Assembly (NCBI GenBank): GCA_038087875.1
Contig: CM075990.1
Span: 11,534,001 to 11,598,000, forward strand
Origin: Malacoraja senta
Lineage: Eukaryota
Length of the DNA stretch: 64,000 bases
Reading direction: 5' to 3'
Below, one piece after another: positions 1-64,000 of the stretch. Positions within the stretch are counted from its first letter, which is position 1; each line of letters begins with the position of its first letter. The position numbers and the translations under genes are program-made. The notes under the pieces were generated by a model. That model was not told the origin of the DNA. It did not search any database and was given only the letters and a program-made list of their open reading frames with translations.

Positions 1-677
1 AGAAACATGCTAAAAGATTCCTGGTCATAGTATGGGAGGAGCAGTGTTAAGTGGCAATGTCCTGGGAGCGATTAATCTTTTTTAATTTCACTGTCATGAA
101 TTATCAGCAGAGGACAGTGAGATTGTCTCTAATGACCAAGGAATAAATAAGCATCAATCTTTATTCATAGCTCCATTAAAAAGAAATGTGTTATAACTTA
201 CAAATCCGCTCAAGTTGCAATGAACATCTGAGAAGAGAGCAGGGTTTTACAAATTTGTTGGATTATTTGATTTTTTTTTTGCACTTTGTATTAAAACCGA
301 ATAAGCCGACTAATAAGGAGATGGTTTAAATGTTTAAAAAAAATGTAATTAGTATTTAGATTTATTGCATTTGATAACCAAAGTTCCTCATCACATATTT
401 GCCTTTGTTTAGTTCATGGCATTATCTCTACTTTAAATCCTCTGATTGAATTAATTATGTTTTGTAAACACAGAATGTCAGTGGTGATAATTAAGTCTCA
501 ATTTCTCTCAGGCAGCAGAGACCTATTTTCAAGAATTAATTCATAATTAATTCATCCTGTCACACTATTGCAATCACACTGAGCGGGCACAAATATGCCT
601 TCTTCAATAAATGGATCTTCCAAGTAAGAACAGGTGGCCTGTTTTCATCTTTCCCAATCCAAGACACCGAGATTAGT

Positions 678-978
678 GTAGTTTCGAGATACAGTCAGGC
701 CCTTCGGCCCAACGAGTCCACAGCGACAAGCGATCCCCACACATTAACACGATCCTACACACACACACACACTAGGAACAATTTACACTTATACCAAGCT
801 AATTTACCTACAAACCTGTACGTCTTTGGAGTGTGCGAGTAAACCGAAGATCTCGGCGGAAACCCACGCAGGTCACGGGGAGAACGTGCAAACTCTTTAC
901 AGACGGCAGGATCGAACCCGGGTCTCCGGGGCTGCAAGCGCTGTAAGGCAGCAACTCTACTGCTGCACCATCGTGCCG
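678..978 (-). mobile_element. tRNA-derived V-SINE/HE1-type SINE
   Basis: The minus strand reads ggcacgatggtgcagcagtagag (A box), then gggttcgatcc (B box), then gggcctgactgtatctcgaaacta. It matches the other copies in the window. Confidence 0.85.
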
Positions 979-993
979 CCCACAGTTCTGCAC

Positions 994-1135
994 CGAAGAT
1001 AGACACAAATTGCTGGAGTAGCTCTGCAGGGGCAGGCAGCGTCTCTGGAGAGAAGGAATGGGTGACGTTTCCGGTCGAGAATCTTCTTCAGACTGAGAGT
1101 CAGAGGAGAGGGAGTCTAGAGGTATGGAAGGGTAA
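994..1135 (-). mobile_element. Penelope-like element terminal (pLTR) fragment
   Basis: gaagatagacacaaattgctggagtag...gggtgacgtttccggtcgagaatcttcttcagact is the same terminal block that follows the GIY-YIG ORF at 35312-35597. Confidence 0.75.
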
Positions 1136-2479
1136 CCTAGTTATGCAATTCTGTGTATACTGCTCAGTCCTCTTGTTTCATCATGTCACCGAGTGTTAAT
1201 TTAATCCTCATTTTCTTTTATTTTCAATGCAACAATTAACACTATTCCTTTAACTTTGTTTCTTGACAGTGCCATGCCTCTGAGAACAATCAATTACGTG
1301 GGTACCAGACGCTGCTGCATGGCATTCATCAATGCCACCACCAACGCACGAATAAATGTCTATTATAAGGTTATCTGGCCAGTTGTCACACATTGGCGTA
1401 GCAGATGCTCCAAATGAGATAGTAAATGGTGACCATGTTTGCATCTTTCACTGACTTATACAGCACGGAAACAGGCCCTTTGGCCCACCATGCCTATGCC
1501 AACTTATCTGTACTATTTCTATTTACCAGCGCTTAGTCCTACTCTATGTCTTGTTGATTCATACAGATGATTCTTAAAGGTTGTAAGAACACCTGCTTCC
1601 ATCAACCTCTCCGCACTATGTTCCACCACCCTCCAGAAGAAAAAAATCTCTCAGATCCCTTCTAACTCCTCACTTTAAACTTATGGCCTTAGGTCTCAGA
1701 CACCTCGGCAACGTGGAAAGGTTTTCTACTATCTACACTGTGCATCATTTCCAACCATTACTGGATCTTTTTATTCCAATGGGTCTGTAAGAATAACTTT
1801 ACGCAATCTTCAAATGTTAAAGAATGTTTGTCAAACCTCCTTAATGAGCAATGGGAATCACCAATAAAATGCAATTTTGCCAGCACTACCTGCATTATTA
1901 AAATTATACCTCAGTGAAGTAGGACATAGTTATGTGGTGCATAGTCACTTACAAGGAACCGTGTTTTCATAGAGATTGGGTATCGCAGAGTATTTTGTGT
2001 TCTGCGCTGTTTTAGCGAGTTGGGCAAACAAATGGTCATCTTTTTGTCCAATTCCAGAACACCTCTGGGAAAACCCACGCAAGTCAAAAAATCTACGTTA
2101 ACACCTGAAATTAACCAAGGTTCTGCCTGTGCAGGTCGATGTGATAGGTCCCAGGTGACCCTTTGAAGGGCAGTGATGTTATCTTATTCCTGGTGCAGAG
2201 GTGAATACACATCCCACAATTAGGGCCTTTAAAGCCAGATTGCTGCTGGGATTTTGAAAATGGTGCCATAACCTGGCATCTCTTGCATATACAGTAGACT
2301 CAGTGGGCTATTTCTATGCACTTGATACTTATTCGGGCATGGCACTTGTGGATCTTTGTGATCTATATATGCAATAAAAGAATTTCACTGTACTTTGGTA
2401 GGCATAATAATAAAACACTACACCTTTGACATTACACGTCATAAAAACACCACACGGGGAATGCATCCTGAAACATTAA

Positions 2480-2741
2480 AGGGCCTGTCCCACTTTCCCG
2501 AGTTACTCACGAATTCTCCCGGGTTTTCCCCTTGATTCAAACTCGGAGATGCCAGCCGTAGGTACTTGGGAGTGAAATGCTGAAAAAACGTCCCGACTTA
2601 CCCGATGCCCCGAGTACCTACGGCTGGCATTACGAGCCGCTACGAAATATCTACGGGACTCCTACGGACATTCTCCGAGTTTGAATCAAGGGGAAAACTC
2701 GGGAGAATTCGTGAGTAACTCGGGAAAGTGGGACAGCCCCT
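2480..2741. mobile_element. PIF/Harbinger-type MITE
   Basis: About 68-bp terminal inverted repeats starting AGGGCCTGTCCCAC, with TAA on both flanks (2477-2479, 2742-2744). Confidence 0.85.
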
Positions 2742-2867
2742 TAACTCTGCTTCTCTTTCCACGGATGCTGTCCAACCAGTTGACTGTTTCTGGAATTTTC
2801 TGTTTTTATTTTAGATTTTCGGTATTTGCAGTTTTATTTTGATTTACACCATCTGTTGATTATCAAT

Positions 2868-3015
2868 GTGGCTCTCAGTGGGAGCTGCACAATTTGGTTG
2901 CACTTGCAATAGCAGTGACAACAGTTGACAACCATTTCATTGGCCTGCGAGTCTCTTTGGTCTGAATAAACCCAGAGGTTTTGAAATGCGCTGTTGAAAA
3001 TCGATTCTTACTTTT
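2868..3015 (+). mobile_element. Degraded Deu-SINE (SacSINE1/AmnSINE1-like) 3' tail
   Basis: gctgcacaatttggttg...gcagtgac...ttcattggc...gaggttttgaaatgcgct resembles the Deu-SINE tail as I remember it; it is highly diverged. Confidence 0.5.
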
Positions 3016-3194
3016 GTTTCTGTTTTCCAGCCCAGAATCAATCGATCAAACAATAAAACACTTGTTTGTTCTACAATTGGTTATGGAAGAAATAACTCAG
3101 AGGATGAACCTCTTGGAGTAACAATGGCATGCGAAGGAGAGGCAGTGATACCTCCGAGGTTTTACCTATCCAGATCCAGCCACAGGGCAGCACT

Positions 3195-3882
3195 GTGGCC
3201 CAACGGTAGAGTTGCTGCTTTACAGTGCTTGAGATGTGGGTTTGATCCCCACTACGGGTGCTGTTTGTACATTCTCCCCGTGACCCCGTTTCTCTTCATA
3301 GAAACTTACAAAATTCTTAAGGGGTTGGACAGGCTAAATGCAGGAAGATTGTTCCCGATGTTGGGGAAGTCCAGAACAAGGGGTCACAGTTTAAGGATAA
3401 GAGGGAAGTCTTTTAGGACCGAGACGAGAAAAACATTTTTTCACACAGAGAGTGGTGAATCTCTGGAACTCTCTGCCACAGAAGGTAGTTGAGGCCAGTT
3501 CATTGGCTATATTTAAGAGGGAGTTAGATGTGGCCCTTGTGGCTAAGGGGATCAGGGGGTATGGAGAGAAGGCAGGTACAGGATACTGAGTTGGATGATC
3601 AGCCATGATCATATTGAATGGCGGTGCAGGCTCGAAGGGCCGCATGGCCTACTCCTGCACCTATTTTCTATGTTTCTATGACTTGCGTGGGTTTTCCCAG
3701 AGATGTTCGGTTTCCTACCACACTCTAAAGACATACAGGTTGTATAGGTTAATTGGTTTGGTATAAATGTAAATTGTCCCTAGTGCGTGTAGGATAGTGT
3801 TAACGTGTGGGAATCGCTGGTTGTTGTGGACTCGGTGGGCTAAAGGGCCGGTTTCCGCGCAGTATCTCCAAAGTAAAAGTAG
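3195..3882 (+). mobile_element. V-SINE/HE1-type SINE split by a CR1 insertion
   Basis: The SINE head runs to ...ctccccgtgacc (about 3286) and resumes with acttgcgtgggttttc at about 3681. Confidence 0.8.
3290..3680 (+). mobile_element. CR1-type LINE 3' fragment
   Basis: Peptide IETYKILKGLDRLNAGRLFPMLGKSRTRGHSL (CR1 ORF2 C-terminus) and the tail ...cctactcctgcacctattttctatgtttctatg. Confidence 0.9.
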
Positions 3883-4568
3883 GATACAAAGGTAGAGCCT
3901 CACACACCTTCATATCCATTTAGAAGCCTCCCCAGTTTCTCTCAACATCAACTCTAAACCCTACTCTGACAGCAATTATCTTCAAAGATCTCACTATGGG
4001 GCAGATACCTCTGCTAAGAAACATCAAGTAATTAAGATTGACCAATTAGACAAATGGAGAAAGCGAATAGGTTCATAACTTCTAGGAGCAGAATAAGGCC
4101 ATTCGGCCATTCAATCATGGCTGATCTATCTTTCCCTCTCGACCCCATTCTTCACCCCATACCCCCTGACACCCTTACTAATCAAGAACCAGTCAATCTC
4201 CACCTTAAAAATATCCATTGACTTGGCCTCCAGAGCCATCTGTGGCAATGAATTCCACAGATTCACCACCCACTGACGAATTCCTAGCTAATCTCAAAAT
4301 TCTGATTATGGACACTAATCTGCCAAATCCTCCATATGTTTAACTTTACCCCATATGTCTAGCGTTACAATCTGTGTTTAACAATATTTTATTTGACACA
4401 TTGTGCATTGGCAGAGTCTTGATAACAAATTATCATTCACTCCAACTAAATCACCATGGAAAACGATAGAGTTTCTTGTAGGTGCCTTCAAATCTTTGGG
4501 AACTCACTGATGTGGGCAAAGCGATGCATCTTTATAAAGGGGAATGTTTGGAATGCCCATTTTGTAGT

Positions 4569-4813
4569 CAGTTCAGGTCAGGGGGAGTTCCCCCCACCAC
4601 GACTACCATGTAATCCCGTGCTACCTGCTCCATGGTCGGATAGTCGGCGACTAAACCGTCTCCCCCACCTGGTTTGCCAGGTGAGGAGGGGGCTGTGGAC
4701 CCCCAGCAGGACCAAAAACAAGACCTGTCAAAGGGCGGGTGAGCTTCTAGCGAGCCAACGGCCATCCACACTTCAGTAGAAGTTGCGATCACTTCCATAC
4801 ATAGCATCGTAAG
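4569..4813. repeat. Unclassified GC-rich interspersed repeat, copy 1
   Basis: Homologous, in inverted orientation, to 62652-62897. Confidence 0.75.
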
Positions 4814-5535
4814 GAGTGAAGAACATGAAATGTAATTCTTCCCTCTCCTTGCTTCTCAAAAGAGAGGTTGTTAATAATAAATAAAACAAAATTGTAGGAG
4901 AAGATAGCAATTTGTCAATTTGTTCCAAGTCGTGCTTCTCTGCAAACAAAGGCATTGATAATGATTTTACAATCAATGACTTGGTCATTGCACCATTCAT
5001 TTGAAGACTGGGCAAAACTAATCACTTACATAATTTGAACAGAACGGCAGTAATTCAATGACTTGTAACTTCATGACCATTTAGCTGGTGACATGAATTT
5101 ATCTGTCAGTCGCCGATTGTTCAGTAATGGGAGTTTCAGACGCTATCATTTGCTGCTCAGAGAAAGGGTGGAGGTTAGAAATAGGGAAGTATTGTTACAA
5201 CTGCACTGGGGACTGATGACACCATATCTGGAGTGCAGTCGATAGTTTTGTGCAATTGTGACACAACGTCCTAATTTCTCAATCCAACTTGCTTACTGAT
5301 GAAGGCAACACACTCTTCCCTGCCTTGCCCACCTGTGATGCCACTTTCATGAACTAGTCAAGAGTATTTTATTGTCATATGTCCCAAATAGAAAAATGAA
5401 ATTCTTACTTGCTGCAGCACAACAGAATATGTAAACATAGTACACTGTAAACAATATAATAAAAGGAGAAAAAAAATTCAATATATACACACATGCACAC
5501 AAAAAACTAACAATAATAATGCAATAATAGTTTAA

Positions 5536-6104
5536 AGGGCCACTTAGGCTAATTTTTAGGCGACTGTCATAGTCGTAGCAGGTCGCCGAAAAACTGGCGA
5601 CTGTACCCCCCACGACAATGTCTACGACAAGCAACAACAACCTACCACCTAGTCGACGTCAAGGTACGGCAAGCTACCTACAACCAGCGATCCATTAGGA
5701 CGTCCAACTACGACAACACAGGCGTCAACCTACAACAGCCGAAGTCAACCTACGTCCACCCACAACAAGCTGCGACCTTGTCGGCGACAACTAAAGACAA
5801 TTCAGTCGGCGGTAGATGTAGGTAGTCGCTAATGGAATTCACCGAAGTCAGCACCGGCGAAAACCTATGTCACCTGGCGATAACCTACGACCGCACCTCC
5901 ATCTGAAGTCAAGCTACGCTAATTGGTATGAACCCATTGTCGCCGAAAAATGTTGAACATGTTGAAAATCCAGCGGCGACCAGAAAGATGCTACGACTAT
6001 TTGGGCGACTGAGGAGACTAATCACGACTATGCTGGCGACACCCTGGCGACCATGTGGTGACAGCCTAGTTGCCTGAAAAAACAGCCTAAGTGGGATAGG
6101 CCCT
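5536..6104. mobile_element. PIF/Harbinger-type MITE (different interior, decayed left TIR)
   Basis: Left end agggc(..)cacttaggct, right end agcctaagtgggataggccct. The interior is rich in CTACGAC motifs. Confidence 0.7.
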
Positions 6105-7980
6105 CACGTCCTGTCTTGTTTTTTCTTACCAAAATGTAACACCTCCACATTTGTCCAAATTAAACTCCATCTGCCATTCTTCAGCCCATCGGCCCAGTTA
6201 ATCAAAATATATTATTATTTTAGATAAACTTTTTTTTACTCACCAATGTTAATGTCATCCTCAAATTTACAAACGTGCCAACTCAAAAGTGGCTGGCATT
6301 GCATCATCCCACATTATATTCCATTTATCGACTAATTGTCCATTCCCTGAATCTTTCGCCATTCCTTTGCATACTCTTGTGTCCTCCTTTCAACTTGATT
6401 TCCCACCTATCTTCTTATCATCATGGCTACAGAACACTTGGTCCCTTCAATCATATAGATTGAAAGCAGCTGAACCCCCAGCTCTGATGCCTGTGCCTGT
6501 TGGATGCCTGATTGTCAATCTGAAAATGATCCATTTCACCCAATTTTCTGTTTCTGTTAATTTGCTGTCTACTACTCATGGGAATATACCAACTGTAACC
6601 CTGAACACTCTGAGTCACAGCAAGACACAGCACACAGAGATGCCTTCCACCCCACTAATTCCCCACAGAACATCGAGCACCCATTTTCAGTAATTCCCCC
6701 TTTGTTCTTCCCATTTTTACATCAACCACCCCAGACTCTACCACTCAGCAACACACAAGAGGCTATATACAGCAGTAATTAGCTGACAAATGTGCAAACG
6801 TCACCCATTCCTTCTCTCCAGATATGCTGCCAGACCTGCTGAGTTACTCCAGCATTTTGTGTCTATCTTGGGTGGAAACCAGCATCTGCAGTTCCTCCCA
6901 ACAAATTTTTGAATGTGGGTGGAAACTGAAGTACCTGGAACCGGAATCCTACAAGAAGAAGAAGAAGAAGAAGTACATGGAAGAAACTCCTCAGCCACAA
7001 GATCAGGTAATCTCAACACCGGAGGTCAGGATTGAACCCAATTTTTTGGAGCTGGTGGCTGCAAGTTGTATGCTGTTCTGCCTCTAATCTAGTGCAATGT
7101 CCTTTTATGTGGCACCTTACCTTGCACCAAATGTTATTCTTGCACTAAATGTTATTCCCTTTATCCTGCTTCTGCTCACTGTGGGCAGCTTGACTGTCAT
7201 CATATATAGTCTTTTTACTGACCGGATAGCACGCAACAACAAAGGCTTTTGACTGTACCCTGGTACATGTGACAATAGTAAACTAAACTAACTGATCAAA
7301 TGCCTTCTGGAAATCTCATTAATACTTCATGTTCCCCTTTGTCCACCTGGTTTAATACATTCTCAAAGAACTCTAGCGAATTTGCCAAACATAATTTTAC
7401 TTTCATAAAACCATTATGCCTCTATTTGATGTTCAGCATGTCCTGCTCTTGCTACTTAAAAATGGATCCCTGCCCTCACCCGAAAACAGGTGATAGAATA
7501 ATAGTCCTGAACCTCCCTATATTGTGTCTTCCTCTTTGCTTGAATGACGGAACATTCATTCTTAGAGTATTAATTCATACACCGAGAAAGGTAGTTTTGC
7601 ATTTGGGTTAAGGTTAAGACTTTTTATCTTGTGAAACAGAAACTACAAAGCAATGAAAGCTATATGGAGGTTGCTTGATGAGGTACCTGATATAGGTGAT
7701 CCATAGCACAAACTTAGAGCTCAGTACAGACTTGCGTTCAGGCTCAACCTTCACTGAATTGCCTGATTCCAATTGAAGGAAGGAGTAGGCTCAGTGTAAT
7801 TATCTGAGTCGAGGATAAAGACCAGTCCAGGGCCCAGTGCACCATGTGAACAGAGAGTTAAAATGACAATGGACCAGGTGTGACATTTCTGAATACCTTA
7901 CTGAGGGATAGGGTAAATCTATTAAAAAAAGAAGGGAAAATGCATGTATTTTGTGCCTTTCACATCCTCAGAATATTCCA

Positions 7981-8330
7981 GAACTGCAAATGCCAGTTTA
8001 CATCAAAAGACACAAAGTGCTGAAGTAACTCAGCAGGTTCCCTATCCATGTTGTTCAAGGTGAAGCCACTGAACAGCACTTTAAATTGTTCCTATGTTAG
8101 GGATCGATTGCTCTGAATGTCTGTTTTAGTTCCATTTTAGTTCTACTTGAGAGATGATAATTTTTAACTTGTAAGTATTTATTTCTGTTTTTATTAATTG
8201 CACTGATGACAAAACTGATGAGAAACATTTTTTTGTTTCTTCTGTGTATGCAAGTACTCAGTGAACTGACAATAAAGTGAATACTGAATACTGAGATGCT
8301 GCCTGAGTTACTCCAGCATTGTGTGTCTTT
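7981..8330. mobile_element. Penelope-derived fold-back insertion with a nested LINE tail
   Basis: Inverted Penelope terminal arms, flanked by ctcagaatat(t/c)cca at 7967-7980 and 8331-8344. The inner part (about 8055-8292) ends caataaagtgaatactgaatactga. Confidence 0.65.
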
Positions 8331-10028
8331 CTCAGAATATCCCAAGCCGTTTTGTCAGTCAGTGAATTATGACTGAAGCACATGTGAGGAAAAACCCTGT
8401 TGGAAATCTAAAGCAAGTTCAGACAACGCTCAGTGTCTGACAGTATAGCCAACATTTAAGGTTGATGCCCCGATGAACACTTATTGATTTTCAATGTTAA
8501 TTCTGTTCTCGTCTGCATCTGCAGAGTATTTACATCTGATCTGCTGTGTGTTTACAGCCTTCACCGCAATCTCTCAGCTGGGACCGTTACCTCTATGTGT
8601 CATTCTTTCTCTCCCATGCGTACCCAATGACAGACATATTTCACCCTTCTACCTTCTCTGCAATTTAAAATTGTTTCACATCTGACTTCCCCTGAATCTC
8701 ATGAGAAGTGATTAACCTTTCAATTTTATTCTTTTTTTCTGCCCTCTGGGCAACGTTGATCTGGCCAGCATTTGTTGCCTGTCCCTAATTGACCTTGAGA
8801 GGGTTGTAAGGATTGAGCTGTTGCAAACCTTCTGCTCAGGGTTCTCACGCAGCGCTGTTGGGGTGGAAGATCCAGCAACAATGAAGAACCAGTGATATAT
8901 TTCCAAGTCAAGGGTGTTTTATTGTCATATGTCCTAAAGCAGAATAATGAAATTCTTACTTGTAGCGGCACGACAATATGTCAACACAATACTCTGTAAA
9001 GCCTGCAACAAAAAACAAAAGAAAAAAAATCAGTATATACAAAAAGCAAGCAATAAAAGTGCAAAAATAAAGCCCTCACTATATAGTTCTGAGCCTATTA
9101 GTTTAGTATATTGTCACGTGTACCGAGGTACAGTGAAAAGATTTTGTTTTGTGCTACCCAGGCAGCACACAACACAATTAGCAGTATGTATATCATATAT
9201 GGCAGTATGTAACCTGCAAGCAATGATATTCCCAAATACCTGCTGCCCTTGTCCTTCTCGGTGGTGAGATCATGGGTTGAAGGGTCTCGACACAAAACGT
9301 CACCTATTCGTTCTCTCCAGAGATGCTGCCTGTCCCGCTGAGTTACTCCAGCAATGTTTGTCTATCACGGGTTGACACATGCTGGATCAGGGGGTCGTCA
9401 ATTGAGTAACTGCAAAGATTTTTGAAGATGATGCACATTCGCAGTCACTCTGTATTAGTTGGAATGGTTGAGGTGATGCCAATTAAGTGGCCTGCTTCGT
9501 CCTGGATGATATTTTGAGAGTTATTGGAGCTGCACTCATCCAGCCAAATGGAGAATATTTGACCACATTTCTGATTTGAATGTGAGATGAGACTTGTCAG
9601 GTAGTGAGTCACTTGCTGCTGGATACTCAGTTTCTGACCTTCTCATGTAGCTATCACATTATGCAGCTGGTACAGTTGAGCTTCTGGTCCATGATGAGCA
9701 GTATGTTAGCAGAGGCTTAGTAATGCTAGTGCCATTGAAGGTCAAGGATAAGTAGTTCAATCTAATTTTCTTCCAAGATGGCACTGCATTCCTCTTTTGT
9801 GGTGCAAAGAATACTTGCCACTTATCAGCCCATGTCTGAATGCGGCCTTGGTCTTGTTTCATTTGTTGAAAAATTCTGAATAGGTTTTAAAACTGTAATC
9901 CTCAGCAAATATCCCCACCTCTGATCTTTTGATGTAAGGAAGATTATTGATGAAGCACCCGAAGATAAATAGGTCCAGGACACGTCCTGAGGATCCTCTT
10001 TATTAGTTTAGTTTAGTTTAATTTAGTT

Positions 10029-10241
10029 TAGGAAGGAATTGCAGATGCTGGTTTACACCGAAGATAGACACAAAATGCGGGAACAACTCAAGGGGACAGG
10101 CAGCATCTCTGGAGAGAAGGAATAGGTGACGTTATCGGGTCGAGAGTCTGAAGAAGGGTCTCGACCCAAAACGTCACCCATTCCTTTTCTCCAGAGATGC
10201 TGCCTGTCCCACTGAGTTACTCCAGCACTTTGTGTCTATCT
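10029..10241. mobile_element. Penelope-derived fold-back insertion
   Basis: Two inverted arms meet at cgagagtctgaagaagggtctcg. It is inserted in a (TTTAG)n tract. Confidence 0.8.
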
Positions 10242-10619
10242 TTAGTTTAGTTTGATTTAGTTTATTATTATTCACGTGTACCGTACATTCACGTGTACCA
10301 AGATACAGTGAAAAGGTTTGTTGTTGTTGCGTGCTATCTAGTCAGTGATTCAGGTTGCTGATTTCAATCGAGCTCTCCGCTGTGCAGCGATGTCTGTGGG
10401 CGTAAGATACTTGGTCTCCAATAAGCAGCATCTTTATTTTGTGTGAGGTATGACTAATCTTTGGAATATTTTCCCTTTGATGTCCTTTGACCAGCTTTAC
10501 TTGGGCCCTTTGATGCTAGATTTGGTTAAATCCTGCATGATGCCAAAGGGCAGTCTCTCACTCTCTCTCACCTCTGAAATTCATTTATTATGTCAGTGAG
10601 AAACTGATGGCATTCAGTG

Positions 10620-10908
10620 TCATTTAGAGATTCAGCGTGGAAACAGGCCCTTCGGCCCACCAAGTCTGCGCCGACCAGCCATCTAATACTATCTATATAC
10701 TGGGTTACAATTTATAAATTTCACCAAAGCCAAATTAACCTACAAACCTGTACGTCTTTGAGGTGTGAGAGAAAACCGGAGTACTCGGAGAAAACCCACG
10801 TGGTCATAGGGAGAACATACAAACTCCGTACAGACAGCACCCGTAGTCAGGATCGAACCTGGGTCTCTGGCACTGTTAGGCAGCAACTCTACCACTGCGC
10901 CACCGTGC
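10620..10908 (-). mobile_element. V-SINE/HE1-type SINE
   Basis: Near full-length copy, with A and B boxes on the minus strand. Confidence 0.85.
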
Positions 10909-11943
10909 TGCATTGTTGATGGCACCTTCCATCACTTTTGTTGATGATTGAGAGAAGACTGGTTTGGCAATAATGAACCAGATTGGATCTGTCCTAATTT
11001 AGAAATCTGTCCTTAATTTAAAAATAGGACATACCTGGGTAATATTCTTCCTTTGCAGGTAGATGTACAGGTTGTAACTGTGCTGGAACAGCTTGGTCGA
11101 GATGCGGCTGGTTTTCAGGAGAAGGATTCAGTACTACAGTTGTCTGGTCCCATAGCTTATGCTCTCAGTCAGTGGTAGATCTCACATGAAAATTGAATTG
11201 GCTTCTGCGTCCTTGGGGATCGCAGGATGAAGTCAAGCTGGATCATCCACTTGGCACTTCGGTCTGAAGTATGAAGTCTATTTCTCTCTCTCTCTCTGCA
11301 GATGCCATCTCATCTGTAAATGATTTCAATCATTTACTGTTCTTATTTCAGGTTTCCATCACTTGCAGGATAGTGACATTTGGGTATTTACACCATTGCC
11401 AGGTTTAACCTGGTGTTGGCCCCATTGCAGAAGCGTCCACGTCGCGGGGCTGGAAACTGGAAGTATCCCGAGCTAATTCTGCTACCACCATCATCTACTG
11501 AGACAAGTGATGGCTTCCTCTGATTGTTGCCGGAAGCTTGCGTCCTTTTCAGGACGGACGATGACAGCGAGGTCAACATTTGTAACAAGATGGACACAAA
11601 AAGAAGAAGCAGACCTGGATTGGAAGTGGAGATGCCTTTGGCCACACGACACCTGGTTTCCAGATAGAAAACTCTGAGTGATGATATAATGACTGGATAA
11701 GTTACTCATGGAACAGCGTGGCAGGGAACTTCCATGGATCATGCTATGTATAATTTGTCCATGACATTACAACATTGAGCACCCTTTAAATCTAATTCAT
11801 CAGATCTGCCTAATTCTATCTCAAAGCAATAAAGAGCAAAATATCTTTTAAAAGACCATGCGAGGCCCTCCTCTTCACATAGCACAGTGTTGAGCTCAGA
11901 CCCGTGAATGTTCTACCATTCAGTCGACCACACACTATTCTGA

Positions 11944-12148
11944 AGGTATCACGAAGTGCTGGAGTAACTCAGCGGGACAGGCAGCATCTCTGGATAGAAG
12001 GAATGGGTGGCGTTTTGGGTCAAGACCCTTCCTCACCCCGAAACGTCGCCCATTCCTTCTCTGCAGAGATGCTGCCTGTCCCGCTGAGTTACTCCAGCAT
12101 TTTGTGTCTATCTTCGGTTTAAAGCAGCATCTGCAGTTTCTTCCTACA
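11944..12148. mobile_element. Penelope-derived fold-back insertion with 14-bp TSD
   Basis: Inverted arms, with acacactattctga at 11930-11943 and 12149-12162. Confidence 0.85.
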
Positions 12149-13914
12149 ACACACTATTCTGATTCAGTCTAGTCAAAAGACAAAGGATTGAGCTAGGTTT
12201 GTTTTAAAGGGCTCAACTTAAAAGGGTACAAGGAAAGTTCCTGAGAGAAACCATAATCCGTCTAAATATGAAGTGTACAACAGATGCAGGACAAAAATCG
12301 TATCCCTGTCGAACTAATGAAAGTCTTTTGTGTGTTTTCTCCCGTAAACTTGTCCAGCATAATCTTATTTACCGGGGAGATGACTATGTGTGACAATATT
12401 ATTCGAAGGGGCCTCTTTCTCCTCCGAATCACACGACTGATTTCAAATGCACTAGCTGGAGATGAAAAGATATTGTATCATGGCCAGGACAGGCACAGGC
12501 TTTGCAGACGCAGACAATCTAATTAACGATAATCCCTTAATCTTGGGTTTGTAATAGACGGCCATTTCCCCCTGAAGTGAACATCATCTAAAACAAGATG
12601 CCTTTACCTATACTCTGCCGATTACACCTCTTTGCCCTAAATAGCTTATCGCTGCAGATTTGTTTCCCTTCTTTATAAAACACTGTTAAATTCAGCTTTC
12701 TACAATGTCATCACCTTGGAGTCCAGCAGAATTAATGGTTTGGCTTCAGGCAGTCAACGGTGCACAGCTGAAACGAAGCTGCACTGTGACACGGGCTAAT
12801 TTTAACCACAGCACCCTTCTTTATCCGATAGTTTTGTCAGAATTTCGAGATCAGAATACTCTTGTGAACTTCAGCTGATTATGACTGATTTCCCAACAGA
12901 GTGTGACTTTTCACGTGCTATTTTAAGATCAATGTTGCAATTGATGTCTGAACTTCTCTTTGTGTCATCCCCTTTAAAAAATTCCGTTTGATAAATGGGA
13001 ATAAAATGATTACATCTGAGGCAGAAGAAGTGGTTGGCTTGTCCACAAATGTCATTTATAATTTTCTGCGGCATTTAAGAATCACGTGGCCACTTTAGAA
13101 ACCAACAGTATTAGACAAAGACAAATGAAGGCTCCTTACTGATTAGGGTTTGTTGGGATGACTTTTAATTGAGACAATTCAAGTTTAAAGGTTCAGAATA
13201 ATGTTATTTGGGCCAGTTCAGGACTCAAGAGAGTGGCTGTTAATATTGATTATTTTCCTCTCTCAAAAACAAAAATTGTCCCAATGCTTCATGTTTGTTT
13301 GTCCAGGTGCCACTGTGCTGTCTAGCAATCATTTCCATTTTAATAGATGTCACGAGCTAAATTCCTGATGCTCATTAAGTCATTTCACAGCAATTGTAGC
13401 CTTGGCTCCGTGGACCAAATTGAAATGACCTCGTGTGCTCTCAATCAAATCGGTTCGCTGCTTTGGCAAACTAATCCACAAGCAGAGTTTACCTCATCCG
13501 AATGATGTCATGTATCTAATGCCAATGGTAGAACTGTCACCCATGTCTTTGTTATCTCCAAACCTGACGATTCCAATGCATCCCTGCCTGGCCTCACTCT
13601 CCCAGTCTCTATAAACATGAAGGTAGATGCAAAACACTGGAGTAACTCAGCGGGACAGGCAGCATCTCTGGAGAGAAGGAATGGGTGACATTTGGGTGAA
13701 TGTCACCCATTACTTCAGACCCTTCTACCTGTCACTGGTTTTATAAAGGATGGGCCTTGCCTCATTGCCATTAAACATCTCAATCAGCATGACTGTACAA
13801 TACCACCTGTCCCTAGTCAGAGGAACACATTTGACCGCAAGTCAATCAGGTAGTTGTCTGCATGGAATGTCCTCGAGGTACTGCAGGGAAGGAGAAGGTG
13901 GAATCCAAGGTCAG

Positions 13915-14090
13915 TTTTAGTTTTAGTTTCGAGACACAGTGCGGAAACAGGCCCTTCGGCATCGACCAGCGATCCCCGCAACACTAACACTATCCTACAC
14001 AAACTCGGAACAATTTACAGTCATACCAAGCCAATTTGCCTGCAAACCTGAACGTCTTTGGAGTGTGGGAGGAAACCAGAGATCCGGAAA
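13915..14090 (-). mobile_element. V-SINE/HE1-type SINE (3' part; a head remnant follows the MITE at about 14608-14630)
   Basis: ttttagtttcgagacacagtgcggaaacaggcccttcgg...ggaggaaacc, resuming as taaggcagcacctctaccgc. Confidence 0.75.
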
Positions 14091-14094
14091 CCGG

Positions 14095-14607
14095 AGTTTA
14101 GAAGGGTTTGAAATAATGACATGTTGAAGACCTCCTTCGACTATGTAGAAGACCTCCTTCAACCTCCTTTGACTATGTTGAAGACCAGCTTCGACTAGCT
14201 ACGACTAGCTACGACTAACTTCAGGAAAATTGGACACCGAATAGTGGAAAGTGAAGAAGATCTCCTTCGAACTCCCATCGACTATGATGAAGACTATCTA
14301 CGACTACCTTCGACTACCCTCAATTACCTACGACTAACATGCCGACCTACTATGACCTACTACGACTAAATCTACGAGTAAAAAAAGTGTAGATTTTTCC
14401 CATGGCGACCTTTTTTTAAACTTGCGGGCATTTTTTAACATATTGAAAAAAACTAGCTGAGGCCTCGAGTAAACAGGGGACCACTCTCGAGCATGAAGGA
14501 GAGTTACGAAGACCTCCTACAACCTCGTGTCGACCATGCTGCGAGTATGAGTCGAGGGCAAACTCGCCAGAACTCGCGGATTCGGTCCCCCAAGTGGGAC
14601 AGGCCCT
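14095..14607. mobile_element. PIF/Harbinger-type MITE with the left end deleted
   Basis: Right end gtgggacaggccct followed by TAA. The interior is rich in CGACTA/GAAGACCTCC repeats. Confidence 0.7.
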
Positions 14608-15605
14608 TAAGGCAGCACCTCTACCGCCCATGAAGCAAAGTAGTAATGTGGTATTTCAACTATATTGCACACCCATATTAGGGCCTGGTAAATCCTTACA
14701 CTGCAAATATGGTTTATATTTAATGTAGATTTCTTATTTTAACTTGAATTGACTTTGCCAGAGCTGAAATGATCTGTGTATGCTTGAAGCATCTTCACCT
14801 TCTAAAATTGCCCGATTAAAAAAAGCTAAGAATACTAGGATGAACAAATGGGAATCCATACCAAATAAAATGAATTGCTTCATTTTTCCAATTGATCTTT
14901 GCAGACAAATTGCTCCACTCCTTAATTTGCTGAATCCTCTTTTCCATCTCATACACAATCACTCTCAGTAGCCTATATTTACAATAATGAGCAACATATT
15001 GTGTTAAATATCACTCAATTTCTGAATTGAACACTTGTTTTTTCTCTCTCACCTCATTTATTCCACAGATTGTTGTCAGAGCAGAGCTCAATTTCCACCT
15101 GCGAAACCGATTTGAGATTATATTCGGCTGGGACGAGGATGCTTTGAATTGAATGCAACCCCTTGATATTCTCTCTCAGTGTTTATTCACACCTTTTCTC
15201 CATGCAGCTCAGGCTCAAAGTATTGACGGATGTGTTGAGACTCGGGTTAGAAACCTGAAGCTGGTGACAGCATCATCCTTGGATCATGTTGAGTTCACCA
15301 GGCTTCTCAAACTGCTCAGAGGGTTACAGGGAAATTCAACTGTACCAATTTAAAATTAACGGGCAGGAATTGTGAAAGTCTGTCAGTTTTTTGAAGTCGG
15401 GTTGTAGAGTGTTGAGATACCAACCTTTCCTTGTGGCAGCTCCACAGTGGCTTTACAGTTGAGTTCAGCAATGTAGGGGGAGGTCATTTGTGCCATGTCA
15501 GACCTCAGCTCGTCTTGGAGATCTGGATTTTGCACAAGTCCCAAGCAACCAGAGGCCCCCTACAGAATGCCCGATGTCCGTCAGCTGCGTTTGTCTTTTA
15601 TTTCC

Positions 15606-16064
15606 GACGATCTTTCCCCAACCCAGCACACTGATGCAATTATAAGGAAAGCACATCAGCGCCTCTACATCGTGAGAAGATTACGGAGATTTGGTATGTC
15701 AAAGAGGATTCTCTTGAACTTCTACAGGTGCACAGCAGAGAGCATGCTGACCAGTTGCATCGTGGCCTGGTTCAGCAACTTGAACGTCCAGGAGTGGAAA
15801 AGAAATTTGTAAACATTGTCCAGGCCATCACCGGCTCTGACCTCCCCACCACCGAAGGGATTTATCAGAGTCGCTGCCTCAAAAAGGCAGCCAATATCAT
15901 CAGAGACCCACACCATCCTGGCCACACACTCATTTCACCACTGACATCGGGAAGAAGGTACAGGAGCCTGAAAACTGTAACGTCCAGGTTCAGGAACAGC
16001 TCCTTCCCTACAGCCATCAGGCTATTAAACACTACAACCTCAAATAAGCTCTGAACTACAATAG

Positions 16065-16106
<42 letters not shown>

Positions 16107-16520
16107 GCACTATTTTGTTTGTTTTTTGAGTAATTGTGCATGTGTATATATATATATATTGTGAGCATGTGTATATATATTTACACGGTTTGGCGGTCTG
16201 ATAAACGACTCCTGGAGTTTTCAACAATACTTTATTCGAAAGCTCAAGTTGCAGCATACAGGTTAAACAGACATGTCTGGCCACATCGGTGGTCAGCGCT
16301 GAACTAACGCGCGCAAGGGAAAAACCGCGCGAAAACAACAGCCCCTCCCGAGTCATGTGACCGCGGCTTCCGAACGCCGGGTTCGACATCTGCGTGCGCT
16401 AGCAGCCGCCGCTACAACGGAACTTTTCTTTTCTCTCTCTCGTTTATCATATCATACTATGTTTACATATTCAGTCGTGCTGCAGCAAGGCTATCTGGGA
16501 CAAATGACAATAAAACACTC
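15606..16520 (+). mobile_element. Rex1/Babar-type LINE 3' fragment
   Basis: Peptides KAHQRLYIVRRLRRFGMSKRILLNFYRC and IIRDPHHPGHTLISPLTSGRRYRSL, then (ATT)n and a 3' UTR ending gacaataaaacactc. Confidence 0.85.
16189..16416 (-). mobile_element. Solo LTR (Gypsy-like, 228 bp)
   Basis: The minus strand begins TGTAGCGGCGG and the other end is an imperfect inverted match (tttggcgg). There is an AATAAA on the minus strand and a 4-bp TSD ACGG (16185-16188, 16417-16420). Confidence 0.7.
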
Positions 16521-17394
16521 CTTGACTCATGACTCGTGATATGGCAGCTACAATGACATCCAGAAATCGAAACAGGCATCAGGTATACACAAGCTCTTGA
16601 TTGTTTGACCCATTCCTTTCATATTTGTTTATGCTTTGGCACTCTCTGTGATGCATGAAGAATTGATTCATATCCATTTGTCAATTCCTCTCACCAATTT
16701 AAGTACTTGTATCGTATCGCCTCTTAACCTTTCCACTCATTGGAAACAAACTCCAGCTCCTTCAATATATTCTGAGATTTCTGGATCGCAGCCCAGAAAC
16801 CATTGGGTTTTATTTGCCTGTTCTCTGGAGCAGCTATTAGCGACCACAAAGTAATGCTTTGTTTCATAACAATGAAGTATTATGTTGCTGCTCCATAATT
16901 CTCGTCTGAAATATCTCAGCTCACTGGAACCGTGCCAATCACTCTTCGGATACATTCCCGATGTTGTTCCTTGAAATTATTTTGGCCATTTGTGATAATT
17001 ATAGGGGCCTAAAGTTGTTCCGGTCCAGTCTAATGTAGCATGACTGCTGAGAACAGGGCATGAAGCTTGTAACATGGCTGTGTTGGTTGTGTGTTACCAA
17101 TTGGATTAGTTGGTAATGGATTCTAACTCTAGCAAGGGGACTAAACAGCACCTTTTGCATCCAGAAGATATCACAGAGGGCTTTGTTACCAGTTAAATAG
17201 CTCTGTAGTTATGGCTGAAATATGATTAAACAGAATTTACCAATTTAGTTTAGTTTAGAGATACAGTGCAAAAACAGGCCCTTCGGCCCATTGGGCCAGT
17301 GATCCTCGTATATTAACACTAAATAATGTAGTGTTAATATACACACACTGGCAACAATTTTTACATTTACCAAGCCAATTAACCTACATACCTT

Positions 17395-17669
17395 GTGTTA
17401 AAGAAGGAACTGCAGATGCTGGAAAATCGAAGGTACACAAAAATGCTGGACAAACTCAGCGGGTGCAGCAGCATCTATGGAGCGAAGGAAATAGGCAACG
17501 TTTCGGGCCGAAACCCTGAAGGAAATAGGCAACGTTTCGGGCCGAAACCCTGAAGGAAATAGGCAACGTTTCGGGCCGAAACCCGGAAGGGTTTCGGGCC
17601 GAAACGTTGCCTATTTCCTTCGCCCCATAGATGCTGCTGCACCCGCTGAGTTTCTCCAGCATTTTTGTC
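17395..17669. mobile_element. Penelope-derived fold-back insertion (second subfamily) with 14-bp TSD, inside a SINE
   Basis: aacctacatacctt at 17381-17394 and 17670-17683, inverted arms, and an internal unit of about 34 bp repeated three times. Confidence 0.85.
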
Positions 17670-17904
17670 AACCTACATACCTTTATGTCTTTGGAGTAAC
17701 AATTGTAAATGTTAAACACTATTGAATGGGTAGGACTGTTATGGTTAGGGCTCGATCCCAAAAGTTGTAACAGATTTAATGTTTCTATTTTGAAAGCAAA
17801 CAAAGAACGAACCTCAATATCAATTACCATTGGCAAAAACAGATTAGCCTAGAAGTTGATCTGAATTACTTGACGTGACGTGACGCAGACCAATTTCAAC
17901 TTTA

Positions 17905-18730
17905 ATTTAGTTTATTGTTTATTGTTACGTGTACCGAGATACGGTGAAAAGCCGTTGTGGGCGCGCTAAACAGTCGGCGGAAAGACTATACATGATTGCA
18001 ATCGGGCCATTCACAGTGTACAGATACATAATAAAGGAAATAATGTGGAATATGTTCAGTGCAACATAAAGACAGTAAGGTCCGATCAAAGATAGTCCAA
18101 GGGTCTTCAATGAGGTAGATAGTAGTTCAGGACTGCTCTCTAGTTACATAGAAACATAGAAAATAGGTGCAAGAGGAGGCCATTCGGCCCTTCGAGCCAG
18201 CACCGCCATTCATTGTGATCATGCCTGATCGTCCCCAATCAATAGCCCGTGCCTGCCTTCTCCCCATATCCCTTGATTCCACTAGTCCCTAGAGCTCTAT
18301 CTAACTCTCTCTTAAATCCATCCAGTGATTTGGCCTCCACTGCCCTCTGTGGCAGGGAATTCCACAAATTCACAACTCTCTGGGTGAAAACATTTTTTCT
18401 CACCTCAGTCTTAAATGGCCTCCCCTTTATTCTAAGACTGTGGCCCCTGATTCTGGACTCGCCCCATATTGGGAACATTTTTCCTGCATCTAGCTTGTCA
18501 AGTCCTTTTATAATTTTATATGTTTCTATAAGATATCCCCTCATCCTTCTAAACGCCAGTGAATACAAGCCTCGTCTTTTCAATCTTTCCTCATATGACA
18601 GTCCCGCCATCCCAGAGATCAATCTCATAGTTGTGGTAGAATGGTTAGTTGCTTGATAACAGCCGGGGAGAAACTGTCCCTGAATCTGGAGGTTTGTGTT
18701 TTTACACTTCTATACCTCTTCCCCTTCCAT
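17905..18730 (-). mobile_element. Rex1-type LINE 3' tail, split by a CR1 insertion
   Basis: Reverse complement of the tail seen at 43750-44140 and 50435-50845. Confidence 0.7.
18146..18627 (-). mobile_element. CR1-type LINE 3' fragment
   Basis: Peptide LSYEERLKRRGLYSLAFRRMRGYLIETYKIIKGLDK...TRGH-like...RVVNLWNSLP. TAGTT is present on both flanks. Confidence 0.92.
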
Positions 18731-18924
18731 GCAACCTCACAAAGCGTAACACCTCATACTTGCTCGGATTAAACTCCATCTGCCATTTCTCCGCCCATTT
18801 CTGTAGCTGATTTATATCCCTCTGTATACTTTGACAGCCTTCCTCTCAGTCCGTGACCCCAACCAAGCCAAGGTAACCACCATGATTCATCGGAATGAAA
18901 CCTCAAGTAAACTGCGTGCGTATG

Positions 18925-19402
18925 TTCATAAGGTCATAAGTTCATAAATGATAAGAGCAGAATTAGTGCATGTGATAGGAGCAGACTTAGGCCATTCGGC
19001 CCATCAAGTCTACTCCGCCATTCAATCATGGCAGATCTATCTCTCCCACCTAACCCCATTCTCCTGCCTTCTCCCCATAACCCCTGACACCCATACTAAT
19101 CAAGAATCTATCTATCTCTGCCTTTAAAAATCCATTGACTTGGCCTCCACAGCCTTCTGTGGCAAAAATTGCCACAGATTCACCCACCCTTACTAAAATA
19201 AATTCCTTTTCATCTTCTTCCTAAAGAAATGTCCTTTAATTCTGAAGCTGTGACCTCTGGTCCTAGACTCTCCCACTAGTGGAAACATCCTCTCCACAGC
19301 CACACTATCCAGACATTTCACTAATCGGTAAGTTTCAATTAGGTCCCCCCCCTCATCCTTCTAAACTCCAGCAAGTACATGCCCAGTGCTGACAAACACT
19401 CA
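18925..19402 (-). mobile_element. CR1-type LINE 3' fragment
   Basis: Same family as 36113-36514, reverse-complemented. Confidence 0.8.
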
Positions 19403-19492
19403 TATATGTACATAGACGGTTGATGAGAAGAGTAAGGTAGACACAAAATAACTCAGCGGGACAGGCAGCACTTCTGGAGAGAAGAAATGGGT

Positions 19493-19520
19493 GACGTTTC
19501 GGGTCCAGACCCTTCTTCAG
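19493..19520 (-). ncRNA. Minimal hammerhead ribozyme core in a Penelope pLTR
   Basis: The minus strand reads CTGAAGA-AGGGTC TG GACCC-GAAA-CGTC: CUGAnGA box, stem II, GAAA box, palindromic ACGU and a GUC cleavage triplet. Confidence 0.6.
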
Positions 19521-19587
19521 TTCTCGACACTAGGATTAAAGCAAGATATCACCGAAGGCTTTTTTACCAGTTAACTAGCATGAAAAC

Positions 19588-21192
19588 AGGGGGGTCTAGC
19601 ACTACCCAATTTTATGTATTATTATTGGTCAGTAAATATTAAAAACATGATTCAACTGATGGATAACTCCGCCCAGCAAGTAGACTGGATTGTAATGGAG
19701 AAAGAGGATTGCTCCTCTAGAAACATTGGAGCGATCCTCCTCTCTCCAATGAAATTGAATAACATAAACTATAATAAGAACCCAATTATTCATAGTACAA
19801 TCCGTATTTGGAAACAAATAAAACAAAATTTAAAATTAAGAAACTTATCACTTTTATTACCTATAGTCAATAACCCTTCGTTTAGTCCTTCTATTATAGA
19901 TAAAGCTTATACACAATGGGATAGACTAGGAATTAAAACGCTTGGTGACTTGTATGAAACTGGAAAATTACTTTCATTTCAACAATTACAAATAAAATAT
20001 AAACTCGGAAATAATCAATATTTTAAATACTTTCAAATATGCGACTATTTGAAAAAATATATAAAAGATCATCATAATAACCCAGCAGATGTACTGGACG
20101 AGGCAATGCAGACAAAAGCGGAATCAGCAAACTTAATATCATATTTGTACAATATTATCTTAAATGTACAAATACCATCTACGGAGGGTATCAGAAGAGA
20201 CTGGGAACAAGAGTTAGCCATTAAAATTTCAAAGGAAAGTTGGAATGAATACTTATTAAAAGTACATAAATGCTCGATTAATGTAAGACACACTTTAATA
20301 CAATTTAAAATTTTACATAGATTATATTATTCGAAAACTAAAATTCATAAAATTTTCCCAAACGTATCATCTATTTGTGATAAATGTCAATCCCAAGAAG
20401 CAACTATAGCGCACTCATTTGTCTTCTGTACAAAAATTCAAAAATTTTGGAATGAAATTTTTGAAATCTTTACAAAGTTATTTAAAACAAGACTGATACC
20501 CAAAGCAGAATGGATTATCTTCGGAATAACGGAAGATGATCCAGAACTAAATGTGTTTCAAAAGAAATTAATGGATTATGGGTTAATAACTGGAAAAAAG
20601 CTAATTCTAAAATTTTGGAAGAAGGCTCCAATACCAACTATAAATATGTGGATTTCAAATATGTTTGAAACACTACACCTTGAAGAGATAAGACTCCTCC
20701 TAGCAGGTAAACCAGATCACTTCCACCTGACGTGGTCTGCATTTATAGAATTATTACAAACATAGGGTGCAAAAGTACTTTAAAAAAATAAAAAATTGAG
20801 GTCGGGTAAGGGGGGATGATAGTTGAAGAGTTGGTATGTCCTATTTACGTGATGCTCAAAAAAAAAAACATTTGTTTTTCTTTTTTTCTCTCTCTCTTTT
20901 CTTTTCTTAGGGCCTATTTCTTAACTCCTTTTTTTTTTTTGTCTTTAATTTCGCTTTCATAGGGTCCCCGTCCTTTTTTTTTTTTTGTTTGTTGTTACAT
21001 TTTCTACACTTTTCTACACTTGCACTTTTTCCTTCACTTTCTTCTCTCTTTCAATCTTTTCTTTCTTTAGCGTAAAAAAAAAAATAAAGGGAGTACATTA
21101 ATTGTAAGAAGATATAAATGACGAGTATTAATGTATGTGGCTGTGATGTAATGTACTTCTAATAAATAAAAATTAAAAAAAAAAAAAAAAAA
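19588..21192 (+). mobile_element. 5'-truncated L1-clade LINE with poly(A) and 15-bp TSD
   Basis: TSD aactagcatgaaaac (19573-19587, 21193-21207), T-rich 3' UTR, AATAAA at about 21161 and a poly(A) tail. Confidence 0.93.
19614..20765 (+). pseudogene. L1 ORF2 C-terminal part (post-RT region plus CCHC zinc knuckle), uninterrupted, 383 aa
   Basis: Preceded in frame by GGLALPNF. Contains QFKILHRLYYS and CDKCQSQEATIAHSFVFC. The EN and RT core are absent. Confidence 0.9.
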
Positions 21193-21573
21193 AACTAGCA
21201 TGAAAACCATGCCACAGCCTATGATCTAATGACTATTATTTCTAGATATAATTTTATTGCAAATAATTATTTTATGGTTTTATACTTTAAACAACTTTTA
21301 TCACAGTCATCCATTATAAAATAAACCAGCTAATGTTTTATCGTTCTCGAAGGGCACGAAATGTTCAAGGGGAGTTATTAAGCAGACTGCATTCTCCCCT
21401 GGTCCGCCTCACACCTTATGCTCTCTGCTATGTTTATGATTTTGTTTACCAGCTGCTCGAAAACCTCTGTGCATCCTTTGAGAGAAGCATAATCTTGGAT
21501 TGAGATTGTGCCTTAAAAGCTGTTTACATTTTACCAGGTGTGGATCAGCAGACTGTTGGATCAGGAGGCTAAA

Positions 21574-21786
21574 GATGGACACAAAATGCTGGAGTAACTC
21601 AGCGGGACAGGCAGCATCTCTGGATAGAAGGATTGGGAGACGTTTCAGATCGAGACCCTTCTTCATTCTGAATCCCGAAACATCACCCATTCCTTCCATC
21701 CAGAGGTACTGCCTGTCCCGTGGAGTTACTCCAGCATTTTGTGTCTATCTTCGGTGTAAACCAGCACCTGCAGTTTCTTCCTGCAC
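21574..21786. mobile_element. Penelope-derived fold-back insertion with a diverged 16-bp TSD
   Basis: ggatcaggaggctaaa (21558-21573) versus ggatcggtaggctaaa (21787-21802), with inverted arms between them. Confidence 0.8.
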
Positions 21787-22204
21787 GGATCGGTAGGCTA
21801 AATAGCCGCTGTAAATTGTCCCTGACGCGTAGGTGGGTGGTAGTGTATGGGGACTTGAGAGCAATGCGGGAAGAGTGATGTGGTATTAGTGCAGAATTGG
21901 AGTAGATGCATTGTTGGCACAGATTCATACGGCTGAGGGGCTGTTTTCAAGCTGTCGGACTTTATGCATCTTTGATTCTACATGTGCTGGCATCCTCTGA
22001 TGCTAGGGTCCTCCTTCCCGGCATGCATCTTGTTGACCAGAGCCTGCACATCATTTTGAACTCTCTTCAGCCATAAGGAGGGGGAGTGCACTTCAGTGAA
22101 TTTGCGTATTTTTAATCAGGGGAATCAATGACCCCCCAATTGTCCCCTCCACTCGCCAAGTGTCCCCACTCCACCCTCACAGGTTGTATATTTAATGATG
22201 ACCA

Positions 22205-22832
22205 ATCTAATCAAGGACGATGAGTCACACCCCGGTCACTCCCTCCTCTCCCCTCTATCATCAGGCAAGAAGCATAGAGGTGTGAAAACGCATACCGACA
22301 CATTCAGGGACAGTTTTGTTCCTGTCACCAATTAGAGAGTGGTCCTGACATCCCATCTACCTCATTGGAGACAATAGACAATAGACAATAGGTGCAGGAG
22401 TAGGCCATTTGGCCCTTCAAGCCAGCACCGCCAATCAATGTGATCATGGCTGATCATCCACAATCAGTACCCCGTTCCTGCCTTCTCCCCATATCCCCTG
22501 ACTCTGCTATCTTTAAGAGCCCTTTCTAGCTCTCTCTTGAAAGTATCCAGAGAACCGGCCTCCACCGCCCTCTGAGGCAGAGAATTCAACAGGCTCACAA
22601 CTCTCTGTGTGAAAAAGTGTTTCCTCATCTCCGTTCTAAATGGCTTACCCCTTATTCTTAAACTGTGGCCCCTCGGTCAATTTCTTATCGGACTTTATCT
22701 TGCACGGAACATAATTCCCTTTATCCTGTATCTGTACACTGTGGACGGCTTGATTATAATCATGTACTGTGTAGTTTTTTCACTGACTGGTAACCTTTCA
22801 CTGTACCTTGGTACATGTGACAATAAATTTAA
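22205..22832 (+). mobile_element. Rex1-type 3' tail containing a minus-strand CR1 tail (about 22371-22672)
   Basis: tcacaccccggtcactccctcctctcccct...gtacatgtgacaataaa; the insert begins acaatagacaatagacaataggtgcagg. Confidence 0.75.
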
Positions 22833-23424
22833 CTATCGAGGAATGGTTTTCCCCGTTTCTAAGAACATGCCGAGTGGCAGGATTCAGCGCAAAGTAAATG
22901 GCCCAATGTGGGGAATTTTTCATCGAAGAGATGACTCTGCTGAACTACAACCTGATAAAAGAATTTAATTAAATTTAGAATGATTCTGGTAATTATAAAA
23001 TTTGCCATAGTGCTAAATGTAAAAAAAAAACAATATAAAAAGCATATGGATAATTAGAGGAATCTCTTCAGCCTGTGGCCAAGGCTTTGAGGACTTTTCC
23101 TCCTGTCAGCAAAAGTGCAATGTTAATTTTACTTTACAAAGCTGGTTAATTAGATTATACATCACCTCTAGTGACATTTCATTATCCCTTTCAGTACTGA
23201 ATTTTCTCTGCAGCTCAGAGACCAGGAACCGGTTATCTATTGCTCACGGACTCCAAGATTTCATCCTAGAAATGAAGCTAGTGCGTTATTACTTAAAATG
23301 AACTGGACTCTGGGATTCAGTTAACAACTAGGCTCTTTGGTGAAGTAAGTGGTGTAACGGGAGATGACACTGCCTCCCTAAATTGCCCTTCTCTAACAAA
23401 CTCAAATCTCCGACAACTTATATT

Positions 23425-23746
23425 AGTTTAGTTTAATTTAGAGATACAGCGCGGAAACAGGCCCTTCGGCCCACCGAGTCTGCACCGGCCAGCGGCCCCC
23501 ACACATTAACACTACCCTGCACATACTCGGGACAATTTTACATTTACACCAAGCCAATTAACCTACAAACCTGTACGTCTTTGGAATGTGAGAGGAAACC
23601 GAAGATCTCGGAGAAAACCCACGCGGTCACGTGGAGAACGTACAAACTCCGTACAGACAGCACCCGTAGTCGGGATCGAACCTGGGTCTATGGCGCTGCA
23701 AGTGCTGTAAGGCAGCAACTCTACCGCTGTGCCACCATGGCCGCCC
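23425..23746 (-). mobile_element. V-SINE/HE1-type SINE, full length
   Basis: A box, B box and (CTAAA)n tail on the minus strand. Confidence 0.88.
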
Positions 23747-23861
23747 AACTAATAGTAAATTATTTCATAGATTTTATTTTCTTCTCTACTTTCTTGGTAA
23801 ATTAAGTCAGTCAATGTTTCTTCATATGTCGCATATAAATAAATATTTCCTAATAAGCATC

Positions 23862-24155
23862 AGGGCGCAGCGGTAGAGTTGCTACCTTAAAGCGCCAGAG
23901 ACCCGGGTTCGATCCTGATTACAGATGCTGTCTGTACAGTGTTTGTACCTTCTCCCTGTGACCTGCGTGGGTTTTCTCCGGGAGCTCCGGTTACCTCCCA
24001 CACTCCAAAGATGTACAGGTTTGTAGGTTAATTGGATTCTGTAAAAAATGTAAATTGTTCCTAGTGAGTAGGATAGTGCTAGTGTACGGGGATCACTGGT
24101 CGGCGCGGACTTGGTCGTCCGAAGGGCCTGTCTCTGCACTCTATCTCTAGTCTAG
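23862..24155 (+). mobile_element. V-SINE/HE1-type SINE
   Basis: ggcgcagcggtagag...gggttcgatcc...gaagggcctgt. Confidence 0.85.
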
Positions 24156-24221
24156 TGTAAAGTCAAGAGAGTCAAGTGTGTTTTATTGTCAGATGTCCCG
24201 GATGGGACAATGAAATTCTCA

Positions 24222-24438
24222 AGGGCCTGTCCCACTTGGGCGTCATTTGCGTGTCACGCAGGTGGGGCGCAAAGATTTTGTGAATCCCAAAATCCTGGGG
24301 CGCCGCGCGCCACCGCGCGTCACTGCCTACGTCACTATGCACCATGCGCGCGTAATGCACGCCAGGCGCGCATCACGAAGCGTAAATGATGTCATGTAAA
24401 TGATGGTGCATAAATGACGCCCAAATGGGACAGGCCCT
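24222..24438. mobile_element. PIF/Harbinger-type MITE
   Basis: TIRs AGGGCCTGTCCCA / TGGGACAGGCCCT. It interrupts the recurrent host motif aaattc-TTA-cttgctgcagc, with flanks TCA and TTA. Confidence 0.85.
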
Positions 24439-26135
24439 TTACTTGCTGCAGCACAACAGAATATGTGAATATGTAAACATAGTACATAATGGAGGAAGAG
24501 AAAAAAAAGGAAAACTTCAACAAATAACAATCATAGTGCAATAATAATATAGTCTTTTGCAGTTGAGAACTCAGAGCTTATTCGTTGTTGTGTTTAATAG
24601 CCTGATGTCTGTAGGGAAGAAGCTGTTCCTGAACCTGGACGTTACAGTTTTCAGGCTCCTCTACAAGTAGTGTTTACCAGGCTGCATAATGTCACTGATA
24701 ACAAGGATAGTTACCAATAGAATCATTTATTGGAGTCAGCAATTCTCAATTAACCAACTCTGAAAGTTACAAATGTGAAGTTTTACTACATAGTCCACAG
24801 AGTTATTTAAGCTACCGTGATACTATATACTTAAATTATAAGAAGTACAGCATGGTAACAAGATATTCAGCCCACCATGTCGAATCTGACCACAAAGCAG
24901 CCATGTACACTAAAGATAGACACAGAATGCTGGAGCAACTCAGCATCTCTGGAGAATGGGCGATGTTTCAGGTCGAGTCCCTTAATCTGACTCTAATCCT
25001 GATAATCTTTTATTCTCTACGCATTCTCATCGACTTTCCCTACTTTCCCTACATTTTAAAAATCACCTACACACAATTTACTGTGGGATGTGGGAGGAAA
25101 CTGGAGCACCCAAAGGAAACCCACGTGGTCACAGGGAGAACATGCAAACTCCACACAGACCACACTGAAGAGTGAAACCAGGTCTCTGGTACTATTGCTG
25201 CACTGTACCACACAAAATATAGCAGCAAATTGGAGGATAGGAAGCTAACACCAATAGTAATGTGATGATATACCTTTAATTAAATCAGTATGTGATGAAC
25301 AGTGCAAGATAGGCTTGGTTTAAGTTTAGGTGTAAGCTTATTATTGTTACATGAGCAAGGTACAGTGAAAATGGGATATTTGCAAGGCAGAGATAGATAG
25401 ATTCTTGATTAGTACGGGTGTCAGGGGTTATGGGGAGAAGGCAGGAGAATGAAGTTGAGAGAGAAAGATAGATCAGCCATGATTGAATGGCAGAGTAGAC
25501 TTGATGGGCCGAATGGCCTAATTCTGCTCCGATCACTTACTGTATGAACATGAATTTATGGAAAGCATTGTTTTGGATGCTGTGCAATCAGATCAGATAG
25601 CAATGCTGGGAAGACCTAGCATCGGTAGCCTAGGAAGAATTTGCCTTGTTCTTCTTCTTTGAAGTAGAGCCCTGGGGACCTTTCCGTCTACAAGGATGGT
25701 AGGCAGATCGATTGGGCAGCACTTCTCTGCAACTGCACCAGCAAGTTCAGCTTTAGTTTCTCTGCTCTCGTCTCCAGAATGGGATTGAAGCTGAGCCTGC
25801 CAGCAGGCTGAGAGTGTTGCGAGTTGAATCTCAATTTACACATTGGAAGCTAAGATTAACCACATAATTGCTCCATGAATCCCATTCCAAATCTAAATGC
25901 ATTCTTCCGTCAGTATGTTCCTATTTAGCACCATTTCATGGTGTAGTTCATTTCCTCACATTTTTAACATTCAAAAGACATTTGGACAGGTACATGGATA
26001 GGAATGATTTAGAGGGATATGAACGTGTGCATATGGGACAAACATAGTTGGGGCATCACAGACGTGTTGGGCTGAAGGGCTTGTTCTGTGCTGTATAATT
26101 CTATGACTATTATAATTGAATGAGATTTAGGTATT

Positions 26136-26550
26136 TAGTTTAGTTTAGTATAGTTTAGAGTTACAGCATGGAAACAGGCTCTTCGGCCTACCGAGTCCAC
26201 GCCGACCATCGATCGCCCCGTACACTATCAGTATCCTACACATTAGGGACAATTTATGGAAGCCAATTAGCCTACAAACCTGCACGTCTTTGGAATGTGG
26301 GAATGTGGGAATGTGGGAGGAAACCAGAGCACCTGGAGTAAATCCGCGTGGTCACAGGGAGAACGTGCAAATGTGTGCAGATGGCACCCGTGGTCAGGAT
26401 GGAGGATGGAACCCTACGTCACTATGCACCATGCGCGGGTAATGCACGCCATGCGCGCATCACGAAGCGTAAATGATGTCGCGTAAATGATGGCGCATAA
26501 TCGGGCTCTGTAGGGCAGCAAGTCACCGCTGCGCCACTGTGCCACCCAAA
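26136..26550 (-). mobile_element. V-SINE/HE1-type SINE containing an 88-bp foreign insert
   Basis: SINE sequence lies on both sides of 26413-26500. Confidence 0.8.
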
Positions 26551-27691
26551 CGCTTGGTGAGATAATGTCATGAAGTCAGTTTATCATTCCAGTTAATTCT
26601 CGTGGTCAGAGGAAGAATGTACAAACATTGTATAGTTAGCGCCCGTAGTCAGGATGGAGCCCGGGTCTCTGGCGCTGTAAGGCAGCAACTTTACCACTGC
26701 ACCACGGTGTTGCCCTTCTTCCTGAGAGGCATTTCATAATGTTCCTTCGTCGTTGGGATGAGTAAGAGGCCATCTGTGCTCTGCATTCAACCAATCCCAA
26801 CTGAACAGGGCACATCACTTTTTCTGCCAATGCGCACATTTAGTGTCACCTTTTGCTCCTTAACAATAGTTGCCAAATCTCAAAAGTAATTTGTTAGCAG
26901 TGAAAGGTTCTGTGAAGCTACAATGGATGCACTATCCTCTTTAGTTATTTTTTTTTTCTTCTTCCTTTTAACTTTTGAGGCATCCATCTATCACAATATT
27001 CCACAATAGTCATCAATACTCTTCAGTTCCAAACACTGTTTTATGTATTTTTCCCTAACAAAACAGTTCACATCGCAATCTCTTAAATCATAAAATCCAC
27101 TGGAATCTTTATTAAATGCGTTCAACCAAGAGCCATGCTGTGTGATTGCAGCTACCACATACTATATAAATCCTATTGATTTATGTGAAGGCATAGATAT
27201 GGGGAAATAAATCCTCCGTCTCTTCTCGTATTGTAAAGCGTGCAAAAGTATATTTTTCATGGGCATCTTTGAGTTTGTGAAGCTTTGAGTAGTACCTTCT
27301 GCAGACGTCAATGGCAGGATTTACCCCATTGCTCATGGCAGCAGAGGGATCACAAATTCACTCTCTGATGAATTAATGCATTCCATTTTTTTTATTAAGC
27401 ATTGCATACAATAGATTTCAGATTTATTTTCGACAGACCATTACCCCTTATCAGCACAAAAAACAATCTAACAGATAGGCAGAAAAATAATGATGGTTTT
27501 ACTGTACGTTGTACAGCGTTGGAGGATCAATCCATCCATTTGATAGTTGATCTATTAACAGTAGAGGGAATAGTATATGAGTCCACATGGCAGAAATGTT
27601 ATTGATGTACTTATAACTTACAGGGCCTGATTATTACTACTTTCCTCTCACTGATACACATGTTGAATGCAATGCCACCAATAACAACCAT

Positions 27692-27995
27692 AGTTTAGCT
27701 TTGAGATACAGCACGGAAACAGGCCCTTCGGCCCACCGAGTCTGCACCGACCAGCGATCCCCGCACACTAACACTACCCTACACTATGTACCTTTATACC
27801 AAACCAACTAACCTACAAACCTGTACTTCTTTGGAGTGTGGGAGGAAACCGAAGATCTCAGAGAAAACTCACGTGATCACGGGGAGAATGTACAAACTCC
27901 ATACAGACAGCACCCATAGTTGGGGTCGAACCCGGGTCTCCAGTGCTGCAAGAGCTGTAAGGCAGCAACGCTACCGCTGTGCCACCGTGATGCCC
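27692..27995 (-). mobile_element. V-SINE/HE1-type SINE
   Basis: Matches the other copies. Confidence 0.85.
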
Positions 27996-28189
27996 CTATA
28001 TAACACCTTTAATGTAGCTAAATGTCCAAGGTGTTTCGGAGGAACAATTCCTCGAACAAACCCAATTCTATGAGGAGATATTAAGCTGGGGAAACTTGCT
28101 TGGAGAGATTCCAAGAAGCATCATCCAAGAAAAGGAGGAGGAAGAGAGGTTCAGGGAAGGAAATAAAGAGTAGATTGATTTGACACTAA

Positions 28190-28662
28190 AGGGCCTGTCC
28201 CACGAGCATGCGACTGCATGCGGCAAGCGCTACCTAACGTGGTCGATTGAGCCGTACGGCCTCGCGGGGCCGGTCCCACTTCGATCGCCGGAGCCGTATG
28301 GAGTTGTGCGGGGCTGGTCCCGACATCGCGCGGGGCTCCGAAAAACAGTCGCATTGAGGCCATACGCACCGCCTCGACAGGCGTGCGCAATGTCTCGACG
28401 CCGTACGCAGCGTCTTGACGCCATACGTCACGTGCGAACTTCACGCGGACTTCGCTCGAACTTCACGTCAACTCGTATGGGATCACTCGACCTCCACGTG
28501 GCCCCCGCTTCCGGTTTGGTCGCGCTCGCCGCATGCAGTTGCATGCTCGTAGGACAGGCCCTGTACGGGGATCACTCGACCTCCGCACGGCCCCCGCGCT
28601 GCCCCTGCTTCCAGTTTGGTCGCGCTTGCTGCATGTAGTCGCATGCTCGTGGGACAGGCCCT
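28190..28662. mobile_element. PIF/Harbinger-type MITE, CpG-rich, with a duplicated right end
   Basis: TIRs AGGGCCTGTCCCACGAGCATGCGACT / AGTCGCATGCTCGTGGGACAGGCCCT, with flanks TAA and TTA. Confidence 0.85.
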
Positions 28663-28729
28663 TTATTAAGGGCATTGTAAGGGCAATTGTGTTTCACACC
28701 AATATTAAAATGGCAGTATAACTCATTCA

Positions 28730-29400
28730 GCAGTAGAGCAGTTGATAGAGCTGTGGCCCACAGTGCCAGACACCCGGGTTCCAGATCTTGGGTGCTGTCA
28801 AGGTAGTGTTTCCAAGTTCTTCCTGTGACCTGCAGATGCTCTGGTTTCACCCCGCATCAAAAAGCTGTGCGAGTTTGTAGGTTTTTACGGTAATTAGCCA
28901 CTGAATTGCCCCTATGTGAAAGTGGGATATCATAGAACTAGTGTGAATGTATGGTTGAAGGTCAGCGTGGACTCGGTGGGCCGAAGGGCCTGTTTTGATG
29001 CTGCATCTCTAAACTAAACATAAAAGCAATTAACCAGCCAGTGCAATGCTGGCAAAGAAACAATCTCAAGCCACTTGACTTTGTACTGGGACACAGTTAC
29101 AGTGGCATAGTCGTACAGCTGGTACAGATGTTTCCTCACAGAGCCAGATACCCAGGTTCGATCCTGACCTCCGGTGCTGTCAGTGTGGAGTTTGCACGTT
29201 CTCCCTGCAACCAAGTGGGTTTCCTCTGGGTGCTCCGGTTTCCTCCCATATCCCAAAGACGTGTGGGTTGTTGACCTCTGCAAAATAAAATCCCTTTGTG
29301 CGCAGGAAGAGGATGGGAACGTGAGATAAGATAAAACTAGTGTGAACTAGTGATCTGTGGATTTGATGGGCCAAAGAACCTATTTCTATGCTGTATCTTT
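28730..29400 (+). mobile_element. Two tandem older V-SINE/HE1-type copies (about 28730-29020 and 29100-29400)
   Basis: Diverged heads with B-box remnants and gggccgaagggcctg-type tails. Confidence 0.7.
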
Positions 29401-29977
29401 CAACATCTTTGGTTATCTCTTATGGGGAAAGAACACTGCCAAGGTATGCACTGGTAACACGACAACAGGGCCTTCATTGCGTGATGGACCAAGCAATTTC
29501 CTTCTGATCCCAACCATTTTATGAATTACACTGTTTTTTGGAGGTAATATTATAAAAGAGACTTTCCTATCAAATATTATGAGGGAGTGATATTTAATTT
29601 GATGTTTAATTAATTCACTGAATACAGTGGGTAGAATCAAACCAATAATTGAATTTTGAATTATTATATTACTCTGATATTGCTGTGACATTATTTCCTG
29701 CAGATCTTTAATTAAAGGATATTCATTCACCTCCGCCTTGCTGTTACTTCAGCCTTTTCCAGTAGGAAATACAGAGATAAAAATAATTAATTTAACCCAA
29801 TTTGCCGTTTTGATACTTAATTACGAAAACTTGGATTGGGATTGCAGGCATTGAAGTTAATTCAATAGTAATTAAAAGATGTATGTAAATTATTGATTAT
29901 AATTAATGGACCTAATGGTAGCATGATGTTTAACCTATTTAGAGTTGAAGTTGGTGGGATAATTTCAAAACCACTTT

Positions 29978-30118
29978 TTAGTTTAGTTTAGTTTAGTTTA
30001 GAGACCATAATAGAAACAGGCCCTTTGGCTCACCAAGTCCACACCGACCAGCGATGCCCGCACATTAACACTATCCTACACATACTAGGGACAATTTTAC
30101 ACCTACACTAAGCCAATT
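29978..30118 (-). mobile_element. V-SINE/HE1-type SINE 3' part (continues at 34531-34556, after the DIRS)
   Basis: ...aagccaATT joined to aacctacatacctgtgcgtcttt reconstitutes the SINE consensus. Confidence 0.85.
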
Positions 30119-30636
30119 TTACTTCGGAGTCACGTGAGTGACTACGTGAAGAAGGCCCGTCAGGGCGCATGCGCGTCATTACGTCGGACGCATTGGCGAC
30201 AACGGCAGTGGGAGCTCGGAGCTCCTTCTGCAACGTGAGTAAATACAACTTCACCAAAGTCGGGGAGACTTTGGAGGAGTTATAAGAAAGTATAGAAATT
30301 GTTTCTGTCTGTTTTTTTCCCCCCATATGCAGGAACAAGGGGACAGGTGCAGGCTGCTGCCGACAAGGAGAGAGAGAGAGCTGCGGGAGCGCAGTCTCTG
30401 AAAGGCAGCCTGTCACCTCGGGGGAGTCGCAAGCCGGTAGCGGTGCCGCGACGGACTTCAGAAAGTGCCCAGCCGGGTACACAGCCAACGCCAGTCGGGC
30501 GGTCGGCATAAGCTAAGTCTGTAAGGGCTATAGACTCCGCAGAGTCGGGCCACGAGAGTCCCGTCGGGGACAGGATACCGTTCCACAGCGGTTATCCAGA
30601 AGGAGCAGCTCATACAGGGGCTGCTCCACAGAGACG

Positions 30637-30877
30637 CTCCAGGAGGAGTAGTGCAGGTGGGAAGCCACAGAGAAGGCTCCGCTGGCAGTGCCTAGGAGAG
30701 GTCTGCCTCATAAAGCCACAACTCCAGGAGGAGTTGTGCAGGCGGGAAGCCTTATGGAAGGCTCCACTGGCAGTGCCTTGGAGAGGCCTGCTTCGTAAAG
30801 CCATACTCCAGGAGGAGTTGTGCAGGCGGGAGGCCGTGGGGACGGCTCCGCTGGCAGTGCCTAGTAGAGGCCTGCTT
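30637..30877 (+). repeat. About 84-bp tandem repeat, about 3 copies, in the DIRS gag region
   Basis: The unit ctccaggaggagt...ggctccgctggcagtgcct...agagg starts at 30637, 30722 and 30806. Confidence 0.85.
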
Positions 30878-31299
30878 GAAAGCACCCTCTTTGCAAGAGG
30901 TGAGTGCAGAAGGGCAGATACGCTCTGACCCTGAGTCCGACGACTTCCAAAGGAGGGCAGGCAGCTGTTAGAGCTGACACCGTGTGTAGCACGGTTTGCC
31001 ATGTCGTCGGATGCTGGTGAGCCTCTGGGTGAGGAACTTGCCACCAGCATAAATGCCAGCCTGGCACAGTGCAACTGGCACAGCTGTTTGGCGAGGATTT
31101 TGCACAGCAGGTGAAGGAGCTGGAGGAGGAGGCTAAGACGGCAGCCACATATTCACCAAAGCGGAAGTATCCCTATAAGGGAGCAGACTGGTCCGGGCAA
31201 GGGACGAGTCCAGCTACGATGCAGCGCAGTTGGCGTTAGGCTGTAGCACCGCCACGGAGGTGAGATATCCAGCTCAAGGCCGGGGAAGAATGCCAGGTG

Positions 31300-32990
31300 G
31301 TAAGGAGGTAAGAGGGTCTGGTTCTCATGTAGACAGATCTAATGTGATACAATTAAATGTTTACCTCAGATATGTTTATACTGAAGGTTATTCAAGGGCA
31401 TCGAATAAAGCTTAAATGCAAATTCTGATTTACCCATGCAACATGTTCCAAAAAAGGAGTTTGACTTCAGTATCACTGAACAATTGGAAGTTCAGCTGGA
31501 ACTTGCAAGCTTATGTAATAAAGGTGTAATTGCTAAGGCAGTTTACCAAACCCATCAGTTTGTGTCCACTATCTTTCCCAGACCAAAAAAGGATGGGGGG
31601 ATGCAGAATTATACAGACCTGAATAGGTTTAACCCTTTTGTACGGTATAGACATTTTAAGATGGAAACGTTTGTGAAGGAGATCTTAAAGATGCTGATTC
31701 AGTGTCTGTTCATTTGCAGGATAGAAGATTTAAAATTCAGCTGGATGGGGAATTATGCCAAGTCAAGGTCATGTGCTCATGGCTTAGCTAAATAATATCT
31801 TGATTGTAGGACAATCAAAGGAAACAGCTGAAGCATCAGTGGCAGTTGGTAAAAACCAATTTTAAATGGGCTTTATAAGCTATTCTGAGGAATCTAAATT
31901 TATACCTGTGACATAAATTGACTAGTTGGGTTCACAATGGACTTAATCAACATCATTGTGACCTTGCCCAGGCAAAAAAGGGTACAGCTAATTAAGAGCT
32001 ATATCAAGTTAATTGCTAACTCACAGCCTTCAATTAGCCAGGTGACAAGACTGCTGTGGTAATGGCTGGCAGCATTTCCAGCAGTTCAATATGGCCACTT
32101 TATTATCTACAATTACAAAGGTCAAAGGAACAAGCATTGAGGATACATTGGGGTCATTATAATAGACCTATGCTTCTATCAATAGAGGCTGTTGCTGATG
32201 TACAATGGTGGATTCAGCATGTGTCCACTAGTAGTTCCAAAGTGTTATTGGACCAAGCTTCCATGATTTGCAGACAGATGTCAGAGCACTTGGGTAGGGT
32301 GCTACTGATACAAGATCCAGTGGTGGAGACAGATGAACATTGCTTCTGCATACATGGGGAATTAACCAAGAGTATTTTATGGACTCAAGGCTTATGGCAC
32401 TAACTAAACTAGTTTGCATGTGCAGTGCAAAATAGACAACACTGCAGCAGTTGCTGATATGAATCACATGGGTGGAATCAAATCGTTATCATGTGACAGG
32501 TTGGCAAATACAATTGGACCTGGAGTAGGGATAGAGAGATTTGGATTGGAGCTATCTATCTGCCAGGGAAACTTAATGTAGTACCAGATGGCAGTTCACG
32601 AAAATTCCATCATAACACAGAGTGGATGTGGAACCAGGATGTGTTCAAGAACATAGTACTTCTATATGGAAGGCCAAAATATGTTTCATAGGCACCAGAT
32701 CCAGGGGCAGTGGCAATTGATGCTTTTTCACTAAATTGGGATGATATGTTTGTGTATATTTTCCCACCATTCTGCCTCATAGGTCGGTGTTTGAGAAAAT
32801 CAAGCAGGATGCCGCTTCAGGTGTTTTGGTGATATTTAATTGCCTGATTCAACCATGGTTCCCTTTGATGTTACAGATAGCGATCCAACCTCTTTTTGCT
32901 GATTCCAAACAGTAGGAATTTGCTGGAGCATCCAGTAACGCATTAAGTTCATCCGTTATGTGACGGTATGGATCTGTTAGTTTGCAGGTT
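31300..32990 (+). pseudogene. DIRS pol remnant: RT, RNase H and methyltransferase-like domain
   Basis: FVSTIFPRPKKDGG and YRHFKMETF (RT); IDNTAAVADMNHMGG (RNase H); AVAIDAFSLNWDDMFVYIFPPF (MT-like). There are many frameshifts and stops. Confidence 0.88.
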
Positions 32991-32999
32991 TCAAGAATG

Positions 33000-33980
33000 C
33001 CTTACATTGGTCGAGGACTTTCTAGGCCAACGGTGTATATACTCGCTGCAGTCTGGAGAAAGAGTACTCAAAAACAGTATATGACTTATGGGAAAAAAAA
33101 GAAATTAAAAAGGAACAATATTGTGTTCAAAAGAATATTCAATATGATACTGTAATTATTGAAAATGTGTTAGAGTTTATCTACACTTTATTATGATGAA
33201 GGTCTTAGCTATACTGCTATCAATACAGCTAGAAGTGCTTTGTCCGCATATCTTGTAATAGGTACACGGACACAAAGTATAGGTTCTCACCCTCTCATAT
33301 CTAGGTTGATGAAAAGAATCTAATTCCAAACCGCCTAAGCCTAGGTATATGGTAATCTGCGAGGTAAGTGTTGTTCGTAACATACTTCGTCATTGGGTCC
33401 CTGTCACGGCTATAACTTTGTTAAAATTAACGATGAAATTGGCTATGCTAATGGCATTGGTGTCAGTACAGAGAGTGCAGATTTTCCAAAAAACTTCAGT
33501 TCGAGAGAATGGAAGTGAATACAGAGAATGTTCTGTTTTATATTTCTGACCTGCTCAAACAAAGCAGGCCAGGTGAGACAGGTTTTAAGATTGTGTTCTC
33601 AGCATATCCTACAGCTCCATGTTTATGTGTAAGGACACATTTGTTACATTACATTGAAGCCACAAGGGCTTTAAGACAAGAAGAAACAGGATTATTTGTC
33701 AGTTACAAAAAGCCAACATAAAAGAGTGGCAGTTCAGACTATCTCAAGGTGGTTAAAGCAAGAGTTGGTTCAGGCAGGAATTAACATTTATGTGTTTACA
33801 TCGCATTCCACTAGCGCAGTAGCAACATCCGCGGCCAGGGCGATGGACGTTCCCATCGACCATATATTAAAAGCCGCAGGTTGGAAAAATGAACTTGTGT
33901 TTTCAGCAATACTACCATCGGCCGATTGCCGATGGAGGGCTGTTTGCTAACTCAATATTGAGTGCTGTTGCTATTGTTTA
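33000..33980 (+). pseudogene. DIRS tyrosine recombinase remnant
   Basis: GLSYTAINTARSALS, ISDLLKQSRPG, TISRWLK and FTSHSTSAVATSAARAMDVPIDHILKAAGW. The catalytic HSTR motif has decayed to HSTS. Confidence 0.88.
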
Positions 33981-34191
33981 AAGTCTGTTTTTCAATACTG
34001 TTTCATTCTGTTTCGTTTGTTGCCCTAAATTAAGAGGGTTTATTGGTTGTTTTATGACCAAAAATAAAACTGTTTTGTTTTTGCATGATATGCAATGTCA
34101 TGTTTACAGCATTATTGATGATACTCAGTCAATCGATGCAGTGAGAAGCCGGGATTTTGATCTGCGGCATAAAAATCACAGAGCTTTAAAA

Positions 34192-34303
34192 TCTTCACGT
34201 AGTCACTCACGTGACTCCGAAGTAAAATAGTAAGATTAAACGAGAACTTACCAGTTTGAAGTTTGATCTTTATTTTATGAGGAGTTACGTTGGTGATTAC
34301 GTG
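34192..34303. repeat. DIRS internal complementary region (ICR)
   Basis: Reverse complement of the left terminus (30116-30152) fused to the reverse complement of the right terminus (34456-34530). Confidence 0.95.
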
Positions 34304-35311
34304 CCCGCCACGCCCAACCCTCTCTCATAGAATAAAGGTCATAATGGTAGTTCTCATGTTTCTCATCTTAATATGTTACTTCAATTATTGTGTGGACTGT
34401 GATTTCATACCGCTGCTTTGAAGATTGACGCGCATGCGCCCTGACGGGCCTTCTTCACGTAATCACCAACGTAACTCCTCATAAAATAAAGATCAAACTT
34501 CAAACTGGTAAGTTCTCGTTTAATCTTACTATTAACCTACATACCTGTGCGTCTTTACTGAGGGATCGTTCTCTCCATGACAGGGAAACAAGAAAAGAGT
34601 CAAATAAAAAAGATGTCAAGAGAAATATTCAAGCCACTCCATCAATCTACAAATCAGATCTCAGTGCAGCCTTGCAATGCCATGCTGAGGGATTGTTATC
34701 ATATATTATGGTTGTGATAGACCCAAGAAAAACTAGCTGTAAACAATTTAAAAAATCCATAAGAAGGAACTGCAGATGCTGGTTTAAATCGAAGATAGAC
34801 ACAAAATGCTGGAGTAACTCAGCGGGACGGGCAGCATCACTGGAGAAAAGAAATGGGCGACTTTTCAGGTCGAGACCCTTCTTCAGACTTAGGAATCTAA
34901 ATCTAAATAAAACAATCTATTTCTCTTGACCTTTTTTTTAATGTGACCCACACATTACCCAGCGTATCGCAGGGCCCTGGTGGCCATTGGAGAAGGAAAT
35001 ATAGTTCATGTGTTGAATAATTAATTGGATCACCAAGCGCCTTTTTACAGTATGGAAAGGTCGCTGAAGTTCTTTGGTGGGACAAAGGGTGAAGCGTTTG
35101 AGAACAAATGCTGAGATCCCAAAACGTCACCCATTCCTTTTCTCCAGAGATGCTGCCTGTCCCGTTGAGTTACTCCAGCATTTTGTGTGTTAAATTTTAA
35201 AATGCTGATATGCCTTCCAGACAAAGAAGCATTTTGCACCTCCCATAATAGACTCGTGCTGCATAGAAACACCATCAATTGGACTTATTTGCACAAGTCC
35301 CACTTAGCCAC

Positions 35312-35597
35312 GATAGACACGAAACGCTGGAGTAACTCAGCGGGACAGGCAACATCTCTGGAGAGAAGGAATGGGTGACGTTTCGGGTCGAGACCCTTCT
35401 GCAGACTGATGTCAGGGGAGTGGGCAGTACAGAGATAAAATGTTGTCGGAGACAGTAAGACTGGTGGGAGAACTGGGAAGGGGGAAGGGATGGAGAGAGA
35501 GGGAAAGCAAGGGTTATTTGAATTAGAGAAGTCAATGTTCATACCGCTGGGGTGTAAACTACCCAAGCAAAATATGAGGTGCTGTTCCTCCAATTTT
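35312..35597 (-). mobile_element. Penelope-like element 3' fragment (GIY-YIG C-terminus plus pLTR)
   Basis: Peptide EEQHLIFCLGSLHPSGMNIDFSN, followed by the terminal block with a hammerhead-like core (ctgcaga...gaaacgtc). Confidence 0.85.
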
Positions 35598-36112
35598 TCT
35601 CCAGGTTCCTCTCACTTACTCACCTTTGATCCATCACCTTCTATACCTAGGTGACGGAAGTACTTATCCAAATACTTATTATAAGTTATGAGAAGATCTG
35701 CAACCAATTTCCCGTCAGGCAACACATTCTAGATTCCACCCAAACTCTGTGTTAAACATATTACCCCCCCCCCCATATCCCCTCTAAACCTTATACCTAT
35801 TCCCTCTTGTTTTAGACCCCCGCCCACACCATCATAATGGGGTCAAGATTCTTACTATCTTCAGATGGAAGAAGGTTCCCGACCCAAATAAATATCTGTC
35901 TATTCTCTCCACAGATGCTGCCTGACCTGGTGGGTTACACCAGCACTTTGTGTTTTGCTCAAGATTCTGGCATCTGCAGTTCCTGGTGACCTCTTAATGT
36001 CTCCCCCATCTATCCCCTTCATAATTATGTGTACCTCTGTCAGGTCACCTCGCAACCACCTCCGTTCTGGAGAAACTAACTCAATCTATCCAATCTTTGC
36101 TTATATTTGAAA

Positions 36113-36514
36113 CATGAGGGGGGACCTCATTGAAACTTGCCAAATAGTGCAAGGCCTGGATAGAGTGGATGTGGAGAGGATGTTTCCACTGGTGGAAGAG
36201 TCTGAGACCAGAGGCCATAGCCTCAGAATAAAAGGACGGACCTTTAGAAAGGAGATGCGGAGGAATTTCTTCAGTCAGAGGGTGGTGAATCTGTGGAATA
36301 CATTGCCACAGAAGGCTGCAGAGGCCTAGTCAATGGATATTTTTAAGGTGGAGCTTGATAGATTTTTGATTAGTACGGGTGGCAGGGGTTATGGGGAGAA
36401 GGCAGGAGAATGGGGTTGCGAGGGAAAGATAGATCAGCCATGATTGAATGGTGGAGTAGACCTGATTGTCAGAATGGCCTAAATCTGCTACTCTATCTTA
36501 TGAACTTATGAACA
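36113..36514 (+). mobile_element. CR1-type LINE 3' fragment inside an older minus-strand LINE
   Basis: Peptide MRGDLIETCQIVQGLDRVDVERMFP...TRGHSLRI...RVVNLWNTLP. Confidence 0.9.
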
Positions 36515-37284
36515 TCCTGGTGAATCCCCTTTGCACCTCCCCTCCAGCACATTCAGAGCCTTCTTTACAGTGAGATGATCAGAATTGTACACAAGACTCC
36601 AGGTGTAGCCTAACCAATGTTTGATAAAATTGTAAGACACTATCACTGGTTTTATATTCAATGCCCCTAGCTGCTGAAGGCAAGCGACCCATATGTCATG
36701 CATTATATGAGCCAAACAGGCCATTTTTCAAACTGTCGCACCACGTGCCTCTCTCCTGCTATTTATTACCTGCTATTATAGCGCTGCTGAGGGATTCAGT
36801 GGCATCACCCACAAAATACTGCAGTGATATACTTTTACTGGGAGCAGGTTATCTAAACATTGAGCCAGCGCAGATTGCTTTTATTGTTCTTTTTGTTGCT
36901 ACCAGGACTCCAAGATTTTAAAGGTCAACAACATTGCATTTTAGAAGTGGCGATACTTTCATCCTGGAGAACTTTGATGTATTGCTGATCTGCGGGAAGT
37001 GAATACTGTGTGTGTGAGCTCTCAATCTTATGGCCCGGTTAGAAAGAATTGTCAATGCTATGCTGACAGCTGTATTGCAAGGTGGGGAATGCCAAACTTA
37101 TATTGGTGTGAGACCCTTTGGAGACTATCCACCTGAAATGCTATACATAGTTCTGATCCTTTTACTTCAAAATAGAAAGGAGAATGTGCACAAGCTAAAA
37201 TTACCAGATTGTACTGGAGCTGAAAATTGTGCGTGACTGGGAGGATGGAACAAGCTGGACTGTTTTTCTCTCGACTTCTTTTTA

Positions 37285-37626
37285 AGAAAGCCACACAATC
37301 CTGGACACACACTCATCTCTCCGCTGCCTTCAGGTAGAAGGTACAGGAGCCTGAAATCTGCAACATCCAGGTTCAGGAACAGCTACTTCCCCCCCAGCCA
37401 TCAGACTATTAAACACAACTCAAACAAAAATCTGAACTTTAATAGCCTATTGCACATTATATGCTTATTATGTGTGTGTATATATATATATATTGGTATA
37501 TGGACACACTGATCTGTTCTGTATTTATTTATGCCTACAATATTCTGTTGTGCTGAAGCAAAGGAAGAATTTCATTGTCCTATCTGGGACACATGACAAT
37601 AAACTCTCTTGAATCTTGAATCTTGA
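37285..37626 (+). mobile_element. Rex1-type LINE 3' fragment
   Basis: cacaatcctggacacacactcatc...ggtacaggagcctg...gacaataaactctcttgaatcttgaatcttga. Confidence 0.8.
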
Positions 37627-37691
37627 GGTCTACAAAATTGCAAAAAGGTTCAATAGCTAGGAATAATATTGTTGCAATAGTTTGGCAGCAT

Positions 37692-38177
37692 GTTGGCACA
37701 GCGGTAGAGTTGCTGCCTTACAGCCCCGGGTTCGATCCTGACTACGGGAGCTGTCTGTATAGTGTTTGTACCTTCTCCTCATGACCTGCGTGGGTTTTCC
37801 CCGGGATCTCCGGTTTACTCCCACACTCCAAAGATCAATCAATCAATCAATCAAGCACTTTATTTGTCCCCAAGGGGCAATTTAAAGATGTACAGATTTG
37901 TATGTTGACACAAAAAGCTGGAGTAACTCAGCGGGTCACAGAGCTTCTCTGGAGGAAAGGATAGGTGACGTTTCGGGTCGAGACCCACTGAGTTACTACA
38001 GCCTTTTGTGTCTATCTTCGGTTCAAATCAACATCCTTCCTCCAGGTTTTTAGGTTAATTAGCTTTGGTAAAATTGTAAATTGTCCCTAAAGAGTGTAGG
38101 GTAGTGTGTGTACGGGATCGCTGGTCGGCATGGATTCGGTGGGCCAAAGGGCCGGTTTCCATGCTGTATCTCTAAAC

Positions 38178-38205
<28 letters not shown>
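37692..38205 (+). mobile_element. V-SINE/HE1-type SINE with a nested Penelope fold-back (about 37906-38042)
   Basis: SINE head, B box and (CTAAA)n tail, with inverted Penelope arms inside. Confidence 0.8.
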
Positions 38206-38208
<3 letters not shown>

Positions 38209-41200
38209 CTAATCTCTGATGCTTCTGTGGGAAATGTTCTTGTTCTCCCTGTGACGACATGGACTTCCTTTGCATATCCTGTTCCCGCTATCCCAAAGAC
38301 ATTTGGGTTGGTAAGATTAATGGCCACCATAAATTGCCACAAAGGTGTATCTAAGTGGTAGATTCCAGAGGGACAGTATAAGAGTGACGTGGATGGGTGT
38401 TTGATGGCTTGCATGGAATTGATGGGTTGAAGGATGTTTCCATGCCTGTGACTCCATGAATCTAAGAGATTGTGCTAATCCATCCAAGAGACCTAAATTT
38501 GAAATCTCCCCATCAGTGGGTAATGAGAGTGAAGAACTCACTCCCACACATAGATAAGTTACAAAGGTACATTTGATGAACTGAATAAACATGAGAGAGA
38601 AAGGAACAGAGAAATATGTTGCCAGGAAAAGATGAAGCTTAGTGTGAAGGAACAATGCCATGGATCAGTTGGCACAATGCCCTGCTTTTGTGTTGTAAAT
38701 TTTGTCACAAAGTGGATTTATACCCAATGAAGCATAAAGCACAAACTATGAGCACAAGTGTAGAAATGTGACATACATCCATTCATGCAAGCCTTGAAAC
38801 TGGACGTATTACATTTGTAAACATAAAATGCTGGAGTAACTCAGCGGGATAGGCAGCATCTCTGGATCGAAGGAATGGGTGACATTTCAGGGTGAGAACC
38901 TTCCAACACATGTATTCCTTTTGTGATGTACTGAACAGTCATTTTTCATGGGGTATAGTCATACCGATCAGAAATGAGCCCTGCAGCTCAACAAATCCAC
39001 AGCAAGGATCAAGCACCCATTTACATTATTCCGATTTTATTCCCCATACAATCCCACCGATCTGCACCCAGTGCCGGACTTAGATGAAGAGAGGCCCTAG
39101 GCTTTTCCACTTGTGAGGCCCCTCCCAATCCCTCACCCCCACGACTAGAGGAAGATGGAAGAGTCCACCAGATTGACACCGATTTGCAGCCGAGCGTGGC
39201 CAATGAGATAAGGGGCTGGAAAGCTGTGCTTTTATTTATTTATTTATTGCCAGTGCTAGTGTTGAGTTATCAGCTTAAAACACTGTTATTCTGAAATGGA
39301 GGGCAAGGAAAATTACTGAAGGGTTGTTTAGAGACTACAGTGCGTTGTGATAGCATATGTAAGAAAGGCCTATGAAAGTGTCAAAAATATTATACACTTG
39401 GCCGGAGGCCCCCTAGATTTCCAGGCCCTAGGCTTCAGCCTACGAAGCCTAATGGTAATCCGGCTCTGTCTGCACCACATTCACCCTTTCACCTGCAACC
39501 TGACTAGGGCAATTTACAGTGGTCAAATCAAGAGTGCTGTTTCTCAGTCGATTCTGCTGAAAGGAACTCACTTTTCGCAACGTAAGATGTATTTTCGGAG
39601 CTTGTTGTTTTTCATAAATGCATTTCCCTAAATAATATTCCTTGAACGTGATCTAGTGCTGGAATCAATGCAACCTAATAAATACAATTAAGAAGATTAA
39701 ACCAAGAGGTTGTGGAGAGTAATCTATTTGCCTCGAACTTTGAAACAGTTCAGAGCCAGTTTTCAGATTAGAAACATTGGCTAAAAAACAAACCTCACTG
39801 GATGATTTTGCCTGTTAATTACTTCAGTTAACAAATTAGTGGCAAATGATGTCAGAGCTGCTTCTCACACTGATTATGCATTAGGCAATTGGGGCCAAAA
39901 ACGTGGAAAACGAAAGATCAGATCACTCAAATCCACTCCCAGAGGAGCATAAACAAACTCACTGACCTCGTTTAATTTGCATTAAGTGTAGGAGGCTGAG
40001 AATGTTTCATTGAGGGCTGATTCACAAAATTCCTTTGAAAATAATCAATGTAAACCATGTATCAGGGCTTATGCATTCAGGTGACTGAGGATTTTCATCC
40101 CCTGCAAGGATTTGGTTTCTCCAGAATTTTATTTTTAAGAAACTTTTAAGTGCATCGCTTCTACTTGAAAACCACCCAATAAAACTAATTACACGAGAAG
40201 GTGGAGGTGGTGGTGAAGGAGGAGATGGAGATGAAGGTGGAGGTGGATATGATGGTGGGGGTGCAGATGAAGATGGAATTGGAGGTAGAGTTGGTGGTGG
40301 AGTTGGTCATCAAGGTTTCAAGGTCAGTTTATTGTCACATGTACCAATTAAGGTACAGTGAAATGTGTGTTACCATACAGCCATACTAATGTGAAAAGCA
40401 ACAAGACACACAGCCACATAAAAGTTAATATAAACAGCCATCACCGTGGATTCCACATCCCTCACTGTGATGGAAGGCAATAAAGTTCAATCTTCTTTCT
40501 CTTTGTTCTCCTGCAGTCGGGGCAGTCAAACCACCCGCAGTCGGGGCAATTAATCAATCGATCAATGAATCAATCGATCAATCCATTGATCAATCGATCA
40601 ATTAGCCAATCGATCAATCAATCAATCAATTGATTGATCAACCAATTAATCAAAAAGAAGCCATTTGACTGCCAGTAAGAGCCCATGGATTGAGTCATTA
40701 TCGTGCCGAGAAAATCCCTGAGTGAACACACGGTGCATTTTACAAGACAAGGTTACAGATTGAGAGCTGAAAGTAGGATTTGTTACGTGAGGTCCTTTGT
40801 GCCCAACGGACACGATGGGCTGGATGGTCTCCTACACCGTAAATGGCTTTTGTTCCGGCAATCCAAATTCCAGCAATGGCGGCAATTGCATTATCCCAGA
40901 ATAAAGCAATTTGAAATAACATAACGCAGAAATAAACATTGGTGTGCAATTATATTTTTGTGCGTAGTCTTCAATATGCAGCTGTGCAGAGTTATAGAGT
41001 TGTAGTTTCAGCACGGAAACAGGCCCTTCAACCCAATTTGCCCATGCCTTCACAACATCTAGTTCTTTGTAATGTTTGCAGTGTGCAGCATAGCAGGGCT
41101 TTAAGCACTGAATACACTGGTCAGTGCCCCTTTGTACGATCAGCTACTTTTCTATTGTTCAAAGTTTGAGTTTTAGTTAATTAAAATGCTCGAACTTATC

Positions 41201-41710
41201 AAATCTGTGAGAGGAATATCAAGAAAAAAAAACCAAAGATCATATTTCCAAAGATCTGAAATCATAAGAAATGCATCAGATCACGAAGCGGCATCCTCAC
41301 AATTCCTTAGGTTACATTTCAATTTATTTTTTTATTTGACAGCATACGAAAAGGGCTGTGGGCAGCATATTTCATCCGCGAGTGTAATGTGGTAAATGTC
41401 CACAGTGATGAGGTGGTTGTAACTCATTTCTGGGTTTATCACTCAAAAGGCGGGCTCGTGGATATAATTACCTTCTGTCATGGTGGGCTGAAGCAAACCT
41501 CTTTATGTACACTGGGATAGCCGAGACTGGAACTGTAAGAGTTCCTTCCAGTTCATTCAGCTCTTTCGCCTTCAGATAATTTATACTAGTTACAGACAAA
41601 ATGTGTAGGGAGGATATACAGATGCTGGTTTACACTCAAAGACAGACACAAAATGCTGGAGTAACTCAGGAGAACATGGATAGATGACATTTCGGGTCGG
41701 AACCCTTCTG

Positions 41711-41890
41711 ATGTATTCAAGAGAGAGTTAGATATACTGTAGCTCTTAGGACTAACGGAATCAAGGGATATGGGGAGAATGCAGGAACAGGGTACTGATT
41801 TTGGATGATCAGCCATGATCATATTGAATGGCAGTGCTGGCTCGAAGGGCTGAATGGCCTACTCCTGCACCTGTTTTCTATGTTTCTATG
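41711..41890 (+). mobile_element. CR1-type LINE 3' tail
   Basis: gatgatcagccatgatcatattgaatggc...ttctatgtttctatg. Confidence 0.8.
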
Positions 41891-43356
41891 CTCCTCTTGC
41901 CTTGACCATCATCTATCCCTCAACTAGCACCAAGTAAAGTCAAGTAAAGTTTTATTCGTCACTTGCACATAAATGTAATGTAAAGGGCTCTTCATCTAAA
42001 ATTAAGTTGTCAGCTTACTGCCCCTAGTCCAAGCAAGCAGACACACTTAGAAAAACAATTAGATGCTTAGAAAAACATTTTGATCACTTCGAAGAAGTAG
42101 TCCTCAGATCGTGCGGCAACAATGACCTACACTAGGAAGACAAGACAACGTTTTCTTCTCAGGGATAACGAAGATGTAGCTCGACTAGCTGGCCTCTGTT
42201 CCCCTACCTTGTTTAAGTAAACATAGTTGACTGTTTAGATTTCAGTTTAGGGCGTGGAAAGAAGCCCTTCAGCCCACCGAGTCTGCACCGACCAGCGATC
42301 CCCACACACTTATACTATCCTGCACATGAGGGACAATTTCCAATTTTATCAAATTTTATTTGTATTTTCATCAACAACTTTTGTTGTAGGTGTAAGTGTG
42401 GGTTGATTGAGTATATAAGTGCATGCTAAGCATGAGCTCACTGAACGTCTGCTTGGGTCATTGTCTGGAACAGAACCAGCACCCTCAAGCTCTCCAGCAC
42501 GTTGTCGTCGGGATTTACCGAGGTGCAGTTGAAGGGAGTGTGAGACTCATTCTCTTATTGCCTTTTATTGGTGTTTTAATAAATGTTTCACTTTTAATCT
42601 TGGATAGTTGAAGAGTTCTTTCTTCATCATTGATCCGAATCCTCAAAACCTGTTTGCATCATTTCATCACCACAGGCAAAATGTGGCACAAAGAATACAG
42701 TGAGGTACTGCGGAAGGCACAGAGGAAGGCTTTTACAGAATGAATTGTGTGGATGTAACTATCAGCAAGGATTAAACATGTTGAGGAGATGCAGCTGTAT
42801 TTCAGCAATATGGACTCCATCCAGACTTTAGAGTCAACCCTAAGTCAACGCCTCACTATTTCAAGCGTTCACGGCATCCAGGAATCCTTACAGCATCACC
42901 TCAGATAACAATGAACCTTTCTACATTTCCGCTTTGATCTGTCATTTTCACACCTTATCCTTCCATATCTTTAGACTCCTTCTCCCCTGATTCTCACTGC
43001 AGAAGAGTCTCGACCCAAAACAGCACCCTTTCCTTCTCTCCAGGGATGCTGCCTGTCCTGCTGAGTTACTCCAGCATTTTGTGTCTATCTTCAGTGTAAA
43101 CCAGCATCTGCAGTTCCTCCTTACACTATCGTTTCTATGTCACTATCAACAGTGACAACAAATTAACTAAACCTGGACCAAAACGTGGATAGTGTTCAAG
43201 AGCAGATTGCAAGACTTCCTTGGAATCAACAACATTAAAGAACATGGATAATTATAAGCAGGACCAAAATGGGATGTGGATCATAAGTGATAGGTCAAGC
43301 CATCTTTTGTCAGAGAGTACAGCATTTGGGATCAAACAATGAATGCTATCATGAGT

Positions 43357-43384
43357 CTGAAGAAGGGTCTCGATCCGAAACGTC
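43357..43384 (+). ncRNA. Minimal hammerhead ribozyme core in a Penelope pLTR
   Basis: CTGAAGA-AGGGTC TC GATCC-GAAA-CGTC. Confidence 0.55.
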
Positions 43385-43749
43385 ACCATTTCTTCAATCT
43401 AAAGATGCCACCTGTCCCGCTGAGTTACTCTAGCCCTTTGTGTCTATCTTCAATGCGATCATAATTTCTTGTCCTTAATGAATATTTCACTGAGATAATT
43501 TTAAATAAATTTCCAATACAAAAGCCCAAGCTTATGAAAGCTCAAATTCAAATTATAATTGTTGTTGTAAGAAGGAACTGCAGATGCTGGTTAGATGATG
43601 ACCATTAACTGGCCATTACTTTGATTAGCTGGTATCATGTTGTATTAATTTAGCGTTAACTCCAGAACTTAGCAGTTCACCAGCTGCTAATAGTGGAGTG
43701 ATTGAAATCGCTGGTAAATCCAGCATCCGCTCTATGATCTTTGGCCAGC

Positions 43750-44140
43750 AGCATAACCAAGGATGAGTCCCACCCTGGCCACTTCCTCTTCTCCCCTTTC
43801 CCATCAGGCAAAAGGTATAGAAGTGTGAAAACACACACCTCCAGATTCAGGGACAGTTTCTTCCCAGCTGTTATCAGGCAACTGAATTATCTTACCTCAA
43901 CCAGAGAGCAGTGCTGAACTACGATCTACCTCTTTGATGACCCTCGGACTATCTATGATCAAACTTTGATGACTTTACCTGCACTAAAAGTTATTCTTCT
44001 TTCATGTATCTATACACTGCAAATGGATCAATTGTAATCATGTATTGTCTTTCTGCTGGCTGGTTAGCACGCAACAACAAGCTTTTCACTGTACCTCGGT
44101 ACACGTGACAATAAACTGAACTGAAAATGAAACTGGAAAC
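43750..44140 (+). mobile_element. Rex1-type LINE 3' tail
   Basis: caccctggccacttcctcttctcccct...gattcagggacagtttcttccc...acacgtgacaataaactgaactgaa. Confidence 0.8.
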
Positions 44141-44520
44141 TGATCTAGGATGTGCAAGAGGCCAGAATGGGTGGAGAGCAAAGGTCTTGGCAGTCTCAGA
44201 GGTAGGGAGCTATAGGGGCGTGGGTAATTGGAAAAAAGGATGAGAACTTTGAGTTGTTAATTGTTCAGGAAGAATTGTGTCAGTGAGAAGGGGAGAAATG
44301 GGCTTGATGCTTACAGTTTTGCCTTGATTCCATGGTGGACTCTGCTTAATTTAGGCTAATGCTCTGGATACTTTATTGAGACTATTCAATATGTGTTGCA
44401 CAGTAATTAAGTAGGATTAGGTGGAACAAATGACGGAAACATGCTTCATGCCTTGTTACTTGCTTGTGCTTCATGGCGGTTTCTTAATCTCGCCCAATCA
44501 ACAACTCCTTGTGCTTCCTT

Positions 44521-44770
44521 AGATAGACACAAAAAGCTGGAGTAGATGCTGGTTTAAACCGAAGATAGACACAAAAAGCTGGAGTAACGGCAGGATCCAT
44601 GGAGAAAAGACATAGGTGACGTTACGGGTCGAGATCCTTCTTCAGACTCTGAAGAAGGGGCTCAACCCAAAACACACCTACTCCTTTTCTCCAGAGATGC
44701 TGTCTGACCCGCTGAATTACTCAAGCTTTTTGTGTCTATCTTCGGTTTAAACCAGCATCTGCAGTTCCTC
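44521..44770. mobile_element. Penelope-derived fold-back insertion whose end is split by Rex1
   Basis: Inverted arms. The left flank ctccttgtgcttcctt reappears as ctccttgtgttccttt at about 45507, after the Rex1 tail. Confidence 0.8.
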
Positions 44771-45501
44771 CCAAGAAGACCAAGGAGCTCATTGTAGACT
44801 TCAGGAAGTCTAGGGGCGGCACGCACACCCCCATCCACATTAACGGGACGGAGGTGGAACGTGTTTCCAGCTTCAGGTTCCTGGGGGTCAACATCTCCGA
44901 TGACCTCTCTTGGACCCACAATACCTCAACTCTGGTCAAGAAGGCTCACCAGCGTCTCTTCTTCCTGAGGAGACTAAAGAAGGTCTATCTGTCTCCTCAG
45001 ATTCTGGTGAACTTCTACCGCTGCACCATCGAGAGCATCCTTACCAACTGCATCACAGTATGGTATGGCAACTGCTCTATCTCCGACCGGAAAGCACTGC
45101 AGAGGGTGGTGAAAATTGCCCAACGCATCACCGGTTCCTCACTCCCCTTCATTGAGTCTGTCTGCGAAGGGCGCTCAGCATCGCCAAGGACTGCTCTCAC
45201 CCCAACCACAGACTGTTTACCCTCCTACCATCCGGGAGGCGCTACAGGTCTCTCCGTTGCCGGACCAGCAGGTCCAGGAACAGCTTCTTCCCTGTGGCTG
45301 TTACACTACTCAACACTGTACCTCGGTGACTGCCAATCACCCCCCCCCCCCCCCCCCCGGACACTCCTCCCACCAGGATTTATTAGATTGATTTATTTAT
45401 TGCTCATATTTATCTTGCTCTTCTAGGGAGATGCTAACTGCATTTCGTTGTCTCTGTACTGTACACTGTACAATGACAATAAAGTTGAATCTGAATCTGA
45501 A
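44771..45501 (+). mobile_element. Rex1/Babar-type LINE 3' fragment
   Basis: Peptide KTKELIVDFRK...ERVSSFRFLGVNISDDLSW...KAHQRLFFLRRLKK...FYRCTIESILTNCITVWYGN, and tail aataaagttgaatctgaatctga. Confidence 0.92.
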
Positions 45502-45734
45502 CACATCTCCTTGTGTTCCTTTCTCTCCTTGTCCAGCCTCTTCTCAAATGTCTCCTGACTGATCATTGGCCAATTCTTCATTATGAGTTCTGCATTCTCC
45601 CAACTCTCAGGAACTCATTTTAATCTGCTGCAAAAATCCACGATTATTACTATTTATTTATTCTCAGAATAGTTCAGAGTAATTTAAATCAGTTTTTTGG
45701 GTTTTGACTATTTGTTTGGAAGTTACTATTGTTC

Positions 45735-46030
45735 TTAGTTTCGTGCAGTTTAAAGATATAGCACAGAAACAGGCCCTTCGGCCCACCGAGTCCACACCGA
45801 TCTCCGCACATTAACACTACCCAACACACACTAGGGACAATTCACAATTATACAAAGCCAAATAACCTACAAACCTGTTCGTCTTTGAAGTGTGGGTGGA
45901 AACCGAAGATTTTGGAAAAATCCACGCAGGTGACGAGAACGTACAAACTCCGTACAGACAGCACCTGTGGTCAGGATCGAACCCGGGTCTCTGGCGCTGT
46001 AAGGCAGCAACTCTACCGTTACCCCACCAT
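45735..46030 (-). mobile_element. V-SINE/HE1-type SINE
   Basis: Matches the other copies. Confidence 0.85.
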
Positions 46031-47799
46031 GTTCTAGTTCCAACCTAGCTAGAACATATGCTTGGCATGTGTGTTAAAGTGACTGAAATATACAATTGTG
46101 GAAGAGAAAGAGAGAGGGAGATAGATAGAGAGAAACCAGCTGACCTGATGATCATTTAATTAACATTCTTTTTTGTTTTGTTTCAGACGACCAGCATCTG
46201 CCGCATTTTGCTCTTGCTGTAACTACCTTCACATTAATCTCTTTGCCATAGAAATAACAATGAAGATGTCATTTTGCAGTCCACACCAACCTGTATAATC
46301 AGTTCTAACTGGTCCATTGATTTATCTTCAATTATTCCAATTTTATTCCGAAGATCCTGAAACTCAGTTCTCTTCTTCATTGTGCTTGCCAGTGCAGTAT
46401 TAAGCTTGTGATTGAAGTAAACAGGAATCCTGGATCTTTCTCCATATGTTGTCGTGTTGTTGTACTGCAAGCTCTTTGGCATGAGAGTGCTTGCTTACCT
46501 GGCCCAGACCTCTGCTGCAAAATAGAATTGAATTCACATCTGAAAGTTACAGGTCAGTGGGTTAGATGCATTGTCAATTTGAATGCTCCCATCAATTTTC
46601 ATTTACCTCTGGAGAAGGAGGCAGGCGTCAGTGAGACTGTCCCTGGCTGTCTGTGATCGTTCAGCATGCCGATGTGGCGTTTTAGAGGTGGCTAATGGAT
46701 CAGCTGGGATTAATTCAATCTAAAATTATCACTGGATGTCCAGTTTTACCAAGAACTGGGAGCAAAAACAGAATAGAATGTATACCGCAGAAATAGCCCT
46801 TGCTGTCAGAGTGCTTCATGTATTCCGTATGCTTCCTCCCATCCAATTTCACCTAAAACATCTAATTCATTCTTGTTCGTATCTTTATCTAACATTAACG
46901 TAAATACATCTAAGCTAGTCCTTACATCTCGCTTCAGTTTCGCCAACAATGTTTAGCCGTGATTGACACGGATTGAGATGATTAAATAATTCAGAATCGC
47001 AACGATTTTACCGTGCGAGCGCACGTTGCCATTTTAAGTTTGGGATTCCAGGAGTGCGGTATCTTACATTTGTACCGTGGTTTATTTTAACCTGTATGGC
47101 CTTCACACACCTCTCTGCCATCCGTGTCAGATACGCTGTCTGTTTAGGATTGATAAAACCATTGTAGCCAATAATCTGCAAGGCGATGTCACTCTGCTGC
47201 TTCATTTAGCCCTGCCCCTCAATTTAAGGGCACACACTCTAATTACTGCGGTTCAAAGGTGGTTAATTGCTTTTGGATAGGTGAAGGGATTGCCAACTGC
47301 AGAGACCTGATATTGGGGCATGCTCTCAAGATAAAGTCACTAATTTTAGACTGAAATGTCATCACCCAGAAGTGTGGGAATCCTCCACAAGTCACTGAGG
47401 GCCTTGTGCCATAAGGGCTTTTGATCATTTAAGGGATGTAGGATCAGACCGTAATGTGTTTAGGTAAGGGATCAGCGATGAGAGTTGAAGCTTAATGGAC
47501 AAACACTTCTCCTGTTTCTTATGCTTTTGTTCAGAGATTGGCTTGGGAACATCCAATGTGGAATAGCTGCATCCTTTTATAGACATCAGGCACATTGCTG
47601 TCATAAATAGGTCAAGAGTGTGACACTTTAAAGCCAGACAAGCATTGACACAGGTTCACGTTAGTGAATTGATGGCCCCGTTTACAATCCCGTTGACCTG
47701 ACCACCAAAACCCTCACGCATCCACGGTTACTTATTAAGTTGAGGTCTTCTGCTGCATCAAGCATACACCTTATACTGACATTTCATAGCATCACTGAA

Positions 47800-48180
47800 A
47801 TATAGATCTTAAGCGATTGGAAAGGCTAGATGCAGGAAAAATGTTCCCGATGTTGGGGGGTCCAAAACCAGGGATCACAGTTTAAGAATTAGGGGTAGGC
47901 CATTTAGGACTGAGATAAGGAAAAACCTTTGCAGCCAGAAAGTTGTGAATCTGTGGAATTCTCTGCCACAGAAGGCGATGCAGGCCAATTCATTGGATGT
48001 ATTAAAGAGAGCATTAGATATAGCTCTTAGGGCTGACGGAATCAAGAGATAAGGGGAGAAAGCAGAAACGGGATACTGATTTTGAATGATCAGTCAAGAT
48101 CATATCGAATGGCAGTGCTGGCTCGAAGGGTAGAATGACCTATTCCTGCACCTACTGTCCATGTTCCTATGTTTCTATGT
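47800..48180 (+). mobile_element. CR1-type LINE 3' fragment
   Basis: Homologous to 3290-3680. Confidence 0.85.
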
Positions 48181-49281
48181 GTCTGTGTTTCATGGGCAGC
48201 ATGGTAGCACACCTAGTAGAGGTGCTACCTCACCACAAAGTACCAATACAATTCACTTCTTGCTTAATAAGTTATAAATTATGTAGGTAATAGAATGGAC
48301 CACCTTTCCTCTATTGTGATTCATCTTAATCCCAAACATGTAGCGGGCCTGGTTTTGTATTATGAAACAGTCTATCTTATTCTGGTACACTTTGACTTGT
48401 ATTTTACCACTTAGAACTTGGAACTGCCCCTGATGTTTGTGCAGCATATGAAGCCAACAAAATCCTTCCTTCTGCCTGTACATGATCCATGTCCCTCCAA
48501 TCCCTGCATATCCATGTGCTTATCTGAAAACCTCTGAAGAATTTCATTGTTCTATCTGGGACATATGACAATAAATCACTCTTCACTCTTAAACACTACT
48601 CTTGCATCTGCTTCTACCACCACCCTTGGCAGCATGTTCCAGGCACCCATCTCTCTCTGTCGAATAACCATCCTCTCCATATTTCCTTTAAACTTTTCCC
48701 TCTCACCTTCAAAACACATCTGCCACAGCTGCAATGCTTGATTCATATTTTATTCTCTCATGAAGATTTTTTTTTCTCTCATGAAGGAAGAACACATTGC
48801 ATTTGAGGTACCAGAGCTGGTTGAAATGTCTGGCGGTCAGTTGGACAAGTAAACATCTCTACAATGCATTATCCCTTCCAGGCCCTCTGAACTTCAAAAT
48901 GTGTTTCACCACCTCATTACCTCTGTTATAACATGATTTGCTGTTGTGAAGCATCTAAATGCAACGACTAATCTGGGCTCTGCAAGTTTCCCACTAAGAG
49001 CAATGAAATAAATCACTTGTGATATTGCCTAATAAATATCACTTCATTTCTATTCACTACAGTTTTCCATATTCTACTCTTATCCTTCCCATCATGTCTC
49101 TGCAGGAGGATTACATCGTAAACCTTGCTCAGAAGTTTGCTGCAAAACTTCTTGTGAATTTCCTATTAATTTCACATTTTACAGTCACCTGCCTAACAAT
49201 GATCTCAAACTGGAGCAGCGTATGAATGAAGAGCTCAGCGGCAATTGTCTAACCCATGAACACTCTGGGTGCCCTCAACTT

Positions 49282-49628
49282 GGGGTGGCACAGTGGCACA
49301 GCGGTAGAGTTGCTGCCTCACAGCACCAGAGACCCGGGTTCAATCCTGACCACGGGTACTGTATGTACGGAGTTTGTATGTTCTCCCTGTGACCGCGTGG
49401 GTTTTCTCCAGGTGCTCTGGTTTCCAAACACATTCCAAAGACGTACAGGTTTGTAAGTTAATTGGCTCCTGTAACTTATCCCCAACATGTAGGATAGAAC
49501 TAGTGTACTGCTGATCATTGGTCGGTGTGGACTCGGTGGACCGAAGGGCCTGTTTCCACGCTGTATCTCCAAACTAAACTAAACTAAACTGAACTAAACT
49601 AAACTGAACCAAACTAAACCAAACCTAA
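49282..49628 (+). mobile_element. V-SINE/HE1-type SINE with a long (CTAAA)n tail
   Basis: ggcacagtggcacagcggtagag...gggttcaatcc...aaactaaact repeats. Confidence 0.88.
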
Positions 49629-50434
49629 CTGGCAATAGTCTCACACTGTGGCAGTCTAAGAGCTCAAAGGCAATAGCCTAACCCATGGACCCTCCACTGA
49701 GACTCTCACCCACCCAAACTCGTTCCTCTAGGTCTGTTGCATGCTTTGAAAAAACTTTCATCAAGCTGCAAAAATTGATTTACCAGCAGTTATGTACATG
49801 GAAACCCATCATTCCATCACTCACAGAGACCCAGTAACTAGGGGAGAAATACTTCTCCGATTGCCAGCACAGAACACATACACGGGAATCACCAAAGATA
49901 GACACAAAATGCTGGAATAACTCAGTTGAGACTCAAAACATCATCCATTCCTTCTCTCGAGAGATGCTGCCTGTCCCACTGAGTAACTCCAGCACTTTAT
50001 GTCAATCTCTGGTGTAAACCAGCATCTGCAGTTCCTTCCTACACAGGAGACTCGCCCACCTGTTGTGTGCACCTCCAGAGACTTGCTTTGGGTGTGTTCA
50101 ATGAATTTCAACTCTGCGTTCACTCATTGTAATCACTTTCAGCACAGGCTACTCAGTTGGCTCTGCTTTGTCCAGTCCAAAGTGCCTGGTACATGGACAC
50201 TGGCACCACTGAGGGTATCATTAATTTTGTTGACATTTCCAGCATTGTCTAATATATTGGCTAACATTTATACTGTATTAGTGAGGGCCACCAATGGTCA
50301 GGTGGTTAAGTTCAACCAAGAGCCTGTTATGGTGTTTAATTTGGATGTTGGCGATTTAACATTGGTGGATTTGTGGAATTGTTCAGATGTCCCGGCCAAC
50401 ATTCATGTCATAGCCTTTGACTCTATTTAAACTC

Positions 50435-50845
50435 CACGCTGCCTCGGCAAGGCCACCAGGCCGCCATAATCAAGGGTGAGTCGCACCCCAGCCACTCCCT
50501 CATCTCCCCTTTCCCATCAGGCAAAAGATATAGAAGTGTGAAAACGCACACCTCCAGATTCAGGGACAGTTTCTTCTCAGCTGTTATCAGGCAACTGAAT
50601 CAACTGAACTGGAGAGCAGTCCTGAACTACTATCTACCTCATTGGAGACCCTTGGACTATCTTTGATCGGACTTTACGGCACTTTATCTTGCAATAAACA
50701 TTATTCACGATATTCCCGTTATCTTGTATATGTACACTGCGGATGTCTTGAATATAGTCTTTTTTTTCCCCGCTGACTGGTTAGCATGCAACAAAGACTT
50801 TTCACTCTACCTCGATACACATGACAATAAACTAAAATAAACTAA
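50435..50845 (+). mobile_element. Rex1-type LINE 3' tail
   Basis: Homologous to 43750-44140. Confidence 0.8.
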
Positions 50846-51739
50846 AATGCCAATAAATCCATAATACCTGATTATCATTTATCCTAGATTGTGAAAGTGG
50901 GAGTCTTGAATTGGATCAAGACATTGCTGAGAGATGGTATGATATGGATGTAAAATTAAGGATATCTTTCCATTAAGCGCAGCCATCTTTGGCATGCACC
51001 ATACAAGCTGATGATTGATTCCACAGCAACGAACGCAACACCGACACAGGTGATGGCCCCAGCAGTTCACAATCATTTCTGTTTCACTGGAGTCTTCTTT
51101 CATCCTTTCCCCTCTTCCATTACTTTCTTTTCATAACGAGGTTAATTGGATCGCTTCTAATAAAGAATCCAGCTCTAACATCTTCAATTACAGCGGCATC
51201 TTTCTCTGTTAACGATTGCACAGAACAATCTTAACAAAAAGCTTGTTCATCATTTTAAACAAAAACACTGTTTGATGTGCTTTCTCTTTTGGGCCCCTCA
51301 TTAATCTTTCTACAGGTATGCTCTCGACTGAAACGCTTGTTCTGCCCCACTAGATTATAGTTGCAGATTTGCTTTGCAATTTGAACAAGGTTTATCTTGG
51401 GTGTGTTTGCCATGAAGACCCAGCTGCAATGCATTAACTGACTGTGAACGCTGGTTCAAATTCCCCGACACACCACACATTACGGAGGGAGTTTGACCTA
51501 AAGAGCTGCGAAGAGGCGAATTAAGCCCTAACAGCATAATTGCCGGGCGGTGGCGATGATGGACAAATGAACAGGTTTAATATATGAACGTTTAGTTCTG
51601 AACAACTCCGAGCCGTCGGCGGGCTGAGCAAACCCGTGATTGAACAGAGCACGGTTTCACCAGGGAAAGGGAAGATTTGCACTTGTATGGAACCTTGCCT
51701 GATCGCAGGAAGTCCCAAAAGCACATCGCAACCATCTTC

Positions 51740-51929
51740 GTGTTTAAGAAGGAACTGCAGATGCTGGAAAATCGAAGGTAGACAAAAGTGCTGGAGAAAC
51801 TCAGCGGGTGCGGCAGCATCTATGGAGCGAAGGAAATAGGCAACGTTTCGGGCCTGAAACGTTGCCAATTTCCTTCGCTCCATAGGTGCTGCTGCACCCG
51901 CTGGGTTTCTCCAGCACTTTTGTCTACCT
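51740..51929. mobile_element. Penelope-derived fold-back insertion (second subfamily) with 14-bp TSD
   Basis: tcgcaaccatcttc at 51726-51739 and 51930-51943, with near-perfect inverted arms. Confidence 0.88.
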
Positions 51930-52455
51930 TCGCAACCATCTTCAACGTGCAACCTAAGTTATGGCGCATCAAATGCAAAGTGATAACGACCAGGTAATAT
52001 TGAGGGAGGGTTGAATGAAGGGGGAGGCACCTGGCAAAATAAAACTTTGACTTTTTCCATTCAATAGACAACAGACAATAGGTGCAGGAGAAGGTCATTC
52101 GGCCCTTCGAGCCAGTACCGCCATTCAATGTGATCATGGCAGATCATCCACAATCAGTTCCCCGTTCCTGCCTTCTCCCCATATCCCTAGACTCCGCTAT
52201 CTTTAAGGTGAGTCCAGACGGTGCTTGCATCAGCTTCACACTAATGACAAAGCTAACACGGTGACGTGAAAGTAAGGTATCAAACTGCAAAGCTGCAGCA
52301 CAGGGATGCAAGGGTGCTATACTGCACACACAGCATGCAACACACCTATACTGCACACACAGCAGCTAAGTGATCCACCAGCTAACGGATTGCAGATGAA
52401 CGGCAGTCCTGTCATATCTGGTCATGAACAGCAGTGGTCTGCTAATGCGATGAAA

Positions 52456-52769
<314 letters not shown>

Positions 52770-53124
52770 TATATATAGATAACAGGCAAAAAATGCTGGA
52801 GTAACTCAGTGGAACAGGCAGGCAGCCAACTGGAAGTGGCGGCGCTGTTGCACAGCTGTGGCTCGCCTGCAGTCCGTCTGTTTCTACTTTTGTTGTTGTT
52901 TTCTTTTGTCCTGTTTTAGTTAAATTTTAGTTTATTGGGTTGTGTATGTGTTGGGGGGGGGGTGAAATGTTTTTTGTCTCTTCCTTCGGGGGAATGCGAC
53001 TTTTTCTTGTCGTATCCCCCTTCTCTGCCTCCGTTTGCGCTGAGGCCAAAATGGCGGAGCTGCCGGCCTCCAACTCCAACTGCGACCGACCGACCTCGAG
53101 GCTCCGGAGGCAGAGCCAGGACTT

Positions 53125-53324
53125 NNNNNNNNNNNNNNNNNNNNNNNNNNNNNNNNNNNNNNNNNNNNNNNNNNNNNNNNNNNNNNNNNNNNNNNNNNNN
53201 NNNNNNNNNNNNNNNNNNNNNNNNNNNNNNNNNNNNNNNNNNNNNNNNNNNNNNNNNNNNNNNNNNNNNNNNNNNNNNNNNNNNNNNNNNNNNNNNNNNN
53301 NNNNNNNNNNNNNNNNNNNNNNNN
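53125..53324. other. Assembly gap (200 N)
   Basis: Run of Ns. Confidence 1.
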
Positions 53325-54037
53325 CAAGGGTTCAATCCTGACCTCGGGTGCTTTCCCTGTGGAGTTTGCACCAGGTGCATTTCTTCAGGGTGTTCCAGTT
53401 CCATCCCACATCATAGAGGCATGCATGTTGGTCAGATAATTGGCCATTTAAAATTATACCTAGGGTGTAGGCGAGGGGTATAATCTTGGAGGGGGGGAGG
53501 GGGGGGATGAGGGAATGTGAGGAGAAATAAAATAAGGATTCATGTAGGAATAACCATCAACTTTCTGCTTTAGAGGTGGTTCGTGGTCAGCACATAAGCT
53601 GTGGCCTGTTTCCATGCTGTATCTCTCTTTGACTGATACTGTAAACCTGCAGAATCTGGAACTGCAAAAATATTAATCGGCTTAAACTGGGGAGGTCCTT
53701 ATCCACGAGACTTACAAGGAGAGGGTTGATATTCTGCATGCCTCGTTGCTTTCCCCTTGGTTGTTTTTGGCAGCGTTACACCCCGCTATCCCTATCAAAA
53801 TTGTTTTGGATTTCCATTTGCTGCTGATTGCGTCTCTCAATAGATGTGCTATTTTCATGCATGAAAATGTATTTCAAACGCAGCCTGAATATATCAGGTC
53901 GGGCTAGCAGCAAAGGCCACTAATAGCATCTGCAAACGCCTTAACCATCGTACCCTCCGCACATCAGGCACTTGGCAATGAGGGGAACATGTTTGGATTT
54001 TTGTTCCTTTGCTTCCATTGCATTCTGGCACAAGAGG

Positions 54038-54352
54038 GAGGCACGGTGGCGCAGCGGTAGAGTACAGCGCTTGCAGCGTCGGAGACCCGGGTTCGATCCC
54101 AACCACGGGTGCTGTCTGTATGGAGTCTGTACGTTCTCCCCGTGACCTGCGTGGGTTTTCTCCGAGATCTTCAGTTTCCTCCCACACTCCAAGAACGTAC
54201 AGGTTTGTAGGTTAATTGGCTTGGTGTAAGAGTAAATTGGCCCTAGTGACTGTAGGATAGTGTTAATGTGGGGAGTTAGCTGGTCGGTGCGGACTCGGTG
54301 AGGGAAAGGACCTGCTTCCGCGCTGTATCTCAAAACTAAACTAAACTGAACT
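54038..54352 (+). mobile_element. V-SINE/HE1-type SINE, full length
   Basis: A box TGGCGCAGCGG, B box GGTTCGATCCC and a (CTAAA)n tail. Confidence 0.9.
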
Positions 54353-55167
54353 GAAATAAGGCAAGGACTCCGGAGGATGTGTGTGGAACTGACATGCCTT
54401 TTCCAGTGAAACTCTGATCATTCATTGACCAATTGTTTGGAAATGCAGATGATTCAGCACCTGGCTTATTCGGTAGCCCGTAATTTGAATTGGTGAGTAG
54501 GGTGTGTGGGGCAGGAGAGTGCTAGATGGCCTCAAGTCTATGGGGAGCAGAATAGGGGAGGCAGCCAGCAGACTAGTTGTGTCTACAGGTTTATAGATGT
54601 TTAGATGCTGATGGAAACAAGAGATATGGAATGCATAGGAAAGTGGCACTGAGCTCCAAGATCTTCAAGAATGGTGGAAGAATCACAAGGGGACAAATGG
54701 CCTCCTCCTGCTTATGTTCAACTTGAAACAGAAATGGAATCGAGAATGAGAGATGGTGAAGGACAGGTTGGTGGTTGATGTGGTGCAGGAATGCGATCAC
54801 TCAGTCACTCTGAATGAGGTGAACCATTCCCACGAGTGGCTGCAAAGTACAAAGAAAGTTGACTTTGGGGGAGACGGTGATGGTGACAGACGCTGGACAA
54901 CGGGCCCGGTGAGACGAGCCAGACGGTCTTACCTTCCGCGCCCTCGAGGTCGGCTCTGGGAGCCTCCCCCTCCCCTCTTCCCCGGGGAACGATGGAGGAA
55001 GAGGGAGAGGGACGATGGTTCGCGTGACAGCCAAAATGGAGGAGGAGAGAGGCTGCAACGGACCCTTGTGGTCAGCTGCAGCTGGCACCGTAAAACGCCG
55101 CCAAAATGATGCCTCTTGCATTTGGACTCATTGGGCTGCTCTGTGGATACTGCACTAAATGGGGCGA

Positions 55168-55443
55168 TTGTGTCCATGTACGGGATAGCCTTGTGTCCAT
55201 GTACGGGATAGCCTTGTGTCCATGTACGGGATAGCCTTGTGTCCATGTATGGGATAGCCTTGTGTCCATGTATGGGATAGCCTTGTGTCCATGTACGGGA
55301 TAGCCTTGTGTCCATGTACGGGATAGCCTTGTGTCCATGTACGGGATAGCCTTGTGTCCATGTACGGGATAGCCTTGTGTCTATGTACGGGATAGCCTTG
55401 TGTCTATGTACGGGATAGCCTTGTGTCCATGTACGGGATAGCC
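55168..55443. repeat. Minisatellite, 12 x 23 bp (ttgtgtccatgtacgggatagcc)
   Basis: 276 bp of contiguous units with only single C>T variants and no spacers. Confidence 0.97.
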
Positions 55444-57234
55444 TTGCAGATCTGTATTTCACTGGACCTGCTACACGTGACAATAAAGAAACCATTGACC
55501 ATTGGGAAACCATTGAACATTGACCATTGATTGCTAGAGATCTCCAATGTATCTTGCACTCTGGTCTTTATTATGGGCAGATGGAAATATTGCTGCTGTT
55601 TTTGCTGTATTATAATACCAGATCTGAGATCTTGCAGTCTGTACTTAACGTCAGAAATTTCTCATCTCAATCAGTAAGGGAAGCAGCCTCCGTATAATCC
55701 TGCACATGATCAGTCCACAGTCATCTTAGCGTCCACCCACCGCTGAGTATTACATCTGTGTAGAAGGTGAGTGGCTTTTCATCGAGACAGCGATGAACTT
55801 TGCAGAGATCCAAAGAGAAGTCAGGATGTCATTGATGGATTAGCCGGTGGAGCCTCCACCGAAATTCAGGATAAATGATCAAAGGAAAAGTGTCTGGCTC
55901 CGCGTGTCCTGCGGAACGCTGCGGGCATGATGGCTGCACCAAAGACGAAACAGTTGGGTATCCTGTCCTTCCTGCGAAATGTCAGTGACTCCGGGAAGGC
56001 TGCTTCATCTATCTCGGCAGCGGGAGGCCAATTTATCAAACAGGAAACTCACAGGCTCCTCTGACACCAGGACATTTCAAGACCCAAACCTTTAAAAAAT
56101 ATTCTTTCACAAATGGGCTGCTTGAAATGTTATTCTGCAGGCATTGAATATAGTGGAAACTGCTTGTACTGATTTATTTTTCTTTTGTCCTGACATTTAT
56201 TTTTTTCCTCCACCTCTGTGCCCCTTACCACTTTGATATAATTTCTCGTCTATTCTATTTCTAATTTCTCTCCTTTTATTGAAGGTGACCAGTTGATAAC
56301 TCCTTCCCAATTCCATCCGGGCTATTAAAGATGTGCATTTACATAGCATTATGAATCTAGTAAAACATGCCACGGAGGGTAATTCCCACCGAGCTTACAG
56401 GCCAAGTAATCAAAAGTTCAGCCTTATTTCCATATTTTGTTATGATAGTTCAGCTCATCGAGTCTGTGATAGATTTCGGAGAAAGCCCGTTCCCACACAA
56501 ATCTTCCCTGTAATTTATTCTCCACTCACTCTTATTAAATGAGAGTTGTCACCCGGTTGGGTGAAGAATATTCTCCTTATTCCACTCTCAAATGGCCCGC
56601 CTCTTATTTTTGGCAGTGACTCTGTGTTGTAGGTTCCTTACACGGGGAAACATTTCCCACATCTAACCATCTCATTAGAACATAGAACATGGTACAGAAC
56701 AGGAATTGGCGCTTTGGCTCACAAAGCATAATGCTAAATGTAACTAATCTCATCTACCTGTACATTACCTCCATTACCTGCATATCGATGTGTCTATCTA
56801 AAAGCTTCTTAACCACCACTATCATACCTGCCTTCACTACCAACCCTGGCTGTGTGTTCCAGGCAACCACCACCATCTGAGTAAAAACCTGCCCTGCACA
56901 TTTACATTCCTTCACACTTAGCTCCTTTCACAAAGTTATTCCCTCTAGTCTTCGACATTTCCATCCTGGGAAAAAGGTTCTGCTTGTCTCATACTTTATA
57001 TACTACCAGGTCTACCCTCAGCCTCTGTGGCTCCATTATTACCCATCGAGTTTACTCCACCATTCACCTCTCTTAAATTGTGTGTTGTTGATGTCCCTAC
57101 TATTTGTTTTTGTTTTTTTGTTTTATTCTGCTTATAAGTTTTGTAATCTGCTTATTAAATTGTGTAAGGCGTCCTTGAGAGTCTTTGAAAGGTGCCCATA
57201 AGTATAATGTTAATAATAAATAATAATAATAATT

Positions 57235-57910
57235 CAATCATGGCTGATCTAACCCTCCCTCGCCATCCCATTCTGCTGCCTTCACCCCATAACCCCTGAT
57301 GCCCGTACTAATCAAGAATCCATCTATCTCTGCGTTAAAAATATCCATCAACTTGGCCTTTTATTTTGAGGCTCTGACCTCTGGACCTAGATTCTCCCAC
57401 TAGTGGTATCATCCTCTCCACATCCACTCTATCCAGGCCATTCACTATTTGGTCAGTTTCAATGCAGTCCCCCGTCAAAAACGTACAAAATTCTTATGGG
57501 GTTGGACAGGCTAGATGCAGGAAGATTGTTCCCGATGTTGGGGAAGTCCAGGACAAGGGGTCACAGCTTAAGGATAAGGGGGAAATCCTTTAAGACCGAG
57601 ATGAGGAAAAACATTTTTCACACAGAGAGTGGTGAATCTCTGGAACTCTCTGCCACAGAGGGTAGTTGAGGCCCGTTCATTGGCTATATTTAAGAGGGAG
57701 TTAGATGTGGCCCTTGTGGCTAAAGGGATCAGGGGGTATGGAGAGAAGGCAAGTACGGGATACTGAGTTGGATGATCAGCCATGATCATATTGAATGGCG
57801 GTGCAGGCTCGAAGGGCCGAATGGCCTACTCCTGCACCTATTTTCTATGTATCTATGTATCTATGTATCCTTGTAAACTCCAGCGAGTACAGGCCCAGTG
57901 CCGGCAAACG
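57235..57910. mobile_element. Minus-strand CR1 fragment with a younger plus-strand CR1 (about 57478-57868) nested inside
   Basis: Inner peptide TYKILMGLDRLDAGRLFPMLGKSRTRGHSL; the host resumes at tccttgtaaactccagcgagtacagg. Confidence 0.85.
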
Positions 57911-59624
57911 TTAATTCTTACCTGTCATGATTGCTTTGCACTGATTACGTTTTGATTGCATAATGAAAAAAAAGCAACAAAAATAATCAAGGAGGCATTA
58001 AAAATATCCTCCCTTTAAGAAATACTTAAGCACAAGGAACAGAGATTTCTGATAAGCCTCACTCCCCAAAAATCCAACCGAGCTGTAATGGTGATTCAAA
58101 CATCACAAGGGATTGTTTTCACACTGTCTCTCCTGTTCAGGACTAATAGCACCTCTGACATATTGCAGTCTGGCTGATTTTATTGAATTTGGTTTCCTGC
58201 TGTTATTTACTCAGTGCTATCTAATCGACCTTCAGTCCCTGAATATCAATTATGCCTACAGTAAATGCAAAGAATTTTCCTATGAAATCAGCCGGGGGAT
58301 GTATTGTGCCTGCTCATTATTGAGCTTCTCCGCGGTGATCCAATGTGCTGGGAAGAGGAGTCGGGTTTCCTGAGCAAGTCATGGTCCACAAGTCCCCAAC
58401 ACCGACCAAAATGATATCCTGCCTGCTGGTTACGGCTGATGGATCGGACACTGGGATCGATCGGCTGTTATTTCACGGAGGGCACATTGGTGCTTCCCCT
58501 CCCCCCCCCCCCCCTCTACCACATCACGCCACCCACCCCGTCCCCTGCTTTGGCATTTGCTGGACATTTCAGGCACTCTATCTTTGGGGTTCACAGCCTC
58601 GCAGACAGGAGTCACACATGGTGTGTGCCCTGCTGATGGATGTCCCATTAAAAGACCCATCTGCTGGCTCTTCAAACTGTAATTACAGTTGAAGTGAGCA
58701 ATCCGTCTGCAGAGCTCCCCTCACCACTGAGCCTGACACCTTGGCAGAGATTGGTGGGATTGGGGCAAGGGGAAAATGGATACACGAGGTGGGCTTCGAA
58801 AGAGTTATGATTGCAGCCGCCCGCAGTCAGTAATGATGTACATTTACTGCCCGACTCAAACCAAAGAAGGAAACATTGATTTTAAGTCGTCGGACTGCAA
58901 TCCCATTAATGTGAGAGTCTCGCTTTGCAAACACCATTGAGTTACTCGATCATTCTGTCTTATTTACACCTGAAAACTTGCAGGCAAGGAAACATAATGC
59001 GTTATGAAGACACGGAACGCCACAGGAGATCCTACTACCCTGTGGCTTTCAAACTGTAAAAGTCCTCCCCTTTCTGTCAGAGGGTAGAGTGAGACTGAGA
59101 CTGACTGACCCCCCCACCCACCCCACCAAATCTTTACACGTCCCCAATCTTTTCCACTCGTCACTTCAATTTCACGTTTCATGTATTTTGTGTTTTTGTG
59201 TTTTTATGGACGTTGGCAGATCAATTTCCTTCCTGGGATAAATAAAGTTCTATCATATCGTGTCTATCGTAAGTTTAAATTCCATTTGGAATATTTTGGA
59301 GGACCAAGAACCAAGAACCAAGTAACGCATTTCTTCATTCCTTGCACAACCTCAGAACGTCCCGAAATATTTCAAGATGCTCCTGGAATGTAGCCGCCGC
59401 TGTGAGCAAAGGTGAGGGTCGCCTCAGGGAGGCTATACAGAGCCACAAACATGAGCTTGAATCCCAGCATGGTGACTGGAGTGTTCAAATGGGGTGGCAC
59501 GGTGGTGCAGCGGTAGAGTTGCTGCCTTACAGCGCAGAGACCCAGGTATGATCCTGACTAGGGATGCTGTCTGGATGAAGTTTGTACCTTCAACATTCCC
59601 CGCTGAGGTTCGTCTGCACCTTTA

Positions 59625-59910
59625 AGGGCCTGTCCCACTGTACGAGGTAATTCAAGAGTTCTCCCGAGTTCTCCCCTGATTCGAGCTCGTGTAATGTCCG
59701 TAGGGGCTCGTACGAGTAAAAAGTAACCATTTTTTTCATCACGAGTATTTTTCTACTCACGGACATTTTTCACAGTGTTGAAAAGAATGTCACGAGTTTA
59801 CCGGATTTCCCGAGTACCTACTGTTACTCGTACGAGCCGCTACATACCCGCTATGTACATTACACGAGCCCGAATCAGGGGAGAACTCGGGAGAGCTCTT
59901 GAATTACCTC
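59625..59910. mobile_element. PIF/Harbinger-type MITE with the right tip deleted
   Basis: TTA followed by AGGGCCTGTCCCAC. The subterminal inverted repeat is gaggtaattcaagag / ctcttgaattacctc. The interior is related to 2480-2741. Confidence 0.75.
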
Positions 59911-61559
59911 CTTCACCTCCACCTCTTCCCGTAAGGCATTGCTTGAAACCAAGCTCTTCGAGCTAAACAATCAACTTGACCACATTTCAAGACATGGTCA
60001 AATTGATAACCTCCCAAAAAGAGCTTGGAATTTTCTTAGTTATGCGACATGCATGTTGGTTATATTTCTTCCTCCACTTGCTTTACAATAATAGACGTGT
60101 GAAAAAGTCTTTTATTATAACAATGACGATTTCCTCCGAAATCTGCACATTTTTTCTCTTTATTCATTCAACTTCAGTAGTTAGGATCAAGGTTTTCTGA
60201 CAGTTATGATGAAATATGAAAAGGGAGATGCATGCCTGACTTCCTCAGATTAACATGCTGGACCTTTGTAGATCTCTGAAGTATTTTCCTCACACAATGA
60301 AATGGTTATTAGTTGGAGAGGTGACCTTTTAATATTTTCAAAGCTCACAAATCCCACCAAGTCTTTGATATTTAAAAGCCTGACTCTTAAGTTCTCCGAA
60401 CATTGTTCCTCTCAGGTTGTAGGTTTAGTTGATAAAGATGGAGAATTAAGACCTTTAGTTGCTGATGATGAACTCTCTGATCAGCTAAGAACAACTAATG
60501 TCACAAGGTGACGCTTCGGGTCGAGACCCTTCTTCCGACTGTTACATGGGGCCCAACCATTTGGTATCTGTTGGTGGCCAGACCCAAAACTGAGATCCTT
60601 CCTCACAAAACTGTTGTGGTGGCTGTCCCAGAAAGGGCAGTCATCAGCTACTGGTGCCTCATTTTCAAGAGTGTTTTATTGGCATATGTCCCAGATAGGA
60701 CAATGAAATTCTTACTTGCAGCAGCACAGCGGAATATGTAAACAACTTTCCACACCTTACCCTGTCTCCCTCTCCCCTTGACTCTCAGTCTGAAGAAGGG
60801 TCTCGACCCAAATAGTCCCCCATTTCTTCTATCCACGGACGCTGCCTGTCTCTGGCTTAGTTACTCCAGCATTTGTGTCTATCAGCTACAACTCCCTTTC
60901 CGACTGGCTGCTGTACAACTGTCGTCAGAGTGATTAAAGCTGTTTATATTGTTCACACAGCCTGTTATTTCATGGTAAATTATAAGATAATAAGATCGTA
61001 AGGAATAGGAGTAGAATTACTCCTCCATTCAATCATGGCTGATCTATCTCTCCCTCCTAACCCCATTCCCCTGCCTTCTCCCCATAACCTCAGACACCTG
61101 TACTAATCAAGAATCTATCCATCTCTCCCTTAAAACTATCCACTGACTTGGCCTCCACAGCCTTCTGTGGCAAAGAATTCCACAGATTCACCACCCTCTG
61201 ACTAAAGAGTCAATTTCAGCCAATAACTATGGGCTTGTGTTAACACAATTATATGGCAGCAATCAATATACACCAAGACATTACTGGGGTTGTAATATTT
61301 ACCTAAGTGGAGACAGTGTCTCTAATTGTGAGCTGTGATATGGTCAATAAGTTAATCCAAATTGATCCCAGGTAAGGCAAACATCTTGACTAATGGAACA
61401 ATAAAAACAGCTGTGTGTTCTAATTTTAGCACAGCGTTAACATAATCTCAAACCAATCTCATGAACAAATTGGCATTTCTCTTTTCCATAGTATTCAAAT
61501 TAACTGCTTGATCAGGTTTCCCTTCTGTCCCTGCCGTGACACACAGATGATAAACCAAC

Positions 61560-62372
61560 AGATGGACACAGAAAACTGGAGTAAAGGGCCTGTCCCACTT
61601 GGGCATCATATGCGCGTCATTTTGTGAATCCCAAAATCCTGGGTGGCCGCGCGCAAGCGCGCGTCACTGCCTACATCACCACGCACCATGCGCGCCTAAT
61701 GTGCACCATATGCACATTACATGCTGTCATGACGAGTGCGTTGGGCATCGTGACGCGTAAATGATGTCGCGTAAATGACGCGAAAATGACGTCCAAGTGG
61801 GACAGGCCCTTAACACAGCAGGGCAGGCAGCATCTCTGGAGAATAGCAATAGGCCACGTTTCAGGTTGAGACCCTTCTTTAGACTGAGAGTCAGGGGAAA
61901 GGGAAACGAGAAATATCGACGGTGATATAGAGAGATATAGAACAAATGAATGAAAGATATGCAAAAAGTAATGATGACCAAGGAAAGGTGGAGCACACAA
62001 TGGTCCATTGTTGACTGTGGGCTAGTTGATAATCATTTATACACACAGTGAAACTCAACAGGTCAACAGTGAGACTACTACGATGACTAGGGTGGAGTAC
62101 AGATAGAGAGAGAGGGAATGCTTGAGTTACCTGAAGTTAAAGAAATCAAGATTTCATACCACTGGAGTGTCAGCTGCCCAAGCGAAATATGAGGTGCTGT
62201 TCCTCCAATTTACATTTGGCCTCACTCTGACAATGGTGGAGGCCCTGGACTGAAAGGTCAGAGTGGGAATGGGAAGGGGAGTTAATCTGGGAGATCAGGT
62301 AGGTCCAGGCGGACTGAGCGGAGGCATTCAGTGAAATGATCGCCCAGTCTGCGATTGGTCTCGCTGATACAC
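61560..62372 (-). mobile_element. Penelope-like element 3' fragment with a decayed GIY-YIG endonuclease
   Basis: The minus strand reads CISETNRRLGDHFTECLRSV (decayed YIGET.R.L..RF.EH), then SHSHSDLSVQGLHHCQSEAKCKLEEQHLIFRLGS, then the pLTR block. Confidence 0.85.
61585..61810. mobile_element. PIF/Harbinger-type MITE nested in a Penelope pLTR
   Basis: Perfect TIR AGGGCCTGTCCCACTTGG and a TAA duplication of the host motif ctggag-TAA-c.cagc. Same family as 24222-24438. Confidence 0.9.
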
Positions 62373-62651
62373 ACAACATGCAGGGTAGGTCTTTGGGGCT
62401 GGTGTTCATCATGTGAATATTTCTAAGTCAATGATGACTGGGTCTGTATCAACTGCATGTGTGTTATATTTAATCATGCTTTATAAAACAAACACAAAAT
62501 GCTGGTGTAACCCAACAGGTCAGGCAGCATCTCTAGAGGACATGAGCAGGCGATGTTTCTGGTTGGGACCCTCCTTTAGACTAATTGCAGACTGAGAGTG
62601 GAGAATGACGTACTATGTATCATCATTGTTGAAAACATCAAAGGACACGGT

Positions 62652-62897
62652 GCCTTACAATGCCATGTACGACAGTGATCGCAACTTCTACTGAAGTGTG
62701 GACGGCCGTTGGCTCGCTAGGAGCTCATCCGCCCTTTGTCAGATCTTGTTTTAGGTCCTGCCGTGGGTCCACAGCCCCCTCCTCCCCAGGCAAACCAGGT
62801 GGGCGAGATGGTTTAGTCGCCGACTATCCAACCATTGAGCAGGTAGCACGGGATTACATGGTACCCGAGGCTGGGGATAACTCCCCCCGACCTGACC
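62652..62897. repeat. Unclassified GC-rich interspersed repeat, copy 2 (inverted)
   Basis: Reverse-complement homolog of 4569-4813. Confidence 0.75.
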
Positions 62898-64000
62898 TAC
62901 TTTGCAGATACTATCATAAAACCTAAGAGAGCTTTGGGCAGGTACATGGATAGGAAAGGATTAGAGGGTTATGGGCCAAGCACGGGCAGATGGGCCTAGT
63001 GTAGATGGCGCACCTTGGTCAGCATGGGCAAGTTGGGCCAAAGGGCCTACTTTCACGCTGTATGAGTCTGACTATAACTCTTTGACATTAGTCTGCTTAT
63101 ATTCCAGTGATTTTGGAGGACTTTGAAAGTAGGACTGGTGGCATTTTTTCCACGATATCAACATAGAGTGCAGCAAATAACACCTGCCACCCCTCCCTTA
63201 CATCTGCTTCAAAGCTTGGAAGTTGTGACAATTTCTGAAGGCTCAATGAACAGTAAACCTAAAGGCGATTAGTGCATCCATTAATTTGTTTACGTAGAGT
63301 AGTAAGAGACATTGGTTATAATGGAATAATGTTTTCAAGTAGAATATTTTCCAGTGTCAGTATAAATTCCTTAAATCATTTTCAATTGTTAACTCTTTGA
63401 AGGGTAATAGGAAATACAATCCCAGGCTAGGCAAACAATGCCAGTCAGAAATATTTATGCCAGTAATAAATGCAGAATTATTTTGATTTATCGTAACGTT
63501 GCAAATCTCCCTCAAGGCAGAAACAGGGATTGCTGCTTCTCAGGCCCAGAGTGAAATTCAATGTTTGAACCTTCTTTTACCGATGGCCCTCTGGTAATCT
63601 GACTCGAATGTTCTGGTAAATCAGCCTTATCTATCGACATAAGACAAATTATTGTATCTATCTCATTTACAGCCCCTCTGTTAGCCATCGCCCTGTCAAA
63701 AAGAAAAAATCCCTGTCAAAAGCTTTGGGGAATTGCTGGCTGTAATCTTTTTAAACCATTCTTGGAACTCAATGCATGTGTTTGCCTAATCCTCTCTTTG
63801 ATTAGCGTATAGTCATAATCTTCTCCTGTTTGTTGAGAATGAATTAAAGTGACTGATGCGGAGGTTCATCACTGGGTTTAATGTAACTGTCTGAAGCAGT
63901 TTGTCAGGTCACATTCTGCCATTGCATCAGCTACCACTGTCCTTTCTCTCAGCACAATTGCTTTATTCTTTCGGCTGTTCCTCCTGATTAGTGTCAATTG

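Follow-up and report, generated by a model that had tools for sequence, protein, structure and literature searches.

The DNA between positions 30116 and 34533 of the window (the whole 64,000-nt stretch analyzed here) is a DIRS1-like tyrosine-recombinase (YR) retrotransposon, a decayed 4,418-nt copy with precise junctions. Its structure is that of a textbook DIRS1 element, with inverted terminal repeats (ITRs), an ICR, a right extension and remnants of RT, RNase H, methyltransferase and YR, in agreement with the identity proposed in an earlier note on this DNA. Taken as a whole, the observations are best explained by an abundant DIRS1-like lineage, supplied with proteins in trans, whose members would enter NTT-like sites by an A^TT crossover at the box designated R', and we consider this explanation likely.

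All coordinates in that note were correct upon re-measurement (Table 1). The ITR cores match at 36/36 positions and lie within a pair of 53-nt arms with 92% identity, and BLAST reports a 63-nt repeat at 89% identity (30116-30178/34426-34487); the ITRs have a conserved and a divergent part, as the definition of DIRS1-like elements asks. That definition, in sections of PMC3266345, also includes an ICR complementary to both termini and overlapping at the 3-bp circular junction. Here, the ICR corresponds without mismatch to the reverse complement of 34456-34533 (78 nt) plus 30116-30152 (37 nt), with an overlap of one triplet, and spells the circle junction, as had been claimed, with 112/112 identity to the joined ends. 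Membership in the PAT or Ngaro groups was rejected, since these require split direct terminal repeats and the terminal repeats here are inverted. No second copy was present in the 64,000-nt window, Rfam yielded 0 matches, and the exact right-terminus pattern had 0 matches in metagenome and viral contigs. Between ICR and terminus, none of the 138 paired sites differ, compared with 4.6 expected at 1.7% (p ~0.01), a rate taken from contigs labelled as another organism, and divergence is bounded at 1.1% per copy; as a date of insertion this identity may provide only a hint, as conversion could homogenise the arms.

Table 1. Coordinates of the element, its terminal structures and the interrupted SINE
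Feature	Positions	Strand	Remarks
Left part of interrupted SINE	29977-30116	+	includes the target-derived A at 30116
Left junction triplet ATT	30116-30118	+	putative crossover between 30116 and 30117, from relatives
Left ITR	30116-30178	+	R' box and divergent part 30116-30142; conserved core 30143-30178
Decayed gag-like region	30300-31300	+	limits approximate; three 84/85-nt tandem copies at 30637-30887
Broken pol (RT-RNase H-methyltransferase)	31359-33081	+	profile alignment, homologs
Broken tyrosine recombinase	33012-33963	+	at least five frame pieces
ICR	34192-34303	+	inverted copy of the circle junction
ICR boxes, first half	R' 34222-34228; L' 34235-34241; loop 34242-34260	+	6-nt spacer between R' and L'
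ICR boxes, second half	L'' 34261-34267; R'' 34272-34278	+	4-nt spacer between L'' and R''
Right ITR	34426-34487	+	conserved core 34426-34461; R'' box 34481-34487
Right extension	34488-34533	+	46 nt; rE type of terminal extension
Layout of right extension	L'' 34492-34498; L' 34518-34524; 6-nt spacer 34525-34530; triplet 34531-34533	+	4-nt spacer before L''; loop between L'' and L'
Right SINE remnant	34532-34556	+	in register with the left part

A single ATT marks the point where the element interrupts a SINE, with no additional copy of the target, and the proposed conservative insertion without a true target-site duplication (TSD) was confirmed by rebuilding the empty site from SINE paralogues. 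The left part of the SINE shares 80-84% identity with its closest counterparts elsewhere in the window, and on the right side the SINE sequence continues in register for 23 nt and then ends, these 23 nt being identical to three other copies at 21/23, 19/23 and 14/23 positions. With up to three mismatches allowed, 13 matches to the 17-mer of the empty site occur in the window, three of them exact, versus 0.18 expected. Contigs of other copies break at 34228 and 34534-34535 (at least 2-8 contigs per row), which fits the ATT edge; an X1 contig covering 34517-34785 was left out as junction-bridging, as it holds only 17 letters of the element.

The description of the element as complete held for its termini and failed for its coding part, where each of gag, pol and YR is disrupted; the open frames with intact catalytic motifs that an autonomous element would have for all three were absent. 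The gag-like region gave one weak match among 26 queries (E 0.029, at 31084-31146), and one X3 contig has additional sequence following 31054. In pol, 8-9 frameshifts, 7-9 stops and two deletions are present, with about 44 aa absent from the RT core and 14 aa absent near 32676, and the profile alignment spans 635 of 666 positions, as remnants. Queried with the RT piece, a word-based protein search returned nothing; a HMMER search found homologs, which contain the RVT_1 domain and, in some cases, RNase H-like and Dam matches. The recombinase HSTR motif reads HSTS here, and no YR relative was confirmed among 38 stretches of viral contigs.

Contig records matching the element number 44,206 in X1 and 31,203 in X2, covering all 30 bins, contig depth not being equal to copy number. 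Contigs from X3 and X6, which carry the labels of other organisms, share lesions with the element: one X3 contig (32002-32997, 996 nt), with 15 substitutions and 0 gaps, covers 5-6 frameshifts and the 42-nt deletion, and three X6 contigs, also with 0 gaps, cover four of the same pol frameshifts and the 42-nt deletion. The lesions are not all common, as the RT-core deletion, the gag deletion and some YR length differences vary between contigs. Since several of them are shared with contigs of other runs, a high-copy non-autonomous lineage is suggested, and the element probably comes from such an abundant lineage, its ORFs being already partly disabled at copying, so that proteins would have been needed in trans. 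Such a lineage suggests that in a genome of vertebrate type DIRS elements can spread in trans; a literature search covering sources other than the subscription papers of Goodwin and Poulter found nothing on DIRS in cartilaginous fish. According to passages of PMC7192593, RT can act in trans in DIRS-1. The same passages report that marked retrotransposition of a truncated DIRS-1 was not completed, though the marker was unspliced, and this result counts against our explanation.

A 3-bp junction model with ATT as the most frequent triplet has already been published for DIRS1-like elements (sections of PMC3266345), and ATT as the junction triplet here is no surprise, being the commonest one reported. 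The present copy agrees with its target at all three junction letters and is therefore unable to place the crossover or to prove that a shared triplet is required; of the earlier claim of recombination at a shared ATT, the three-letter match stood, whereas the need for it did not, given mismatching relatives. The joined ends contain a core of two inverted boxes, L'-N6-R', which was found in 20/23 sequences, the window among them, that extend 300 nt or more beyond YR, compared with a mean of 2.6 and a maximum of 8 in shuffled sequences, and in 7/10 loci whose ends were still unread when the pattern was written. Loci L034 and L035 lack a core match, and L008 and L032 have an apparent 5-nt spacer. 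All readable ends break at R' (8/8 right and 5/5 left, 13/13 together) and none at L', in a count that excludes L038 and L040 (degenerate, ambiguous) as well as L002 and L006 (contig ending short of the junction) and includes L012 with a flank of a few letters only. The triplet at R' is AAT/ATT in 17/18 aligned junctions. Among the elements in Table 3 of PMC3266345 and the ends read in related loci, two left ends mismatch at letter 1 only and nine right ends at letters 2 or 3 only, with none in the reverse direction (p ~0.003 for 11 mismatches), although a single mismatch may have arisen by mutation after insertion, and each relative stands for one copy of a different family, not for many copies of this one. 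From these 11 mismatches, we infer a single crossover A^TT, between letters one and two, placed at the right junction between 34531 and 34532, and a preference for, rather than a strict requirement of, target identity at the triplet.

In the likely course of events, the transcript would give an antisense single-stranded cDNA, with its ends restored and joined by the ICR, a step that is established; the joined ends would present the two inverted 7-nt boxes that can be read in the sequence, 6 nt apart, R' holding the triplet at its inner edge; and productive strand exchange by the recombinase may then be confined to a single point, A^TT in R', its partner being an NTT-like chromosomal site, in this case within an older SINE. 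Passages of PMC7192593 state that DIRS-1 cDNA is single-stranded and that the ICR is required for retrotransposition. The presence of ATT on either side of the element and the mere 23-nt length of the right SINE remnant could be taken to mean that the ATT pair represents a normal 3-bp TSD, or that SINE continuity is due to chance. We give this hardly any credence: the joined ends in the ICR have a single ATT between them, so that one copy is part of the element itself, which already rules out a TSD, and a remnant identical in register to another SINE copy at 21/23 positions argues against chance. The classical model, adopted in the earlier note, has a double-stranded circle recombining via an identical 3-bp core with an obligatory match. 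It is the model published in sections of PMC3266345 and agrees both with the three-letter match of our copy and with most elements in Table 3 of that paper, which match the junction at both ends; we nevertheless find it improbable in view of the eleven directional mismatches, the 6-8 bp, not 3 bp, of known tyrosine-recombinase central regions, and the pair of boxes spaced by 6 nt.

The right extension adds partner boxes to this core. In the junction and its relatives, the four boxes R''-L''/L'-R' can pair as a single-strand hairpin with a variable loop, the L boxes pairing 7:7 and the 6-nt and 4-nt spacers covarying and partly pairing. The junction folds much better than shuffles (z -6.9 and -4.4), as do 20 full ICRs on both strands (z -4.6 to -13.7), and a partner spacer of 4 nt scores best in 18/21. 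Outside the ITR, 10/11 pairs have changed on both sides (24 cells), a result seen in 0/500 shuffles and far lower in slid controls; relatedness is not accounted for in the shuffle control, and the sequences scored are also those from which the structure was drawn. The perfect junction:ICR duplex reaches -138 kcal/mol, versus -24.5 and -19.3 for the two hairpins on the full-length strand. Strand-specific folding is strong in the present copy, whose cDNA-strand fold has 6 G.T pairs, with 4 G.T versus 0 A.C in a strand-neutral alignment. A folding-strand bias shared across families was rejected (30 G.T versus 23 A.C, with the cDNA strand favoured in 12/20).

Two roles of the hairpin were weighed. 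It may serve reverse transcription, a function for its R''/L'' half in which the RNA 3' end would fold back, its final letters pairing with R'' and priming cDNA synthesis; integration would then need no more than the duplex core L'-N6-R', whether on a double-stranded circle or an ICR-splinted single-stranded one. A hairpin primer at the mRNA's 3' end was proposed by Poulter and Goodwin, as cited in passages of PMC7192593, and this role accounts for covariation in the extension without strand bias and for a splinted duplex much more stable than the hairpins; since priming needs pairing alone, however, it is at odds with the conservation of box sequences and 6/4 spacing across families, and by itself leaves the breakage of ends at one box unexplained. 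We rate it at slightly less than an even chance. Alternatively, DIRS1-type retrotransposons could behave as giant integron cassettes, a tentative proposal in which the right extension would build the four-box hairpin on the cDNA junction, R':R'' and L':L'' forming an attC-like stem. One folded strand might then be exchanged at A^TT with almost any double-stranded NTT-like site, replication resolving the product; we think this doubtful, as we do its corollary that neither a double-stranded circle nor 3-bp homology would be needed. The superior fold of the junction, the 4-nt partner spacer and the compensatory changes outside the ITR argue for the folded substrate, as does the attC site, described in parts of PMC2727003 as having the same four-box plan with recombination at L'-R' only; a short GWT consensus is where cassettes insert into genomes, with a single cleavage (bioRxiv 2022.09.11.507474), and for DIRS-1 the cDNA is single-stranded and junction PCR failed (passages of PMC7192593). 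Against it stand the lack of a family-wide strand bias, a junction:ICR duplex that outcompetes both hairpins, and statistics from shuffles blind to relatedness and a structure taken from the same sequences, and on balance an integron-like route seems rather unlikely.

The likeness to attC extends to antiparallel cores R''-L'' and L'-R', a variable loop and recombination at R' only, which in the DIRS relatives refers to the position of ends, the strand cut being presumed. It also includes, from portions of PMC2727003 and bioRxiv 2022.09.11.507474, a crossover after letter 1 of NTT and a short relaxed target. Unlike attC, with its conserved AAC/GTT and unpaired spacer, the element has ATT rather than GTT, needs no extrahelical base in L'' in alignments, has partly paired 6/4 spacers, and shows no strand bias by the wobble-pair proxy. 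The modelled recombinase of a homolog (P0199; pLDDT 72.7, below 50 at the C-terminus) would rank Cre and Xer above the integron integrase, with Z 13.9 and rmsd 8.8 over 253 aligned positions for Cre versus Z 9.7 and rmsd 9.8 over 250 for integrase 2a3v. In literature other than the Goodwin and Poulter subscription papers, no DIRS-attC link was found, and two papers name IntI in tree legends only. According to the available passages of PMC7192593, DIRS recombinase specificity is without experimental study and amplification of the circle junction was unsuccessful; the box map (the L'-N6-R' core, the A^TT point and the partner boxes in the extension) provides concrete substrates and mutants for this question. 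If the folded-strand route were true, a eukaryotic retroelement would share the unusual one-strand recombination of integrons, and the high-copy pol-dead lineage would offer very many junctions on which to examine it.

Among published elements, AcaDIRS1/2 from Aplysia and LgDIRS1/3 from Lottia (Table 3 of PMC3266345) resemble ours in having ATT at both ends and, by comparison of lengths only, a conserved ITR of 31-36 nt (36 here), a right extension of 48-49 nt (46 here) and ICR halves of 39-45 and 86-88 nt (37/78 here); our copy differs from them in its 4,418-nt length, dead ORFs and vertebrate-type SINE landscape. In the same table, elements from fish, frog and lizard are unlike it: their ITR cores exceed 100 nt and their extensions measure 26-34 nt. 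Dictyostelium DIRS-1, as described in parts of PMC7192593, also has ITRs and an ICR complementary to both ends, and differs in being autonomous, with 304-nt conserved ITRs and an 88-nt ICR. Invertebrate-type DIRS loci in JGI contigs (L001-L040) and insect proteins, for example P0003 (Leptopilina label), are colinear with the element over pol and YR at 33-42% amino-acid identity, and the loci have the same junction core and hairpin plan. The only DNA match to these loci is a short one in the ICR (80% over 66 nt), indicating that they represent separate families.

The element genuinely belongs to the DIRS1-like superfamily, of which it is an ordinary member, dead in its coding sequences, and its main value lies in a testable box map. 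All coordinates assigned to it in the earlier note were correct. When joined, its two ends match the ICR (an inverted copy of the circle junction) at 112/112 positions, and the core of the inverted terminal repeats (ITRs) is identical at 36/36, with the match reaching beyond this 36-nt core to 63 nt at 89%; the right extension (rE) measures 46 nt. The empty site is, as had been proposed, a position in an abundant SINE, with 13 matches in the whole window against 0.18 expected, and the SINE picks up in register to the right of the element for 23 nt before it stops; the SINE may have been truncated before or after the insertion. Its SINEs suggest that the host is a cartilaginous fish. The circle and the target are identical at ATT only, and the neighbouring letters differ on both sides. 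The termini and the ICR are rich in CpG (see table), whereas the observed/expected ratio is 0.21 for pol and about 0.5 for the flanking DNA. The ITR core also harbors a 10-nt GC palindrome, which we take to resemble an NRF1 site.

Features of the element and its surroundings, in window positions
Feature	Position	Observation
Element	30116-34533
Element proper	30117-34531	starts with TT, ends with A
CpG-rich termini and ICR	30116-30300, 34192-34303, 34426-34533	CpG observed/expected 1.3-1.65
Tandem array in gag region	30637-30887	84/85-nt unit, three tandem copies
pol remnant	31359-33081	8-9 frameshifts, 7-9 stops
Segment aligned to X3 contig	32002-32997	15 substitutions, no gap
1-nt shift	near 32515	corroborated by offsets to related loci
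42-nt gap	near 32678	corroborated by offsets to related loci
ICR	34192-34303	exact reverse complement of last 78 + first 37 bases, one triplet common
ICR and right-end bins	34167-34637	X6 depth 8,161 and 2,891, vs about 10 elsewhere
Host SINE end	34556-34600	23 nt past right junction
Inverted pair	34605-34940	23 nt, 91%
Inverted pair	34799-35188	67 nt, 91%
Near-perfect tandem array	17484-17590	34 nt x 3
Near-perfect tandem array	55168-55446	23 nt x 12

Passages in PMC3266345 describe the ITR, ICR, rE and 3-bp circular junction of DIRS1-like elements, give ATT as the commonest junction triplet, and present integration as recombination with an identical genomic triplet; further background is found in parts of PMC9210276, PMC5941688 and PMC2685390. 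The mechanism put forward in the earlier note coincides with this published model; to be refined is only the obligatory 3-bp homology, which gives way to a crossover at one point. The window copy agrees with its target at every letter of the triplet and cannot place this point, which is read instead from related elements, among them 40 loci (L numbers) of separate families. The junction core consists of two inverted 7-nt boxes separated by 6 nt; the triplet occupies the inner edge of the right-hand box. This pattern, defined after 15 junctions had been viewed, was found in 20 of the 23 sequences whose tails were of sufficient length, the window copy among them, versus 2.6 in shuffles, and in 7/10 loci whose ends were unread beforehand. 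Among the 22 junctions examined for the end count, with L038, L040, L002 and L006 left out as degenerate or cut, every readable end (8 right and 5 left) breaks at the right box. Had two equal strand exchanges been sorted out by replication, either box should show breaks (p about 0.0002, repair bias ignored). Mismatches to the triplet occur at letter 1 only in left ends (L019, AcasDIRS1) and at letters 2-3 only in right ends (L001, L031 and seven elements from Table 3 of PMC3266345), a difference in direction with p about 0.003 when AmDIRS1 and BfDIRS2, which have 2-nt junctions, are left out. These mismatches place the crossover point between letters 1 and 2, so that the element proper is taken to start with TT (30117) and end with A (34531).

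The junction of the window element folds well on both strands, and the triplet is part of the stem and does not lie at the apex. Across families, the four pairing segments follow the plan R'-N6-L'-loop of 11-21 nt-L''-N4-R'', in which a partner spacer of 4 nt gives the best score in 18/21. An alignment of these 18 revealed two-sided changes in 10 of the 11 pairs outside the ITR (0/500 shuffles; slid controls far lower), with relatedness uncontrolled and the structure derived from the same sequences. The four-box plan is that of integron attC sites, which recombine at R' only, as described in part of PMC2727003, and integron cassettes also enter short GWT sites via single cleavage, according to a section of bioRxiv 2022.09.11.507474. 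The DIRS junction nevertheless differs from attC in its triplet, in an L'' without the extra base, and in spacers that partly pair; there was no family-wide folding-strand bias (30 G.T vs 23 A.C), and in comparisons with a model of a homologous recombinase, Cre and Xer come out ahead of the integron integrase. Alternatively, a 3' RNA hairpin has been proposed to serve as a primer for DIRS, an earlier proposal cited in a passage of PMC7192593, and the perfect junction:ICR duplex is much more stable than the hairpins. Because of these differences, the duplex stability and the primer proposal, we regard attC-like working of the DIRS junction as possible but less likely than not, and do not claim that it is an attC.

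The element had been called complete, which holds for its ends but not for its genes. Frameshift-aware alignment against a profile built from 14 pol homologs showed, besides frameshifts and stops, the loss of about 44 residues from the RT core and 14 from the methyltransferase; the tyrosine recombinase (YR) is split into at least five frame pieces and gag is barely detectable, so that the element is dead in its genes though whole at its ends. The number of 84/85-nt units in gag varies in the family, since other copies skip about 168 nt there.

The family survey covered contigs from 4 of 24 listed runs. Tens of thousands of records in X1 and X2 (contig sets) span the entire element, and X1 summed depth reaches 2-6 x 10^5 across its interior, compared with 22.6 for a single long right-flank contig, which we read only as a very abundant lineage, depth not being copy number. 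The aligned contig from X3, labelled as another organism, spans 5-6 frameshifts and the 42-nt deletion, and contigs from X6, likewise labelled as another organism, agree with it on the pol lesions; these were therefore inherited and not acquired in place. The gag deletion, the RT-core deletion and some YR length differences are present in some contigs and absent from others. The ICR and terminus differ at 0/138 sites, versus 1.7% from X3, a hint that the lesions predate the insertion. We infer a non-autonomous lineage, copied in trans, and the element probably comes from such an abundant lineage; copying in trans is made plausible, though incompletely demonstrated, by part of PMC7192593.

The X6 depth peak at the ICR and right end may reflect a sister family, or else a shortened derivative, with the same ends, and the inverted pairs to the right of the element are probably pieces of other abundant repeats. 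In the ICR after YR of L008 and L032, the R'-L' spacer, read by eye, is apparently 5 nt instead of 6. L035 carries a forward right-terminus-like sequence 80-330 nt past YR, with no ICR core match. L020 has a second ICR-sized hairpin (783-905), roughly 500 nt upstream of its left end, and may have inserted into or next to another DIRS element. Right flanks start with TTA in 5/8 cases (the window copy, L012, L026, L028 and L031), a hint that the preferred target extends one letter beyond NTT.
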